Shown one piece after another: positions 1 to 64,000 of a stretch of DNA of 64,000 nt. Position 1 is the first letter of the stretch. Each line of letters begins with the position of its first letter. The stretch is taken from the IMG/VR virus record IMGVR_UViG_2558860244_000005, positions 1-64,000 of that record; one strand, given 5' to 3'. The notes below the pieces were generated by a model. It saw nothing but the letters and a program-made list of their open reading frames with translations, was not told the origin of the DNA and searched no databases. A program made the translations under genes and the position numbers. Source of the stretch: a virus. Lineage: Duplodnaviria > Caudoviricetes.

Positions 1-375
1 CACGTGCCCCGGATACTCGGGCCGCAGCCGGATGCACGATCCGTCATGGAGCCAGAGCCTTCCGCGCTTCGGCTGCTTTTGCGGCACCTTGAGCCCCTCG
101 CGGCGCCAGATGCGCTCGACCCGCTTACGGTTCACATGCCACCCCGCATCGCGCAGCAGGGCGGTCACCCGGCGATAGCCGTAACGACCATATTGCCGGG
201 CGAGAGCGATGATGTCCTCCGTCAGTGCGGCTTCGTCGTCCGCCCCGCGTGGCGCCTTGCGCTGCGTCGATCGATGCTGCCCGAGCACACGGCACACCCG
301 CCGCTCGGAGACAGCCATGATCCCTCGGATGTGGTCGACACAGCGGCGGCGCCTGGCGGGGCTCAATAGTTTCCC
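1..375 (-). CDS. IS3 transposase OrfB N-terminus (partial, -1 frame)
   Basis: Manual translation: LLSPARRRRCVDHIR...SERRVCRVLGQHRSTQR...YGRYGYRRVTALL...LRPEYPGHV; not in the ORF track. Confidence 0.88.
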
Positions 376-638
376 CGCGCCGCCTCCTGCAGGATCATTT
401 TATCGAGCGTCAGATCCGACACCGCCTGCCGGAGCCGGGCGTTCTCTCGCTCGAGATCCTTCATCCGCCGTGCCTGATCCATCTTCAGCCCGCCGTACTC
501 CTTGCGCCAGCGGTAATAGCTCTGTTCGGTGACGCCGATCCGCCGGCAGGCGTCGGCCACCGTCCCGCCCTGCGCCAACACGATCTCCGCCTCACGCAGC
601 TTGCCGATGATCTCCTCAGGCTTGTGCTTCCGAGCCAT
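363..638 (-). CDS. IS3 transposase OrfA (HTH)
   Basis: MARKHKPEEIIGKLREAE...YYRWRKEYGGLKMDQARRMKDLERENARL is a typical IS3 OrfA. Confidence 0.93.
   Translation of the reverse strand: MARKHKPEEIIGKLREAEIVLAQGGTVADACRRIGVTEQSYYRWRKEYGGLKMDQARRMKDLERENARLRQAVSDLTLDKMILQEAARGNY
369..375 (-). other. -1 programmed frameshift heptamer G GGA AAC (orfA/orfB)
   Basis: X XXY YYZ motif in the orfA frame, two codons before its stop. Confidence 0.7.
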
Positions 639-701
639 TCCATTCCTCCTTCGTGGTCAAGACTACGATAGTCGATGGGCCACTCAGAAGGGGGCAGATC
701 A

Positions 702-1292
702 ATTGCCCGGACCCACGCAGCTACTACATCGACGAGATCGAGGAACGGGTGCTCAGTCTTTTGCGGCGTGAACTTCAGCAGCCGAACGCGATCCGCGACT
801 TCCTCGAAACATACGAGGCGGAAATGAAGCGGCTGCGGATGTCATCAACCACCCAACGGGCATCACTTGAAGCGGAATTGACGAAAGCGTCCGCACGAGC
901 CGAGCGGCTCAATAATCTGCTCATGGATGGCCTTTGCGATCCCGTTCGCACCCAACCGGAACTGCGGGCCACGCTGGCGCATGAACGCGATCTACGGGAG
1001 CGGCTGGCGGCGATAGCAACTCCCAGCGTCGTCGTGCTTCATCCCGGCGCGCGTGAACGCTATCTCACTGCCGTTGCCCGCCTTCATGAAACACTTGGCG
1101 GCGATGGCGAAACCGAAGCAGCCAAGGTAGTGCGCGAGGTGATCGAGAAGGTCGTGCTCCACCCGGCTGGCGCGTCCCGCAACCGACACACGCCGCCGCC
1201 GAAGATCGAGATCATCGGCCGTCTTGAAGCCTTGATCGGCCAGCGCTTCCTGATGCCACCTGCTGTCGGGGGGATGAATGGTAGCGGAGGAG
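702..1292 (+). pseudogene. C-terminal remnant of a large serine recombinase, interrupted by IS3
   Basis: CPDPRSYYIDEIEERVL...VVVLHPGARERY...IEKVVLHP...IIGRLEAL resembles the C-terminus of the integrase at 37454-39076; ends at the 14-bp att core. Confidence 0.8.
1279..1292 (+). repeat. att core TGGTAGCGGAGGAG (left junction of the P2-like prophage)
   Basis: Identical to 39033-39046; reverse complement of the last 14 nt of tRNA-Met. Confidence 0.8.
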
Positions 1293-1540
1293 CGCTCTGG
1301 CTTGGAACAGACCCTTCGTCTCATCCGGCTGTAGCGAAGTTCCAGATTTTACAGCGCAAGGCGGCATCAACAGGGCGCAAAGCCACCGTCAATGCCAACG
1401 ATCCATTTATGAAATTTCAGTTTTTTCAGGGGGCCTCCCGGTCTTATTCTGAACCGGACCAGAACTTGCCATGTGTGCATGCACCCATTTTACGGATGGG
1501 CGGCGTGAGAACGGCCGCCACCCAACCGAAAAGCGCTGAA

Positions 1541-2383
1541 TTATCTGAAGAATGGCTTCGCTTCGACAGAATGCTTGGCGAAGTTGATTACATCCTGATT
1601 CACATAGCTGCCGTCCCGAACGTCGATCACCTTAAACGGGAGCGCGTCGAGATCTTTCCGCGCCACGTCAAAAGCCTCCATCGTCGAAATGTCAGCCCCA
1701 GCAGGGGGAGGCTCAACCGCTAACAGCACATTTCCTGGCGATATACGACGGCGGTCGAGAAGAAGACCTAATCGCCTGCGCCAATGAGCCCCATGATCGA
1801 GCACGCTCATGGGAGATTTCTGAGAGAACGCCAACGGTTTGATCGCTCTCAACTCCGCGCCTTGATATGCTAGCGGGAAACTTACGGGAACTACATCGTC
1901 ATTCAGCTTCACAGACTTAAAGTAATTGATTCCTGCACGACGCAATTCACGCCGAATGTCTTTGACCAAAGACTCCTCGCGTGAATAAGTGACATTTTCC
2001 CTCTTAACAAACCTGTCGTAAAATTTCTCAACTATTTCCTCGAGGTCCATGTCATGTTCGGTAACTCGCGGATTGCTGAACAAAACACTCGATTCGCGGC
2101 GGCGAGTAACATCATTGAATATTGCCAACCCATCCATAGTAGAAAATGTCGGCAGGTATTCGGCGGCCCGACCTAACTCGATTTGCAAGTAAGAAATCAC
2201 GTCATCATATGCATCGTATGCAAGCTGGTCAAAAAATTGACGAATGCGCGTAAACCGACGCGGGGCAAGTTTGTAGCCTATCTTGCCATCCATCACGCGC
2301 GTGACGATAACACCGATATTCGCGAACTCTTCCGTCTCAGCGAATGGCCGAAATCGGATTACGGAATATTTAAAGACGCTCAC
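1541..2383 (-). CDS. DUF3037-like protein
   Basis: N-terminus FKYSVIRFRPFAETEEFANIGVI matches the DUF3037 pattern; 4-bp overlap with the upstream kinase; AT-richer than flanks. Confidence 0.72.
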   Translation of the reverse strand: MSVFKYSVIRFRPFAETEEFANIGVIVTRVMDGKIGYKLAPRRFTRIRQFFDQLAYDAYDDVISYLQIELGRAAEYLPTFSTMDGLAIFNDVTRRRESSVLFSNPRVTEHDMDLEEIVEKFYDRFVKRENVTYSREESLVKDIRRELRRAGINYFKSVKLNDDVVPVSFPLAYQGAELRAIKPLAFSQKSPMSVLDHGAHWRRRLGLLLDRRRISPGNVLLAVEPPPAGADISTMEAFDVARKDLDALPFKVIDVRDGSYVNQDVINFAKHSVEAKPFFR

Positions 2384-3114
2384 GCGAGTTCATCCCAAAA
2401 TTCATTACCGCTAACGCGGTCAAGCGTTTCTAACGCATGATCGATCAAATCTGGTTCCTGCTCAAGCCACTCATCTGGCAAGCAATCCGCCACGACGTTC
2501 AGTTCGTCTTTAGCACGCAGCATACGCTCCCGAAGGCCGAATGAGAACTCTTTCCGCCGATCTAACGATCGCCATGATTGATGGCCAACATGAAGAGGTA
2601 GATCTGCCACAGCATATGTCGCTGAGAATGCTAAATTATGATCGATTACGACAAGCTCTTTTGTGGCTAAATTGACCAATAGATTAACATTACCACCATG
2701 GTCTGTCAGTGTCCTGTCGTCATTTCTAATCCAATGATCGAAAACATAGACGCTGGCAAGAAGTGAGGCGGGAAAGTCTTGGCGCATCACAATCAGAAAA
2801 TCGCTGATCGGCTCTTTCCATAAGGAGGCGAAGCTTGGCTCACTGCCGATTCGACGGACGGTCGCATCGTAAGCACCTTGAGCAACCATTGCAGGTGACA
2901 GCGATGCGATTGCGAAGTCGGGTATTGGGAGACCGATTGAGCGCCCAAGGACTGCACAGAGAACCTCAGAAATTTTACCCCGAGCAAGCGCTCCCTTGCC
3001 TTTCACACAATACGTATTGTCATCATCGAGCACGCATAAAACAGGCTCGGTCATGCCGCTCTCAATGGGCCGGACAATCTCCGTGATGCGGTGATGATCT
3101 AAATCGAGGCTCAT
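2380..3114 (-). CDS. HipA-like (HipA_2-type) protein kinase
   Basis: SGMTEP loop, YCVKG lysine, catalytic FDHWIRNDDR...N, VIDHNLAF. Confidence 0.85.
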   Translation of the reverse strand: MSLDLDHHRITEIVRPIESGMTEPVLCVLDDDNTYCVKGKGALARGKISEVLCAVLGRSIGLPIPDFAIASLSPAMVAQGAYDATVRRIGSEPSFASLWKEPISDFLIVMRQDFPASLLASVYVFDHWIRNDDRTLTDHGGNVNLLVNLATKELVVIDHNLAFSATYAVADLPLHVGHQSWRSLDRRKEFSFGLRERMLRAKDELNVVADCLPDEWLEQEPDLIDHALETLDRVSGNEFWDELA

Positions 3115-3210
3115 TAGGCCTCGCTAGCATCGATTGATACGGTCCGGGAGGTCTCATGCCATCTAAATAGGATTTTGTTCTTCGAGCTTGACGTGGGGGG
3201 GGTGCCGGAA

Positions 3211-3460
3211 AAAACGTAACATACGTAACCTTGGCGCAAATCCGCCGTTTTTCGCGTAACCGAAAGCGTAACATCAAGGTAACGAGATTACATTTTCAGA
3301 ATGTAACTTTTAGGATCACGAAACCCTAGGATTTCTGCGGCTGTTACATTTTCAGGCGGGAAAGGTTGCAGCCGATTACACCGCCGACGTAATCCGAAAA
3401 ACGCCGGCTTTCTGCGGGTTTCAGGCCGGAGTATCGTTCGCGATTACAGATGTTACGCTT
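3211..3460. repeat. Cluster of GTAAC/GTTAC/GATTAC short repeats, putative replication origin
   Basis: GTAAC at 3216, 3225, 3256, 3268, 3279, 3303; inverted GTTAC at 3343, 3452; GATTAC at 3286, 3374, 3442; non-coding. Confidence 0.5.
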
Positions 3461-3622
3461 TCCCGCCCCCTCCCTCAGCAGTCCACGCCTCCAACAAGCA
3501 TTTTCTCGATCGACGACCGCTTCTTGATAGGCATGTCAGCTGCATCAAAGTGCATCAGCCCCCGCCCCCTCGCCATCGCCACCCGGCCTAGGAAGCCAGC
3601 CATTTTCCCAGCTGCGCCGATG

Positions 3623-3675
3623 TGCATCAAAACCGACACGAAAAGTGCGCGGGCGAGGCGGGGGGAAAAGCGCGC
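3623..3675 (+). other. P2-type cos region
   Basis: TGCATCAAAACCG-N15-GGGCGAGGCGGGGGGAAAAGCGCGC resembles the P2 cohesive end GGCGAGGCGGGGAAAGCAC; lies downstream of the portal gene as in P2. Confidence 0.65.
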
Positions 3676-3791
3676 TTTGAGGGGGTGCCACTCCGTGTCG
3701 CGGCCGCGCAATATTGTTACCTCACCGAAGCTGCGAGGTCGAACAGCGTCGGACGATTGACGGGTCGTCGAGCCGGGCGCACGATGCCCAC

Positions 3792-4445
3792 ATGTGCAAC
3801 TTGTACCGGATGACAGCGCCTGCGGAGGCGGTCGCGGGATTGTTCCGAGCGAGTACCGGAACCGCGCCGAACTTCGCGGCCGAGGTCTACCCCGGCTATC
3901 CCGGCCTTGTCGTTGCCGATGGCGCAATCCGAGCCATGAACTGGGGTTTCCCCCTCGTGCTCAAGAGCAAGAAGACCGGCGCGCCGCTCAAGCCAAAGCC
4001 GGTGAACAACACCCGCGAGGACAAGCTGCACACCGGCTTCTGGATCGACAGCTTCCGCAAACGGCGGTGCCTGATCCCTGTCACCGCCTGGGCAGAGGCC
4101 GAGGGCACGAAAGGCGCGATGACGCGGACGTGGTACTCGCTGCCCGATCAGGATCTATTCGCCGTCGCGGGCGTGTGGCGCCCTACCGCCGAGTGGGGCG
4201 ACGCCTACTCCATGGTCATGGTGGATGGATGCGAGCAGATGGCCGACGTGCATGACCGCATGCCGACCATTCTCGCCCGAGAGAATTGGGAACGCTGGAC
4301 AAACGGCGATCCGGACGAGGCCTTCGCGCTGTGCCGCATCTATGACGCCCCGCTGGTGGTCGATCGCACGGACGATCCTTGGTTCAAGAGAGCCAGCCCA
4401 CCACCTGCCCCACAAACGCCGTCGCCATCAGCAACGCTACTATGA
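3792..4445 (+). CDS. SOS response-associated peptidase (SRAP/HMCES/YedK family), copy 1
   Basis: MCNLY with catalytic Cys2, RRCLIP, conserved Glu (AWAEAEG), VHDRMP; start reassigned to ATG 3792. Confidence 0.92.
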   Translation: MCNLYRMTAPAEAVAGLFRASTGTAPNFAAEVYPGYPGLVVADGAIRAMNWGFPLVLKSKKTGAPLKPKPVNNTREDKLHTGFWIDSFRKRRCLIPVTAWAEAEGTKGAMTRTWYSLPDQDLFAVAGVWRPTAEWGDAYSMVMVDGCEQMADVHDRMPTILARENWERWTNGDPDEAFALCRIYDAPLVVDRTDDPWFKRASPPPAPQTPSPSATLL

Positions 4446-4543
4446 TCATCTCGGCCTGTTTCAGCATTGGCCGCTGATCGTCTGCGATCGGCCGGTAGGC
4501 AACGCCGGATGGATCCATGCTGGACCCAACAACCGGACGCGCC

Positions 4544-4924
4544 TCAATAGCTCAGCCAATCGAGTTCCGCCTCGTCCAACGCCTCGAACATATCGCCTTC
4601 CGCCTGGCCGACACGCAGGCGCTGACGGACTGCCTCAGGATCACCGTCCTTGGGAAAGCCGCGATCGGCCATGGCACACTTGGCCAGTTCGCCGACCAGC
4701 CCTCCGCGCCCAACCTGCATGAGCAACCAGCGGCCGAATGCCCCGCGCTCTGCGGGCGATGCCGTGCGCCCACTTGGCCGCAGGCGCGGATCGGGTGGTG
4801 CAGGCACGAAAGCCCGGTAATCTGGCCCTTTCGTGAAATCGAGAAAGGAGCCCCTGCCCCCGGCGATCCTGCTGACTTCCCTACGTAAGTCGTCGAGCGT
4901 TGGCGTGGTGGGCTTCTGTTCCAT
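4544..4924 (-). CDS. YozE/SAM-like domain protein, copy 1
   Basis: FGRWLLMQ...GELAKCAMADRGFP...EALDEAELDW; homologous to 41930-42295. Confidence 0.72.
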   Translation of the reverse strand: MEQKPTTPTLDDLRREVSRIAGGRGSFLDFTKGPDYRAFVPAPPDPRLRPSGRTASPAERGAFGRWLLMQVGRGGLVGELAKCAMADRGFPKDGDPEAVRQRLRVGQAEGDMFEALDEAELDWLSY

Positions 4925-4964
4925 GGCAATCCTCGCTGTCGAATCGGTAGCGGAAGCCTATCAT

Positions 4965-4979
4965 GTTCTCTATATGTTC
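4965..4979 (+). promoter_or_regulatory. Alphaproteobacterial LexA box GTTC-N7-GTTC
   Basis: GTTC TCTATAT GTTC in the divergent intergenic region between the YozE-like gene and the 57-aa ORF. Confidence 0.7.
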
Positions 4980-5021
4980 GCACCATGAGTCGGCGCTTGC
5001 GAGCGCGCAGGAGGACAACAG

Positions 5022-5195
5022 ATGGAACAAATCAAGGAAATCCGCCGGGCGGTGGCGAAGGCGCTGGAGACACGAGGTCTCGATAACCGGGAGTTCCTGC
5101 GGCAGATCCGCGCAGGAGAGCAGGACGACGGCCCTTACATGACCGGCGCGCTCGCCTGTGCTGCGATGATGACGAAGCAGCCCGCGCGCAGCTGA
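5022..5195 (+). CDS. 57-aa hypothetical protein
   Basis: RBS GGAGG upstream; MEQIKEIRRAVAKALETRGLDNREFLRQIRAGEQDDGPYMTGALACAAMMTKQPARS; below the ORF-track cutoff. Confidence 0.6.
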   Translation: MEQIKEIRRAVAKALETRGLDNREFLRQIRAGEQDDGPYMTGALACAAMMTKQPARS

Positions 5196-5199
5196 TGCC

Positions 5200-5520
5200 G
5201 TGCGCTATGTAGATGGCCTGCGGATCCCAACGCTGCTTTTCGAGGCCGCTGCCTGGCAATACTCGATCAAGGTTACATGCGCGTGCGGACGATCGGCGGT
5301 CTTCGATCCCCACGCGCTGTGGCATCGGTTCCAGCGCTCCCGGTGGGACGAGACCTTCGCTAAGGCGCGCGATCGCTTCTATTGCCGTGAGTGCTGGCGC
5401 ACAAAATGCCGCAAGCTGCGGCCGGTGAAGTTCGAGACCTGCCGCGAAGAGCCGACCGTGCGCCTGCCGATGCCGGACGAGCGGGAATGGAAACGCGCGA
5501 TCAATCGATTCCGAGGGTAG
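5200..5520 (+). CDS. Small Zn-finger protein (CxC...CxxC), copy 1
   Basis: CACG...FDPHALWHRF...CREC...EWKRAINRFRG; homologous to 42321-42662. Confidence 0.7.
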   Translation: MRYVDGLRIPTLLFEAAAWQYSIKVTCACGRSAVFDPHALWHRFQRSRWDETFAKARDRFYCRECWRTKCRKLRPVKFETCREEPTVRLPMPDEREWKRAINRFRG

Positions 5521-5527
5521 GCACGTC

Positions 5528-5818
5528 TCAGGCTTGGGTCATGATCGCGGCCAGCCCGCAAGTCACCGCGATCGGACCAATCCAGTCGAGCCATTGATCG
5601 AGTTTCGGCCAAACACGCATATCGAATACACCCCACCATGGCAGGTTCCGGCGAAGGCCGCCGCCGAACCGCTCGATCCAGCGGTACTCCGCCTGCGCAG
5701 CTTCCCGCCCGATGAAGTAGGCCGACGCAATCAAGGCACCGGCCCACCAATTATGAAATGCCAGACCGATCGCCACCTGAAGAACCAGCGCCATGGCTGG
5801 GTGCTGAAGATATTGCAT
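5528..5818 (-). CDS. Hypothetical membrane protein
   Basis: Hydrophobic N- and C-terminal segments; co-oriented behind the portal gene. Confidence 0.6.
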   Translation of the reverse strand: MQYLQHPAMALVLQVAIGLAFHNWWAGALIASAYFIGREAAQAEYRWIERFGGGLRRNLPWWGVFDMRVWPKLDQWLDWIGPIAVTCGLAAIMTQA

Positions 5819-5857
5819 GATGGCATAACCTGTCGAAGAGCAGGAGGATCCGGGCGA

Positions 5858-6913
5858 TCAGGCGACTGCCTTCACCCGCTTCCTAAAGCGCACGACCTCG
5901 GCGCCCACGGCATCGTTCAATTCCAGAAACACCGACTGCAGCGGCTCGATCTCCAGTTCGAAGAACGCATCGGTCGCCTTCGTCACATCCCCGAAGCCCC
6001 CGGCATTGGCGGGCACAATGCCCAGCAGCTGGGGCGGCACTCGGTGCGCGGCCAGTACGTCGTCGCGCGTCGTGTTCTTGATCCCGAGAAACTCGTCCTT
6101 TGCGCCCGCCTCCGCAATCGACTTGATCTGGATCCCGGTATCCTTGCCGTTCGGCGAGTGGACGAACAGGTTTCGGAAATTCCCCGGCCCCTTCGATCGC
6201 TTCAGGGCATCGCGCATCTTGTCGACGTCGCCATCGGCAAACTCGCCGGTCACGTACATGATGTAGCCCGCGTGACTGCCGTTCTCGTAATAGCGACGGC
6301 GGAACAGCGTCGCGTTCTCGTTCAGCAGCGCCGACTGCAAGGCCGAGAGGTATTCCGGCAGGCCGTAAATTTCCTGATTCACGTCCGGCGCGATCAGCTG
6401 GTGAACCGTGCCCGGCGCGAACTCGACCTCGGGCTGATGGCCAGGCACCCACCAGAAATGCCCCGGCTCGACGCCGCGCCGGGTGTACTTGGCAAGCGCG
6501 TGGTCGAGTCGCAGCAGCCCGCCCAGGCGGTTGCGGGCCTCCTGCGCATAGGCGTTGCCCATCACCAGATAGTCCTGCGCCATGCCCTTGAATGCCGCGC
6601 GGCTGAGCCACTGGGTCGGTTCGAGGCTGGCGGCCAGCATGTTGCGCTTGAGGATGATCGCGCTGGAATGGTGCGGCGAGGCGCGGAACGCGCGGGCAAG
6701 GCCATGCAACGAGATCGGCGGCTCGTACCACCGCTGGTTGTGGTAGCATTCCAGCATGTCGAGCATCGTCGCCCGGCTGAGCACCGGCTCGGGATCCCCG
6801 AAGGTGAAGGCCTGCAATTCGCCGCGGTTGTCGTTGGCGGAGACGATCGCGCCTTGCGATGCCTCCGCCACTTCCTGTCGGCTCATATGGCGGGCACGGT
6901 TACGCTTGCTCAT
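5858..6913 (-). CDS. gpQ: Portal protein (P2 gpQ / PBSX family)
   Basis: AFTFGDPEPVL, HHSSAIILKRN, YGLPEYLSAL, FRRRYYENGSHAG. Confidence 0.95.
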   Translation of the reverse strand: MSKRNRARHMSRQEVAEASQGAIVSANDNRGELQAFTFGDPEPVLSRATMLDMLECYHNQRWYEPPISLHGLARAFRASPHHSSAIILKRNMLAASLEPTQWLSRAAFKGMAQDYLVMGNAYAQEARNRLGGLLRLDHALAKYTRRGVEPGHFWWVPGHQPEVEFAPGTVHQLIAPDVNQEIYGLPEYLSALQSALLNENATLFRRRYYENGSHAGYIMYVTGEFADGDVDKMRDALKRSKGPGNFRNLFVHSPNGKDTGIQIKSIAEAGAKDEFLGIKNTTRDDVLAAHRVPPQLLGIVPANAGGFGDVTKATDAFFELEIEPLQSVFLELNDAVGAEVVRFRKRVKAVA

Positions 6914-8763
6914 TCGATAATCTCCATCGTGCCCTTAGGCTTTTCCTTGCCGTCCAGCGGCTCATTCATGAGGATGTGCATGGTCGCCCAAGCCAAGTCG
7001 GCATGGCCATCGTCACCGCCGCGCCCGGCCTTAAAGGTCACGTTGCGCCCGCTGGTGGTCAGCGTCTTCTTGATCGAAACGAAGGCCGATACGATGTCGA
7101 GATAGCTGCTATCGAACGCCAGGCGCCCGCGCCGGATCACGTTCTGCGCTTTCATGATCATGCCCGCCTTCACTTCCAGCGAGTATTCGATCTTGGCGAC
7201 GGAACAGCCGGGCAGCGCGCCGGACTTAGCCAACAGCTGATAGACACCGGCGCCAACACCAGTCGCGTCAACGCCGAGGTACGTGCAGTTGTACCGGCCC
7301 AGCATGGCCTGGATGAATGCCGCCTGCTCTTCGAAGTCCTGGCCGCGCAGCGGGTGGCGTTCGAGGATACGGAACGTCCCGCCCTCCGACAGGGGCGGCG
7401 CCGCGATCACCAGCCCCGCGTTGTCGCCATTCTCACTCGACTGCGGATCATAGCCCGCCCAGACCACGCGATTGCCATAGGGCCGCGCGGCCTCCGGGTT
7501 GAAGTCCTCCCATTCGACTAGGCTGTCGCAGCCGCAGGCGATCAGATCGTTGAACTTGAAGGCGGACAGGCTGTCGTCGACGAACTCGCACATGTAGAGG
7601 TTCGCGAACTCGTCGGCGGCGTATTCGTCCTCAAGCTCTTCGATATCGAACAGGTCGCAGCCTGCGAGGTCCGCGTCGCGGATGTTGACGATGTGGCGCC
7701 ACACCCGATCCGGCCCGACGTTGCCAGCGGCAAGCGCCGCGTGGCTGACGTCGATCTCGATCCGGTCGGCCTTCTTCCGGCGCTTGTTGCGCCGCTCGCC
7801 GGTCCAGTACGGGTAGGCCGGGTGCGCGATGGTCGATGGCGTGGAGAAGTAGGTTTTCCGCCACTTCTTGTGCGTCGCCATACCTGAGGCGACCTTGTTC
7901 AATTCCTCGAATGAGTGGACCCAGAAGAATTCGTCGAAGTAGAAGTTGCCGCTACGGCCCTGCGCGGTGCGGAAGTTGGTGCCGAGGAAGTGCAGTTCGG
8001 CCCCGGCCTCTTCCGGCGGGCGCAGGTCGGACGTGATAACCATCGGGTCGCCCGCCAGCGATACGCCCACCAGCTTGGCGAAGCTGACGATGTAGGAGCG
8101 GAACTGGTGGGCCTGCGCCTTCGAGGCCGACAGGAAGATCTGGTTACGCCCGGTCTCGATCGCGTCCATCAGCGCTTCGAAGGCGAAGAAGTAGGTCGCG
8201 CCGATCTGGCGCGACTTCAGGATCATGCGGGTGCGCTGATCCTTCTCCTTCCACCAGCGCAGCTGATAGTCGAAGCACCCGTCGAGGAAGATGCGCTTGA
8301 GTTCCTCGGCCTGCTCTTCGGTGAAATGGTTCTTCTTCGGCGCCTTGCGCGGCCCGGCGTTGCGATTGCCGACCTTCTCGTTGAGGTCACCGCTATGGCC
8401 GCCCGGCTGTTCGAAGCGGCGGACGCGGGCGAGGCTCTCGATCGAGCGGTTGAGCGCATCCATCTCGACGAGGTCCGCGCTGGTCTTTTTCTCCTTCGCG
8501 ATCAGCGTCAGCAGCCGGATCTCGATGCCGTCCTCGATCTTCTTGATCGACGGCGCCTCGTCCCACTTGTCGCGTTGGCGCCACGATTCGATCGTCGGGC
8601 GCGGGATCGGTTTGCCCTGATCGTTCGTCACGCCGTGCAGTGCGAACTCGTCGGCGATCTGCGTCACGCCCCACCCGCGCCAGTAGAGGCTGCGCGCATG
8701 GCGACGCGGATCGAACTTCCATGCGGAAGCCAGCGGGTCGGGCAGGGTCGCGTTCGTGCTCAT
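6910..8763 (-). CDS. gpP: Terminase ATPase subunit (P2 gpP)
   Basis: LKSRQIGAT, YFDEFFW, FSTPS, GYDP, HADLAWA; start at 8763 chosen from spacing to the late-promoter site. Confidence 0.95.
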   Translation of the reverse strand: MSTNATLPDPLASAWKFDPRRHARSLYWRGWGVTQIADEFALHGVTNDQGKPIPRPTIESWRQRDKWDEAPSIKKIEDGIEIRLLTLIAKEKKTSADLVEMDALNRSIESLARVRRFEQPGGHSGDLNEKVGNRNAGPRKAPKKNHFTEEQAEELKRIFLDGCFDYQLRWWKEKDQRTRMILKSRQIGATYFFAFEALMDAIETGRNQIFLSASKAQAHQFRSYIVSFAKLVGVSLAGDPMVITSDLRPPEEAGAELHFLGTNFRTAQGRSGNFYFDEFFWVHSFEELNKVASGMATHKKWRKTYFSTPSTIAHPAYPYWTGERRNKRRKKADRIEIDVSHAALAAGNVGPDRVWRHIVNIRDADLAGCDLFDIEELEDEYAADEFANLYMCEFVDDSLSAFKFNDLIACGCDSLVEWEDFNPEAARPYGNRVVWAGYDPQSSENGDNAGLVIAAPPLSEGGTFRILERHPLRGQDFEEQAAFIQAMLGRYNCTYLGVDATGVGAGVYQLLAKSGALPGCSVAKIEYSLEVKAGMIMKAQNVIRRGRLAFDSSYLDIVSAFVSIKKTLTTSGRNVTFKAGRGGDDGHADLAWATMHILMNEPLDGKEKPKGTMEIIE

Positions 8764-8804
8764 GCCGGCGACCATGCCGCGCGTTTTCGCCGTCAATCAC
8801 CGCT

Positions 8805-8836
8805 ATCCATTTGGCCCAGCGGCAGACCAAATGGAT
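8805..8836. promoter_or_regulatory. Putative Ogr-type late-promoter activator site (P/O divergent)
   Basis: Perfect inverted repeat ATCCATTTGG-N12-CCAAATGGAT; related copies at 15869 and 22790. Confidence 0.65.
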
Positions 8837-8924
8837 GCCCTTGAGATGATGCGCCTCAGCGGTCCTTTTGGCCGGAACAACACCGCTGCCGAACCCGCCG
8901 CACCCTCAAGGAACCGGACCGATC

Positions 8925-9746
8925 ATGGCCAAGAGCAAGTTTTTCCGCGTCGCCGTCGAAGGCGCAACCGTCGATGGCCGCACGATCGAACGTGTCTGGC
9001 TGGAACAGATGGCCGCCAACTACAACGCAGACACCTACACCGCTCGCATCAACTGCGAGCACATCGCGGGCTATAGCCCGGACAAGCCGTTCAACGCCTA
9101 TGGCTCGGTCCTGTCGCTGAAGACCGAAGAGGTCGAACTGACCATCGGCGGCGAAAAGAAGACGCTGCTGGCGCTCTACGCCGAGATCGACGCCAACGAT
9201 CAGCTGCTCGCAATCAACAAGGCAGGGCAGAAGCTGTTCACCAGCTGCGAAATCCATCCCTCCTTTGCCGACACCAAGGAAGCCTACCTTGTCGGCCTCG
9301 CGATTACCGATCAGCCCGCATCGCTCGGCACCGAACCGCTCAAGTTCGCGGCCATGTCGCGCCCGAACGTCTTCTCCACTGCGCACGAGACAATAATCGA
9401 AATCGAGCCGTCGCTCGACGGCGCGACCATCGCCGAAGCGACCAAGTCCGGCTTCATCGCCGCGTTCGCCACGCTCTTCAAGTCGGACAAGCCCAAGGAA
9501 CCGGTCACCCCGCCTCCGGCTCCGGCACCCGCAAACGACAACGCGCCCGACATCGAACGCTTCGCTGCCGTCATGGGTGAACAGGTCGCACTGGCGGTCA
9601 AGCCCGCCAACGACGCGATTGCCGCCCTGCAGGCCGACTTCGCCGACCTCAAGTCCACCCTCGAAACCACCGAAGAGCCGGGCAACTTCACGCGCTCTCC
9701 GGCGACCGGCGGCAGCGGCAACGCCCAGTACCTCACCGACTGCTGA
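8925..9746 (+). CDS. gpO: Capsid scaffolding protein (gpO)
   Basis: KSKFFRVAVEGATVDGRTI...YLVGLAITDQPASLGTE; ends LTDC. Confidence 0.95.
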   Translation: MAKSKFFRVAVEGATVDGRTIERVWLEQMAANYNADTYTARINCEHIAGYSPDKPFNAYGSVLSLKTEEVELTIGGEKKTLLALYAEIDANDQLLAINKAGQKLFTSCEIHPSFADTKEAYLVGLAITDQPASLGTEPLKFAAMSRPNVFSTAHETIIEIEPSLDGATIAEATKSGFIAAFATLFKSDKPKEPVTPPPAPAPANDNAPDIERFAAVMGEQVALAVKPANDAIAALQADFADLKSTLETTEEPGNFTRSPATGGSGNAQYLTDC

Positions 9747-9788
9747 TCAGCCCCGCCAGCCCCCGCCACCCACCGGAGTATCTTTCCC

Positions 9789-10841
9789 ATGCAGACTTCC
9801 ACCCGCCTGCTGCTCAATGCCTTCGTCGCGCAGGTCGCGAAGCTCAACGGCCTGCCGCAGGAATTCACCGCCACCCCCGGCAAGCTCGACAAGTTCAACG
9901 TCTCGCCCGCCATCGAGCAGAAGCTGCAGGCCAAGCTGCGCACGATCAGCGATTTCATGTCGCGCATCAACGTAATGCCCGTGGTCAACCAGCAGGGTAG
10001 CCGCGTCAGCGTCGGCGTGAAGCGCTCGATGGCAAGCCGCACCAATCGCGCCGCCGGAAATCGTCGTTTGCCGCAGGACATCACCGGCTCCGATCAGATC
10101 GACCAGTACCTCTGCAAGAAGACCGACTTCGACTACGCCTGGTCTTACGAAACGCTTGATGCCTGGGCGCACATGCCCGAATTCCAGCAGCTGTGCCGCG
10201 ATGCCGTGCTCGCCCAGAAGGCCGAGGACATCATGTGCATCGGCTTCAACGGCGTCGATGCCGCCGTTGAGACCGACCGCGAGGAATTCCCGCTGCTGCA
10301 GGACGTCAACTACGGTTGGCTCCACAAGATCCGCACCTATGCCTCGAGCCGCGTCATGGCGCACGGCGCCCTGGACAACGCCAATATCTACGTCTCGGAC
10401 ACTGGCTCCGCCGACTACTCGAACCTCGACGCGCTGGTCTTCGATGCCATCCAGACCCTGATCCACGAACGCTACCGCACCGCGACGGACCTTGTCGTGA
10501 TGGTCGGCGGTGACCTCGTCCACGACAAATATTTCAAGATCGTCGAGGAAGCCGGTAACACCGCCACTGAGCAGGTCGCGCGCGACGTCCTGATGTCGAG
10601 CCGGCAGCTGGGCGGCAAGCCGACGGTGCAGGTGCCGTTCTTCCCCGCTGGCAGCATCCTCGTCACCAGCTTCAAGAACCTGTCCTACTACTGGCAGATC
10701 GGCACCGCGCGCCGCGCCATCCAGGACAATCCGGCGCTCGATCAGATCGATAACTTCGAGAGCATCAACGACGCCTTCATGGTCGAGGAATACGGCAAGT
10801 GCGCCCTCCTCGAAAACATCAAGATTGGTCCGAAGGCGTAA
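9789..10841 (+). CDS. gpN: Major capsid protein (P2 gpN)
   Basis: FNVSPAIEQKL, IMCIGFNG, LLQDVNYGWL, SINDAFMVEEY. Confidence 0.95.
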   Translation: MQTSTRLLLNAFVAQVAKLNGLPQEFTATPGKLDKFNVSPAIEQKLQAKLRTISDFMSRINVMPVVNQQGSRVSVGVKRSMASRTNRAAGNRRLPQDITGSDQIDQYLCKKTDFDYAWSYETLDAWAHMPEFQQLCRDAVLAQKAEDIMCIGFNGVDAAVETDREEFPLLQDVNYGWLHKIRTYASSRVMAHGALDNANIYVSDTGSADYSNLDALVFDAIQTLIHERYRTATDLVVMVGGDLVHDKYFKIVEEAGNTATEQVARDVLMSSRQLGGKPTVQVPFFPAGSILVTSFKNLSYYWQIGTARRAIQDNPALDQIDNFESINDAFMVEEYGKCALLENIKIGPKA

Positions 10842-10883
10842 GCCTTCGGCCATCGCCCGCCCTCATCGAGCAGGAACGACATC

Positions 10884-11738
10884 ATGACACCCGCACGTCT
10901 CCATCGGGAGCGCATGGCTGCCCTTGCTGCCGCCGCCGTTGACCCGAAGCAGGTTGTTTCCTCCGATAAGGGCGGGCAACCCTCTCCCGCGCCTGCCGAC
11001 CGCACGCCCGCGATGATCTATCGCGAGCGGGCGGCGGCAACCGCCATTGTCTCTGCGCCCGAAGGCGCTGTCACGGCGGAAAACCGTATCGCCGCCGAGA
11101 TCGCGCTGCGTTTCACCCATGACCTGCGCCGCCTTAAGGAAATCCGCTCGATCGACCGGAAGATCGAGGCCAAGCGCGAAATGCTGCCCGACTACGCGGC
11201 ATGGATCGAAGGCCTGCTCGCCGCCGACGCGGGTGCCGGTAACGGCACCGTGGCCGAAGTCCTGCCTACCTGCATGGTCTGGTTCATCGACATCGGCGAA
11301 TTCGACCAGGCGCTCGATCTCGTGCCTTTCATCTTCCGCCACAACGTCGCGATGCCCGCGCGTTACCAGCGCGACGCGGCGACGATCGTCGTCGAGGAAA
11401 TCGCAGAAGCCGCGCTCAAGCAGCAGAACGCGGGCAAGGCCTTCCCGCTCGACGTCCTCACCCGCACCGGCGAACTCACCGACGATCTCGACATCCACGA
11501 CGAGGTCCGTGCCAAGCTGCTCAAAGCGATCGGCATCGAACAGCTGCGCGTGTGTGAGGGCATGGTAGCCGAGGATTCCGCCGAAGGCCTGGCCGCTACC
11601 ATCGCCACCTTCCGCGAAGCCCAACGGCTGCACGATCGCATCGGCGTGAAGGATCGCGTCAAGCGCGCGGAAAAGCTGCTGGCTGCTGTTACCGCCGCCG
11701 CGCCCCCCGCCGACACCGGCGGCATTCCTGCCGCGTAA
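10884..11738 (+). CDS. gpM: Terminase endonuclease subunit (gpM)
   Basis: MTPAR, LRRLKEIRSIDRKIEAKREMLP, WFIDIGEF, IGVK; position after N. Confidence 0.9.
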   Translation: MTPARLHRERMAALAAAAVDPKQVVSSDKGGQPSPAPADRTPAMIYRERAAATAIVSAPEGAVTAENRIAAEIALRFTHDLRRLKEIRSIDRKIEAKREMLPDYAAWIEGLLAADAGAGNGTVAEVLPTCMVWFIDIGEFDQALDLVPFIFRHNVAMPARYQRDAATIVVEEIAEAALKQQNAGKAFPLDVLTRTGELTDDLDIHDEVRAKLLKAIGIEQLRVCEGMVAEDSAEGLAATIATFREAQRLHDRIGVKDRVKRAEKLLAAVTAAAPPADTGGIPAA

Positions 11739-11856
11739 CAAGCTCGCCCCCGGCGCTCAGGGGCGGATCGCGCGCTGCGGGAGGCTATCGAGCCGTAGGG
11801 CCGCCAGCTGACCCGATCCCCACCCCTGTTAGCCGGGCGGGCCGACATGAGGATCC

Positions 11857-12339
11857 ATGACTTTCATCGCCACCCCTCCCAGCGCCGCGATCGAGGATCC
11901 TCCCGCCGCCGAAGGCGTGATCACCAATGACGGCTTCTTCCCCGACATCACGCCCGCCACCGTCCGCGCAGATGCCCGCATTTCCGCGAACGTCACCGCG
12001 CCTCGGCTGCGGGCGGCGATCCTGGGCGCCATCATGTCGGTGGAGCACGACCTGCGCGCCTACGCCGCGCGGTCGATTGCCGCCGGGTACGCCACGCTCG
12101 CCGATGTGCCGTCGCCCCAGCTTGACGGCCAAAGCCAGCAGCTGATCCGCTATCAGCGCGCCGTCAGCCTCTACGCCAAGGCCGAACTGGTCGAGCGCTA
12201 CCGTGACTTCGATACGACCAGCGCGGGCGGCAACCAGGCGGACGATCTCACGCCCTCGATCGGCGAACTGCGCCGAGATGCCCTGCATGCCGTGCGCGAC
12301 ATCCTCGGCGCATCGCGCACCACGGTGGATCTGATCTGA
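11857..12339 (+). CDS. gpL: Head completion protein (gpL)
   Basis: ITNDGFFPDI...LVERYRDFDTT...TTVDLI. Confidence 0.9.
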   Translation: MTFIATPPSAAIEDPPAAEGVITNDGFFPDITPATVRADARISANVTAPRLRAAILGAIMSVEHDLRAYAARSIAAGYATLADVPSPQLDGQSQQLIRYQRAVSLYAKAELVERYRDFDTTSAGGNQADDLTPSIGELRRDALHAVRDILGASRTTVDLI

Positions 12340-12569
12340 TGGCCGCCGCGCAGAGCCTCCGGTCCAAACAGGGCGACACGCTCGATCAGCTGCTCTGGCG
12401 CGAAGCCGGGCTGGGACCGGGCGAACTGACGCGCGTGCTCGATGCCAACCCCGGCCTTGCCGACAGCGCAAAGGTGCTGCCGCTCGGCACCGTCGTCCTG
12501 ATCCCGGCGACCGCGACGACCTCCACCAGCGCGAACCGCGTGCTGCCCCTCATCCAGCTTTGGAGCTGA
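12339..12569 (+). CDS. gpX: Tail protein X
   Basis: QGDTLDQLLWR...VLDANPGLAD...IQLW. Confidence 0.9.
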   Translation: MAAAQSLRSKQGDTLDQLLWREAGLGPGELTRVLDANPGLADSAKVLPLGTVVLIPATATTSTSANRVLPLIQLWS

Positions 12570-12572
12570 CAC

Positions 12573-12905
12573 ATGGAACTGCGCCCCGTTCTCGAAACCG
12601 CGGCTGAATTTCTTGGCTCGCTTTCGCCCTCGCTGATCGGCTCGGCCGTCGCCCAGGCATGGAAGCCCGGCCTCTCCTACCGCCAGCGCTTCGCCCAGTG
12701 GGCGATCGGTTCGACGGTCAGCTATTACGCCACGCTGGCCATCGTCGCGCTCACCGGATGGGGCGGCCTCGTCTCCCAGTCGATCGGCTTCGGCATCGCC
12801 CTGCTCGCCTACGACGCCACGCCCAAGCTGGCCAAGGCCGCGATCGACACGCTCGCCAGCCTCCCGGCCCGCCTCGCCGACCGCTTCCTCCCCAAGAAGG
12901 ACTGA
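12573..12905 (+). CDS. Putative holin
   Basis: Two to three hydrophobic segments, basic C-terminus, between X and endolysin. Confidence 0.65.
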   Translation: MELRPVLETAAEFLGSLSPSLIGSAVAQAWKPGLSYRQRFAQWAIGSTVSYYATLAIVALTGWGGLVSQSIGFGIALLAYDATPKLAKAAIDTLASLPARLADRFLPKKD

Positions 12906-12909
12906 CCCG

Positions 12910-13482
12910 ATGACCGCCAAGCCGCGCCGCGCGCTCGCCAATCCTGCCGCCTTCTTCGCTTCACTCCGCTCGATCACCGGCGGCCTCGATCAGAAGCAGG
13001 TGAACATCGTCAACGCCATCATGGCATCCGCCGCCGCATGGCCGGTGGGCTGGCTGGCCTATGCACTCGCCACCACCTGGCACGAGGCCCGCTTCACCCC
13101 GCAGCGCGAATGGGGCCTCGGCAAAGGCAGGCCCTACGCCGCCCCCGGCAAGTACGGTCAGCCGCAGTACGGACGCGGCCTCGTCCAGCTGACGTGGGAC
13201 CGCAATTACGAGTGGGCGGACAAGGCGCTCGGCCTCAAGGGCACCCTGCTCAAGAACTTCGATCTCGCCCTCGATCCCGTCCTGTCGGTGCGGATCCTCA
13301 TCAAGGGTATGGAGGAAGGCGCGTTCACCGGGCGTAGCCTCAGCCGCTATATCTCCGACACCGGCACCCACGAACAGTTCGTGCAGGCCCGCCGAATCAT
13401 CAACGGCACCGACCGCGCCGACGACATCGCCGACATCGCCGACAAGATTCAGGCCGCGCTGATCAGGGGCGGATGGGCGTGA
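12910..13482 (+). CDS. Endolysin, GH19 chitinase/lysozyme-like
   Basis: YALATTWHE...YGRGLVQLTWDRNY...ARRIING. Confidence 0.85.
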   Translation: MTAKPRRALANPAAFFASLRSITGGLDQKQVNIVNAIMASAAAWPVGWLAYALATTWHEARFTPQREWGLGKGRPYAAPGKYGQPQYGRGLVQLTWDRNYEWADKALGLKGTLLKNFDLALDPVLSVRILIKGMEEGAFTGRSLSRYISDTGTHEQFVQARRIINGTDRADDIADIADKIQAALIRGGWA

Positions 13483-13877
13483 GCCTCGGCCTCTCCCACG
13501 TCATCCTTGCCGGGGCGCTCACCGCGAGCGCTGCCGGTATCGGCGGTTTCTTCTACGGCACGGGCGTCGGCGCCGCACAGGAACAGGCCGCCCAGAAGCG
13601 GGCCCACGATGCCGCGCGCGCTGAGCGCGACCGGCTGCAAGGCCAGATCGACGCCTCCACCGAGCGCAGTCAGACCGCCGAATATGCCCGGCAGACCAAC
13701 GTCAGGGAAATTTACCATGAAAGCCAGAAGGTCATTGAGCGGCCCGTGTATCGCAATGTCTGCGTTGATGCTGATGGCGTCGGGCTGCTCGACCGCGCCG
13801 CATCGGTCGCCAATGGCGAGAGTGTCGCCAGCGCTGCTGGCACCGCCCCCGGCGCTGCCGAAGGTGCAGCGCGGTAG
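13479..13877 (+). CDS. Inner-membrane spanin (Rz-like)
   Basis: N-terminal TM helix then coiled coil; GTGA overlap with the endolysin stop. Confidence 0.75.
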   Translation: MSLGLSHVILAGALTASAAGIGGFFYGTGVGAAQEQAAQKRAHDAARAERDRLQGQIDASTERSQTAEYARQTNVREIYHESQKVIERPVYRNVCVDADGVGLLDRAASVANGESVASAAGTAPGAAEGAAR

Positions 13878-14031
13878 CACCGGCGAGATGACCGGCGCCG
13901 ACGCGCATGCCAGCCTAACCGCGCTCTACGACGTCGCCGGGCAGATCCGCGCGGCCTTCATCGAATTGCAGGGGCAGGTTCGCGCCATGCAGACGCCCGG
14001 CACGGGAGGCACCGATGCGCAAGGCAAATGA
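13717..14031 (+). CDS. Outer-membrane spanin lipoprotein (Rz1-like)
   Basis: Overlaps Rz in another frame; signal peptide MKARR...LMLMASGC lipobox, Pro-rich stretch. Confidence 0.72.
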   Translation: MKARRSLSGPCIAMSALMLMASGCSTAPHRSPMARVSPALLAPPPALPKVQRGSTGEMTGADAHASLTALYDVAGQIRAAFIELQGQVRAMQTPGTGGTDAQGK

Positions 14032-14533
14032 TCTGCGGCGCTGGCTCACGGCCTATCTGCCGGACCTGAAGAAGAACCCGGAGAATCTCAGCATCTACAT
14101 CGACGCGGGCCAGATCAACGCCCGCCGGTCGAAGACGCTGTCGTTCTCCTACAGCTACGCGCTCAAGGTCACGATCTTCGACTTCGCCGCCGATCCCGAC
14201 ACGCTGATGGTCCCGATCCTGGCATGGATCGAGAAGGAACAGCCGCAGTTGTTGCAGCGCGCCGACAGCCGGCCCTTCGGCTTCGAGGCACAGCCGCTCG
14301 ACACCGAGAAGTTCGATATCGAGATCTCGATCGACCTGACCGAGCCGGTACTCGTGATTCCTCGTCCGGACGGCAGCGGCTACGATGTAGACCATATCCC
14401 CGAACCCAAATTCCCCGACAGCTTCGCGGGTGTCCATGCCTCGTTCCTGCAGGGCTTCGGCAATACCGAACTGCTGGTGGAGACCGAGGATCCTGAAGCC
14501 GTGCTCACGCCTGCCGTACCGCCCGCCGCATGA
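14015..14533 (+). CDS. gpR: Tail completion protein R
   Basis: MRKANDLRRWL...LMVPILAWI...IDLTEPV. Confidence 0.9.
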   Translation: MRKANDLRRWLTAYLPDLKKNPENLSIYIDAGQINARRSKTLSFSYSYALKVTIFDFAADPDTLMVPILAWIEKEQPQLLQRADSRPFGFEAQPLDTEKFDIEISIDLTEPVLVIPRPDGSGYDVDHIPEPKFPDSFAGVHASFLQGFGNTELLVETEDPEAVLTPAVPPAA

Positions 14534-15198
14534 GCGACGATCTCGCCGAACTGGAGCGGGTAGCTGGCGCGCTCCTGCGCAGCCTGTCGGCGGCCGAGCA
14601 GCGCGGCCTGATGCGGCGCATGGGCCGCGACCTTGCCGCCAGTCAGCGCCGCCGCATCGCCGCCCAGCAGCAGCCGGACGGCAGCGCCTTCGAAGCGCGG
14701 CGGGAGAAGGCACCCGCGCAGCCGGGGCGCGGCCCGGCCTGCTTCCTCTATCCGGCGGGTGGCGGCGGTGAACCCCGCCGCGTCCTGATGAAGAGTTTCA
14801 CATGGGGCAGCGGCCACATGCTGACCGGCTTCGACATCGAGGCCGGTGCCATCCGCTCGTTCGAGCGCGACAAGATCGTGAAATGGCTCCCGGTACCCGA
14901 GGAGCATCGCGGCGGCAGCGCCGCGCGGAAACGCCCCGCCCGCATCCGCCGCCGCGCGATGTTCCGCCGCTTGGCCACAGCGCCATTCCTGCGAAGCGGC
15001 GTGGACGATCAGGGCGTCTGGGTCGGCTTCACCGGCAAGGTCGCCCAGATCGCCAGCGTTCATCAGTATGGATTGCGAGACAAGCCCTCGCTGCGGGCGA
15101 AGGCTGTACCATACCCCAAGCGCGAACTGCTGGGCGTGACGACGGCAGATTGCGAGAACTTGCTGGCTTTACTCTTCGCTCATTTAGATCCCGCATAG
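14530..15198 (+). CDS. gpS: Virion morphogenesis / tail completion protein S, with internal insertion
   Basis: SQRRRIAAQQQPDGSAF...IASVHQYGL...YPKRELLG. Confidence 0.88.
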   Translation: MSDDLAELERVAGALLRSLSAAEQRGLMRRMGRDLAASQRRRIAAQQQPDGSAFEARREKAPAQPGRGPACFLYPAGGGGEPRRVLMKSFTWGSGHMLTGFDIEAGAIRSFERDKIVKWLPVPEEHRGGSAARKRPARIRRRAMFRRLATAPFLRSGVDDQGVWVGFTGKVAQIASVHQYGLRDKPSLRAKAVPYPKRELLGVTTADCENLLALLFAHLDPA

Positions 15199-15201
15199 CT
15201 C

Positions 15202-15735
15202 TTATGGCGGGGTTGATCGTCCTGGAAGCGTGGAAGGGCCGCTTTCGGTCGCCGCTGGCGGCTTCGCTCCGATAGCGGCAAATGCCAAGTTGGTTGCTGA
15301 CTTGAGCGCTTCCAAATACTCTTTACCCGTGATCGATCCGTCTTGATATCGCTTGCAATAAGCATGTTCCACGTCCTCGAACAGCCTAACGGCGGCCGCG
15401 CGCGCATCAACCGCTTGGATCGTGGCGGTTACTGCATCTTTGGCTTCACCGCTTCCTGTCACTGACAAAGAAGATGACGCTCCACGTACTGTCATCGCTC
15501 CGGCGAAAGGCTCAGCACATACAACCAATCGAAGCGTCAGTTTCCCTTCGATGTATTCTTGCCGTTCAAGAAAATAAATAGCTCGACGATCACCTGTCTG
15601 TGTACGCATTTTGTTGCGATCATGAGGTTTATTCAGATGATCTGACATTACACCGCGCGATGTAAGTGTCTCAATCGTGGAAGCGCACCCTGACAACCCG
15701 ACGATGAGCATTAATAGTGTAAAACAGCGAACCAT
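15202..15735 (-). CDS. Moron lipoprotein, function unknown
   Basis: Opposite strand, AT-richer; MVRCFTLLMLIVGLSGC lipobox; start uncertain (15735 or up to 15792). Confidence 0.65.
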   Translation of the reverse strand: MVRCFTLLMLIVGLSGCASTIETLTSRGVMSDHLNKPHDRNKMRTQTGDRRAIYFLERQEYIEGKLTLRLVVCAEPFAGAMTVRGASSSLSVTGSGEAKDAVTATIQAVDARAAAVRLFEDVEHAYCKRYQDGSITGKEYLEALKSATNLAFAAIGAKPPAATESGPSTLPGRSTPP

Positions 15736-15868
15736 CGCTAGTACTCCCAAACGATCGATCTTCATGTGTCCAACGGATGCATCCGACTGCACAATTCGGA
15801 AAAATCTGCATCTATCCGTTAGCTAAACCCGCTCTTCCGGCGTGACGGAGACTGTGCCTATCCAGGCG

Positions 15869-15900
15869 CTGCACTTGGCCTAACGCCCAGCCAAATGCAG
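15869..15900 (+). promoter_or_regulatory. Putative Ogr-type late-promoter site upstream of J
   Basis: CTGCACTTGG-N12-CCAAATGCAG. Confidence 0.62.
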
Positions 15901-15941
15901 CCCGGTAGCGCTGCCCCCATGCCTGCCGCGACATGGGCGGC

Positions 15942-16949
15942 ATGGCCGATGCAACCTTCACCGCCGTAGACCTGTCGCGCATTCCGCTGCCTGACGCTGT
16001 CGAGGAACTCGATTTCGAGACTCTCTTCGCGCGGGCGCTTGCGCGCATGAAAGCGCTGATGGCGGAAGAAGGCGTCGAGTTCGACGGCCGGGAGAGCAAC
16101 CCTTCCACCCGCGTCCTTCAGGTCTTCGCCTACGAGGTCCAGCTGCTGCTGCAGCGCCTCAACGAAGCCGTGCGCGCCGTCATGGTCGCCTACGCCGTCG
16201 AGAATGACCTCGACAATCTCGCCGCCGGTTTCGGCGTGGTCCGCCGGACCATCACCCCCGCCGACGATGTGCTCGGCATTCCGGCCGTGATGGAGAGCGA
16301 CACCGAATTTCGCCGCCGCATTGTCCTGGCACCGGAAGGCTATTCGGTTGCCGGTCCCGAGGGCGCCTACATCTACCATGCGCTCTCGGCCCATCCCAAT
16401 GTACTCGACGCCAGTGCCACCAGCCCCGCGCCTGACGACATCCGCGCGATCGTGCTGGGCGTCCTGCAATCCTATGCTGCCAGCAATGCGCTGGTGACGG
16501 CGATGACCAACGCGCTCGACGGCGCGATCTGGCCCGGCGAAGTCATCGTCTCGCTCCTGTCCCGCGTCGATAGCGGCGCCGCCAGCGCGGATCTGATCGA
16601 GGACGTCGGCGCGTACCTGTCCAGCGAGGACATCCGCCCGCTGACCGACCATGTCATCACGCAGTCTGCCGAGATCGTTCCCTACACCGTCGAGGGCACG
16701 ATCAAGACGTTTTCCGGCCCCGATGGCGGCGTGGTCATGGATGCCGCGCTCGCCAGCGCCAAGGCCTATACCGACGAGAGCCACCGGCTCGGCCGCGATA
16801 TCACCCTGTCGGGCCTGCATGCCGCGCTGCACGTCGAAGGCGTCCAGAACGTTCAGCTGACTCAGCCACCGGCCGACATTGTCATCTCGCGCACGCAGGC
16901 GCCGTACTGCACCAAGATCGACGTCACTTACGCGGGCATCGACGAATGA
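15942..16949 (+). CDS. gpJ: Baseplate protein J
   Basis: VDLSRIPLPDAVEELDFE, APEGYSVAGPEGAY, IRPLTDHV. Confidence 0.93.
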   Translation: MADATFTAVDLSRIPLPDAVEELDFETLFARALARMKALMAEEGVEFDGRESNPSTRVLQVFAYEVQLLLQRLNEAVRAVMVAYAVENDLDNLAAGFGVVRRTITPADDVLGIPAVMESDTEFRRRIVLAPEGYSVAGPEGAYIYHALSAHPNVLDASATSPAPDDIRAIVLGVLQSYAASNALVTAMTNALDGAIWPGEVIVSLLSRVDSGAASADLIEDVGAYLSSEDIRPLTDHVITQSAEIVPYTVEGTIKTFSGPDGGVVMDAALASAKAYTDESHRLGRDITLSGLHAALHVEGVQNVQLTQPPADIVISRTQAPYCTKIDVTYAGIDE

Positions 16950-17497
16950 CCTTCGCGTCGCTCCTGCCGCCCGGCTCCACGGCATTGCAGAAGGCCCTCG
17001 AACGGGTCGGCTCGGAGATGCTCGACATCCCGATCCTCGTCCGCGCGGTGAAGTCCGCCGACGACAGCCCGCTGCAGTTCCTGCCGTGGTTGGCGTGGGA
17101 GCGCTCGCTCGACAACTGGTCATCCGACTGGCCCGAGGCGATCCGCCGCGAGCGCGTCCGCCAGGCGATCCCCATCGCGCGGCGCAAGGGCACGGCGGCG
17201 TCCGTGCGCGCCGTGGTCCAGAGCTTCGGCGGATCGGTCGCGCTGCGCGAATGGTGGCAGATGGAGCCGAAGGGCATTCCGCACACCTTCGATCTCGTGC
17301 TCAACCTCGAACAGAAGGGCGCGCCCGCCAGCGCCGCCTTCGTCGATCAGGTCATAGCCGAGGTCAGCCGCGCCAAGCCGGTGCGCAGCCACTTCACCTT
17401 CACCCAAGGCATCAACGCCGCCGCAGATGTCGGCTTGATCGCGACCGTTCGTCCCACCCTCTTCGCCCGCCTGTCCTGCACGGCCACGGCGGTTTGA
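16946..17497 (+). CDS. gpI: Tail protein I
   Basis: SLLPPGST...FLPWLAWERSLDNW...RRKGT...AKPVRSHF. Confidence 0.93.
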   Translation: MTFASLLPPGSTALQKALERVGSEMLDIPILVRAVKSADDSPLQFLPWLAWERSLDNWSSDWPEAIRRERVRQAIPIARRKGTAASVRAVVQSFGGSVALREWWQMEPKGIPHTFDLVLNLEQKGAPASAAFVDQVIAEVSRAKPVRSHFTFTQGINAAADVGLIATVRPTLFARLSCTATAV

Positions 17498-17508
17498 CCG
17501 GAGCACCC

Positions 17509-19686
17509 ATGGCCCTCACCATCACCGTCACCAATGCGGGCCGCGCCGCGCTTGTGAACGCCGCCAACACCGGCACCGCTGCGGTCACGATCGCGCAGGT
17601 CGGCGTTTCCGGCGTCGCGGTGGCCCCCAGCCCCACGGCCACCATCCTGCCCGGCGAAAGCAAGCGCATCGCCACCCTCTCGGGCGACGTGGTCGCGGAC
17701 GATACGATTCACATGATCGTCCGAGACGAAGGCACGGCGGTCTACACGGTGCGCAGCTTCGGGCTCTACCTTGCCGACGGCACCCTGTTCGCGATCTACG
17801 GCCAGGCCGATCCGATCCTCGAAAAATCCTCGCAGGCGATCATGCTGCTCGCGATCGACGTCCAGTTCGCCGACGTCGCCGCCGCGCAGCTGACATTCGG
17901 CGACACGAACTTTCTCAACCCGCCCGCAACCACCGAGACGATGGGCGTGGTCGAACTGGCGACCCTTGCCGAGGCCATCGCCGGTCTCGATTCCTCGCGC
18001 GTTCCAGCCGCCAAGATGATGAAGGATGCCGTCGCCGCGTGGATGGATTCCCGGTTCGGCGCGAACAATGCGGGCATCTGGCATCCGGGTAACGATGGCG
18101 CCGGTTCCGGCCTCGACGCCGATTTGCTCGACGGTCAGCATGGCAGCTACTACGCCAATATTCCCGCGCGCCTCGGTTTCTGGCCGGTGCAACAGGGCAC
18201 CGGCTACAGCCAGACGACAAATACCGTCAAGATTGGTTGGAGCAACGCGAGCCGTCTGAAGGCGACCGTTGACACCACCGATCTCGGCAATGTGGTTTTC
18301 GACAGCAACATCGCAGATGTCTGGCGTTCGTCGAACGATGGCGCCGGTTCCGGCCTTGATGCCGACCTGCTCGATGGGCAGGACGGCAGCTACTACACGA
18401 ACATCATCGCTCGGCTCGGCTACCAGCCCTCGAACAGGGCCGGTGACACCTTCACCGGAACGGTCACGGTGCCGAGCCTCCGAATCAACGGCTCCGCCGG
18501 GTCAAACGGATTTTCAGCCGGAACGGGTGACGGTGCCACTTACAGCGTCTTCAACCTCGCCATGGAGTGTTGGTACGGCCTCGGCATCCGGACCTACGAC
18601 GGTTCGGTGAACGGATTTTACGATGCTCGCGCCGGTCGATGGGACGTTAAGTCGGGCTATCGCATCAACGGCGTGGACGTCTGGCACCCGTCGAACGACG
18701 GCGCCGGTTCGGGGATGGATGCCGATCTGCTCGATGGGCAGGACGGTAGCTATTACACCGCGATCCCGGCCCGGCTTGGCTTTACCCCGGTGCAGCAGGG
18801 CACAGGGGTCGGGCACCTGTCTAACGTCATCAAAATCGGTTGGAGCGGATCACGGGTAAAGCTGACTGTCGATTCAACCGATATGGGCGGCCTTGTTACC
18901 GATGCCCACCTTAACAGCGCGGGTTTGCCGCACAACGGATCTGCCATGCGCCGCAATGGCAATGACCTTTGGGGGCCGGATAACGATGGTTCGGGATCGG
19001 GCCTCGACGCCGACTTGCTCGACGGGCTGCATGCCGGGAGCTTTGCGCGCGTCGACCTTGGCTCCGGCGCCGCATTCGCAGGCGGCGTAACCGCACCCTA
19101 TCTGAAGTCGAGCGGGACGGCAGATGTCTCTCAGCAAATGAGCGTGGGCCATCTTGTTGTAACTTACGGCGACCTGGTCATCGCTCGGACGAGCAGCGCG
19201 TGGGGTTATGTCGTCCGGCCAAACGTCGCAGGCGCCCGGAACTTGCAGTTTGCCTGCGAAGGCGCGGTTACGCTCGATAACTGCGAAATCAACGCCTACA
19301 ATGTGACGACGCTCGGCAATAAGGTTTGGAACGCGGGCAACGATGGCGCAGGCTCGGGGCTGGATGCCGATATGCTGGACGGCTACCACGCCAGCGCCTT
19401 TGTCCCTGTCGGCGACCTGTCGGCAAGAGGATGGACCCGCCTGACGAATGGCCTGCTATTGCAGTGGGGAACCCAAACGTTTGGGGCAGACTCCTATGGC
19501 ACAATCAACTTCCCGATCGCGTTTAGCTCGGCCTGTTTTTACATCGGATCGGGCTGCGCAACCGAAGTGGGCAACGGCAACGCCCAGGCTAATGGCCCGC
19601 TCCCCTACTCCGTAACCACCACCTACGCGAGCATGTACAACGCCGCCCCCGCTGCAAACGCCTGGTGGCTGGCGATCGGCGTGTAA
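17509..19686 (+). CDS. Tail fibre protein (gpH-like)
   Basis: N-terminal ITVTNAGRAAL; five NDGxGSGxDADxLDG repeats; C-terminal WTRLTNGLLLQWG; start reassigned to ATG 17509. Confidence 0.9.
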   Translation: MALTITVTNAGRAALVNAANTGTAAVTIAQVGVSGVAVAPSPTATILPGESKRIATLSGDVVADDTIHMIVRDEGTAVYTVRSFGLYLADGTLFAIYGQADPILEKSSQAIMLLAIDVQFADVAAAQLTFGDTNFLNPPATTETMGVVELATLAEAIAGLDSSRVPAAKMMKDAVAAWMDSRFGANNAGIWHPGNDGAGSGLDADLLDGQHGSYYANIPARLGFWPVQQGTGYSQTTNTVKIGWSNASRLKATVDTTDLGNVVFDSNIADVWRSSNDGAGSGLDADLLDGQDGSYYTNIIARLGYQPSNRAGDTFTGTVTVPSLRINGSAGSNGFSAGTGDGATYSVFNLAMECWYGLGIRTYDGSVNGFYDARAGRWDVKSGYRINGVDVWHPSNDGAGSGMDADLLDGQDGSYYTAIPARLGFTPVQQGTGVGHLSNVIKIGWSGSRVKLTVDSTDMGGLVTDAHLNSAGLPHNGSAMRRNGNDLWGPDNDGSGSGLDADLLDGLHAGSFARVDLGSGAAFAGGVTAPYLKSSGTADVSQQMSVGHLVVTYGDLVIARTSSAWGYVVRPNVAGARNLQFACEGAVTLDNCEINAYNVTTLGNKVWNAGNDGAGSGLDADMLDGYHASAFVPVGDLSARGWTRLTNGLLLQWGTQTFGADSYGTINFPIAFSSACFYIGSGCATEVGNGNAQANGPLPYSVTTTYASMYNAAPAANAWWLAIGV

Positions 19687-19698
19687 GGACTAAAAACC

Positions 19699-20082
19699 AT
19701 GGCCCTCTTTTTCAGCGCCGCGACCCTCGGCTTTTATGACGACACCGTTCACGCCACCATGCCGCCCGACGTGCGGCCGATCACCCGCGACGCGCATACC
19801 GCCATCATGGACGCCGCGAGTTCGGGCATGATGATTGCGGCAAACGACAACGGCGACCCGATTGCCGTTCCGCCGCCGCCCCCACCTGCGGATCAACTCG
19901 CCCGCCAGCTGCGCACCAAGCGCGACAAGCTGCTCGCCGCGTCGGACTTCACGCAAGTACCCGATAGCCCCTTCACCGCCGCCGAGCGCGAGGAATGGCG
20001 GCTCTATCGGCAGGCCCTGCGCGACCTCCCCGAAACCACCCTCGATCCGTCCGCCGTCGCTTGGCCGAACGCTCCCGCCTGA
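19699..20082 (+). CDS. Tail fibre assembly chaperone
   Basis: LRTKRDKLLAASDFTQVPDSP...WRLYRQALRDLP. Confidence 0.85.
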   Translation: MALFFSAATLGFYDDTVHATMPPDVRPITRDAHTAIMDAASSGMMIAANDNGDPIAVPPPPPPADQLARQLRTKRDKLLAASDFTQVPDSPFTAAEREEWRLYRQALRDLPETTLDPSAVAWPNAPA

Positions 20083-20092
20083 AAGGAACACA

Positions 20093-20356
20093 ATGTCCGA
20101 CCTGAAGATCAAGATCGGCGCCTACGACGCCACCACCCGCTCCGTGCCGGTCACGTTCACCAGCGGTGACATCAAGCACATGCGCTCGGTGAACGCCGTC
20201 CTGAAGGACGACGGGGCTTACGACAAAGCGGCTACGAAGGCCCGCGTCGACGAAGTGGCGCGCGGTGTGGCTCACAAGATCATCCTCGGCGTCCTGACCA
20301 TGCCGGTTGTGGAGGAGGCCGCAACGTCGGTCGCCGATTCCGCTGCTGCTAAGTAA
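20093..20356 (+). CDS. Hypothetical protein (87 aa)
   Basis: RBS AGGAA; MSDLKIKIGAYDATTRSVPVTF...; high-GC codon usage. Confidence 0.7.
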   Translation: MSDLKIKIGAYDATTRSVPVTFTSGDIKHMRSVNAVLKDDGAYDKAATKARVDEVARGVAHKIILGVLTMPVVEEAATSVADSAAAK

Positions 20357-20530
20357 GTGATCGGCGGCACTTCACGCCGCCATAATTCCCCTTTACGGAA
20401 GGGGGTCTCGGATGTTCCCGCATCTCGAAACCAGCGAGCCTGCACTCGCACTCTCCGGGCAGCGCGCCTACCCCTTCAAGCACCCTTCCGCGTCTCAGGC
20501 GCGGAAGGGACATCGTGCAGGATCAATCAC

Positions 20531-21346
20531 ATGTCTACCCCTTTTGTTCTCGTTCGACCTGTTTCTCCCCCGGCCGGTTATATCGGGGGAAAACGGAACC
20601 TCTCCAAGCGCATCTGCGCCATTCTCGACCGCACTCCACACACCAGCTACGCCGAGCCTTTCGTGGGCATGGGCGGCATCTTCCTGCGCCGTTCGCGGCG
20701 CCCGAAGGCCGAGGCGATCAACGATATTTCCGGTGACGTAGTGGGCCTGTTCCGCTGCCTCGCCGAGCACTATCCCTATCTCGTCGACATGCTGCGCTTC
20801 CGCATTACCAGCAGGGCCGAGTTCGAGCGCCTGCTCGGACAGGATCCCGAACGGCTGACCGACCTGCAGCGCGCGGTGCGTTTTCTCTACCTCCAGCGCC
20901 TGGCCTTCGGCGGCAAGGTCTCGGGCCGCACCTTCGGCGTCAGTGCCTCGGCACCCGCCCGCTTCGACGTCAGCAAGATCGAGCCGATGCTCGCCGACAT
21001 CCATGACCGCCTGCAGTCGGTTGTGATCGAGCGCCTGCCCTACAGCGACTTCATCCGCCGGTATGACCGCGAAGGCGCCCTGTTCTACCTCGATCCGCCC
21101 TATTGGGCCTGCGAGAAGGACTATGGCCCCGACGTCTTCACCCGCGAGGACTTCGCCGCGCTCGCCGACCAGCTGGCGGGCATCAAGGGCAAGTTCCTGA
21201 TGTCGCTCAACGACAATGAGGGTGTGCGCCAGACCTTCGGCCGCTTCATCGTGGCGCCGATCAACACGACCTACAGCATCGGGGCAGCCTCGCGCCCGGC
21301 GCGCGAGGTGTTGATCAGCAACTACCCACCGGCCGCAAACGATTGA
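20531..21346 (+). CDS. Orphan DNA adenine methyltransferase (D12/Dam-like class)
   Basis: YIGGKRNL, YAEPFVGMGGIF (SAM motif), FYLDPPY (catalytic). Confidence 0.92.
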   Translation: MSTPFVLVRPVSPPAGYIGGKRNLSKRICAILDRTPHTSYAEPFVGMGGIFLRRSRRPKAEAINDISGDVVGLFRCLAEHYPYLVDMLRFRITSRAEFERLLGQDPERLTDLQRAVRFLYLQRLAFGGKVSGRTFGVSASAPARFDVSKIEPMLADIHDRLQSVVIERLPYSDFIRRYDREGALFYLDPPYWACEKDYGPDVFTREDFAALADQLAGIKGKFLMSLNDNEGVRQTFGRFIVAPINTTYSIGAASRPAREVLISNYPPAAND

Positions 21347-21348
21347 AA

Positions 21349-21420
21349 CTAAAAGTTAGCTGACCGACAAAATTCCGCTTGCAGTTTTGCTGGCCAGCTA
21401 ATATTTAGCTGACCAGCAAA
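21349..21420. promoter_or_regulatory. Palindromic operator(s) over the promoter of the XRE-ImmA module
   Basis: TTTGCTGGCCAGCTAA-TAT-TTAGCTGACCAGCAAA (15/16 arm match, 21386-21420) and a partial CTAA-AAG-TTAGCTGACC (21349-21365). Confidence 0.7.
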
Positions 21421-21484
21421 CTTTTCCGGCTCGTCGGCGTTGGGACAATGAGCGGAGGGTTTGTCGGTTCACTAGGAGAAGATC

Positions 21485-21847
21485 ATGAACCAGTTTGGGA
21501 AATTGCTTCGGCAGGAGCGCAAGGAACGTCAGATGACGCTCGGCGATCTCGCAAAGAAGCTGGGCATGAGTGTTCCTTACCTCAGCCAGATCGAAACTGG
21601 AATTAAAGCTGTACAGGAAGATTTGGTCGAAAAAATCGTCCGAGAATTGGGGTTGATCGGCGATGACGCAAATAAAATTCATCGCGCCGCTGCGCTGACA
21701 AGAAGCATGTTTTCGATCCGATTGGCAGGTAATGCCAAAGCAGAAGACCGAGTGCTTGCGGCTTCGTTAGCCTCCGGCTTTGCTCGCTTGTCGCCGGAAC
21801 GGAAAGAAGAGCTTCGCCGGATCATGGAGGATGTCACTCGTGGATAA
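21485..21847 (+). CDS. XRE-family HTH regulator
   Basis: FGKLLRQERKERQMTLGDLAKKLGMSVPYLSQIETG. Confidence 0.9.
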   Translation: MNQFGKLLRQERKERQMTLGDLAKKLGMSVPYLSQIETGIKAVQEDLVEKIVRELGLIGDDANKIHRAAALTRSMFSIRLAGNAKAEDRVLAASLASGFARLSPERKEELRRIMEDVTRG

Positions 21848-22445
21848 TGGTCGTATTGTGGCTCGTCGCACTCGCCGTGAAATCGAACGTATTGCTGCTG
21901 AAGCGCGCGCTGACTTGGGCCTTTCGCCCGATGGCAGAGTGTCGATGCTTCCTATCCTCGAGCAGGTTCTCTACGAAGTTATCGAAGGTTACGATTTTCG
22001 CGTCTGCGAGGACCGCGAGATGGGTAACATGGAAGGTCTTACCGACGACCTTAAGCCGATCATCTATCTCAAAAACAGTACGTACCTTGCGCTCGAACGC
22101 GGCGAAAATCGGCCCCGCATGACCGCTGCGCACGAGTTTGGGCATTTGTTGATGCACTGTCAGATGCCCACTTATCGTGCATTCTCGACCGAGTACGACC
22201 CGCTCTACGACCCGGAGCGCCAAGCCAATGTTTTCGCAGCAGCCTTTTTGATGCCGGAGGATGCGTTTCGACGCTGCACAACGGTCAAGGAAGCGATGAA
22301 GGCATTTGGCGTAAGCGCCGACGCAGTTCTGGTCCGCGCACGCAACCTCGAACACAAGCTTACGCAGGAACGCGCAATTCTGACTGTTAAGCCGGTCCGG
22401 AAATTGAACAAGAAAAAGGGGACTAGCAAGCGCAAGTCCCCCTAG
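21831..22445 (+). CDS. ImmA/IrrE-family Zn metallopeptidase
   Basis: RMTAAHEFGHLLMH (HExxH), ERQANVFAAAFLMP; start ATG 21831 or GTG 21840. Confidence 0.92.
   Translation: MSLVDNGRIVARRTRREIERIAAEARADLGLSPDGRVSMLPILEQVLYEVIEGYDFRVCEDREMGNMEGLTDDLKPIIYLKNSTYLALERGENRPRMTAAHEFGHLLMHCQMPTYRAFSTEYDPLYDPERQANVFAAAFLMPEDAFRRCTTVKEAMKAFGVSADAVLVRARNLEHKLTQERAILTVKPVRKLNKKKGTSKRKSP
22409..22441 (-). terminator. Possible minus-strand intrinsic terminator overlapping the ImmA 3' end
   Basis: Minus strand GGGGACT-loop-AGTCCCC followed by TTTTTCTT. Confidence 0.45.
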
Positions 22446-22576
22446 GAAAAGCCTGGATCAGAAGCGGCCCCTGAAAAGGGTGAGCTATCCTAAACCGACT
22501 CAATGCAAGCGCCGAAATAGGCGCAAACGGTTACGGAAGCAAGAACGAGCGGCCGCAAAAAAGTAGGAGACCCATT

Positions 22577-22705
22577 GTGGCCACCACTCCTCCCCCTGGG
22601 AAGAAGTGGGTGTTCGTGAAGTGGACGACTACCAAGAGCGGAAAGCGCATCCATGCCAGCTGGTATGGCAAGAAGGCTTTCCCGATCTTGGTGGACGACA
22701 TCTGA
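22577..22705 (+). CDS. 42-aa basic aromatic peptide
   Basis: RBS AGGAGA, GTG start; MATTPPPGKKWVFVKWTTTKSGKRIHASWYGKKAFPILVDDI; absent from the ORF track. Confidence 0.72.
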   Translation: MATTPPPGKKWVFVKWTTTKSGKRIHASWYGKKAFPILVDDI

Positions 22706-22789
22706 CGTACACCTAGTTCGATCCTGACTTTCAAACTGGCTCTGAGCGCAAGCTCAGAGCCAGTGGCTTATTGTCGCTGCAGTACTTGG

Positions 22790-22817
22790 GCATTTGGACA
22801 GCCGCCCAGCCAAATGC
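22790..22817 (+). promoter_or_regulatory. Putative Ogr-type late-promoter site upstream of V
   Basis: Perfect GCATTTGG-N12-CCAAATGC. Confidence 0.65.
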
Positions 22818-22858
22818 AGCCCCGCGAAAGCTGATGCTTCTCGCGCCATGGTCGCACG

Positions 22859-23413
22859 ATGGCACAATCCAACGACCATGAGCAGCTGACCGGCGAGGTC
22901 ATTCAGGTGGGCACTGTTGCGTCCATCGACCACGCCGCGCGGACCTGCACCGTCCAGCTGGGCGATCTCGAAACCAGCGATTTGCCATGGGTCGCCCTGC
23001 TCGCCGGGCGCGTGAAACTCTGGTGCCCGCCCTGCGCAGGCGAACAGTGCGCCGTCCTGTGCCCCGAGGGCGATCTCGACAACGGCCTTGTCCTGCCTGG
23101 CATCTACTCGGACGCCAATTCGCCAAGCACGTCGGACCCCGACGTCTTCGAACTCGAATTCCCTGATAGCGCCGTCATTTCCTACAACCACGCGACGCAC
23201 GCGCTCACCGTCACCCTGCCCGCAGGCGGCACCGCCGCGCTGACCGCGCCCGGCGGCGTCACGATCGAGGGCGACGTCGCGATCAAGGGCAATGTCTCGA
23301 TCGAGGGCAAGGCCGAAGCGTCCGAGGACGTCATCGGCGGCGGAATCAGCCTCAAGAGCCACAAGCACACCGGCGTTGCCGCTGGCTCCGCCCAGAGTGG
23401 AACCGCCGTCTGA
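22859..23413 (+). CDS. gpV: Baseplate assembly / spike protein V
   Basis: IQVGTVASID...LPWVALLAG...WCPPCAGEQ...SLKSHKHTGV. Confidence 0.93.
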   Translation: MAQSNDHEQLTGEVIQVGTVASIDHAARTCTVQLGDLETSDLPWVALLAGRVKLWCPPCAGEQCAVLCPEGDLDNGLVLPGIYSDANSPSTSDPDVFELEFPDSAVISYNHATHALTVTLPAGGTAALTAPGGVTIEGDVAIKGNVSIEGKAEASEDVIGGGISLKSHKHTGVAAGSAQSGTAV

Positions 23414-23760
23414 TGGCCGCCATGGACGAGACCACCGGCGAACTGATCGAGGGCGACGACGATATCCGCCAGTCGGCAGGAATCATCCTGCGCACCCGCA
23501 TCGGCTCGTGCGTCGGCCGCCGCGAGTTCGGCTCGCTGGTGCCGGACCTGATCGACCAGCCCATGACCCGCGCGAACATCCTGCGGATCTACGCGGCCAC
23601 CGTTATCGCCCTCACCCGCTGGGAAGACCGCATCCGCCTAGATCAGGTCGGCCTCATGGCCGGTGCCACGCGCGGCTCTGCCGTCGTCGTTCTCGACACC
23701 CGGCACACCGGCACCGCGTCGAACGCCCGCTCCCGCCTTCTCGTGCCCGTCTCTCTCTAA
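23413..23760 (+). CDS. gpW: Baseplate protein W (gp25-like)
   Basis: IRQSAGIILRTRIGSCVGRREFGSLVPDLIDQP...RWEDRI. Confidence 0.9.
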   Translation: MAAMDETTGELIEGDDDIRQSAGIILRTRIGSCVGRREFGSLVPDLIDQPMTRANILRIYAATVIALTRWEDRIRLDQVGLMAGATRGSAVVVLDTRHTGTASNARSRLLVPVSL

Positions 23761-23775
23761 CCAAGGATCCTGTTC

Positions 23776-24948
23776 ATGGCCTTCAAGCACGGCATTACCC
23801 TCACCGAGATCAGCGACGGCGCCCGAACGCTCACCGCAGTCTCCACTTCCATCATCGGCCTGGTCGCCACCGGCGCCGACGCCGATGCCACCACGTTCCC
23901 GCTCGACACCCCCGCGCTCGTCACCGACATCGAGACGGCGATCGGCAAGGCGGGCACGGACGGCACGCTGGCCAAGTCCCTGCGCGCTATCGCCGACCAG
24001 ACCCGTGCGGTTGTTGTTGTCGTGCGCGTCGAGGAAGGCGTGGACGCGGCCGAAACCGCCAGCAATGTCATCGGCACCACGACGCCCGAGGGCAAGAAGA
24101 CGGGCATGCAGGCCCTGCTCGATGCGAAGTCGCATGTGGGCGTGAAGCCCAAGATCCTGGGCACCCCCGGCCTCGAAACGCAGGCGGTGACCAGCGCCCT
24201 CGTCGTTATCGCCAAGAAGCTGCGCGGCTTTGCCTACGCCCGCGTCGTCGCCGATACCGTGGCCGAAGCGTCGCTCTACCGCGCCAACTTCTCCGCGCGC
24301 GAACTGATGCTGCTGATGCCGGACTTCCTGCTGTTCGACACCGCAACCAGCACCAACGTCACCGGCTACGCCGCCGCCTATGCCATGGGCCTGCGGGCGC
24401 TGATCGACACCCAGACCGGCCCACACAAGACGCTCTCGAACATCGCCGTCAGCGGCGTCGTCGGCGTCAGCCAGCCCATCCGCTGGGATATCGAGGATGA
24501 CACCAGCGAGGCCAACCTCCTCAACGCTTCCGAGGTCACTGCGCTGGTCCGCACCGATGACGGCTTCCGGTTCTGGGGCAACCGCACCTGCTCGGACGAT
24601 CCGCTGTTCGCGTTCGAAAGCACGGTGCGCGTCGCCCAGCTGCTCGCCGACACGGTGGTCGCGGGCATGCTCTGGGCCATCGACAAGCCGCTGAACCCGG
24701 CGCTCGCCAAGGATATCGTCGAGACCGTCAACGGCTTCGGCCGCCAGCTGAAGACGCAGGGCATCGTGCTCGGCTTCAACGCCAAGTACGACGAGGCGAA
24801 CAACAGCACCGCCAGCCTCAAGGCGGGCAAGCTGCGCATCGACTATGACTACACGGTGCCGCCGCCGCTCGAAGACCTCGGCTTCAACCAGCGCATCACC
24901 GACAGCTACTTCGCGGACTTCGCGAACCAGCTGGCCGAAGCGGCCTGA
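23776..24948 (+). CDS. gpFI: Tail sheath protein FI
   Basis: FKHGI...VKPKILGTPG...FRFWGNRTCSDDPLFAFE...YDYTVPPPLEDL. Confidence 0.95.
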   Translation: MAFKHGITLTEISDGARTLTAVSTSIIGLVATGADADATTFPLDTPALVTDIETAIGKAGTDGTLAKSLRAIADQTRAVVVVVRVEEGVDAAETASNVIGTTTPEGKKTGMQALLDAKSHVGVKPKILGTPGLETQAVTSALVVIAKKLRGFAYARVVADTVAEASLYRANFSARELMLLMPDFLLFDTATSTNVTGYAAAYAMGLRALIDTQTGPHKTLSNIAVSGVVGVSQPIRWDIEDDTSEANLLNASEVTALVRTDDGFRFWGNRTCSDDPLFAFESTVRVAQLLADTVVAGMLWAIDKPLNPALAKDIVETVNGFGRQLKTQGIVLGFNAKYDEANNSTASLKAGKLRIDYDYTVPPPLEDLGFNQRITDSYFADFANQLAEAA

Positions 24949-24987
24949 TCCGGCCGCCCTTCCCCAAATCGATCATAGGAGCCAGCC

Positions 24988-25500
24988 ATGGGATTCCCCC
25001 GCGTCCTCAAGGATCAGATGCTGTTCAACGAAGGCAATGACTACCAGGGCGATGCCAAGACGGTCGGCCTGCCCAACCTCACCCGCAAGATGGAGGAGTA
25101 TCGCGGCGCCGGTATGAGCGGCGCCGTTTCTCTCGATATGGGCCAGGAGGCCATGGAGGCTTCCATGACCTTCGCCGGGCCGATGCGCGACATCATCCGC
25201 CAGTACGGCACGCCCACGGTGGACGGCGTCTACATGCGCTTCGCCGGGAACTACCAGCGCGACGACACCGCTGAAATCGACACCGTCGAAGTGATCCTGC
25301 GCGGCCGGTTCTCGGAGATTGAGTTCGGCGATCAGGAAACCGGCGAGGTCGGCGACTTCAAGGCCACCATGGCCGTCGCTTACTACAAGCTGGTCTGGAA
25401 TGGCCGCACCGAGATCGAGATCGACCCGATCAACATGGTCGAAGTCGTCAACGGCATCGACCTGCTCGCCGCGCGCCGCAACGCCCTCGGCATGTTCTGA
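24988..25500 (+). CDS. gpFII: Tail tube protein FII
   Basis: LPNLTRKMEEYRGAGM...YYKL...IEIDPINM. Confidence 0.95.
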   Translation: MGFPRVLKDQMLFNEGNDYQGDAKTVGLPNLTRKMEEYRGAGMSGAVSLDMGQEAMEASMTFAGPMRDIIRQYGTPTVDGVYMRFAGNYQRDDTAEIDTVEVILRGRFSEIEFGDQETGEVGDFKATMAVAYYKLVWNGRTEIEIDPINMVEVVNGIDLLAARRNALGMF

Positions 25501-25571
25501 TCCCTTGGCCCGGCCACACGCCGGGCCGCCTCCCCTTCCCCGCCGAACTATTCTGACATCGGAGATCCACA

Positions 25572-25922
25572 ATGACCCGTACCAAGGCAAATCTGGCCGC
25601 ATCGACCGCGATCGCCACCGCCGCTACCCCGGAAGTTCGCACCGTCACGCTCGACGCACCGTTCACGCGCGGCGAAACCAAGATTGAGACCGTGCTTGTC
25701 CGCAAGCCCAAGTCCGGCTCGCTGCGCGGCCTCTCGCTGTCGGGCCTCCTCAACCTCGAATACGGCGCGCTGGAAACGCTGCTGCCGCGCATCACCGATC
25801 CAATGCTGTCGAAGCAGGATATCGCCAACCTCGATCCCGCCGACCTCACCCAGCTGGGCAGCGAGGTCATGGATTTTTTGCTGCCGAAGGGCGCGAAGCA
25901 GGATCTCTCCCAGCGGACGTAA
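25572..25922 (+). CDS. gpE: Tail assembly chaperone E
   Basis: VTLDAPFTRG...LRGLSL...LLPRITDP...LDPADLTQL. Confidence 0.9.
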   Translation: MTRTKANLAASTAIATAATPEVRTVTLDAPFTRGETKIETVLVRKPKSGSLRGLSLSGLLNLEYGALETLLPRITDPMLSKQDIANLDPADLTQLGSEVMDFLLPKGAKQDLSQRT

Positions 25923-26071
25923 CCGACGCCATGGCTGACATCGCCAGCGTCTTCAGCTGGCCGCCGTCCGAGATGGACGGGTGGCCGATTGCCGAACTGA
26001 TGATCTGGCGCGCGAAAGCCGAAAAGCGCGCCGGGTCTGCCGGCACCTCACCGAAGCACGGGAAACGATAA
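25874..26071 (+). CDS. E' extension reached by -1 frameshift at TTTTTTG (gpE+E')
   Basis: T6G at 25874-25880; -1 frame gives MADIASVFSWPPSEMDGWPIAELMIWRAKA, the P2 GpE' pattern. Confidence 0.82.
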   Translation, partial: FFAAEGREAGSLPADVTDAMADIASVFSWPPSEMDGWPIAELMIWRAKAEKRAGSAGTSPKHGKR

Positions 26072-28594
26072 GTGTCTGACAGGAATCTGCGCATCCGGGT
26101 GCTCATGGAAGGCGCCGACCGGCTCACCCGGCCGATGCGGGACGCTGCCTCCGGTTCGTCCCGGCTTGCGCAGACCCTGAAGGCCACCCGCGACCAGCTG
26201 AAAGGCCTGCAGCGCGCGCAGGCCGACGTCGGCGAGTTCCGCCAGCTGAAACAGGGCATGCGCGAAAGCGAACGGGCCATGCAGCAGGCCCGCGCCCGTG
26301 CCACCGAACTCGGCCGCGCCATGGCGGCAACGACCAATCCCACCCGCGCCATGCGCAGCGAGTTCGACCGCGCGCGCCGCGAAGCCGAGCGCCTGACCGC
26401 GCAGCATCGCCAGCACGAATCCCGTCTCAGCGAGGTCCGCAGCCGTCTCGCGGCTGCCGGAGTCTCGATCCGCAATCTTGCTTCGGAAGAGCGCCGCCTG
26501 CGCAGTGAGATCGAGCGGTCGAACGATAGCCTGCGCAATCAGGACCGCCGCCTTCAGGAGGTATCGGACCGCGAACGCCGTTTCTCCGCTGCCCGCTCGC
26601 GCTTTGCGCAGGTGCAGGGTTCGGCGGCCGGTCTCGCTGCTGGCGGCGCCGCCGCGATCGGCACCGGCATGGTCATTGCGCGGCCGCTGGAAGGCGCCGC
26701 GCAGGACGCCATGGAATTCGAGTCGGTGATGACCGACATCAACCAGAAGGTGAACCAGAGCCGCGAGGCCGGACGGCTAATGGGTCTCGACCTGCGCCGG
26801 GCAGCGCTGGCGGTCAACCAGCTGCCCTCCGATCTGCAGAAGGGCGTGGACACGCTCACCGGCTTTGGCCTCGGCGCGCAGCAGGCCGTGGACATGATGA
26901 CGCCGATCGGCCGCGCGGCCACCGCGTACAAGGCGGAAATCGACGACCTCGGCCGCGCGACCTTCGCCTCCTACGACAACCTCAAGGTGCCGATCGCGCA
27001 GACCGGCAAGGCGCTCGACGTGATGGCCCAGGCGGGCAAGAGCGGCGCCTTCGAGGTCAAGGACATGGCGCAGTACTTCCCCGAACTGACCGCCAGCATG
27101 CAGAGCCTCGGCTCCAAGGGTATCCCGGCCGTCGCGGACCTCGCCGCCGCGCTCCAGATCACGCGTAAGGGCGCGGGCGATTCCGCCGGTGCCGCGACCA
27201 ACCTTCAGAACCTGCTCTCCAAGATCAACGCCGGGGACACGATCAAGAACTTCAAGAAGTTCGGCATCGACATCCCCGCCGCGATGAAGAAGGCCGCCAA
27301 GGAAGGGCGCAGCCCGATCGAGGAGATCGTGCGGCTGACCCAGAAGGCTACCGGCGGCGACCAGGCCAAGCTATCCAGCCTGTTCGGCGACATGCAAGTG
27401 CAGCAGGCCCTGCGTCCGCTCATGTCGGCGTTTCAGGAGTACCAGAGCATCCGCGCCGAGGCGCTCGGCGCGGACGGCACGGTGAACACCGACTTCGCCG
27501 ACCGCATGCTCGACAGCGCGGAGAAGGTGAAGCGGCTGCGAATTCAGGCGAAGGATCTCTCAACCACCGTGGGCGATCAGCTGCTGCCCATGATCGCCTC
27601 GGCATCGGACTACATGTCGTCATGGGCGGGCCGCATCGCCGACTTCGCGAAACGGCACCCTCAGCTGACCCGCGCCCTTGCCTTCGCCACTGCGCTGTTC
27701 GCCGGGCTGTTCCTGATCATGGGCGGCGGCGCCATCATCCTCGCCGGGCTTGTCGCCCCGTTCGCTGTCCTGTCGGCCGCCGCCACGGCGCTTGGCATCG
27801 GCATGCTGCCGCTGATCGGCATCGTCGCCGGTATCGTGCTGGGCATCGGCCTGCTCGCGGCGGCGGGATACCTGATCTACGAGAACTGGGGCGCGATCAC
27901 GACGTGGTTCAGCGGTATCTGGACCGAGATCCAAGGCTATTTCAACGGCGGCATCGCGGGGATTTCCGCCATGCTGGTCAATTTCTCACCGATGGGCCTG
28001 CTCTATGCTGGCTTCGCGGCGCTGATGAACTGGCTGGGTATTTCCATGCCGTCGCGGCTGTCGCAGGCGGGCAGCGACCTGATGCAAGGTCTCATCAACG
28101 GCATCACCGGCCGACTTTCCGCGCTAAAATCGACTATCGTCGGCGCCGCCAACTCTGCGGTCAGCTGGTTCAAGCAGGTGCTTGGCATCCACTCTCCGTC
28201 GCGCGTCTTCGCCAGTCTCGGCGGCTTCGTCATGGCTGGCCTAGACGAAGGGCTGGCCAATAGCACGGCAGGCCCACTGCAACGCGTCGGGGATCTTGGA
28301 AGCCGAATGGCAAGCGCCTTCTCGGCCGATGGGCTGGTACCGCGCCTCAACGCCATGCCCGGACAGATGGCGGGCGCGCTTGCTGCGGGCGCCGCCGGAA
28401 CCGCCTTAGCCGCGACCCCGACAGCGGCGCAGACCGGCGCAGCTGGCACAGCGCCGACGCCCGTCTCCATCACCTACAGTATCAAGATCGAAGTCACCGG
28501 CGGCGCGCAGGGCGGGGACATTGCCGACGAGGTCCGCAAGGCGATCGAGCAGATCGAGCGCGACCGGCGCGGACGCGGCTTCGGCGACGACTGA
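26072..28594 (+). CDS. gpT: Tail tape measure protein T
   Basis: 840 aa, Ala-rich helical, LGIHSPSRVF; position after E/E'. Confidence 0.93.
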   Translation: MSDRNLRIRVLMEGADRLTRPMRDAASGSSRLAQTLKATRDQLKGLQRAQADVGEFRQLKQGMRESERAMQQARARATELGRAMAATTNPTRAMRSEFDRARREAERLTAQHRQHESRLSEVRSRLAAAGVSIRNLASEERRLRSEIERSNDSLRNQDRRLQEVSDRERRFSAARSRFAQVQGSAAGLAAGGAAAIGTGMVIARPLEGAAQDAMEFESVMTDINQKVNQSREAGRLMGLDLRRAALAVNQLPSDLQKGVDTLTGFGLGAQQAVDMMTPIGRAATAYKAEIDDLGRATFASYDNLKVPIAQTGKALDVMAQAGKSGAFEVKDMAQYFPELTASMQSLGSKGIPAVADLAAALQITRKGAGDSAGAATNLQNLLSKINAGDTIKNFKKFGIDIPAAMKKAAKEGRSPIEEIVRLTQKATGGDQAKLSSLFGDMQVQQALRPLMSAFQEYQSIRAEALGADGTVNTDFADRMLDSAEKVKRLRIQAKDLSTTVGDQLLPMIASASDYMSSWAGRIADFAKRHPQLTRALAFATALFAGLFLIMGGGAIILAGLVAPFAVLSAAATALGIGMLPLIGIVAGIVLGIGLLAAAGYLIYENWGAITTWFSGIWTEIQGYFNGGIAGISAMLVNFSPMGLLYAGFAALMNWLGISMPSRLSQAGSDLMQGLINGITGRLSALKSTIVGAANSAVSWFKQVLGIHSPSRVFASLGGFVMAGLDEGLANSTAGPLQRVGDLGSRMASAFSADGLVPRLNAMPGQMAGALAAGAAGTALAATPTAAQTGAAGTAPTPVSITYSIKIEVTGGAQGGDIADEVRKAIEQIERDRRGRGFGDD

Positions 28595-28605
28595 GGAATC
28601 ACACC

Positions 28606-29019
28606 ATGCATCTGCTCGCCCTTGGCATGTTTCTGTTCGAGATCGGTACGCTCGGCCCCGACGAATTGCAGCGCAAGACCGACTGGCGCCACGCCCGCTC
28701 GGGCCGCGTCGGCGCGCGCGACGCCACGCAGTTCGTCGGCCCCGGCGATGAAACGATCAGCCTTTCCGGGGCGGTCTACACCGAGATCGCGGACGGCCGT
28801 GTGTCGCTCGACGAACTGCGCGAAATGGCGGACGCAGGCGAAGCGCTGCCGCTCATTAGCGGCAACGGCACCGTGTTCGGCAACTACGTCATCACCGCGA
28901 TCGACGAGCGCCATGCGGTACTGATGGCGGACGGCACCCCCCGCCGAATTGACTTCGGCATCGACCTTCTCCGCGTAGATGATCCCGCGCCAACCAATTC
29001 CACGGAAGCCGCGGCATGA
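28606..29019 (+). CDS. gpU: Tail protein U
   Basis: LALGMFLF...QFVGPGDETISLSG...IDFGIDLLRVD. Confidence 0.92.
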   Translation: MHLLALGMFLFEIGTLGPDELQRKTDWRHARSGRVGARDATQFVGPGDETISLSGAVYTEIADGRVSLDELREMADAGEALPLISGNGTVFGNYVITAIDERHAVLMADGTPRRIDFGIDLLRVDDPAPTNSTEAAA

Positions 29020-30026
29020 GCAAAGCCATCAACAACATGGCCGACTGGCGCGTGACGCTGGACGGCAAGGACCTCTCCAACCGGATCAATCCGCGCCTGG
29101 TCTCGCTCACCCTGTCGGAGAAGCGCGGCGACGAGGCCGACCAGCTGGACATCGTGCTCAGCGACACGGACGGCATGCTCGCCATCCCCAAGGAAGGCGC
29201 CGTGCTCAAGCTGCAGCTGGGTTGGAAGCAGGGCCGCGACGTGACAGTGGGCCTGATCGACAAGGGCAGTTTCAAGGTGGACGACGTCCGGCACAGCGGC
29301 CCGCCCGATCAGATCACGATCCGGGCGCGCGCGGCCGACTTCACCAGCGCCATTCGCAACCGCCGGTCGCAGTCGTGGAAGAAGACGACGCTCGGCGCTG
29401 TACTGCGCGATGTCGCTGGACGGAATGGCTTGGCCGCGCGCATCACCGCCTCGCTCGCCTCGATCGCGCTACCGTCGATCAGCCAGAGCCGCGAGAGCGA
29501 TATCGCCTTCCTTCGCCGCCTCGGCCGCGAGCACGATGCGGTCGCGACCATTAAAGACAAGAACCTGATCTTCGCGCCGAAGGGCGCCGGGCAGACCAGC
29601 ACCGGCAAGGCCCTGCCCACCCTCTCGATCACCAAGGCCAGTGGCGATGGCCACAACTGGCAGCGCCAGAAGCGCGACGGTCAGGCGGGCGTTACCGCCT
29701 CTTGGCACGACAAGAAGGCCGCGAAGCGCAAGACCTTCACCGTGGGCAAGGAAGATGGCGCGAAGAAAATTCGGAAGGTCTACCCGGACGAGGCGTCGGC
29801 CAAGCGCGCCGCCGTCGCCGAGCGCGACCGCCTGAAGCGCGCACCAGCCACTTTCGATATTCGCCTCGCGCTGGGGCGGCCCGACGCGTTCCCCGAAGCC
29901 CGCGTCAGCGCATCAGGCTTCAAGGAGGAAATCGATGCTACGACGTGGCTGATTTCAGAAGTGACCCACCGCCTGGATAATCGGGGTGGGTTCACGAGCG
30001 ATCTCAGGATGGAAACTGCGCCCTAG
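29016..30026 (+). CDS. gpD: Late control / baseplate hub protein D
   Basis: EKRGDEADQLDIVLSD...QSRESDIAFLRRL...GFKEEIDA. Confidence 0.93.
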   Translation: MSKAINNMADWRVTLDGKDLSNRINPRLVSLTLSEKRGDEADQLDIVLSDTDGMLAIPKEGAVLKLQLGWKQGRDVTVGLIDKGSFKVDDVRHSGPPDQITIRARAADFTSAIRNRRSQSWKKTTLGAVLRDVAGRNGLAARITASLASIALPSISQSRESDIAFLRRLGREHDAVATIKDKNLIFAPKGAGQTSTGKALPTLSITKASGDGHNWQRQKRDGQAGVTASWHDKKAAKRKTFTVGKEDGAKKIRKVYPDEASAKRAAVAERDRLKRAPATFDIRLALGRPDAFPEARVSASGFKEEIDATTWLISEVTHRLDNRGGFTSDLRMETAP

Positions 30027-30736
30027 TCGGCGTCGAGATCCTCAGATTTTGCGCCTAGGGCCATTATTTCTCCGACTAGACCGGTCGCGCAGACAATTGT
30101 ACCAGTTTGCACTAGGCTTGCCGCCTCTTTCAGTTCTGCAAGCGCGCTGATTTTGCCGTCGCTATCCAGCGCGGCCTTCATCTTTTTTGCGGCAGACCAT
30201 TTTTGCACATAGGCGTTCTCGCATACTTCACGGGTCTTAGTGAGTTTGTCGAACGAGGCTTTTCCAACACTCACAGGAACCTTAACTTCCCTGATGCCAG
30301 AAGGCGTCTTCAAGCAAGCTGTCTCCATTTCATTCGCTGCACTGAACAGGTTGACCAGATCTCCGGCCTTGCTTGCCTCAGCTACGCCCGCCCCCGCACG
30401 ATCGCAGGGGCCAATCACCTGCATGATCCCGCGATAGAAGGCGATCGCATCGGCCTTTGCTGATGCCGTAGGCCTATCGGGTACTTCTGGAGCAGGCTCT
30501 CCCTTCCCCGCGATGTACGTGCATGTGCCAAGTGCGAGGACGAGGAGCAGGCACCCAATCCCTCCATACTTGGCGCCCTTCTTCGCATCTGCTTTCGCGA
30601 GCGAGATTTCTTCAGGCGTAAACTCCGTTCCGCAATGCTTGCAGAGAGACGCGTCCACTTTGATCGTCTCTTTACACTTAGGACAGATCCGTTGCCCTAG
30701 TTTCGTACCCTTTGCCAATGTAATCCCCCTGCTCAT
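30023..30736 (-). CDS. Zn-ribbon + single-TM membrane protein
   Basis: CPKC..CKHC, then TM GGIGCLLLVLALG, then soluble domain. Confidence 0.7.
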   Translation of the reverse strand: MSRGITLAKGTKLGQRICPKCKETIKVDASLCKHCGTEFTPEEISLAKADAKKGAKYGGIGCLLLVLALGTCTYIAGKGEPAPEVPDRPTASAKADAIAFYRGIMQVIGPCDRAGAGVAEASKAGDLVNLFSAANEMETACLKTPSGIREVKVPVSVGKASFDKLTKTREVCENAYVQKWSAAKKMKAALDSDGKISALAELKEAASLVQTGTIVCATGLVGEIMALGAKSEDLDAD

Positions 30737-30810
30737 AAATACTTGCGCTCGCCGTATCTAATGCCCGAAACAGCAGCGCTTAACCGGATTGTCGGTTAGA
30801 ACTTCGATCT

Positions 30811-31227
30811 TCAGTCGTCCGGCCAGATTTCATCCGGATAGAACGGCTGATCTTCATCTATAGGCGCGTCAGTCTGCTCGACAGCCTCTGCGAGCATTGC
30901 GCTTGTGAGATGCGGCTCTCGACCCTCGAACCCAATGCGGATCCACGCGCCGAAGTTCGCGCGACGTTGGAACACTGCACGGATCATTTCACCACCTAAC
31001 TGCGGTGAAAATTGGCGCGCCCTCTCTGCGCTGATGTACCCGATCTGGACCTCGCGACACGAAAAAACCGCGACCGCATTACGATCGTGTACGTTCGTGG
31101 GTTCGGGAACCAACGTCACCGGCTCGCCAGGATGGCACAACAGAATTTCGAATTGGCGGTTAGAGCCATCAGCGTTCGGATGAGCGGCCCCTACAACCGC
31201 GAGCGACATCTCAGGAATCGAAGTCAT
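30811..31227 (-). CDS. HIRAN-domain protein
   Basis: LAVVGAAH...LVPEPTNVHDRNAVAVF...QIGYIS. Confidence 0.85.
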   Translation of the reverse strand: MTSIPEMSLAVVGAAHPNADGSNRQFEILLCHPGEPVTLVPEPTNVHDRNAVAVFSCREVQIGYISAERARQFSPQLGGEMIRAVFQRRANFGAWIRIGFEGREPHLTSAMLAEAVEQTDAPIDEDQPFYPDEIWPDD

Positions 31228-31236
31228 GGTCGGCGG

Positions 31237-31899
31237 TCAGGTGCGGCGGAATACGCCAGCTACGCGGCCGATCACGGACACTTCGCCATCTGCAGCGACC
31301 TCCGGTGGAACCTGCGGATTATCGGCCATCAGCTTGTACTTCCCATCCGGCAACACCCGGACGCGCTTGATCGTGCCAAGCCCGCCATAGTTCAGCGCCC
31401 AGATCCCTTCCTGCCGGTCGATGATCTGCTGAGACCGGTCAATCATAACGATGTCCCGGTCGTTGATGGTCGGGTACATGCTGTCCCCTTGGGGCTTCAC
31501 GATCGATAGATGGGCCACGGCCGAATGGGTGAAGTTCCGTACCCAGTCTTCGGGAATCCACCGATCCACCCGCTCCATCACATTCTCATCGAGAAACCCC
31601 AGGCCCATGCCAATCGAGAGGTCAATCTCTTCGACCTTAACGAGCCCCATCTGCGCCGCGATCTCAGCTGGCGTCGGCGGTATAAACGCGTCTTCGCGGG
31701 GATCATCGATCTCGCCTGTCAAATAGGCAGGGGAGGTTTGCAGTACGCGAGCAATCTTGTGCAGATGTGAAGAATTTGCGGACTGCCCGGTAACGACCTT
31801 GCCGATCGTCTGCTGTGTCACACCAACCTCACGCGCTAAGGCAGACTGAGACATACCCAGTTCACGCATTCGTTCGGCAACACGGTCGCTTTTGATCAT
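31237..31899 (-). CDS. cI: CI-like repressor (HTH + S24 autopeptidase)
   Basis: SQSALAREVGVTQQTIG HTH; GDSMYP catalytic Ser; TIKR Lys; VIGRV. Confidence 0.93.
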   Translation of the reverse strand: MIKSDRVAERMRELGMSQSALAREVGVTQQTIGKVVTGQSANSSHLHKIARVLQTSPAYLTGEIDDPREDAFIPPTPAEIAAQMGLVKVEEIDLSIGMGLGFLDENVMERVDRWIPEDWVRNFTHSAVAHLSIVKPQGDSMYPTINDRDIVMIDRSQQIIDRQEGIWALNYGGLGTIKRVRVLPDGKYKLMADNPQVPPEVAADGEVSVIGRVAGVFRRT

Positions 31900-31906
31900 C
31901 CTGCGT

Positions 31907-31976
31907 ACCTACAACTTTGGTTATCGGCGAAAAGGTAATTTGATGCGTTGACATGCCCACAACTCGGGTTGTAGGT
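31907..31976. promoter_or_regulatory. cI/cro divergent control region with ACAA-N6-TTGT operators
   Basis: ACAACTCGGGTTGT (31959-31972), ACAACTTTGGTTAT (31911-31924), TTGACA -35 at 31948. Confidence 0.75.
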
Positions 31977-31983
31977 AACCCGC

Positions 31984-32313
31984 ATGAAGCAGGATCTGAC
32001 ACCATTCGAAGCATTGGAGTTGGCAGTTGCCATTGCAGGCGGCCAGTCGGCAACCGCGCGCCTTTGCAAGGTATCTCAGGCTGCTGTGTGGAAATGGCTT
32101 CAGAGCGGCAAGCGTCTGCCCGCCGAGCAAGTGCTTGCGGTTTCATCGGCAACCGGCGTTTCGCCTCACTTACTTAGACCTGACATCTATCCGCTTTCGC
32201 TTGTCATTGAAGAACCAGACTACACTGAAGAGTGTGGGCCGGTTCTACCGACGCGAGTGGATCCTGTCGTTTGCGATCACCCGACGAAAACGCAACGGAA
32301 GGGCATCGCATGA
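31984..32313 (+). CDS. Cro-like (YdaS-type) regulator
   Basis: GGQSATARLCKVSQAAVWKW...HLLRPDIYP; divergent from cI. Confidence 0.85.
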   Translation: MKQDLTPFEALELAVAIAGGQSATARLCKVSQAAVWKWLQSGKRLPAEQVLAVSSATGVSPHLLRPDIYPLSLVIEEPDYTEECGPVLPTRVDPVVCDHPTKTQRKGIA

Positions 32314-32798
32314 CGAAGCTGCGCGCCCCTCTGTCGTTCTCCCTCGCCATCACCACTGTCTGCGGCAAGATCGGTTGGGAAGCCGCTGCCAAGGTGACCG
32401 GGCGCTCTATTCGGACGGTTCGCCATTGGAGCGAAAGCGATCGGCACGGAACGCCGACGCTCGACCAAGCTATGGCCCTCGATCGCGCTTTCATCGAAGC
32501 GGGCGGCGATCATGGACCGATCCTTTCCTGCTACGCGCTGCAGCTGGACGTCGCGATGGTTGATGCCGTCGCCTGCCGCACCGCGCTGGCAGATGACGTC
32601 GCCCTATTTTCCCGCGAAGCTGGCGATGCCGTCGGCCGCTGCATTCAGGCCCTCGCGCCGGGCGCTTCGCCCGCGATGATACAGGCCGCCATTCTCGAAA
32701 CCGAAGAAGCTGACGCGATCGTTCCGCGCCTTCTCGGTCGGTTGAAAGCACTTCTGCCCGGCAATGGCGCCGGGGCCGAAGCTAGGGGGCAAATCTAG
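32310..32798 (+). CDS. CII-like regulatory protein
   Basis: N-terminal HTH-like GWEAAAKVTGRSIRTVRHWS; position after cro; ATGA overlap. Confidence 0.6.
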   Translation: MTKLRAPLSFSLAITTVCGKIGWEAAAKVTGRSIRTVRHWSESDRHGTPTLDQAMALDRAFIEAGGDHGPILSCYALQLDVAMVDAVACRTALADDVALFSREAGDAVGRCIQALAPGASPAMIQAAILETEEADAIVPRLLGRLKALLPGNGAGAEARGQI

Positions 32799-32799
32799 C

Positions 32800-33096
32800 A
32801 TGTCACGTCACGCGAAACTTCCACACGTAACCTGCCCGGCTTGCGGCGGTCGCGCTTTTGCACGGTCTTCCGGCAAGTCGAGCGCGACCTTCCGGGAGGT
32901 CTATTACGACTGCCGGAATCCGGATGCCTGCGGGCTCCGGTTCGTCGTCGAGATGCAGGCCGTCCGCACGGTTCGGCCCAGCAGCTACCCGAACCCCCTG
33001 CACACCCTGCCGATGACGCAGTGGCGCCCGGCCGCGAACGATCGCGCCGACAATGACAACGGCTCAGAGCCGGAAACCACCGCCGCCGGCACCTGA
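32800..33096 (+). CDS. ogr: Ogr/Delta-like Zn-finger late activator
   Basis: CPACG...YYDCRNPDACGLRF...VRPS..PNP. Confidence 0.88.
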   Translation: MSRHAKLPHVTCPACGGRAFARSSGKSSATFREVYYDCRNPDACGLRFVVEMQAVRTVRPSSYPNPLHTLPMTQWRPAANDRADNDNGSEPETTAAGT

Positions 33097-33205
33097 CCTA
33101 AAGGCCGCGCTGGCCTGACCTGACACTTCCGAATGCCTTCAGCCCGGCTCGCTTCCGGGAACGCCCCCGCTTTGCCTTTTTCCTGCACTCCACCGGAGCC
33201 ATCCC

Positions 33206-33412
33206 ATGCTGCACATCCCGTCCAGCCAGTTCCGCACCGTTCACGCTCCACAGCCCGCCCGACCGGACGTGAGGCGCTCCACTCTCGCCACCTGTCGCGA
33301 TTTCTGGCGCACCGCGCCGCGCGGGGTTCGGAACGACGTTCTGATCCTCACCGCCGTCACGCCGGTCCTGCTCGCCGCCTTCGCCCTCCTCTGGATCATG
33401 GTGCCAGCATGA
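33206..33412 (+). CDS. Small hypothetical protein with C-terminal TM
   Basis: RBS GGAG; C-terminal hydrophobic helix; ATGA overlap with the next gene. Confidence 0.55.
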   Translation: MLHIPSSQFRTVHAPQPARPDVRRSTLATCRDFWRTAPRGVRNDVLILTAVTPVLLAAFALLWIMVPA

Positions 33413-33624
33413 GCGCGCGCGCCCCGTTCTTCATCGGTCAGTCGGTGATCATCTCGTCGCAGCGGTGGACCCCGAATGGCTGGGTGCCCGCCACCGAGTT
33501 CGGTCTCGTCCTCACCCCCAACGTCAGGCGTCACCAGCGCCGGGGCTTCGTCGAAGTCTGGCGCGGCAGCGGCAGGCTTCCCGAAGTCGAAGTTTACCCG
33601 CGCGACGCCGTGTCGCCCGCCTGA
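33409..33624 (+). CDS. Small hypothetical protein (71 aa)
   Basis: Coupled start; MSARAPFFIGQSVII... Confidence 0.5.
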   Translation: MSARAPFFIGQSVIISSQRWTPNGWVPATEFGLVLTPNVRRHQRRGFVEVWRGSGRLPEVEVYPRDAVSPA

Positions 33625-33650
33625 TCCCTGCTGAAAGTCCAGAATTCCCC

Positions 33651-36377
33651 ATGCAAATGCGAGACGATATTCGCCGCGAGCTAATGCCGCTCCTGAAAAC
33701 CGACTTCCAGTGGAAGAAGGATCAGGGCGAATGGCTTCAGGGCGGCAAGTGCCCCGAGTGCGACGGGCGCGAGGTCTACACCCGCTCCGAAAGCCCATGG
33801 GTGCTCAAATGCGGCCGGGCCAACCGCTGCGGTTGGGAATCCTCCATCCGCGACCTCTATCCCGAGATCTTCGATACGTGGTCCAAGCGTTTCAAGAAGA
33901 CGGCGCAGAACCCGAACGCAGCGGCCGATGCCTATCTGACTGATGCCCGCGGCCTCAACCTCATGGGCATGCGTGACGCCTACTCGCAGGAGTACTTCCG
34001 CGACGAGGCCCGCAATGTCGGTTCCGCCACCGTGCGCTTCCCGCTGCCGGGCGGCAGCTGGTGGGAGCGCCTGATCGACCAGCCCGGCCGGTTCGACCGC
34101 AAGGCGCACTTCGCGCCGCGCAGGCCGTACAAGGGGCAGGCATGGTCGCGGCCGGACGTCACCATGGAAGACTTCGCCAACGCGCCCAGCATCTGGTTCG
34201 CGGAAGGCATCTTCAACGCCTGGGCGCTTGAGCAGGCTGGCCAGCGCGCCGCCTCCACCATGTCGAGCAACAACTACCCCAGCGAGTTCCTGAAGCAGCT
34301 GCGGACGCACATCGCATCCTCGGATCGGCCGCACCGCAGCCCGCGCATCGTGTTCGCCTTCGACGTCGGCCCCGCAGGGACCAAGGGCAACCGCGATTAC
34401 GTCAAGCAGGCGCGAAAGGATCGCTGGGACGCATCCGCCGCGCTGCCGATGGGCGAGGACGAGACCGGCAAGGAACTCGACTGGAACGACCTGCTCCAGC
34501 TGGAGCGGCTGACCGAGAAGCACCGCGCCGAATACCTCTGGCACGGGCAGGTGCTGCTCGCCGAGACCGCACAGGAAAAGGCTTACCTGATCTGGGAGAA
34601 GCACCGCTGGAACAGCTTCCACTTCAACTTCGGCAACCGGACGTACTGGTGCGGCATCGACATCTCGATCGTGCAGGAGAAGATCGACGAGTATCGGCGC
34701 GGACGTACCCGTGAACTGAAGGAAATCGACAGCGAGGAAGAAGCCAAGATCCGCATGGAGGCTTCCCGGGAAGCGCTGGCCGTCGAGGAAATCGCCAACT
34801 GCGCCTTCCGCGTCCTGTATCGCCAGCGTGACGAGGCGACGGACGAGACCAAGTTCTTCCTGAACATCCGCTACCCCAGCGGCAAGCGCCCGGCCGTGAA
34901 AGGTGACTTCACCGCCGCCCAGCTGCGTAAGGCCTCGAACTTCGAAGATCGCCTCTTCGCCTTCGGCGGTGTCTGGACCGGCAACGCCCAGCAGCTGACC
35001 CGCATGCTCCAGCACCAGACGCCGGACCTGCCGGACGTGCGCCCGCTTGGCTTCACCGGCTACTGCCGGGACGCGAAGGCCTATGTCTTCGGCCAACTGG
35101 CCGTCGCGAACGGCCGCGTGTTCAAGCCGAACGACGACGATTTCTTCCAGATCGGCAAGCAGGCCCTGAAGCTGGGCACGTCCGAGCGCCTGCTCGACAT
35201 CGACTATGACGCGGACAATCTCGACACCAGCTGGCTGGCCGACCTCTGGACGGCCTACGGCGCCAAGGGCCTCGTCTGCCTGACGTTCTTCTTCGGCTCG
35301 CTCTTCGCCGAGCAGGTCCGCGCCGAGATGAAGAGTTTCCCATTCCTCGAAATGCATGGCTTGCCCGGCACCGGCAAGACCACGCTGGTCGAGTTCCTCT
35401 GGAAGCTGCTCGGCCGCGAGAACTACGAGGGCTTCGACCCGGCCAAGGCTACGCCCGCCGCCATGGCGCGCAACCTCGGCAAGGTTGGCAACCTGCCCGT
35501 CGTTCTGATCGAGGGCGACCGGCGCGAGGAAGCCAGCCACGCCCGCAAGTTCGAGTGGGAGGAACTCAAGACGGCTTACAACGGGCGCACCGTGCGCTCA
35601 CGCGGCGTGAAGAACGGCGGCATGGAGACGTTCGAACCGCCGTTCCGGGGCGCGATCGTCATCGAGCAGAACGAGCCGGTCAACGCGAGCCGGGCCGTGC
35701 TCGAGCGTATCATGTCGCTGGGCTTCGACATGGCGGGCTGGTCGGCGGACACGAAGACCTCGGCAGAGCGGCTTGAGCAATGGCCGATCGAGAGGGTCTC
35801 GGGCTTCATAGTCCATGCCGCCAAACGCGAAAACGAGGTCATGGCCCGCTTCCGGCAGGCCTTCGCGCAATACGAAAGCGAACTGCTCGCTATGCCGGGC
35901 ATCCGCACCAACCGGTTGGCGAAGACGCATGGCCAGCTGCTCGCCTTCCTCGACGCCATGCGCGCGCTCCTGCCGCTGACCGACGAGCAACAGGCGGCCA
36001 CCGCCAAGTTCATCGTCGAGATGGCGACCGAACGGCAGCTTGCGGTCAACAGCGAAGACCCGATCGTCAGCCTGTTCTGGGAGCGGTTCGATTACCTTGA
36101 AGAGAACGAGGATCCTGCGGCCCTCTCCGGCCACATCAACCATCACCGCCGCCATGCCGAAGGCATGATCGCGGTCCGCCTCAACGAAATGGAGGCTCGC
36201 TGCGCCGAGAAGCGCCTGGCGCTGCCTACCCATGCCGAACTGATCCGCGCGCTGAAGACCTCGAAGTCGCGTCGCTTCATCGAACAGACCGCCGTCAATT
36301 CTCGGAACGACGGCGTTCCGCCGGTCCGCTGCTGGGTCTTCCACGACCGCTCGCGCGCGACCTCCACCAATTCCTGA
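33651..36377 (+). CDS. Bifunctional DNA primase-helicase (Zn finger + Toprim + P-loop NTPase)
   Basis: CPEC..CGRANRC Zn finger; IWFAEGIFNA and FDVG..DWND Toprim; GLPGTGKT Walker A. Confidence 0.9.
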   Translation: MQMRDDIRRELMPLLKTDFQWKKDQGEWLQGGKCPECDGREVYTRSESPWVLKCGRANRCGWESSIRDLYPEIFDTWSKRFKKTAQNPNAAADAYLTDARGLNLMGMRDAYSQEYFRDEARNVGSATVRFPLPGGSWWERLIDQPGRFDRKAHFAPRRPYKGQAWSRPDVTMEDFANAPSIWFAEGIFNAWALEQAGQRAASTMSSNNYPSEFLKQLRTHIASSDRPHRSPRIVFAFDVGPAGTKGNRDYVKQARKDRWDASAALPMGEDETGKELDWNDLLQLERLTEKHRAEYLWHGQVLLAETAQEKAYLIWEKHRWNSFHFNFGNRTYWCGIDISIVQEKIDEYRRGRTRELKEIDSEEEAKIRMEASREALAVEEIANCAFRVLYRQRDEATDETKFFLNIRYPSGKRPAVKGDFTAAQLRKASNFEDRLFAFGGVWTGNAQQLTRMLQHQTPDLPDVRPLGFTGYCRDAKAYVFGQLAVANGRVFKPNDDDFFQIGKQALKLGTSERLLDIDYDADNLDTSWLADLWTAYGAKGLVCLTFFFGSLFAEQVRAEMKSFPFLEMHGLPGTGKTTLVEFLWKLLGRENYEGFDPAKATPAAMARNLGKVGNLPVVLIEGDRREEASHARKFEWEELKTAYNGRTVRSRGVKNGGMETFEPPFRGAIVIEQNEPVNASRAVLERIMSLGFDMAGWSADTKTSAERLEQWPIERVSGFIVHAAKRENEVMARFRQAFAQYESELLAMPGIRTNRLAKTHGQLLAFLDAMRALLPLTDEQQAATAKFIVEMATERQLAVNSEDPIVSLFWERFDYLEENEDPAALSGHINHHRRHAEGMIAVRLNEMEARCAEKRLALPTHAELIRALKTSKSRRFIEQTAVNSRNDGVPPVRCWVFHDRSRATSTNS

Positions 36378-36393
36378 AATCGAAAGGACGAAC

Positions 36394-36891
36394 ATGCGTA
36401 GCGTTCCCTCCCTTCTGTCCATGATCGACGAACCCAAGGCCCCGGCGCCGACGGTCCTGCCCTGGGACTACATCCGGATGCGCCGCGAGGCCGCTGGCCT
36501 CTCAATCGAGCAGGCCGCGCGACCATACTGGCACCGCCCCGAGCACCGCGAAGACGTGGAGCGCAATTTTAGAACCCTCGAACAGCCCGGTTATCGTGCC
36601 GCGCGCAATCGGTTCGGCGGCGATAAGTCCCGCTCATACCGTGTCAGCGAGGCGATCTATCGCCAGCTATGCGACGGGCCGCCGGAGCAACACCCCCGCC
36701 TCTGCCTGGCATGCGGATGGGACGAATGGTCCGCGCAGCTCGATATCGAAGGGTTCGACTGCACATGGTCCGACGCGGATCCGCAGATCTGCACCCTCTG
36801 CGAACAACTGCGCCGCCCCCTGTTCAAGCCCCGCCTGCCGAAATTCCACCCGACCCACACGACCCACGGCGGGCACCAGATCGCCGCCTGA
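36394..36891 (+). CDS. HTH/Cys-rich hypothetical protein
   Basis: YIRMRREAAGLSIEQAA (XRE-like), CLACG...CTLC. Confidence 0.65.
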   Translation: MRSVPSLLSMIDEPKAPAPTVLPWDYIRMRREAAGLSIEQAARPYWHRPEHREDVERNFRTLEQPGYRAARNRFGGDKSRSYRVSEAIYRQLCDGPPEQHPRLCLACGWDEWSAQLDIEGFDCTWSDADPQICTLCEQLRRPLFKPRLPKFHPTHTTHGGHQIAA

Positions 36892-36908
36892 GTACCAAGG
36901 AGCATCCA

Positions 36909-37148
36909 ATGTCCAGCAGCACAGCCGCAGACAGCCTGCGCAACCACATCGAAGCCATCGAGAAAATGGAAGAAGAAATCCGCGATATGCGCAGCGACGT
37001 CAGCGAGCGATACAAGTGGGCGAAAGCCGAGGGCTACGACGTCAAGTGCATGAAGCAGATCGTCGCGATCCGCCGCATGCGCCCGGACGATCGCCACGAG
37101 ATGGAAAACATCGTCGATACCTACAAAGCCGCGCTGGGGATCGACTGA
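36909..37148 (+). CDS. gapR: DUF2312 / GapR-like nucleoid-associated protein
   Basis: LRNHIEAIEKMEEE...YKWAKAEGYDVKCMKQIVAIRRM...YKAALG. Confidence 0.85.
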   Translation: MSSSTAADSLRNHIEAIEKMEEEIRDMRSDVSERYKWAKAEGYDVKCMKQIVAIRRMRPDDRHEMENIVDTYKAALGID

Positions 37149-37150
37149 AC

Positions 37151-37351
37151 ATGGCTCCTAGCAGCTCGAACAACTTTCACCCGATAGGCTGTTCATGCCG
37201 GGCCTGCTCGCCCGTCGCGGAACGCCACCGCCGCGCCAGACTCGCGATCAAAGGCGCGTCGCGCGCCTTGTTTCTGATCGCCGCGCTGATCGCGATACCG
37301 TTCATCATTGTTCACGCGCTCTCCAGCGCAAAGGATGTCGCCAACAAGTGA
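37151..37351 (+). CDS. Small hypothetical membrane protein
   Basis: HPIGCSCRAC motif and C-terminal TM. Confidence 0.55.
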   Translation: MAPSSSNNFHPIGCSCRACSPVAERHRRARLAIKGASRALFLIAALIAIPFIIVHALSSAKDVANK

Positions 37352-37453
37352 ACTTTTCTGAGGCCTTTGATGCGATTGCCATCGCCATTGCGCACTCTCT
37401 AGCGCGGCAGCACCATGCCGAATCGATGGCTAATTGCACCAAGGAAGTTTCGA

Positions 37454-39076
37454 ATGCGCACGGCGATCTACGCCCGTTTCAGCAGCCAACTGCAAAAGGA
37501 CTCCTCGATCGAGGATCAGGTCCGCGTTTGCACCGAGCGCGCTGAGCGGGAAGGATGGACGGTTACGGCCGTCTTTTCGGACTATGCGATGTCCGGCGCC
37601 GTGCGCGATCGCCCCGGTCTGAATTCCCTCATCGAACATATCAGGGCCGGTGGCGCCGACCAGATATTGGCCGAAGCCATCGACCGCCTCTCTCGCGACC
37701 AAGAGGATCTCGCTGGCATCCATAAGCGAGTTCGCTTCTTGGGCGCACGCATATTCACGCTATCGGAAGGCCCGATCGACGAACTGCAGATTGGCTTCAA
37801 GGGCACGATGGCCAGCCTGTTCCGGAAAGATTTGGCCGATAAGATCAAACGCGGTCAGGGCGGAAGGGTCGCCGCTGGCCGTACCCCCGGCAACATTGTC
37901 TACGGCTATCGGAAAGTTCATCGCCTGGATTCTCGTGGCGAAGCCGAGCGCGGACTGCGCGAGATCGATCCCGAACAAGCGGAGATCGTGCGCCGGGTAT
38001 ACGCCGAATACATCGCTGGCGAATCACCCCTCGCAATTGCCCGGCGGCTTAATGCGGAAGGCATCCCCTCCCCTTCCGGCGGCACTTGGAACGTCAGCGC
38101 CATCAACGGCGACGCTGTGCGCGGCAACGGCCTGCTCTGCAACGAGATCTACATCGGCCAGCTCGTTTACAATCGCACCACGATGGTTCGCGACCCCGAC
38201 ACGCGTAAGCGCGTGCCCCGCGTGAACCCGGCCGAGCAATGGCAGCGCCAGGACGTTCCTCACCTCCGCATCGTCGATGATGAAAGCTGGGAGGCTGTTC
38301 GTCGGCGAAAGTCGCTGAGAGAGAACTGGGACTTCAACAAACAGCGCAGACCGAAGCGCCTGCTTTCGGGTCTCGTAAAGTGCGGCCAGTGCGGCGGTGC
38401 CATAGTCGTGATCGGCAGCGAGAAGTGGGGCTGCGCCAACACACGCCGCGCCGGGACATGCACGAACCGCCGCACGATCGACAGCACCGTGCTGGAATCT
38501 CGCGTGCTCGCAGGTCTGCGGAAAGAGCTACTCAGCCCGGAGCGGGTTAGCCTGGTCGTGAAGGCGTATCACCAGCATCGAGCGCGGCTTGACCGGGAAG
38601 CGTTCGAGGCCGCTGCGACCAACCGGAAGCGGATCGACGAACTGGAGAAGCAAATCTCAAACCTCGTCAGCGCGATCGCCGCCGGTGCCGCCGACGTCCC
38701 CGAAATCGTGGAAGCGCTTCAACGCGCCAAGGCCGAGCGCGAGCAACTGACTGAAGCGATCGGATCAGCGAACGCCGCCCAAGTGATCAGCCTGCACCCG
38801 GCCATTGCCGAAGCATACCGGAACGCTGTCGAGGACATCACCCGGCACCTGAATGGCGAAGAGGAAAGCGCCCGAACCGCCCGGTCTGCGCTGCGTACTC
38901 TGATAGATGCGGTCATCCTCACTCCGAAGGAAAACGGTCGCGGACTGCACATCGATCTGCAAGGAAGGCTCGAAAACGTCGTGAGCCTCGCTACCGGCGA
39001 GGCTCCGATGGAGCGTGAAGGTATGTTGCAGGTGGTAGCGGAGGAGGGACTCGAACCCCCGACACGCGGATTATGA
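37454..39076 (+). CDS. Large serine recombinase (prophage integrase)
   Basis: IYARFSS catalytic Ser, DRLSR, recombinase domain, LLSGLVKCGQCG Zn ribbon; stop lies inside the att/tRNA fragment. Confidence 0.95.
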   Translation: MRTAIYARFSSQLQKDSSIEDQVRVCTERAEREGWTVTAVFSDYAMSGAVRDRPGLNSLIEHIRAGGADQILAEAIDRLSRDQEDLAGIHKRVRFLGARIFTLSEGPIDELQIGFKGTMASLFRKDLADKIKRGQGGRVAAGRTPGNIVYGYRKVHRLDSRGEAERGLREIDPEQAEIVRRVYAEYIAGESPLAIARRLNAEGIPSPSGGTWNVSAINGDAVRGNGLLCNEIYIGQLVYNRTTMVRDPDTRKRVPRVNPAEQWQRQDVPHLRIVDDESWEAVRRRKSLRENWDFNKQRRPKRLLSGLVKCGQCGGAIVVIGSEKWGCANTRRAGTCTNRRTIDSTVLESRVLAGLRKELLSPERVSLVVKAYHQHRARLDREAFEAAATNRKRIDELEKQISNLVSAIAAGAADVPEIVEALQRAKAEREQLTEAIGSANAAQVISLHPAIAEAYRNAVEDITRHLNGEEESARTARSALRTLIDAVILTPKENGRGLHIDLQGRLENVVSLATGEAPMEREGMLQVVAEEGLEPPTRGL

Positions 39077-39078
39077 TT
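39033..39078 (-). pseudogene. 3' half of tRNA-Met(CAT) (att junction), not a complete tRNA
   Basis: Minus strand AATCATAATCCGCGTGTCGGGGGTTCGAGTCCCTCCTCCGCTACCA: anticodon loop, T arm and CCA; D arm absent. Confidence 0.88.
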
Positions 39079-39355
39079 TCTTGATTGGTACTGATTTATA
39101 AGGGTTTTTCTGTAAACACAACCCCATAGAAACCGCAGATTTCCGTGACCTCTCCGGGCGTCTGTAAACTCGAAAAGCGCCCTCCCCGGCATCGTTTTTC
39201 CGCGACGGACATCGGCCGCGGCTACTTGGGGACCTCGCACCCTAAGCCTGCCATTGTTGGTTGCCGTTGGTTGAGCGGATCAATCTGGACGGCAGCAATC
39301 CGGAATTTTAACCCTCGCCTGATTACGAATGCCCAGCCAACTGCGAGGACGCGGA

Positions 39356-39559
39356 ATGTATCAAATCATCGGCCTGCAACGCGATCAAAAGCGTGTCCTA
39401 GTCGCCACCCCGAAGAACGCCGAAATGGCCCTCAACAGTTTCCGTGCTGCGCAGAATCTGTTTCCCCGCGTTGTCGTGCTGACACCCGAGGGAGTGGAAA
39501 TTAGCGGCTTCGAGCTAAGTCGGCGCTACCACGAAGAGGAAAGAGATCGCTACGACTAG
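39356..39559 (+). CDS. Small hypothetical protein (67 aa)
   Basis: GAGG RBS; MYQIIGLQRDQKRVLVATPKNAEMAL... Confidence 0.5.
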   Translation: MYQIIGLQRDQKRVLVATPKNAEMALNSFRAAQNLFPRVVVLTPEGVEISGFELSRRYHEEERDRYD

Positions 39560-39785
39560 CGGCCGGGAAGCCCCATTTGCGAAAGTCTCCCCTGCCTCCC
39601 GAAGAGAGTGGCTAAGCCTGTAAGGCGCAGATTTCGGGGCTTTGGGCTTATTACAGAGTCGGAACAGCCCTAGAACAAACCGGTTTTTCCGGTGCGCTTC
39701 ACCGGAAACGCACCGGACAGAAGTCTGGGGTAATTCGCCTACGTCTTGCTCCCAGCGTCAACCGCCCCGAAAAAAATGCCGCAGC

Positions 39786-40499
39786 TTAGTTGAAGTCGAC
39801 GGAAGGGCCGTTTGGACCATTGCTGATCACAACGCCTCCTCCTACGTGCGTGACTCCGGTCGCCCCGCCGCCCGAACGATCATTGAAAGTTGTTTGCCCG
39901 CCGTTGAGACGAACATTGCTTCCTGTCTTCACAGAGGTTTCCACCGAGGAATCAGCACGGCCGAAAAAGGCATTATTGAGGGTCTGCTTCGCCCCCCGCC
40001 CGGTTGTGAATTGCGCTTCCGCGCCAGTGTGTCGGAGGCCGCTAAAATCAGCCAAGCCGCCGTCTTCCGCTTGTGAGTGAAGCGGTCGCCCCTCGATCGT
40101 CACATCACGCGCAACCGTTTCGCCCCCGACCGTCAAGATGCGTACGATCTGTGAATCATGCTCCAAACGCGTCGTGAGCTCTGACAACGCTGAAACGTCT
40201 GCGATCTTGGTTTGAGCCGCCTCCAAGATCTCAACACGTTCCCGCAGCGAATTTGCGGAGACAACATCTGGCACCAAAGCTTGAACCTGGACGGCGACCC
40301 CCTTCATCAGCCCGAGGAGATCAGGCTCTAACACTCCGTTCTTGAAGCGATCAAGAATGACAGCACACAACGGGCCAATGGCTGGAATGCTAGAAATGTA
40401 GGCAGCAGCAAGCGAGGTTGCTATTGACGGTGCTGCCGATTGGCTGTCCGCCTTTGTGAGTTCCTCTACCAGGACATCGATTTCATTTGCATCTACCAT
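39786..40499 (-). CDS. Hypothetical accessory protein (237 aa)
   Basis: RBS GAGGAGG 5 nt upstream of ATG 40499; helical N-half, Gly/Thr/Asn-rich C-half; AT-richer. Confidence 0.7.
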   Translation of the reverse strand: MVDANEIDVLVEELTKADSQSAAPSIATSLAAAYISSIPAIGPLCAVILDRFKNGVLEPDLLGLMKGVAVQVQALVPDVVSANSLRERVEILEAAQTKIADVSALSELTTRLEHDSQIVRILTVGGETVARDVTIEGRPLHSQAEDGGLADFSGLRHTGAEAQFTTGRGAKQTLNNAFFGRADSSVETSVKTGSNVRLNGGQTTFNDRSGGGATGVTHVGGGVVISNGPNGPSVDFN

Positions 40500-40840
40500 T
40501 GGCACCTCCTCGGATTTGTTCCTCGAAGTTGGGAGTTTGCTGAAAAAAAAGGAAGCTCCACCTTTATCGATGATCCTGAACTTTTAGAATTCTCCCAATA
40601 TGGAACAGTTTTAAACGCACCCGTATATTTCTCCTGCGACTCCGAGCCGGGCTTCGCAAACTGAGGATTTCCGCCCTTCTCGGGCGTCTAACCTACCCCG
40701 AACCGCCTACGCATTCCTGCCGCGTCCCGTGGGCAATGTCTAACCTTCTACCAAGCGCATCCATATCGGTAGCAACCCAAATTGCTGCCCTCATTTCGAC
40801 CGGCAAACATGGGCGATGGCCGGACGAATCGAGCACTTCC

Positions 40841-41494
40841 TCATAGCAGCGTTGATGGCGCTGGGCTTTGTGGCGCAGGCAGTGAGCTGGCTTTCTTGAA
40901 CCAGGGCTCGTCTGTGCGATCGACAAGCAGCGGGCCGGTCCAGATCTGACACAAAGCGAAAGCCTCGTCCGGACTGCCGGCGACCCACTGCTCCCAATCG
41001 TTCGCCGCCAGGATAGTTGGCATTCTGTCGTGAACGTCGGCCATCTGTTCGCAGCCATCGACCATGACCATGGAATAGGCGTTGCCCCACTCGTCAGTGG
41101 GGCGCCAGATCCCGGCGACGGCGAATAGCTCCTGATCAGGGAGGGAGTACCAGGTGCGCGTCATGCGCCCGGCGGCGCCTTCTGCCTCCGCCCAAGCCGT
41201 GACCGGGATCAGGCAGCGACGATCACGGAAGCTATCCCGCCACATCGGATTGCCGCGCAGCTTATCGTCTCGCGCATTGTTCGTGGCGGTGGGCTTCAGA
41301 GGCTTGCCGGTCTTCTTGCTGACGGCATGGCGGGGAAAGCCCCAGGTCATCGCGCGGACCTCGCCCTCGGCGACTACGAGGCCGGTGTATTTCGGATAGA
41401 CCTCGGCCGCAAAGTTCGGAGAACCGGCTGCCTTGGCCCGGAACAGCTTCGCCACGGCATCGGCCGGCGCGGTCATTCGGTAGAGATTGCACAT
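40841..41494 (-). CDS. SOS response-associated peptidase (SRAP), copy 2
   Basis: MCNLY, RRCLIP, AWAEAEG, VHDRMP; about three-quarters identical to copy 1 by manual alignment. Confidence 0.92.
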   Translation of the reverse strand: MCNLYRMTAPADAVAKLFRAKAAGSPNFAAEVYPKYTGLVVAEGEVRAMTWGFPRHAVSKKTGKPLKPTATNNARDDKLRGNPMWRDSFRDRRCLIPVTAWAEAEGAAGRMTRTWYSLPDQELFAVAGIWRPTDEWGNAYSMVMVDGCEQMADVHDRMPTILAANDWEQWVAGSPDEAFALCQIWTGPLLVDRTDEPWFKKASSLPAPQSPAPSTLL

Positions 41495-41609
41495 CCCGCG
41501 AGTGTCGCCGAGCGGCCGGGTAACTCCCAGCAAAATCTTGCGAGCGATGTGAACGCGTTATCGCGGAATCCGTCCGCTCGCATCCATCTTCGCGCCTTCG
41601 GCTGTATGA

Positions 41610-41624
41610 GAACAAACTTAGAAC
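41610..41624 (+). promoter_or_regulatory. Alphaproteobacterial LexA box GAAC-N7-GAAC
   Basis: GAAC AAACTTA GAAC in the divergent region between SRAP and the 83-aa gene. Confidence 0.72.
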
Positions 41625-41666
41625 ATGCTATGAGCGATGGCTCGATGAGTCGCGAAAGGAACTCCC

Positions 41667-41918
41667 ATGGCAGATGATCAACTCACCCTTCCATTGTCCG
41701 ACGATGACCTGATCCGCTTGGCGCGGCATCGGTACGACCAGGCAGACCGGGACGGCGCGACGGAAGAGGACTTTCGTCAGCTCTGTGACATCTTTCCGGC
41801 CGTGCTCCAGCGATTGCAGGACAAGGGAGAGGCCACGCGCGATATCGTTGAAATCCAGCACATCGACCTCAGGCGCCCCGAGTCGTGGCGGCATCTGATG
41901 TCCGAGCCGGCGGAATAG
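41667..41918 (+). CDS. 83-aa protein with N-terminal QLTLPL motif
   Basis: RBS AAGGA; MADDQLTLPLSDD... Confidence 0.7.
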   Translation: MADDQLTLPLSDDDLIRLARHRYDQADRDGATEEDFRQLCDIFPAVLQRLQDKGEATRDIVEIQHIDLRRPESWRHLMSEPAE

Positions 41919-41929
41919 GCAGCGCACCG

Positions 41930-42295
41930 ATGACAGATATCCAGAAGAGCACTCCCGACGATCTGCGACGGGAAATCACGCGCATTCTCGGTAGCAAGGG
42001 AGTGTTCGCGGGCGCGGACTATGGCGCGTTCACACCGGCCGCGCCCGACGAGCGCCTTCGAGAGACCGGCCGCACGCTGTCGCCGGCAGAGCGCGGCGCC
42101 TTCGGTCGATGGCTGGTCCGGCAGACGGATGCGAAGGGCCTGCTCGGCAACCTGGTGAAAGCTGCGAAAGCCGATCCTCGCTTCCCGCTGGACGGAGACC
42201 CCGAGGCCGTTCGAAAGCGCCTGGGCGAGTGCGGCGCCGATGGCGACATGTTCGAGGCTGTGGATGAGGCCGAGATCGATTGGCTCAGCTACTGA
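41930..42295 (+). CDS. YozE/SAM-like domain protein, copy 2
   Basis: FGRWLVRQ...LGNLVKAAKADPRFP...EAVDEAEIDWLSY. Confidence 0.72.
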   Translation: MTDIQKSTPDDLRREITRILGSKGVFAGADYGAFTPAAPDERLRETGRTLSPAERGAFGRWLVRQTDAKGLLGNLVKAAKADPRFPLDGDPEAVRKRLGECGADGDMFEAVDEAEIDWLSY

Positions 42296-42320
42296 GCCTG
42301 GACCAGCGGCATGATCGACC

Positions 42321-42662
42321 ATGCGCTTTAACAAGGGCGGATTTCATGAGCCCACATCGATCACGGAAGCCGCGTTGCTCAGCTATGCGATCGTGCCGGT
42401 GTGCCGCTGTGGGCATCGGTGTTCGTTCGATCCCTGGGGGCTCTGGTATCATTTCGAGCGCCGGCGGTGGGATGGCGAGTTTTCGGCGGCGAAGGTGCGC
42501 TTCTGGTGCCGGGTCTGCGCATCCAGGCAAAAGGCGCCAGGCAGAAAAGACCGGGTAAGGCCGATTCGCTTCGACTTGGAGCATCCCCCGAAGGTGGATG
42601 TTCGGCTTCCCCGGCCGCCTGAGCATGAGTGGAAACGCGTGGTGAACCGGACGCGCTGCTGA
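42321..42662 (+). CDS. Small Zn-finger protein (CxC...CxxC), copy 2
   Basis: CRCG...FDPWGLWYHF...CRVC...EWKRVVNRTRC. Confidence 0.7.
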   Translation: MRFNKGGFHEPTSITEAALLSYAIVPVCRCGHRCSFDPWGLWYHFERRRWDGEFSAAKVRFWCRVCASRQKAPGRKDRVRPIRFDLEHPPKVDVRLPRPPEHEWKRVVNRTRC

Positions 42663-42674
42663 CCGCGCTCTTAC

Positions 42675-42962
42675 CTATTCAGAGACGCGGCCGCTCCCGG
42701 CTCGAGCCTCCGCGTCGTGCTCGCGGATCGCGTCGACCTTCGCTGCGCACTTGTTGAACGCCTTGATGTAGATGCCGCGGCTATCGATGATAGAGGCGAC
42801 CGTCTCCTGGGGCACATCCTGCACGGTGCAACGTTCCAGCAGACCGGCCGGGATTCCCTTGTAGGCAGGCGGCGGCGCCGAGGCGATCTCACCTTTGCTG
42901 TTCGAGCAGGCGGCGCAGGTCAGGAGGGAGGCGGCGAGCCATAAGTTCGCGAACTTCCGCAT
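42675..42962 (-). CDS. Outer-membrane spanin lipoprotein (Rz1-like)
   Basis: MRKFANLWLAASLLTCAAC lipobox, Pro-rich, overlaps the Rz 3' end. Confidence 0.78.
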   Translation of the reverse strand: MRKFANLWLAASLLTCAACSNSKGEIASAPPPAYKGIPAGLLERCTVQDVPQETVASIIDSRGIYIKAFNKCAAKVDAIREHDAEARAGSGRVSE

Positions 42963-43281
42963 TGCTTTTCTCCAGTTCCTTGATTTGGGCGGACGAGGCG
43001 ACGCCCTGCTGTTCGATGAGCGCGAGCTTGTCCTGGAGCAGCAGGACGTTCTTCTGCTCCAGCGCGCGCAGGCGGTCCTGCTCCGCGTACCGGTCGGCCC
43101 AGCCTCGGTTCGCGCTGACCAGATCGCCGACGCGGGTGTCGAGCGTGGCGATCTGGTCGTTTTGCCGTTGGATATGCAGGTATGCGGCAACGGTCGCACC
43201 GATGCCGCAGATCGCCAGCACGCCGATCATGGCGAGCAGCTCGGACTTGAAAGGCGTGATCAGGTTCGAAAGCCATTTCAC
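42889..43281 (-). CDS. Inner-membrane spanin (Rz-like)
   Basis: GTG start overlapping the holin stop; TM then coiled coil; ends LPPDLRRLL. Confidence 0.78.
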   Translation of the reverse strand: MKWLSNLITPFKSELLAMIGVLAICGIGATVAAYLHIQRQNDQIATLDTRVGDLVSANRGWADRYAEQDRLRALEQKNVLLLQDKLALIEQQGVASSAQIKELEKSNAEVRELMARRLPPDLRRLLEQQR

Positions 43282-43643
43282 AGCTGTTCCTCCTCTTGAG
43301 CCTTGGCGGCCTCGACGCGCTTGTCGGTATTCGCGCGCAGCTTGATCCCAAGGCGTTCGTAGACGATGCGCTCCAGGAGCCGGATCGAGACATTCGCCCC
43401 GAGCCAACCGAAGATGCCAACGATGAACCCGCTATAAAGTGGATCGACCTCCATCGCGCGGCACAGGAGCATGACCAGAAAGCCCACGAGACCGGACGCA
43501 GCGACCTCCGTGAGCGCCCGCCACCCGTTCAGCTTGTTGCCCTTGTCGTTCTCACGCATGACGTAGCCCAGGCCGCCGGCAACGGCGGACAACAGGACAT
43601 AGCCGAGTGACGTGAGCCAGTCGGATAGCGAGAAGTGTTCCAT
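43278..43643 (-). CDS. Holin (LydA-like)
   Basis: Three TM segments, charged C-terminus, next to endolysin. Confidence 0.8.
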   Translation of the reverse strand: MEHFSLSDWLTSLGYVLLSAVAGGLGYVMRENDKGNKLNGWRALTEVAASGLVGFLVMLLCRAMEVDPLYSGFIVGIFGWLGANVSIRLLERIVYERLGIKLRANTDKRVEAAKAQEEEQL

Positions 43644-43659
43644 TGCGCCCCCAAACTCC

Positions 43660-44253
43660 TTAGCGCGCCCAGGCGCCGGTTTTGCCGTGCAGCCAGGTGA
43701 GGAACTGGCCCACGGTCTTGCCCTTCAGTATCGAAGGATTTGCTTTCGTCGCGGCCTCGCCGGCGATCGCGTCGGCGCGATCGTCCACGTCGGCAGCGAT
43801 GACCTTTGCCGCGGTTCCGGCGCCGAAGAAGTGCGCCGCATAGAGCGACGCCTTGTTGATGGGGATGCCCTTGGCGCGCAGGGCCGCTGCGTTCTTCTCC
43901 GTGAAGGTTTTCGCGCGAGCAAGCTGCTCCGAGACGGGAGGCTTCAAGCCGCCGAAAGCGAGGTTCATGTTCGAGCCCCAAGAGCCGCCTTCGCCAATCC
44001 AGGTCGCGCGAATGAACTGGTAGAGGCCCGAGGCGCTGGAGGTGCTGGCCTTGATGTAGGGGCGGTCGCCGCTCTCGATCTTGGAGAGCATGGGCCAATA
44101 ATCGTCGGGGATGCTGCTCGTTTCAGACATGCGCGGGGCTCCAAAAGCGTCGAGAAGATTGTCGAGGGCGTGGACGTTGCCGGGATCGTCGAAGAGGCCA
44201 GGCCGCGCGATGGCCCGGACGGCGTCGAAGGCGGCTTTACGGGGATCGGTCAT
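43660..44253 (-). CDS. Endolysin, lytic-transglycosylase-like
   Basis: KIESGDRP...SSASGLYQFIRATW...LYAAHFFG. Confidence 0.85.
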   Translation of the reverse strand: MTDPRKAAFDAVRAIARPGLFDDPGNVHALDNLLDAFGAPRMSETSSIPDDYWPMLSKIESGDRPYIKASTSSASGLYQFIRATWIGEGGSWGSNMNLAFGGLKPPVSEQLARAKTFTEKNAAALRAKGIPINKASLYAAHFFGAGTAAKVIAADVDDRADAIAGEAATKANPSILKGKTVGQFLTWLHGKTGAWAR

Positions 44254-44263
44254 GACACGAGGT

Positions 44264-44566
44264 CTACTCGGCCGCCGGGCCGGTCTGAGCGTCCGCGAGC
44301 GCCTGGACTCGCTCGACCTCGCGATCGAACATGTCGGTTACGCCGCGCACGACGCTGATCAGCGCTGTCGCCTGCTGGAACGGCGTGCCCATCGTGTTGT
44401 CGGAAGCGAGCTGCGGCAGCAAAGCGGCGAGATCATCGGCGAGGGTCGCCACCTTGCCGCTCGCCAACGCGGCCTTGAACGCCTTCAGGCCGGGAAGGTT
44501 GGAGACGGCAATCTGCTTGTCGAGTTCTGCCCGCTGGGCGAGCAGCTGGTCTGGCGTGAGGGCCAT
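44264..44566 (-). CDS. Hypothetical protein (100 aa)
   Basis: RBS AGGAGA; high-GC codon usage; co-oriented. Confidence 0.65.
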   Translation of the reverse strand: MALTPDQLLAQRAELDKQIAVSNLPGLKAFKAALASGKVATLADDLAALLPQLASDNTMGTPFQQATALISVVRGVTDMFDREVERVQALADAQTGPAAE

Positions 44567-44619
44567 GGTCATTCTCCTGTGGGGTGGTATAGTCGCGGCC
44601 GAAGCAGCGGAGTGAAACG

Positions 44620-44907
44620 GTGTCGGAAGAAAAGAGCAGCCCGGTCGATCAGATGAAGGACTGGGCACGGCGCGCGCCGACGCCTGACGGTCCGGTTCCT
44701 GACACGGACAATCTGGGCGATTACCTGGGCGCCAAGCGAATGGTCGTGGTGTTGATGGATGATCGGGGGCAGGCCTTCGCGATCAACCATGTCGATCTGA
44801 AGGGCGCCCAGCTGACCCGCTTGGAGCAGCCTCGCAGCGCGATGAATGAGCTGATGGACCAGCTCGGCGTCCATGACGGTCCGAACTGGAGCCAGATCAG
44901 CGACTGA
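44620..44907 (+). CDS. Hypothetical protein on the opposite strand
   Basis: GGAG RBS and GTG start; fills the gap between two minus-strand genes. Confidence 0.5.
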   Translation: MSEEKSSPVDQMKDWARRAPTPDGPVPDTDNLGDYLGAKRMVVVLMDDRGQAFAINHVDLKGAQLTRLEQPRSAMNELMDQLGVHDGPNWSQISD

Positions 44908-44909
44908 GA

Positions 44910-45500
44910 CTACCTGGTGCGGCGGCCCCGCGGCTTCGAGGCGGCGGGCACCTCGGCCGGGATCAGGTTGCCGTCGTCGTCATATTCCTCGCTACCGTCG
45001 TCTTCGGACACCTCGACGGTGAACCGGTCCAGCAGGTCGGCGGCGCTGTCCTTCACGAAGAAGTCCACAGAGCCGGCCGCGCTGCGCAGCGTTGTCTTGA
45101 GCACCGTAGCGTCAGAGCGCACCAGTTCCTCACCGCGCTTTTCCTTCAGAGCGGCGGTTTCGGCCGACACCAGCTTGCCCCGGCCGTCCGTGATTCGCTC
45201 GCTCTCGATCGCGTAGGAGAAGGCGGAGCGCGGCATCGAGATCCGCTCGCCATCCGCGCCCTCGATCACTTCGCGCTCCGACGAGCTGCCGCCCGCCTTG
45301 TTGAGGATGAAGCCCATCCGCTCCCGCACGAGCGCGCTCTGCGCCTGGCCGTCGAGCACCAGCCAGACGAACGCGGCGCCGTTCGGATTGGCTTCTTTCT
45401 CCCTGTCCGAGAGCGAACGGACGATGCCGCCCGAGATGGCACTTGCGGGCACGACGAGGGCTTTGCCGCTGGCCTGGACCAGCTTCACGAGGTTGTGCAT
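44910..45500 (-). CDS. Hypothetical protein (196 aa)
   Basis: RBS AAGGA; start reassigned to ATG 45500; high-GC codon usage. Confidence 0.7.
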   Translation of the reverse strand: MHNLVKLVQASGKALVVPASAISGGIVRSLSDREKEANPNGAAFVWLVLDGQAQSALVRERMGFILNKAGGSSSEREVIEGADGERISMPRSAFSYAIESERITDGRGKLVSAETAALKEKRGEELVRSDATVLKTTLRSAAGSVDFFVKDSAADLLDRFTVEVSEDDGSEEYDDDGNLIPAEVPAASKPRGRRTR

Positions 45501-45583
45501 GCGTTTTCCTTTGGAGGTAGGATGGTAGGGAATTGGGGGCCGGTATGCCCAGTCAGCTAGGCAGAACCGGCCGATTACCGCAG

Positions 45584-46315
45584 TTATGGAAAAGCGGAGT
45601 TGTCGATCATGGTGATCGGAGCTGAGACGTTCCCGCCAACATATCGTCGGACGTTCATGTTGCCGCTGCCGGGGCCAGTCCGGGTAGCAAAAGCGGTCCA
45701 GCTGTTGACCAAAGTGGCGCCGTTGATCCGCCATGACGGCTTTTGGAACATAGTACTGGCTGTCGATTGGCCGCCCCCGATCGAAACAGAGTTGTAGCTC
45801 CACTTGATGAGGTTCGGCTGCCAGTTGATGCTTCGGCCGTTCGGGTCGAGCGGAGGGGTGACGGGAAGAAGGTTCTCCGGGTCGCTCGGGTCCATCACCA
45901 ACTCAAGGTTCGTGTAAGCTGTCCATCCCGCGAGCTTCAACATTCGCAGGCCGCTATCGAAAGTCACCTTCTTGTCCGACACGCGGCGGAGTCGCACCGC
46001 CCAATTCGCGGATGTACCTTCAGGCCAATTGAGGTCTACGCGGCCGAAGATCCGGATAGGATTGGAGCCCAGAGCCAGAACTCGCCACGTATTCGGCGAA
46101 ACTTCATCCAATCGGTGAATACCCATCGCCGCGCTTGCGTTCAGCTCGTAATAAAGCAGCGGCCGACCGACACAGGCAAAGGTTGCCTGCGGATTTCCTA
46201 TGCCGGAACCTGGGACGAACGCGGGCGTAACCTTGCCGACATATGCATAGGCCGATTTTTCGCTGTCGACCACGCGGCGCGACCCGCTATTCAATGCTGA
46301 AAAGCCCCAAGGCAT
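45584..46315 (-). CDS. Tail-tip-associated beta-rich protein
   Basis: Coupled to the upstream gene; internal repeat of WxxRL...FDS; follows the tail-tip gene. Confidence 0.6.
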   Translation of the reverse strand: MPWGFSALNSGSRRVVDSEKSAYAYVGKVTPAFVPGSGIGNPQATFACVGRPLLYYELNASAAMGIHRLDEVSPNTWRVLALGSNPIRIFGRVDLNWPEGTSANWAVRLRRVSDKKVTFDSGLRMLKLAGWTAYTNLELVMDPSDPENLLPVTPPLDPNGRSINWQPNLIKWSYNSVSIGGGQSTASTMFQKPSWRINGATLVNSWTAFATRTGPGSGNMNVRRYVGGNVSAPITMIDNSAFP

Positions 46316-46650
46316 CAGCTTCCTCCGACCGTGAGTATTTCGATCTCCGCCGCAACCGACTGGGTGACGCCTGCGGGGTGGGTGGCGGTGATCGTGGGCA
46401 CACCGCCAGGGAAGGATAAGGCGATTTCCTTCCCCACGATGGTAGGCGGAGTGCTGTTTGCACCGCCCGACGGATCAGCAACGTCCGAACGGACGATGGC
46501 GACCTTCTGATTGACAAGAGCCGGGTAGCTCCAGGAGCCTGTCGCATTGGCCGGGATCAACAAGGTGTCGTAATAGAACAGCGTCTCGTCGGTCCAACTA
46601 TCGTATGTCACTTCGCCAGCGGGAGTGCGGCAGCGGAAAACCCACGGCAT
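46315..46650 (-). CDS. Small tail-tip-associated protein (111 aa)
   Basis: TGATG overlap with the tail-tip gene; MPWVFRCRTPAGEVTYDS. Confidence 0.6.
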   Translation of the reverse strand: MPWVFRCRTPAGEVTYDSWTDETLFYYDTLLIPANATGSWSYPALVNQKVAIVRSDVADPSGGANSTPPTIVGKEIALSFPGGVPTITATHPAGVTQSVAAEIEILTVGGS

Positions 46651-49600
46651 CAGTCGCGCCAGCCCATTTCGACCACCCGGACGCCTTGGTAGAGAATATA
46701 GTCCGTGGTTCGGCCATTCCCGTCGACGACGATGTACTTTCCGTCGGAACCATTCCCGCCAGGTGGGACCATCTTGAACCGGTCGGCGCGAATCGCGAAG
46801 TCGGCCCGCGCGCCGTTGTTGTTCAACGCAATGCCGCTGACATAGCCACTTGCGTCGATCTCCACGCCCCAGCGGCCCATGATCGAGGTGATGTTGTTGT
46901 TGATCGTCGTGATCGCGGTGGAGTGCTGAGACACCGTCACGCCCTGGGTGCTGACGGTGGTAGAGAGGGAGGCGTATTGGGTGGTTAGGGTGGAGAGGGC
47001 TTGGAACGATTGTGTGATACTGGCTTCGGCCGAATAGGGTGTCCACGACGCGTAATTTTCCAGCTTCACCAACCTGGCGCCTGTGAGGGACAGTCCCGAA
47101 ATGCCATACCAGCTGATTTGTACGATTATTGCGGTCGTCCCATTCGGGGCCTGTCCCGTTGCGGCATTCAGCGCCCGACCCTGATTGGCGTTGTCGAAGC
47201 TGTGTCCGCCACGCTCCGCGCCAAGGACTCGCCCAATCTCCGAACCAGAGGAGTTGATAAACACCAGCGACATCCGCATGGCACCGGCCGACGCACTTAG
47301 AAGGGTGTCCACCGCAGCAGTGTAATAACCTCCCGCATCTGCAGGGACGCTCGCGCTATTAAGGAAGAAGCTCGATGCCGACGAAACGACGCGCAAGTAT
47401 CGCCCAAAACTCGATGAAAAATCGCTAGTCAGCGCACCGTCGCTGTACCAGCCTGTGGTGCCGTTATCGGGTCCGCCATTAGCCAACAGGTTCTGCGATC
47501 CGGACGCGACGCGCGTGGTCAGCGTCGCGGTCTGCGCTTGCAATGTTGAGATTGCGGACTGAGCCGAGGTTATCGACGACCCTTGCGCTGAAACTGTGCT
47601 GCTGAGGTTGGAATAATTGCCCTGCAGCGTGGAGATCGCAGTGGCTTGGCTGGCGATGGTCGAGCCCTGCGTGCTCACCGTACTGGAGAGCGACGCGTAC
47701 TGCCCGTTCAAACTGGACAGGGATGTTGCGTGGATCTCGATAACCGAACGCGCGCTGCCGGGCGAGTACGGCAGCGGCGAGGCTGACACTTCGCGGGTGT
47801 CTGCAAACTGCGGGCGACAGAACCATGCCCAGCTGTCTGCTCCAACATTGGTGGCAAGTTTGCGAAGATAGAAAACCGCACGGACGGCCTCTGCGGGTGC
47901 CTGCGCCTTGACCGACAACAGTTGATAACGGTCGACGTACATGCCGCCGCCGCCTGCTGCAGTCGTCGGAGTTTGGGGGACTCCAATGGAGTTGCCGCTT
48001 ACGTTTAGCCATTGGACAATAAGTTGGACGAGGCAACGATTCGTCGCCGCGAGTACCGATGCATCGTACCAATTTCCGCCTTTGACCGAGACGGCTTGCG
48101 TCCAGTCGCAGTAACCGCTGGAGGACGATGTGCCCTGATAGCTCGTCAGGTTGTTTTCGCCGATGATCTGCCAGTTACTGTCCGGCGCATTTCGCGAGCC
48201 GGTTGCTATTTGGTCCACGGCATAGAAATTCCAGGCAGATGTCCCAGCTGCAAGGTCTGTATTCACTAGCAAATTGCCGCCACCAGCCACTATCTGCGTG
48301 CGCAGCGTGGCGATGTCGCCGCCCTGGGCGCTAGTGGTCGACTGCAGGCTGCTGATCGACGCCCCTTGCGCCGACACCGTACTCTCCAGCGTCGCCGTCC
48401 GACCCGAAACGCCGCTGATCGCCGTCGCGTTTTGGCTGATCGAGCTTTCCGCCGTGCCCACACGCGTCGTCAGGCTGGCGATGTTCTGGTTCGCCGTCGT
48501 GATGGCCTGGGCGTTCTGCGAGATCGAGGCGCCCTGAGTAGACACCGTGCTCGACAGCGAGGCGAGATCGCCCTGCACGGCGCTGATGGCCTGGGCGTTC
48601 TGATTGATGGAAGCGCCATTCGCCGTGAGCGTGGTATCGATCGACGCAAGCCGCCCCGTGTGGTTGCTGACCGTCTGCGCCAGGCTGGTGATCGACGCGT
48701 TCTGATCGCCCAGCGTGGTCTCGATCGTGTCGATCCGGCCGCCCGCAGCAATGATGTCGGCCTGCGCGGTGGCGAGGCTGGCTCGGGTCACTGCGGCATC
48801 GGCCTGGATTTGATCGGCCGTCGCATTGATCGAGGCGATATCGGCTTCCAGCTCGGCCTTCGTCTCGGCCGCGACGGTCTGCATCTGGACGATCGTCGCC
48901 TGAGCCGCCGCGATGTTGATCGTGGCCTGCGCAACATCGATGTCGAGCTGGTCGAGCTGCTGCTCCTGCTCCTCAAGCTGGCCGACCACTTCCTCGGCAG
49001 GCTTTCCGGCAACGTCCGTTCCGGCCGGGGCGCCGACCGTCGCGTTGTCCTCCGGCTTCGTGCCCGCCGGGTCGCCTACGTCCGGCCAGTCCACGCTCGC
49101 AGCGAGCGGCTCAACCTTGCCCGCGGTGCTCAGGCCCTCGATCGACAGGGATAGCGTGCAGATCGTCGAATCGACGGCAATCGAGAAGTCCTTGAAGAAC
49201 CCGTAGACGGTGAGGGTTTCCATCCCCTCCTTGCCGATCCACAGCGAGGGCTTCGCGCGCACCGCGGCGATGCGCCCGGCGACGAGATCGATGGCATCGC
49301 GGCGCAGCTTGGCGGGCAGCGTCATGCGCTTCGCCCAGGCGCGCTCCACGATCTGGATGTCACCGAACTCGTCCGCTTCCTTCCGGCTAAAATCCGTGAT
49401 CCCGGCCTTGGCGTCGTCGGTGGTGGAGCCGAGCCCGACCAGCTTGCCGACCAGCAGGGTGCCGACTTCGACAGTCCCCGGCCCGGTAACCGTCACCGTG
49501 ACCTGTCCGGCCGTTCCCGGAAGATCGAGGAAGGTGACAGTGCCGGCCGCATTCGGCGCGACGGTGCGGTCATAGCCGGCGGCCTGGACGCGCACCGTGG

Positions 49601-50342
49601 CTGCCTTCACGTCGAGCAGCGCCGCCGCGTCGATCGCGCCCGCTGCCAGCGTCACCGCGATCTGGCCGGGGGCTTCGGTGGTCGAGCCCAGCGCCTGGTC
49701 GAACATCGCCCACCGGTTCGTCGGGCCGATGTCGCGCCACTTGCCCGACACCCCGGCCGGGTCATTGCCCTTGTTGCCGATCGCGCCGCTTTCGTAGATC
49801 CGGTGCGTCGCCGCCTTGATGACGCGGGCGCCGAGCGGATAGGTCGTGCCCGCCGCCCATTCCGGATAGTCGTTCTCCGGCACGGACGCCGCAACCAGCG
49901 CGCCGCCCTCGATGGCGGCAGGCTGGAGCAACTGCAACGTGGAGGCATGGCCGAGCGGCGCGGGATCGCCGCCGGGATCCGCGAAAGCCTCCGTTGCCGT
50001 CAGGGCCTCGACGGTCAGGGTGCAGTAGGCCTTCGGCGGCACCGGCAGGTCAATCTCAAAGTCCTTGAAGAACCCCCGGAAGTCTAGCCAGTCCACGCCC
50101 TCGTCAGCGATCCAGCGCGCCGGCTTTGCGCGGATGGCGGCAAGGCTCGCCTGGAGCGCGTCAGTCTGGTCGAACGGCACAACCAGGCGCACGGACATGC
50201 GCCGCGCAAAGCCGCGCTCGACGACGGTCGTCACGCCATAGTCGTCGGTCACCCGGCGGCTATAGTCGACAATGCCGATCGTCGGCGTGGCTTCGGTCTC
50301 GCCCAGGTCCAGCGTTTCGCCGCTGTCGAGAACTACCCTCAC
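46650..50342 (-). CDS. Fused tail-tip / host-specificity protein (duplicated Dit-like domain, coiled coil, CBM-like modules, DUF1983-like C-terminus)
   Basis: Two copies of G(I/T)xD(Y/F)SR...VER.(F/W)A(R/K)RM...GFFKDF; heptad repeats; RWGVEIDASGYVSG...FAIRADRF. Confidence 0.8.
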   Translation of the reverse strand: MRVVLDSGETLDLGETEATPTIGIVDYSRRVTDDYGVTTVVERGFARRMSVRLVVPFDQTDALQASLAAIRAKPARWIADEGVDWLDFRGFFKDFEIDLPVPPKAYCTLTVEALTATEAFADPGGDPAPLGHASTLQLLQPAAIEGGALVAASVPENDYPEWAAGTTYPLGARVIKAATHRIYESGAIGNKGNDPAGVSGKWRDIGPTNRWAMFDQALGSTTEAPGQIAVTLAAGAIDAAALLDVKAATVRVQAAGYDRTVAPNAAGTVTFLDLPGTAGQVTVTVTGPGTVEVGTLLVGKLVGLGSTTDDAKAGITDFSRKEADEFGDIQIVERAWAKRMTLPAKLRRDAIDLVAGRIAAVRAKPSLWIGKEGMETLTVYGFFKDFSIAVDSTICTLSLSIEGLSTAGKVEPLAASVDWPDVGDPAGTKPEDNATVGAPAGTDVAGKPAEEVVGQLEEQEQQLDQLDIDVAQATINIAAAQATIVQMQTVAAETKAELEADIASINATADQIQADAAVTRASLATAQADIIAAGGRIDTIETTLGDQNASITSLAQTVSNHTGRLASIDTTLTANGASINQNAQAISAVQGDLASLSSTVSTQGASISQNAQAITTANQNIASLTTRVGTAESSISQNATAISGVSGRTATLESTVSAQGASISSLQSTTSAQGGDIATLRTQIVAGGGNLLVNTDLAAGTSAWNFYAVDQIATGSRNAPDSNWQIIGENNLTSYQGTSSSSGYCDWTQAVSVKGGNWYDASVLAATNRCLVQLIVQWLNVSGNSIGVPQTPTTAAGGGGMYVDRYQLLSVKAQAPAEAVRAVFYLRKLATNVGADSWAWFCRPQFADTREVSASPLPYSPGSARSVIEIHATSLSSLNGQYASLSSTVSTQGSTIASQATAISTLQGNYSNLSSTVSAQGSSITSAQSAISTLQAQTATLTTRVASGSQNLLANGGPDNGTTGWYSDGALTSDFSSSFGRYLRVVSSASSFFLNSASVPADAGGYYTAAVDTLLSASAGAMRMSLVFINSSGSEIGRVLGAERGGHSFDNANQGRALNAATGQAPNGTTAIIVQISWYGISGLSLTGARLVKLENYASWTPYSAEASITQSFQALSTLTTQYASLSTTVSTQGVTVSQHSTAITTINNNITSIMGRWGVEIDASGYVSGIALNNNGARADFAIRADRFKMVPPGGNGSDGKYIVVDGNGRTTDYILYQGVRVVEMGWRD

Positions 50343-53300
50343 TTCGCAACTCCCGAAACAGCGAACGCCCGGCCGCCCGAATCCGCGCTCGTATCTTCCA
50401 GCACCCGCGCGGAGCGGTTGACGCCGTTGACGATCGCCGCCTGACCGTTGTTCAGATCGGCGCGCAGCTGAGCCACTTCCGTGCGGAGCGCCCGCAGCTC
50501 AGAGACATTGTCGTTGCTGCCGCTGGTCGATGACGTTCCCGCCGTGGCGCTGGTGGCCGCGTCGATGGCGGAGGCCGCCGTGGCCGAGGCGGACGACGTG
50601 GAGGAACCACCCGCGTAACCCTTGGTCGCGTCGATGACGCCTTCCAGGCTGGCCGCCGTCTCCGCCTTGATCCGCTCCAGCTCCTGCCGGCTCGTGGCGA
50701 CGTTGCCGGCGACTTCGAGCAGCGACTGGCTGAGGTCGGCCAGCTTGGCAGCCGCCTCCTGATCGCCGCCCCGCGCCGCGAGCACGGCGGCATTGAACTG
50801 CCCCTGCAAGGTGGCGAAGCTGGCGGCATCGCTGCCGCCGGTGAGGCCGCGAATGCGGTTCACTTCGTCCACCAGGCTATCGCTGACCGATTCCCACGCC
50901 TGGCGCAGCTGCTCGGCCGCCGTGGCCGCCGCTTCCTGCGCCTGGGTGAGCTTCTCCTGCGCGGCGTTGGCGTCTTCGATCGCGTAGAGCTGCTGGAGCA
51001 AGGCGCGCTGCGCGTCGCTGGTGGCGTCCCGCAGTTCCTTGGCGCGGGCGATGGCCGTCGCGGTGCCTTCGTCGCCCTGGGCCTCGGCGATCCGCGAACG
51101 GATGTCGTTGAGGGCATCCGCCTCCTTGTTCATCGCCTCCTGCCGCTTGATCGACAGAAGCTGTTCGAGCTGGGCGTATTCCGCCGCCGTGGCGCCCGCC
51201 TCGGCGAAGATCGAGCGCAGGTTGGCGAATTCCTTGTCGATCGTGTCGAGCTCGGCGCCGACCGGATCGAGGTACGTCTTCAGCTCGGTGAACACGTTCT
51301 CGAAGCTGAGCGCCTTGTTGATCTGCGCGGACAGATCGTCGCCCGCCTTCAGCAGGTTGTTCGTGGAGGCGCGGATGCCGTTGATCGCGCCGCGCTCGAT
51401 CGCCAGTTTCATCGCGTAGGCCACGGCGGCCTCGGCGTCGTCGTTGAAGTCGACGGCGCCCTTCTTGACCTTGAGCGAGGTGCCCCCGGCGTTGACACGG
51501 TAGTCACCGTGCCGAACGCCGACGCTGATGTTGCCGAAGTTGCCGATGGAGCCACCGAACTGCGAGGCGAGATCGGCCAGGCCGCCATAGATGCTGTTGC
51601 CGGCGGCCAGCGCCGCCTTCTGCGACGATCCGCTGTTTCCGGACGTGCCGGAGACGCCCGCTGCCGACAGGTCGACCCGGCCCCACTTCACCTTCGTGAA
51701 GGCGCTGCCCAGAGCGCTGCCGAGCACACCGCCGAGCACCGAACCGAGCGGACCGGCGAACTGGCCAAGGCCCTTGGACAAGCTCTCCAGCCCCTTCGAC
51801 AGCGTCTTCTCCACGACCTTGCTGCCGCCAAGCGCGCCACCGATCGCGGAGCCGGTCTGCTCGGAAGCGGACTGTCGACCAAATAGTGCGCTGCCGGCAA
51901 CAAGGCCCATGCCTGCACTTTGAACGAGGGAAGTCATCAACTTCCCGAATTCACCGCTCTTTTTGAAGACCTTGGAGAGTTCCGACCCGATGGTCTTCGA
52001 AAGGACGTTGCCCTGGCTATCCTTTTCCGTTCCCAAACCAATGTTGAGCAGATTGCCGAACTTCCCGCCAACCGCAGACGTATTGCCAGTCAGCAACCCG
52101 AACAACGTACCGAGCCCTTTGCCAGCGCCGCCGAGGTTGCCCAAGGTGTTCACAAGATCGCGGTATTGGTCGTCGAGCAATGCGACGGCCTCTTTCTCTC
52201 TTGCGAGATCCTGCATTCGTTCATCCCAGCGCGCCTGGGACATGTTGCCGACCTCCTTCTGGAAGTCGGCCCAGTCTTGTTCCTGCCGCTTGGCAAGCTG
52301 CTCCGCCACATCCAGCACCATCCGGCCGGTCGCGTCCTGCAAGAACTTGTCCAGGTCGAATGCGTCCTTGGCAGCCTTTGCTGCCGCAGAACCGGCCTCT
52401 TTGCCGGCCTTTTTCGCGTCCCTTTTCATACGGGCGATGGCGCGGGCCTGCGCGAAGGGGCTGATCTTGTCTGCCAGTTCGCCGATAAAGTCGCGCTGGA
52501 TTGTATCGCCCAGCGTCTTGGCGACCCCCTTGCCCAGCTTTGCCGCCGCGCCGGTGTAGCTGTTGGCCACCTTCGCGATCTGGGGGGCTGTGAGCGTTGG
52601 CAGGGTGAGGCCCGCCTTCGCCAGGATGCGGTTTGCCTCGGACACGAAGCCGTTGACGCCGTTGACGGCAGAGGACAGCAGCTTGTTGATGGCGTCGATT
52701 GCCATGTTCACTGCGCTCAGGAAGATGTCAGCGACACCCGCGGGGATCAGCTTGAAGTTCTCGAGAATTGTGCGGGGCACAAGTGTCATAAGGCCGATAA
52801 GCCTATTCGCAGCCCACTTCGCCCAATCTACAACGGTCGCCCATACGTTCCCCGTTTTGATGCCGAAGGCGTCGAAGGCGGAAGATAGCTCGCCCTTGAG
52901 CGCTGCGGCCACCGCATCCCATGCACCCAGCAAGGTGTCAGACCATGTGACGGTCACCTTGGCGTTTTCGTTGATTGAAGAAGTCAGCAGTGCCACGCCG
53001 GCCGCTGCTGCGGCCAACACCGCAAGAAAGGGAACGAACGGAGCGATCAGGCCCGCTGTGGCAGCAATCAAGCCTTTGATGCCGATACCAGCTTGCGACA
53101 TGATTCCGTTGATTTGGGTGCCCTGTTGAACAAGAGCGGTGAATGCCATTTTCAACGGCGCCGAACTCTGCGCCGCCGCCAACAGCTGGACGCCCAGATC
53201 TTGGAACTGAAATGCCAGGTTCTGAACGTGATGACCTGCAAGTTTGGAGGTGTTGCCCGCTTTAGCGATGCCGGAACCTACTGCCGCGAGGTTGTCGTTT

Positions 53301-53437
53301 GCCGCCTTCGCCGACTTGGCGATATCGTTGGACGCGTCCTTCACGGCCCGCTTCACCTTGTCCATGTCGGCCTGAAGGCGCGCGACTTCCGCCACGATTT
53401 CAATGGAAAGGCGCCCCGCCGGTATACCTCCTGCCAC
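50339..53437 (-). CDS. Tail tape measure protein
   Basis: ~1030 aa Ala-rich; VQNLAFQFQDLGVQ...LVQQGTQI; start reassigned to GTG 53437. Confidence 0.9.
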   Translation of the reverse strand: MAGGIPAGRLSIEIVAEVARLQADMDKVKRAVKDASNDIAKSAKAANDNLAAVGSGIAKAGNTSKLAGHHVQNLAFQFQDLGVQLLAAAQSSAPLKMAFTALVQQGTQINGIMSQAGIGIKGLIAATAGLIAPFVPFLAVLAAAAAGVALLTSSINENAKVTVTWSDTLLGAWDAVAAALKGELSSAFDAFGIKTGNVWATVVDWAKWAANRLIGLMTLVPRTILENFKLIPAGVADIFLSAVNMAIDAINKLLSSAVNGVNGFVSEANRILAKAGLTLPTLTAPQIAKVANSYTGAAAKLGKGVAKTLGDTIQRDFIGELADKISPFAQARAIARMKRDAKKAGKEAGSAAAKAAKDAFDLDKFLQDATGRMVLDVAEQLAKRQEQDWADFQKEVGNMSQARWDERMQDLAREKEAVALLDDQYRDLVNTLGNLGGAGKGLGTLFGLLTGNTSAVGGKFGNLLNIGLGTEKDSQGNVLSKTIGSELSKVFKKSGEFGKLMTSLVQSAGMGLVAGSALFGRQSASEQTGSAIGGALGGSKVVEKTLSKGLESLSKGLGQFAGPLGSVLGGVLGSALGSAFTKVKWGRVDLSAAGVSGTSGNSGSSQKAALAAGNSIYGGLADLASQFGGSIGNFGNISVGVRHGDYRVNAGGTSLKVKKGAVDFNDDAEAAVAYAMKLAIERGAINGIRASTNNLLKAGDDLSAQINKALSFENVFTELKTYLDPVGAELDTIDKEFANLRSIFAEAGATAAEYAQLEQLLSIKRQEAMNKEADALNDIRSRIAEAQGDEGTATAIARAKELRDATSDAQRALLQQLYAIEDANAAQEKLTQAQEAAATAAEQLRQAWESVSDSLVDEVNRIRGLTGGSDAASFATLQGQFNAAVLAARGGDQEAAAKLADLSQSLLEVAGNVATSRQELERIKAETAASLEGVIDATKGYAGGSSTSSASATAASAIDAATSATAGTSSTSGSNDNVSELRALRTEVAQLRADLNNGQAAIVNGVNRSARVLEDTSADSGGRAFAVSGVAK

Positions 53438-53507
53438 GAAACGACTCCTGTTATTGAATACGTAAGGGTTCCCGCGTACGGGTGCCCGCACACGAGGGGG
53501 ACGACCA

Positions 53508-53819
53508 ATGGCGGAACTGACTACCGGCGAATTGATGCTGATCGAGCAGAGAGTGACCAACGCCAGCAAGAGCGCTGGCGTGGCCTATCTGCTTTGGATT
53601 TTCACTTGGCCGGTGAGCGGCCATCGGTTCTATCTTGGACGCCCTGGGACCGCGATTTTGCAGATCCTGAGCTATTTCGTTCTCATCGGTTTCGTCTGGC
53701 TCCTCATCGACGGCTTCCTCATTTCCGGAATGATCCGAGATGGTCAGAACCGCGAACGGACCCGCTTGATGGATTACCTGCGAGCGGAAAAGGATGAGAA
53801 GGCGGTCGCGGCCGCTTAG
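53508..53819 (+). CDS. TM2-domain membrane protein (moron)
   Basis: KSAGVAYLLWIF...GHRFYLGR...LIDGFLI; opposite strand. Confidence 0.85.
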   Translation: MAELTTGELMLIEQRVTNASKSAGVAYLLWIFTWPVSGHRFYLGRPGTAILQILSYFVLIGFVWLLIDGFLISGMIRDGQNRERTRLMDYLRAEKDEKAVAAA

Positions 53820-54277
53820 CGCTTCAATGTCGCTACCATGGCCGCGAATTGGGCCTCGACCCGGCTGCGAGCAAGTTCCTGATCGACCTGCACCATAGGC
53901 TCAATGCAGGTAGGCTTGCGCGCGTCGTCACGCTGGTTGACGAAGGCCCGCGACAGCCGTCGCAGTGTCCTCGCCTCCCAAGGGGACAGATCGACCCCCA
54001 TCAGCCGCGACCACTCCGCCATTTCGGAGAACCCGATGGGGACAGAGGTTTCGCCAGCGGGCGCGGTCGGCCCGATCTCCAGCAGCCAGTTGGTAAGGTA
54101 GGGCGCGGGATTGTGGGGCAGGACCGGCTCTTGACCCCGCGCCTTCAGTGATTCCGCGCGCGTTACCGGCTCGGGCGGCTTGCCCGCGCCGGTGTGTTCG
54201 ACGCGCGGAGCCGTATTCAGCCAGGCGAGCTGACGAACCCAGAGTTCGAGAGCGACTGCGACGCCTTCATAAAATTT
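53816..54277 (-). CDS. Tail chaperone GT extension reached by -1 frameshift at A AAT TTT
   Basis: Heptamer 54277-54271 in the gpG frame; -1 frame open to 53816 (LELWVRQLAWL...WEARTLRRLSRAF). Confidence 0.75.
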   Translation of the reverse strand, partial: KFYEGVAVALELWVRQLAWLNTAPRVEHTGAGKPPEPVTRAESLKARGQEPVLPHNPAPYLTNWLLEIGPTAPAGETSVPIGFSEMAEWSRLMGVDLSPWEARTLRRLSRAFVNQRDDARKPTCIEPMVQVDQELARSRVEAQFAAMVATLKR

Positions 54278-54666
54278 TCCCAGCTCTTGGTATCGACGCC
54301 CATGTGGTCGCGGATGTAGCCGAGATGGTGGTCATTGTAGACGGCGGCGACAGTCTCCTTGTCACCGTTCGCGCCCGGATACTCCAGGCCGTTGAACCGC
54401 TTGGTGATGGCGCAGAGGAACTCGATCTCGTCTTCGGTCTCGTTGTCGAGCGCCGCCTCGAACTTGCCGTTGGCTTCGCGGGACCGCTTGATCGCCTTTC
54501 GGCGACGCGCAGCATCGGCGACCTGCCAGATTTTGGAGCCAGGGCCGAACACCGTAGCAGTGATCGGCGCCTTGGTCTCGGGGTCCAGGAAGGGCGAGCC
54601 GTCGGCATTCTTGACGGGAAGATCGGAAACGTCCGCAACGCGGTGGTTGGTGATGATGAGAGCCAT
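54217..54666 (-). CDS. Tail assembly chaperone (gpG-like)
   Basis: Between tail tube and TMP; ITATVFGPGSK; slippery site near the 3' end. Confidence 0.8.
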   Translation of the reverse strand: MALIITNHRVADVSDLPVKNADGSPFLDPETKAPITATVFGPGSKIWQVADAARRRKAIKRSREANGKFEAALDNETEDEIEFLCAITKRFNGLEYPGANGDKETVAAVYNDHHLGYIRDHMGVDTKSWENFMKASQSLSNSGFVSSPG

Positions 54667-54723
54667 GCGGCTGTCCTTTCAGGGAAGGGTGTCGGCCGGT
54701 CACCCTGATGACCGGCCGACATG

Positions 54724-54744
54724 AAAAACCCCGCAGAAGCGGGG
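54724..54744 (-). terminator. Intrinsic terminator after the tail tube gene
   Basis: Minus strand CCCCGC-TTCT-GCGGGG-TTTTT. Confidence 0.7.
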
Positions 54745-54771
54745 CGGAAGCTCAGGGACAGTTGGGTAGCA

Positions 54772-55239
54772 TCAGTTAGCGGGCTCGTAGACGATGCCGT
54801 CTTCGTCCTGGCTCACGATCGTCCATTCCAGAGTAATCTGCCGGGTGGCAATGGTGTTCACGTCGCCGTAGTTACGCGTGCCGCCCATCACGAGCGCCCG
54901 GCCATAAATGGTTCCGAGTTTCGGATGTTCGAACGAAATGGAGGCTGGGTCATCGGAACGGCTCAGGGTGTCCAGAAGATCCTGCCCGGCGTCGTCCGGG
55001 TCGATGCCGACAGTGATCGTCTGGCTGCCAAGCGTGTAACCGCCCTTGGCCTTGCTCTCGCCTCGATTGGTGATGTTGCGCCACGACACTACCTCGTAGA
55101 CGCGTTCGGGCAGATCGCCCAAGTCGCTCACTTCACCAACGTCGGTAAAGGCGAGCGCGGAATAGCCTGCCTCGTTGTAAGTCGCCGGGGCAGCGGCGGA
55201 TACCGAGAACTTTGTCCCGGCGCTCGTGTAGACGCTCAT
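54772..55239 (-). CDS. Major tail tube protein
   Basis: TSAGTKFSVSAAAPATY...VGEVSDLG...GQDLL...ITLEW. Confidence 0.85.
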   Translation of the reverse strand: MSVYTSAGTKFSVSAAAPATYNEAGYSALAFTDVGEVSDLGDLPERVYEVVSWRNITNRGESKAKGGYTLGSQTITVGIDPDDAGQDLLDTLSRSDDPASISFEHPKLGTIYGRALVMGGTRNYGDVNTIATRQITLEWTIVSQDEDGIVYEPAN

Positions 55240-55301
55240 CGTAGTCTCCTTAGAAAAGCCCCGCTGGCGCGGGGTGGCGCATCGCCGGGATCGGCAATCT
55301 T

Positions 55302-55478
55302 TCAGTCAGCCCCGTCAGCGGCCTTGGGTTCGGATTTCGCCTTCGCGGGCGCGCGCTCAAAGCGTCCAGTCACTTCGAGGTCGGTGAATTGCTGCAAGGG
55401 CATCGAGACGGTCGCGCCCTTTTCGTAGGTGGTCCCGTTCAAGGTCGTGCGGCGCGTCGCTTTTGCGCTGATCATCAT
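55302..55478 (-). CDS. Small hypothetical virion protein (58 aa)
   Basis: Coupled to the tail terminator; TYEKGATVSM. Confidence 0.55.
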   Translation of the reverse strand: MMISAKATRRTTLNGTTYEKGATVSMPLQQFTDLEVTGRFERAPAKAKSEPKAADGAD

Positions 55479-55882
55479 CGTGTCTCCAGATAGCTGACGA
55501 GGAAATCCTGGCTCCGGCACCAGATCGAAGGATCCTCGATCATGAAGTCAGGCCCGGCCGAATCGGTGTGGATGGTCACGGCGTCGATACCATCGACAAC
55601 GACATTAACCCGATCCGCCGCCGCACGGCGGACAGCCCGCATCACGGCGGCCCGCTCGGGGTAATCGCTCGCCATGACGGTCACCTGCACGCGCTCGCGG
55701 ACGTGGCGGCGGGCACCGGGGGCCGGGATGTTGCGGTCGTTCTTGCTCACGCTCTCCAGCATGATCCAAGGCAGAGCGAACCCGAGAGGACTAGGACCGG
55801 CTGCAACCCGCTCCGCCGGCACCAGCGACGCAACGCCGGCATCAGCGACAAGCACCTGCACTAGGGCGGCGACGCCATCCAT
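55475..55882 (-). CDS. Tail terminator (DUF3168-like)
   Basis: LVQVLVADAGVASLV..RV...LPWI...RVQVTV; position. Confidence 0.8.
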   Translation of the reverse strand: MDGVAALVQVLVADAGVASLVPAERVAAGPSPLGFALPWIMLESVSKNDRNIPAPGARRHVRERVQVTVMASDYPERAAVMRAVRRAAADRVNVVVDGIDAVTIHTDSAGPDFMIEDPSIWCRSQDFLVSYLETR

Positions 55883-56001
55883 TACAGCATACCCCAGAGC
55901 CAAGCCGACTGGGGCTCGCCTAGCCGCGCGAGCAAATAGCTCGCGGCGACCGCTCCAGCCAAGATCACGCCTACCCGGACGATTAGAGGTCCATTCGACA
56001 T
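55882..56001 (-). CDS. 39-aa hydrophobic peptide
   Basis: MSNGPLIVRVGVILAGAVAASYLLARLGEPQSAWLWGML; TGATG overlap upstream and TAATG overlap downstream. Confidence 0.6.
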   Translation of the reverse strand: MSNGPLIVRVGVILAGAVAASYLLARLGEPQSAWLWGML

Positions 56002-56555
56002 CAGACTGCCTCGTCAACCGGAGCGATGAAGCCCGTCTTGCCCTCCAAGAAGGCGCGGATCTTGCTGGCGTAAGCCTGGACGGCTTCATCAGCCTTCGCA
56101 TCAAGGGCCGGCCGCATAAACGGGTGAGCCGCGAAACCGGGATGATGGATGATGCCAGAGACATAGCGATCGCCGATTTTCATGGGCCGGGTCGTTACCT
56201 TGCCCTTGCCCTCGGCGGCATTGCGCACAGCAACCTTGCCCTGACCCGCCCCGGTGCGCGCAATAAGGTGGGCAGCAACGCCGAACTCGAAGAACGCGCC
56301 GAGGTAGGCGTGATCGCCGACCAGGCGGATGCTGACCGAGAACGTGCCGTCCTGATTCTGCCGGGGCGAGCCCGTCTTGATCGCCTTGGCCATCTTGCCA
56401 CTCTGCTTCGGCGCCCGGGCGCGAGCCTCATCGCGGACCGGCGCCGCGGCGGCGGTGAGCCCTTGGCGGATTGCCTGCTTCTGCATGCGCTGCGGCAGGG
56501 CCGAGAGAAAGGCGTCGAGATCGGCCAGCCCCTTGACCGGAAAATTGCGGCTCAT
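56001..56555 (-). CDS. HK97 gp10-like neck protein
   Basis: VKGLADLDAFL...FFEFG...HPFMRPALD. Confidence 0.88.
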   Translation of the reverse strand: MSRNFPVKGLADLDAFLSALPQRMQKQAIRQGLTAAAAPVRDEARARAPKQSGKMAKAIKTGSPRQNQDGTFSVSIRLVGDHAYLGAFFEFGVAAHLIARTGAGQGKVAVRNAAEGKGKVTTRPMKIGDRYVSGIIHHPGFAAHPFMRPALDAKADEAVQAYASKIRAFLEGKTGFIAPVDEAV

Positions 56556-56905
56556 GGCTTCTCACCCCGTGTCGAGAGTTCCTGGACGATCAGTTCCAAG
56601 CCTTCACGGCGGCCCAGCTCGGCGGGCCCCGATACGATCTCCATGACGCGGCCCCGGTAAACCACCCGCATGTCGGCGGTGATGTCCTCGCGGTAGCGCA
56701 TCCGAATGCGAGCCGGCCGTTGCTGCATGGACGCGTTCTCGTCCACGCTCTCCGCGCGGCTCGGCAGCACGTCGCGCACCTGCGCCCAGACCTTCACATG
56801 CGGCTGCCAGGTCGTCTTCGACGTGTTGTACGTCGGATCGCGCGTGGTCACCGGCTTCTCGAACTGGATGCGCCGGTCCAATGAGCCCGCTGCGATCATG
56901 CCCAT
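56552..56905 (-). CDS. Head closure / head-tail adaptor
   Basis: AGSLDRRIQF...IRMRYREDITADMRV. Confidence 0.88.
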   Translation of the reverse strand: MGMIAAGSLDRRIQFEKPVTTRDPTYNTSKTTWQPHVKVWAQVRDVLPSRAESVDENASMQQRPARIRMRYREDITADMRVVYRGRVMEIVSGPAELGRREGLELIVQELSTRGEKP

Positions 56906-57483
56906 CAGATCAACACCCGGCGAAATTGCCCGCAAAGTTGTTGAACCCCGAAGGGCACTTCCGCCTCGGTGCCGCGATCAGTCACAGCTTCGCGGTTTTT
57001 GTAGAGGTGGCCGAGGAACAGCCGAACCGCCGCCAAGAGCGAAGGCGGCGCCTTCCCCTCGGGGTAACCGGCAGAAAAGACTATGCGGACATCTCCGCCA
57101 ATGTCTCCCGGCCAGCGTGCGCCCATCCTGGGCAGTACATCACCGCGGGCATTGATGCGGTAGTCGGCAGGGCTCCCTTGCACGGGAAGGCCAGCGCGGT
57201 TGACCCACGCCACCGATGTGATGGCGGTTACGGGCCCCATGCTGAGGGTCAGAACCTCGGCGCCGCGGGGAAAGCCAGCGGCGGACCACTCGATGCCGGC
57301 GGCCGGCCCCAGTTTGAGGGAGCAATACCGCTCCACGAAATCGATCGAAGCGTCGCGCAGCGCCTGGATCAGAAAATCCTCATCGTCGCTGTCGGCCCGC
57401 AGATGCTCTTTGCACGCCTCCAGCGACAGGATCGCGTCGCCGTAGCCTTCCGGAAACGGCGCGTGGAGCAGCTCAAAGATCAT
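56905..57483 (-). CDS. Head-tail connector (HK97 gp6-like)
   Basis: LSLEACKEHLR..DDEDFLI...LLAAVRLFLGHLYKNRE. Confidence 0.88.
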   Translation of the reverse strand: MIFELLHAPFPEGYGDAILSLEACKEHLRADSDDEDFLIQALRDASIDFVERYCSLKLGPAAGIEWSAAGFPRGAEVLTLSMGPVTAITSVAWVNRAGLPVQGSPADYRINARGDVLPRMGARWPGDIGGDVRIVFSAGYPEGKAPPSLLAAVRLFLGHLYKNREAVTDRGTEAEVPFGVQQLCGQFRRVLI

Positions 57484-57498
57484 CTGCGGGTCCGGCGA

Positions 57499-57795
57499 TC
57501 AGTCGGCCTGGGAGGCCTGAAGGTTGGCTGCCACAGCGGCGTCGGGCGACAAGGTAGGATCGTTGAAGTCGATCTGATTGGCCGACACCGTCTGCCCCTT
57601 GCGGGGCGTGTTATCGACGGCCGGGTGATCGGTATCGATGCCGCTGACGATCTCGGGTTCGATCAAGGCTCCCGATGCCGCAACGTCGGTGGCGGGGGTC
57701 AGGTCTGCCAGCGGGGACAGGGCGGTGTCGGGCACGCCGGGCACGTCGGATAGCTTCACATCGCTGGTATCCACGGTCTTTTTCGCAGCAGTCAT
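57499..57795 (-). CDS. Acidic hypothetical protein (98 aa) after the capsid gene
   Basis: RBS AAGGAG; MTAAKKTVDT...IDFNDP. Confidence 0.7.
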   Translation of the reverse strand: MTAAKKTVDTSDVKLSDVPGVPDTALSPLADLTPATDVAASGALIEPEIVSGIDTDHPAVDNTPRKGQTVSANQIDFNDPTLSPDAAVAANLQASQAD

Positions 57796-57854
57796 GTCGA
57801 TCTCCTTCGATAGTTCGACTAGGGAAACCGGCGGGCTTTCACCCGCCGATCGGA

Positions 57855-59135
57855 TCAGGCGCCGATGATCAGCGCCTTCATGGCGTCCGGGTTCTTGACG
57901 CCGCCGCCCACACGCTTGGTGGTGTAGAAGTGGACGAACGGCTTGTTGGTGTAGGGATCGCGCAGCACACGGATTCCGATGCGGTCGATGACGAGGTAGG
58001 TTTCCCGCATGTCGCCGTAGAGCGCGGCGATATTGCCAGCGGCCACGGACGGCATGCCCGGAAGGTGCGCTACCGGCTGCCCCCCGATGGTGGCAGGCTG
58101 GCCAGCCTCGAAGGCCGGCTGCCACAGGTAGTTGCCCTGCCCATCCTTAAGCTTGCGAGCGGAACCGGCCGTCGTCCTGTTGAGGAAGAGACGTGCGTTA
58201 GCCTCATACTCCTCCGGAAGCTCATAGATGAGCGTCATCAGACCATCGCCCGTGAGCGCGGCCGCCGCACCGGAATTCACGGCTTTGATGTCGCCCCAGG
58301 GGTGACGTGCAGCATTTGCGCCGCCGGTGACGTAGGTCAGGATGCCGTGAGGCTTGTTGTTGCCATCGCCCGAAAGGTTGGCGATGCCCTCCTGACGGGC
58401 AAACTCGGTTTCGACTTCGTCGGCCAGCCAAGCTTCGACGTCGAATTCCGCGTCGTCGATCAGGCCCTGCGATGCAGCAGGATTGGCGTAGAGCTCACCA
58501 AGGCCCCAACCGAGCGAGGTAAGCCCCGGCGTGGTGGTTGCAGGTCGAGCGGCAGTTTCACCGACCCAGCCCGAACCGACATTGCGATCCGAAAACACCT
58601 TGCTGAAGCCAGCGCCGCTGATCGAGATGACAGTCGCGTACTGACGGATGGACGACACCTGCTTGAGCCGACTTGCCAGGGTGCGATCCCACTCCACAGG
58701 CGCCAGGTAACCGCCTTCGCCATCCGTCTTCGTCGCGGCAGCCTTCACCGTTTCGAGCCGATCCGAGCTGACGCCGCGGCGGAAGTAGGAATTGAACTGC
58801 TCGGTATATTCGGGGTCCCGCGGATCTTCCTTGCCCCCGATCTTGGCTGCCGCGATCTTGGCCAGGGCGGCGTCCATCGCCTCTTCGATATTGCCGATCG
58901 AAGTGTTGATGCGCTCGACGTGCTCCTGAAGCACCGCGTCGTCGACCTTGGACTTGAGCGATTCTTCATGCTTCGCGCGCATTTCCACGACAGCCTTGTT
59001 CAGCTGTTCGAAGAGGGCTTTGGGATCGTTTCCATCGGCGCGGATGGTGGCGCCGAGCAGTGCTCGGGGCGCGGCGGCCGCGGTGAGAAGGGCGCACGGC
59101 GACGACGCCCCAAGGATGAGGTGATTAGGCTTCAT
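57855..59135 (-). CDS. Major capsid protein (HK97 fold)
   Basis: DGEGGYLAPVEWD, WVGETAARPAT, LWQPAF, LRDPYTNKPFV. Confidence 0.95.
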   Translation of the reverse strand: MKPNHLILGASSPCALLTAAAAPRALLGATIRADGNDPKALFEQLNKAVVEMRAKHEESLKSKVDDAVLQEHVERINTSIGNIEEAMDAALAKIAAAKIGGKEDPRDPEYTEQFNSYFRRGVSSDRLETVKAAATKTDGEGGYLAPVEWDRTLASRLKQVSSIRQYATVISISGAGFSKVFSDRNVGSGWVGETAARPATTTPGLTSLGWGLGELYANPAASQGLIDDAEFDVEAWLADEVETEFARQEGIANLSGDGNNKPHGILTYVTGGANAARHPWGDIKAVNSGAAAALTGDGLMTLIYELPEEYEANARLFLNRTTAGSARKLKDGQGNYLWQPAFEAGQPATIGGQPVAHLPGMPSVAAGNIAALYGDMRETYLVIDRIGIRVLRDPYTNKPFVHFYTTKRVGGGVKNPDAMKALIIGA

Positions 59136-59149
59136 GATATCCTCAGTGG

Positions 59150-60034
59150 TTAAGCCCGGAGGCTGTCCAGAACAGCGGCGGCCGAAGCCATCCAGTCGGT
59201 GGAGCCAGCGCCAGGCGTGGCTTTGTCATCGGCAGCGTCCGGCTTGCCTTTGATGCTTTTGATCCGGGCGCGCGCTTGTGCGCGGGTCATGCCCGAATTT
59301 ACGAGGGTCAGCTCCATGGCGCGAACCTCATTGGCTTCGCGGTCAGACGCCTTCGCGGTCTCATCGACCTTCATCTGATCGGCTGCCAGAAGCGCGTTGG
59401 CGAAGCCCCGTTCGATAGCCATGGAGCCCGACATCCATGTTTCGTCGTCCATCCATCGGGCACAGGTCTTGGCCTCCTGACCGGATCGAGCGGCATAAAC
59501 GTCTGCCATTGCCTGGTCGAAGGGGGCCAGAAACGCGGCGACCTCTTCGAAGTCATTGCGGTTGCCCGCCGCCACGACCCAGCAATTGTGGATCATGAGG
59601 AACGACGCCGCGCCAATTTCGATGGTATCAGCGGCCATGGTGATCACTGACGCTGCGGACGCGGCCATGCCCATTACCTTCACGGTGATGGGCTGCGGGT
59701 GCTCGCGCAGCACGTTGTAGATGGCGAGGCCTTCGAACATGTCGCCGCCACCGGAGTTGATCTGAACCTCAATCGGCCGATCACCGATGGCGCGCAGCTG
59801 AGCAGCGACCCTCTTTGCGGTAACGCCGCCACCCGTCCACCAATCCTCGCCGATCACATCGAACATGGTGATGACGTTGTCCCCCTGCTCAAGGGCCGAT
59901 GGGCGAATGCCGGCTGCATCCTCGCCCCAACGGTCCATTACGGGCAGAGGGGAGAAAGCAGACACGCGGCGATCGGCAGGAACAGGTAGCGCGGCAGGCC
60001 GCGCCATCGCCATCACTCGGGGCATTTTACGCAT
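59150..60034 (-). CDS. ClpP-like head maturation protease
   Basis: INSGGGDMFEG, AASAAS, MIHN, ETWMS. Confidence 0.92.
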   Translation of the reverse strand: MRKMPRVMAMARPAALPVPADRRVSAFSPLPVMDRWGEDAAGIRPSALEQGDNVITMFDVIGEDWWTGGGVTAKRVAAQLRAIGDRPIEVQINSGGGDMFEGLAIYNVLREHPQPITVKVMGMAASAASVITMAADTIEIGAASFLMIHNCWVVAAGNRNDFEEVAAFLAPFDQAMADVYAARSGQEAKTCARWMDDETWMSGSMAIERGFANALLAADQMKVDETAKASDREANEVRAMELTLVNSGMTRAQARARIKSIKGKPDAADDKATPGAGSTDWMASAAAVLDSLRA

Positions 60035-61259
60035 CGGGCTGTCCTTGCATCCAGGCGGGGGTGTTGCCCCATTCCTCAGGGTTCATGTCCATTTTGTCGC
60101 GGGCCTCATTCGGCACCATGAAGCCGCCGGCGCCGGGCCCACCGAGCGCCTTGGCGAAGAATTCTGCCTGATCCTTCAGGGAGCCGCGCAGCAACGCGGC
60201 CTCGTTGAACTTGGCATAATGGTTCGCCCGGTCACGGTCGTTCAGGAGGGACGACGCAATGGTCTCTTCCCAGGCGTTGAACCAGGGGAGCAGGCAGTAG
60301 GTCACAAGAAAGAGGCCGAGCTGTTCGATACCGCTGCCCCAACTGGTCTCATCGAACATCAGCAGGGGGCGTGGGACGCCTGTGTATCGGCTGACTTCCT
60401 CCGCCTGGTGCTTGCGCTGCGCCAGACCTTCAGCGTCTTTGCCGGTAGCTCCGAACGGCTTTGCCTCCATCCCCTCTTCGGCAACGACCCAGCGGCCCGC
60501 GTTTTCCGATCCGACGAAGCGCTCTTCCCATTGAGCTCGCAGGTTCAAAATGGCTTGTTCGGACAGGGATTTCGGATGCTGCAGGACTCCGCCTACGTAA
60601 GCCCCGTTCTTGAGCATCCGCGAGGCGGCTTCGTCGGCAACATTGGCCAAGCCCAGTGCTTCGGCCGCCACCTTCAACAGGCCATCGCCTGAAATCCCAT
60701 CGCTCGACCAGGGCGCGCGGAGGTGAAACACTTCGTCAGCCTCGAACCTACGCGTAGTTCCGTCTTTCGCCTGGTAATCGTACGCCAGCGCAAAATCCTC
60801 GCTGAGAACCGGCTTCACGCGCACAGGATCGAGCGGCGCGAGCGCCTTGATTCCCAACAGGCCCGGCACCTTGTAAGCGTAGGCATTCCCTCGCAGCAGC
60901 GCCCGGCCTTGCATGTAGCTCTTGAATTGGTACGGCGTCTGCCAGCTGTTTGGCTTCAGGCGGAGCAGCTTCCACACCGCGTGATTGTCGGCCTTCTCGA
61001 TGTTATCGCCTACACGGCGGTGAAGGTTCAGCGGCAACATACCGATGGTGGACGCGATCAGGTTGACTGCGCGAAAGAACGTCGCGTTGGATAGCGCCGA
61101 CCGTTCCGTAACTGGGCGACCGGCGCCTCTCGCAAACCCCTCGCCGAAGAAGCCCTCGGGCAGGCTCCCGCGGTCGAGGAAGCCATTTGCCTTCACGGCG
61201 GACGACGCACTGTCCGTGCCGGCGCCTGCCCAACCGAAGAAGCGTTCAGCCCAGCCCAT
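60027..61259 (-). CDS. Portal protein (HK97 family)
   Basis: LIASTIGMLPL, PNSWQT, LLRGNAY, EVFHLR, PNEAR. Confidence 0.95.
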   Translation of the reverse strand: MGWAERFFGWAGAGTDSASSAVKANGFLDRGSLPEGFFGEGFARGAGRPVTERSALSNATFFRAVNLIASTIGMLPLNLHRRVGDNIEKADNHAVWKLLRLKPNSWQTPYQFKSYMQGRALLRGNAYAYKVPGLLGIKALAPLDPVRVKPVLSEDFALAYDYQAKDGTTRRFEADEVFHLRAPWSSDGISGDGLLKVAAEALGLANVADEAASRMLKNGAYVGGVLQHPKSLSEQAILNLRAQWEERFVGSENAGRWVVAEEGMEAKPFGATGKDAEGLAQRKHQAEEVSRYTGVPRPLLMFDETSWGSGIEQLGLFLVTYCLLPWFNAWEETIASSLLNDRDRANHYAKFNEAALLRGSLKDQAEFFAKALGGPGAGGFMVPNEARDKMDMNPEEWGNTPAWMQGQPDA

Positions 61260-63031
61260 CAGAAGACCACCAGTCCGCGATCTTCATAGACCGAGACGCC
61301 GTTGTCGTTCGCAGCAACGGGGTTCAGCTCAAGCAGCTTGGTGGCGTTCAGCCCAGCCATGAACGGATCGATTTTACCCGTCCCTTGGGTGTTCTTCACG
61401 ATCATCACCGTCTGCCGTCCTAACTCTTCCTTCGCGTTGCTTACGCACCACGCCATCATGCGCGACCCGTCATGGACCGCGCCGTTGAATTTCAGTTTCC
61501 GGGCAAGGCCCACGATCGCCGACATGAGACGGAACCCTTGCCCGACCGACACCACCTGCGGATCTTCCAGGCCGATCTCTGCCAGCGCATCGACCAAGTC
61601 ACTTACGCCTTGGGGGTCGAGGCCAACCGCCCCGCGTTCTGGTAGAAGGCCGCTAGCCTTGACCTCTTCGATGACGGCGACAATTTCGCGAATGTCCTGG
61701 GGACGCTCGTAGGCGGTATCATCTGCGTCCAAGCCGAGCGTTTCCGACACGACCTCCGAACAAATCACCAGATCGCCGTCGCTTTCGTAGTCGTGCAGCT
61801 GAGCCGCGATCTCCTTGCGCCGAGTGAGCACGTCAGGCCAGCACCAAGCCTTGAACCAATACAGCCAGCGCCCGGTCCCGCGTTCGCGGCCGGCAACGCA
61901 AAGGCCGTACAGGTCATCGAGGCCGCCGCCGTCAACGCCCACCACCGCTACTTCCGAACGAGCGAGAAGGCTGGCCAACGTCAGCGACTTATCGGCGCAG
62001 GCTTCCCAGTAATCTGTCCCGCGCCAGCGATCGCGCCGCAAACGAAGCCCGATCTCGACGTTCAGGTGCTTCGCCAGAAACACCTGGAGCCCTTCGCCTT
62101 CGCCGATCTGCTCTTTGCCCAGCTCGGCCTGGAGCCATTCGACTGTGACCGATCGGCCGATATGAGGGTTCGTAACGTAGAAGAATGCCGGGTCCAGATA
62201 CGCTTCGGCATCCAGCATTTCGACCGGCCACTCGTAGAGCATAGCCATGGTCTTTGGGTCATCAATAACGCCGTCGCGCACGTCCCGCATGTACGCCAAC
62301 TTGGTCTTGTAGACACCGCTCGGAGGTTCGTCCGAATGGGTCGTAATGTAGAGTGTGAAGGCTTCAGGGCGGGCGGATCCGCCACCGAGCGCCTCTCGCA
62401 ACATCGCTGCCGCCTTCGGCTTCTTTCCGAACAGCCACAGCTCTTCGATAAGCGTAATCGAGGCCTTGCCGCCAGCGACGGTGTCGCTGTCAGCCGCGAT
62501 CACCTTGAGCACGGCACCCGTGTCCAGATGCTTGATCTGGCGTTGGTGCTCGATCACCTTCAAGACAACCGACAACTCCGGGTCGGCTCGGACCATGCCC
62601 ATAGCCGGCTCGAAGCTGTTGTTGGCAACTTCCAGCGTCGGCGCCAAGATCTGGAGAATGGCGTTCGGCCGCCAGTTAAGAATCAGCGCCGTCACCATGA
62701 TGCCGGCGGCGATCATGGACTTGCCATTCTTCTTACTGATCAGGAGCATAAACTCCGAAATCAGCCGCTTTCCCGTTTCCGGATCCTCGGCGCCAAAGAT
62801 CGCGGCAACCAGATCGAATACGAAGTCGTCGCAGACCTCGCCTAACGTCGGGTGTCGTTCGACCTCACCGACAACGACCTTCGGCAGATCGACGACCTGT
62901 AAGGACTTGAAAACCCCAAGTGCATCCTCGGCCTTACCGGGAAACAGAGGCGGGCACGGCACCAGGCTCTTTCGCGCAACGATCCGTTCCTGCCAATCTA
63001 GGCAGGCAGTGGACCACTTCGGCGCAGCCAT
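61259..63031 (-). CDS. Terminase large subunit
   Basis: LISKKNGKS Walker A, LIEELW, GVDGGGLDD, GKIDP. Confidence 0.95.
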   Translation of the reverse strand: MAAPKWSTACLDWQERIVARKSLVPCPPLFPGKAEDALGVFKSLQVVDLPKVVVGEVERHPTLGEVCDDFVFDLVAAIFGAEDPETGKRLISEFMLLISKKNGKSMIAAGIMVTALILNWRPNAILQILAPTLEVANNSFEPAMGMVRADPELSVVLKVIEHQRQIKHLDTGAVLKVIAADSDTVAGGKASITLIEELWLFGKKPKAAAMLREALGGGSARPEAFTLYITTHSDEPPSGVYKTKLAYMRDVRDGVIDDPKTMAMLYEWPVEMLDAEAYLDPAFFYVTNPHIGRSVTVEWLQAELGKEQIGEGEGLQVFLAKHLNVEIGLRLRRDRWRGTDYWEACADKSLTLASLLARSEVAVVGVDGGGLDDLYGLCVAGRERGTGRWLYWFKAWCWPDVLTRRKEIAAQLHDYESDGDLVICSEVVSETLGLDADDTAYERPQDIREIVAVIEEVKASGLLPERGAVGLDPQGVSDLVDALAEIGLEDPQVVSVGQGFRLMSAIVGLARKLKFNGAVHDGSRMMAWCVSNAKEELGRQTVMIVKNTQGTGKIDPFMAGLNATKLLELNPVAANDNGVSVYEDRGLVVF

Positions 63032-63035
63032 CGCT

Positions 63036-63524
63036 TCAATTCAGCAGGAGCGGCGGCGGAGTGCGGGCGGCGAATTTGCCGCTGGCATTTGCAGCCGCTT
63101 CCTTCGCGGCTTCCTTTTTCCCCAGACGGGGCGATGGCGCCGCATCGGACCGTCCGCGATCCTTGATCTTCTCGCCCAACGTTCGGACCTGTTCGGCTTG
63201 GATCATGCCGGCCAGTGCCTTCTCTGCCGCGACGTTGCCATCCTCGGCAGCTTGGTTGAGCCGTTCGAGCTGCCGCGCTTTCATCATCAAGGGCGCATGC
63301 CCAGCCCGAGCGATCTCGTTAAAATAATGCTTGTAAAACGTGGGCTTAGTGATGCCGAGCACCTTGGCGATGTCAGCAGGCTTGTGCCCACAAGCGAATA
63401 AGAGACTGACTTTGTTGGAGTTTTCGGCGGTCCAGACATGTGCAGGCCGACCACGCCCCTTTTCAGGCAGCAGCGGCAGGCCGAACATGTCGGTCTGACC
63501 ATCCGAAATTCCATCGTGCGACAA
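63036..63524 (-). CDS. Terminase small subunit (putative)
   Basis: GRPAH, HTH IAKVLGITKPTFYKHYFNE; directly upstream of terL; TTG start uncertain. Confidence 0.75.
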   Translation of the reverse strand: MSHDGISDGQTDMFGLPLLPEKGRGRPAHVWTAENSNKVSLLFACGHKPADIAKVLGITKPTFYKHYFNEIARAGHAPLMMKARQLERLNQAAEDGNVAAEKALAGMIQAEQVRTLGEKIKDRGRSDAAPSPRLGKKEAAKEAAANASGKFAARTPPPLLLN

Positions 63525-63597
63525 AAAAAATCTCCGAATGGGACGAGATGCGGTGCAGAGGGGCCGCCCCCTCCGAACTTTCGACCACCCCCCCTAC
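63525..63597 (-). other. Putative cos region of the siphoviral prophage
   Basis: GGGGGGGTGGTCGAAAGT...GGAGATTTTTTTT between HNH and terS, the usual cos position. Confidence 0.55.
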
Positions 63598-63923
63598 CCG
63601 CGACCGCCGCGCGCCCGCCGCGCCCGCGCCGCGGCCGTCTTGGCATTGTGATGCCCGGCGCAGTACCAATCCATCTGGTCGAACGGAGGCAGGTCCGCCC
63701 CGCCGTCCTTCCGCTCCTCTCGGTGATCGAGGATTAGGCGATGTGTGGAGCCGCAGATGAGGCACCACACGCCGCCCTGGCGCTGGATCGTCCAAGCCCG
63801 GTGCCGAGCCCGATAGTCCTTCCACTCGGCCGACTGGTAGAAGCTGTCGGCCACCTTCGGCATCGCCGCCACCCGAGGTGGCAGTGCGCCGAGACGCGAC
63901 GGCATCGACTTCAACCGGCCCAT
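63594..63923 (-). CDS. HNH endonuclease (packaging-associated)
   Basis: FYQSAEW...CLICG...LDH...C..HH..KT. Confidence 0.88.
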   Translation of the reverse strand: MGRLKSMPSRLGALPPRVAAMPKVADSFYQSAEWKDYRARHRAWTIQRQGGVWCLICGSTHRLILDHREERKDGGADLPPFDQMDWYCAGHHNAKTAAARARRARGGRG

Positions 63924-64000
63924 GATGGCTCCGAAACGACAACGGGCGACAGAGACCGAAGTCACTGCCGCCCGCGTCTCAGGGGGAGAGGGTTACGCTT

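Follow-up and report, generated by a model that had tools for sequence, protein, structure and literature searches.

The window analysed here, a 64,000-nt stretch of DNA, contains two prophages of one Novosphingobium-like genome, each with a cassette that encodes a SRAP protein, a YozE-like protein, a small leader protein and a Zn-ribbon protein. We confirmed both cassettes reported in the first-pass annotation, at 3792-5520 in a P2-like prophage (copy A) and at 40841-42662 in a siphovirus prophage (copy B), each with one perfect GTTC-N7-GTTC box. The features are as follows.

3792..4445, plus strand: SRAP, copy A (Pfam PF02586); starts MCNLY, ends ...PSATLL
4544..4924, minus strand: YozE-like protein, copy A; divergent from box A
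4965..4979, plus strand: LexA (SOS) box A, GTTCTCTATATGTTC; 40 nt from the YozE-like start
5022..5195, plus strand: 57-aa leader protein, copy A; first gene after box A
5200..5520, plus strand: Zn-ribbon protein, copy A; 106 aa, pI 10, GTG start
40841..41494, minus strand: SRAP, copy B; 115 nt from box B and divergent from it; begins MCNLY, ends ...APSTLL
41610..41624, minus strand: LexA (SOS) box B, GTTCTAAGTTTGTTC on the minus strand, GAAC-N7-GAAC on the plus strand
41667..41918, plus strand: 83-aa acidic leader protein, copy B; begins MADDQLTLPL, with a clamp-binding-like hexapeptide
41930..42295, plus strand: YozE-like protein, copy B
42321..42662, plus strand: Zn-ribbon protein, copy B; 113 aa, pI 10.2; member of alignment A2

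In BLASTP comparisons between the copies, the SRAP proteins were 74% identical (E 1e-113), as the earlier estimate of about three quarters had it, and homology was likewise found for the YozE-like proteins (64% identity, E 1e-49) and the Zn-ribbon proteins (44%, E 6e-26). The 57-aa and 83-aa small ORFs gave no alignment, indicating that the siphovirus has a small ORF of its own. At the nucleotide level, identity between the copies is ~74% across SRAP and 73% across the end of the YozE-like gene, which rules out a recent duplication. The two carriers are indeed unrelated in their structural modules, which comprise a phrog_70 head, a P2-type terminase and a GPD hub in the P2-like prophage, and a phrog_10 head, a phrog_12 portal and a phrog_9 terminase in the siphovirus prophage. 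The gene order of copy B was also identified in Novosphingobium sp. RL4. A scan with the sigma-70 consensus, which leaves out alphaproteobacterial promoters, found no promoter in either cassette.

The SOS box and the operon behind it

The box is of the host SOS operator type, in agreement with its first assignment. GTTC-N7-GTTC sites also precede the host recA and lexA genes and a umuDC operon, box A shares 12 of its 15 positions with the host lexA operator GTTCTCTCATTGTTC, and Table 1 of PMC9578287 lists GTTCN7GTTC as the Caulobacter SOS box (da Rocha et al. 2008). The operator is the direct repeat of the alphaproteobacterial LexA regulon, but the genes behind it here belong to unannotated mobile-element families rather than to the core repair genes. 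Sites of the form TGTTC-N6-TGTTC number only 20 in the whole 4.86-Mb genome. The window contains six perfect boxes against 1.9 expected, a count reached in 2 of 100 shuffles and by itself weak evidence; the position of the boxes is not weak, as both sit in divergent intergenic DNA, with 42 nt from each box to the start codon (ATG) that opens the rightward operon.

We found the same association in related loci. The 1.5 kb before the Zn-ribbon gene contain a perfect box in 109 of 113 loci, in the orientation of the gene in 106 of these, and the 300 bp before it do so in 93 of 112, although the loci are phylogenetically related and these counts overstate their independence. Distances between box and Zn-ribbon gene have modes at about 60 bp or 210-260 bp (113 loci), and box density is 2.78/kb in the 300 bp upstream of the gene versus 0.040/kb elsewhere in the same loci, or ~69 times background. 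Among distant short relatives of the Zn-ribbon protein, seven of eight have a box. Thus, the box is retained across rearranged loci, as had been proposed from the shuffled gene order of the two cassettes.

The SRAP gene of copy A is convergent with the YozE-like gene and does not lie behind box A, and its upstream ~680 bp contain no box, even when one mismatch is allowed. Both box and Zn-ribbon gene are missing at the chromosomal SRAP orthologues. The predicted SOS control therefore belongs to the Zn-ribbon operon and not to SRAP, and the idea of an SOS-controlled module is supported for the former but not for the latter. From their sequence and placement, the boxes are predicted to bind LexA and to confer induction by DNA damage. 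The constant unit is not the four-gene cassette originally envisaged; it is a host-type SOS box, a small leader and then a basic, aromatic-rich Zn ribbon of ~105 aa.

The Zn-ribbon protein and its leaders

The Zn-ribbon protein contains two invariant cysteine pairs, C27/C29 (with CxC spacing in copy A) and the CxxC pair C62/C65 (alignments A1 and A2), and a conserved C-terminus, LPxPxxEWKRAxxRFR. With a pI of 10 and 14% aromatic residues, it may bind nucleic acid. Its AF2 model (pLDDT 90.2) retrieved no convincing fold by Foldseek on PDB (best E 1.5), by VIA-align wide (best Z 2.8) or in BFVD (best E 0.24), and in the ESM Atlas the protein fell into unnamed clusters only. The Zn-ribbon, 57-aa and 83-aa proteins match no family in Pfam, PHROGs or NCBIfam, and family, fold and profile searches detected no relative of the Zn-ribbon protein with an assigned function; its description as an uncharacterised partner was apt. 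A profile search over 1.84 billion proteins identified 376 clusters, of which the best 150 are nearly all stand-alone proteins shorter than 130 aa, with almost all sizes between 56 and 173 aa; nine of the longer ones have no Pfam domain, and no informative fusion was found among these 150. The protein is absent from the deposited phage genomes of INPHARED, and in 400 class-wide genomes the A2 profile gave no clear match beyond Sphingomonadaceae, with one marginal match in another family (E 7.3e-5).

The leaders that precede the Zn-ribbon gene belong to at least three unrelated families. The 57-aa family was identified in 30 loci, copy A included, and on plasmid pTK4; DUF6771 leaders, for which we found no literature, occur in 41 loci and mostly end in DQLxLxL. 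In the 83-aa family, the motif DQLTLPL stands at the N-terminus or, where this is missing, DDQ[LM]QLxL stands at the C-terminus. The terminal QLxLxL of two unrelated leader families thus resembles a sliding-clamp tag of the QL[SD]LF/QLxLxL type, suggesting that these leaders may bind the clamp (DnaN). As a control for the clamp motif, the host DinB ends in QLSLL. The host Hda was considered as a native QLxLPL control and set aside, as a search for the DnaA family gave mostly short, low-scoring matches over regions of ~100 aa, which we took for IS-element ATPases. The 57-aa leader of copy A contains no clamp-like motif, and the clamp idea therefore fails to cover the P2-like version.

The same motifs could serve a takeover of the host, a reading we consider unlikely. 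SOS-induced leaders would occupy the host sliding clamp and the Zn-ribbon protein would block host replication or translesion polymerases, so that the element gains resources or avoids mutagenesis and SRAP is a bystander. The appearance of the tag in two unrelated leader families, with a swap of ends within one of them, fits this scheme, as do the restriction of the genes to mobile elements, their patchy presence in genomes and the stand-alone form of the proteins matched by the Zn-ribbon profile (almost all within the size range given above for the best 150 of 376 clusters). However, the leader of the P2-like copy is without the motif, the scheme offers no reason for the close link to SRAP, and a DUF6771 leader inside the imuAB-dnaE2 operon of pTK4 suggests cooperation with translesion synthesis and not blocking.

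SRAP as usual partner, YozE-like protein as occasional extra

SRAP proteins cross-link abasic sites in single-stranded DNA through Cys2. Both copies fit this family, copy A scoring 87 bits and copy B 104.4 bits with Pfam PF02586 against a curated cut-off of 27.1, with Cys2 directly after the initial Met, and are predicted to cross-link in the same way. Cys2, Glu102 and His154 of copy A align with structure 2f20, the latter two with its FEW and HRMP motifs. The present SRAPs share with Escherichia coli YedK and human HMCES the SRAP domain, Cys2 at the N-terminus and these aligned Glu and His residues; unlike YedK and HMCES, the SRAPs described here, known from sequence, reside on mobile elements and have a Zn-ribbon partner. 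A PIP box at its C-terminus tethers HMCES to PCNA. A short C-terminal tail on Sphingomonadaceae SRAPs is comparable, reading QxxL[LF] in the chromosomal orthologues (compare the DinB terminus), but the mobile-element tails, P[ST]LL, are without the Gln of the canonical clamp motif, which counts against the clamp idea.

Of 112 loci, 83 have a SRAP gene less than 3 kb from the Zn-ribbon gene: 44 of these place it downstream on the same strand, 20 upstream and divergent, 10 upstream on the same strand, and nine downstream and convergent. In an even sample of 301 genomes, 14 of 19 strong Zn-ribbon matches adjoin SRAP. SRAP is absent from the examined locus DNA in 27 of the 112 loci, which counts against the interpretation that we favour below.

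For the YozE-like protein, copy A scored 14.7 bits with Pfam PF06855 against a cut-off of 25 (E 0.037) and copy B gave no match, while 22 of 37 family members matched at E up to 0.01 (best 6.5e-6). Copy A has a disordered N-terminal extension and a putative SAM-like helical domain at the C-terminus, modelled by AF2 with a pLDDT of about 90. The top three Foldseek matches of this domain are the UPF0346/YozE structures 2o6k, 2kvs and 2fj6, with probabilities of 0.97-0.75 and target-normalised TM scores of 0.64-0.47, but with E of 0.4-1. Only 9 of 113 Zn-ribbon loci include the gene, and family members elsewhere are often boxed alone, with neither Zn-ribbon nor SRAP gene nearby. The expectation that the genes co-occur elsewhere therefore holds for the Zn-ribbon gene with its box and for SRAP, but not for the YozE-like gene; SRAP is usually the partner and the YozE-like protein, with its putative SAM fold, an occasional extra.

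Such variable composition, with several leader families, a rare YozE-like gene that is often boxed by itself and a SRAP gene that is sometimes missing, would be expected if there were no system. Independent SOS-regulated cargo genes (morons) would be pooled in the same accessory slots, sharing a regulator and each acting alone. Both cassettes do lie in known cargo positions: the P2-like phage carries its copy beside the portal gene, the siphovirus its copy after the lysis genes. The SRAP gene of copy A is also unboxed. In contrast, the adjacency of Zn-ribbon and SRAP genes in 74% of loci is kept over the four arrangements and over phage, ICE and plasmid backbones, where we estimate chance adjacency at well under 1% given the few SRAP genes per 3-5 Mb genome. 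The leader stop and the Zn-ribbon start are also only a few bases apart, with 4 nt between the 57-aa stop and the GTG in copy A and similarly short gaps in many other loci. On balance, we regard this reading as rather doubtful.

Mobility, neighbourhoods and proposed function

The genes are mobile, as first suggested by their presence in two prophages. We identified them in Sphingomonadaceae on P2-like phages, siphovirus-like prophages, ICE-like regions and 13 plasmids, and the Zn-ribbon gene is patchy, occurring in 28 of 301 genomes of the even sample. The ICE-like regions that carry the kit encode ParB, DUF2958 and a T4SS coupling protein; we found no literature on SRAP together with conjugative elements. 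On pTK4, one box separates an imuA-imuB-DUF6771-x-dnaE2 operon from a leader-Zn operon, beyond which come two SRAP genes and a HIRAN gene. A third Zn-ribbon homologue of the host genome lies directly upstream of a boxed umuDC. Within 6 kb in the 113 loci we found no imuA, imuB, dnaE2 or umuC and only one weak HIRAN match; the pTK4 and umuDC links are thus anecdotal, and the pTK4 arrangement is not general. PADLOC gave no match for eight window proteins (all but YozE-like copy B) or for the DUF6771 leader, and nothing supports the suggestion that the kit counters defences that generate abasic sites.

Coliphage 186 has a LexA-controlled SOS operon (tum) in the corresponding region of its P2-like genome, and Tum is an antirepressor. 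It is conceivable, if improbable, that the box-leader-Zn operon is likewise an induction trigger that inactivates the repressor of its element on damage. The operon lies beside P2-type portal and terminase genes in 33 loci, the region that holds the SOS operon in 186, and encodes a small protein under a LexA box near the packaging end, away from the immunity region. However, we found no homology to tum, nor any DinI or Tum similarity in Pfam, and the repressor of the P2-like prophage (31237-31899, minus strand) contains HTH_3 and Peptidase_S24 domains, so that it would be expected to self-cleave once RecA is active, without help from an antirepressor. A single Zn-ribbon family with a nearly invariant C-terminus occurs across unrelated phages, ICEs and plasmids, non-phage elements included, which points to a conserved target in the host or on DNA rather than to diverse repressors. 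Relatives of the operon also adjoin umuDC and imuAB-dnaE2.

We favour, with moderate confidence, the interpretation that the genes form a mobile, LexA-repressed accessory kit that helps to deal with damage where DNA is replicating or single-stranded. DNA damage, or single-stranded DNA arriving by conjugation, would activate RecA, LexA would be cleaved and the divergent promoter region would open. Leaders with a terminal QLxLxL peptide would attach to the beta sliding clamp, and at the stalled fork or gap the Zn-ribbon protein would bind nucleic acid and SRAP would shield abasic sites; element and host would thus survive induction, transfer or repair. More tentatively, the kit may be a bacterial, mobile-element counterpart of PCNA-tethered HMCES, in which QLxLxL adaptors on the beta clamp, a Zn ribbon of new fold that recognises single-stranded DNA or the lesion, and a clamp-tailed SRAP that cross-links abasic sites would make up one lesion-shielding complex. 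The parts of the kit may touch one another physically.

SRAP/HMCES has recently come to be understood as a guardian of abasic sites and, to our knowledge, almost nothing is known of its partners and regulation in bacteria. To this we add an unannotated Zn-ribbon family that matches no known fold and almost always stands behind an SOS box, small proteins whose terminal clamp-type tag moves between ends within one family, and clamp-type tails on the SRAPs of an entire bacterial family. If the parts act together, the shielding of abasic sites in bacteria and their mobile elements would be tied to the replisome, as it is through PCNA in eukaryotes, and phages and conjugative elements would bring along a damage-tolerance kit of their own, with the host SOS switch setting its timing. 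If they act separately, several gene families are still added to the alphaproteobacterial LexA regulon.

The first-pass annotation named the system as a candidate for an undescribed one, which may hold for the Zn-ribbon family and leaders, both unannotated, but not for the wider neighbourhood. Aravind, Anand and Iyer (2013; PMC3765255) describe SRAP neighbourhoods with the Zn-ribbon partners ZnR1 and ZnR2, tie SRAP to SOS genes and note it in prophages, with Afipia examples of the form <-Ku||ZnR1->ZnR2->SRAP->DinB-> and <-ZnR2||SRAP->. The likeness lies in gene order, the sole basis of our comparison between the Zn-ribbon family and ZnR1/ZnR2: in both cases, small Zn-chelating proteins of alphaproteobacteria are encoded just before SRAP or divergently from it. 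Leaders with clamp-like tags do not figure in the 2013 description. The present loci also differ in having no Ku, ligase or DinB nearby, in that the LexA box goes with the Zn-ribbon operon and not with SRAP, and in their carriage by phages, ICEs and plasmids.

Two cassettes in tandem prophages

We identified two tandem prophages within the window, each carrying one copy of the cassette. The first encodes a P2-type major head (phrog_70), P2-type large terminase, portal and GPD baseplate hub, and the second a head (phrog_10), portal (phrog_12), terminase (phrog_9) and tape measure unrelated to those of the first, upholding the proposal in the first-pass annotation that the two carriers are unrelated. 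The gene models and boxes (GTTC-N7-GTTC, a candidate LexA operator) of both cassettes were likewise as first described.

Principal features of the two prophages
3792-5520: cassette copy A, with a HipA_2/DUF3037 pair on one side and the P2-type portal gene on the other
37415-39076: large serine integrase, placed with the first prophage
40841-42662: cassette copy B, immediately following the second prophage's lysis genes
42675-43407: two overlapping ORFs without a family match, read as spanins from their position
43278-44253: the second prophage's transglycosylase, with a 121-aa ORF taken as its holin

The SRAP proteins of the two copies are 74% identical, as against the three quarters first estimated, the YozE-like proteins 64% and the Zn-ribbon proteins (hereafter Zn; genes at 5200-5520 and 42321-42662) 44%; the small ORFs are unrelated. 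The copies share approximately 74% identity at the DNA level, indicating that they diverged long ago.

The accessory slot left of copy A holds a HipA_2 kinase (E 3e-60) and a DUF3037 protein as a tight pair (1541-3114, minus strand). Between the Zn and portal genes lies a 96-aa ORF (5528-5818, minus strand), read as a membrane protein, which matches phrog_1443 (E 5e-24, unknown function). The P2-like prophage also encodes a 110-aa CxxC Zn-finger protein (32764-33096, plus strand), which by its sequence pattern resembles the Ogr/Delta late activator.

The GTTC-N7-GTTC motif was also found upstream of recA (contig C47) and lexA (contig C100) in the host genome, with the box of copy A matching the host lexA operator at 12 of 15 positions, and the published Caulobacter SOS box is GTTCN7GTTC (PMC9578287, Table 1), in keeping with the assignment of the box as the alphaproteobacterial LexA site. 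In both cassettes, the rightward operon begins with a gene whose ATG follows the end of the box by 42 nt. The strict form, TGTTC-N6-TGTTC, occurs at only 20 sites in the 4.86-Mb host genome, four of them on the window's contig and one preceding a umuDC operon on contig C74. Operator sequence and placement argue strongly that the cassettes would be under SOS control.

A third perfect box (39662-39676, minus orientation) adjoins a hairpin-rich stretch between a 76-aa ORF (39329-39559, plus strand) and the stop codon of a 239-aa ORF (39786-40505, minus strand); no ORF behind it reaches 20 aa. The fourth strict box on the window's contig (C127, position 70498, approximately 6.5 kb past the window's end) is intergenic among the second prophage's early genes, adjoining a 90-aa Cro/YdaS-like gene (69331-69603, minus strand), and host LexA may act through it directly on the switch of this prophage.

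A boxed leader-Zn operon and its recruits

We surveyed 80 genomic and 33 viral loci encoding relatives of the Zn protein; all named hosts of the genomic loci were Sphingomonadales or unclassified bins.

Features of the surveyed Zn loci
Zn gene preceded by a perfect box at up to 1.5 kb: 109/113 loci
Box in the orientation of the Zn gene: 106 of those 109
Zn gene preceded by a perfect box at up to 300 bp: 93/112 loci
Box density in the 300 bp upstream of the Zn gene versus the rest of the same loci: 2.78 versus 0.040 per kb
SRAP within 3 kb of the Zn gene: 83/112 loci
YozE-like gene present: 9/113 loci

The co-occurrence of Zn with the box and with SRAP extends beyond the window. The boxed cassette of four genes first envisaged did not hold up as a whole: the conserved unit is box, leader (the small protein encoded first after the box) and Zn, frequently with SRAP, and the YozE-like gene was present mostly in close relatives of copy A. 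The YozE-like family itself has a perfect box within approximately 600 bp upstream at about half of 28 further loci. All three loci inspected closely were boxed; one lies beside phage lysis genes and is arranged as in copy B, and another has a short YozE gene adjoining ParB, DUF2958 and ArdC.

SRAP commonly occurs apart from Zn. The window's SRAP subfamily was present in 95 of 301 sampled genomes, mostly as one copy each. A Zn gene was absent from eighteen chromosomal SRAP loci of Sphingomonadaceae genomes (L159-L176), as was any perfect box in the 700 bp preceding SRAP; the nearest, at one locus, lay 746 bp away. The SRAP gene of copy A is also without a box. Thus, the SOS box belongs to the leader-Zn operon, which often recruits SRAP and occasionally the YozE-like gene, and the suggestion that SRAP is governed by the same box was not supported. 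Taken as a whole, the first-pass annotation was confirmed in its observation and supported in part in its interpretation.

SRAP was placed downstream of Zn on the same strand (44 loci), upstream and divergent (20), upstream on the same strand (10) or downstream and convergent (9). A loose collection of independent SOS cargo genes is a possible explanation that fits the variable composition, but it leaves unexplained the 74% adjacency of Zn and SRAP, kept through four arrangements.

SRAP was named from SOS neighbourhoods, and noted in prophages, by Aravind, Anand and Iyer (2013; PMC3765255), who described two uncharacterised Zn-ribbon families, ZnR1 and ZnR2, beside SRAP and Ku in alphaproteobacteria. 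Compared with those neighbourhoods, the present unit follows the same logic, the likeness being one of gene neighbourhood. It differs in being carried by mobile elements, in the absence of Ku or DinB nearby, in the association of the LexA box with the Zn operon, and in the clamp-type tags of its leaders. The unit belongs, as a variant, with the known SOS-linked SRAP neighbourhoods that have Zn-ribbon partners.

Zn proteins, leaders and SRAP tails

The Zn protein (approximately 105 aa, pI 10, 14% aromatic residues) has four invariant cysteines, a close pair (C27/C29, CxC in copy A) and a CxxC, and a nearly invariant C-terminus, LPxPxxEWKRAxxRFR. Its AlphaFold2 model (61-sequence alignment; pLDDT 90.2, pTM 0.77) resembled nothing among solved and viral predicted structures, and no Pfam, PHROG, NCBIfam or PADLOC model matched the sequence. 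A profile search of 1.84 billion proteins retrieved 376 clusters, of which the best 150 were almost all stand-alone proteins of 56-173 aa; the longer relatives tested among these contained no Pfam domain. The operon is unlikely to encode a Tum-like antirepressor, since the CI-type repressor of the P2-like prophage (31237-31899, minus strand; HTH_3 plus Peptidase_S24) has an S24 self-cleavage domain, and since element types unrelated to one another share a single Zn family whose C-terminus is conserved.

Relatives of approximately 75 aa in other Sphingomonadaceae (L185-L192) match the N-terminal half only; seven of eight have a perfect box directly upstream, and two or three adjoin SRAP.

At least three unrelated leader families occupy the first position after the box. 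DUF6771 (PF20561) leaders, at 41 loci, have a variable linker followed in most members by DQLxLxL at the extreme C-terminus. The family of the 83-aa copy B leader (46 clusters) carries an N-terminal MAxDQLTLPL or, if this is absent, a C-terminal extension ending DDQ[LM]QLxLxx[LF]; such an exchange of ends by a peptide of unchanged sequence is characteristic of short linear motifs. Both QLxLxL and QL[SD]LF are known beta-clamp-binding peptides. The leaders so tagged may have a role in host takeover. The family of the 57-aa copy A leader, found at 30 loci including copy A and on plasmid pTK4, is without a clamp-type motif.

Of 18 chromosomal single-copy SRAP orthologues, 11 have the C-terminal tail QxxL[LF], which is like the QLSLL tail of the host's DinB homologue, taken as a control; SRAPs on mobile elements mostly end in P[ST]LL. 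By analogy with the PIP box of HMCES, the QxxL[LF] tails suggest a clamp tethering of bacterial SRAP. The Zn family, leaders and tails open the way to concrete, cheap experiments.

In an ICE-like region of Sphingopyxis indica, a 169-aa gene between Zn and SRAP (L029:6324-6833) encodes a protein weakly resembling the C-terminal half of SRAP (Pfam E 0.0012, under the cut-off) and lacking the Cys2 start, which may be an inactive SRAP paralogue.

Carriers and damage-tolerance neighbours

P2-type portal and terminase genes flank the Zn operon at 33 loci, and other loci adjoin a 700-aa ParB_N protein, DUF2958 or a T4SS coupling protein. The operon was also identified on 13 PLSDB plasmids of Sphingomonadaceae (six typed conjugative, four mobilisable), in agreement with the earlier view that these genes are mobile; no deposited phage genome in INPHARED encodes the Zn protein. 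In an even sample of Sphingomonadales it was present in 28 of 301 genomes, all of one family, and in only one of 18 further genomes from the host's genus, and among 400 genomes sampled class-wide no clear match fell outside that family. The Zn unit is thus accessory and mobile, with a distribution confined to one lineage.

Zn genes beside damage-tolerance polymerases were found in two cases only, with no such genes within 6 kb in the 113 Zn loci. On plasmid pTK4 of Sphingobium sp. TKS (L158, NZ_CP005088.1 60382-74687), a single box is common to the two operons flanking it. One comprises imuA-imuB-DUF6771-x-dnaE2, where x is a 113-aa gene whose product starts with a hydrophobic stretch resembling a signal peptide; the other comprises a 53-aa gene, a 57-aa-family gene, the Zn gene and a 120-aa gene, followed by two SRAP genes and a HIRAN gene. 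On host contig C74 (4600-9400, L003), a third, distant Zn-ribbon homologue (6435-6725, minus strand) has a 65-aa leader gene of its own and immediately precedes the LexA-boxed umuD-umuC operon; this 14.9-kb contig also carries a resolvase and SSB.
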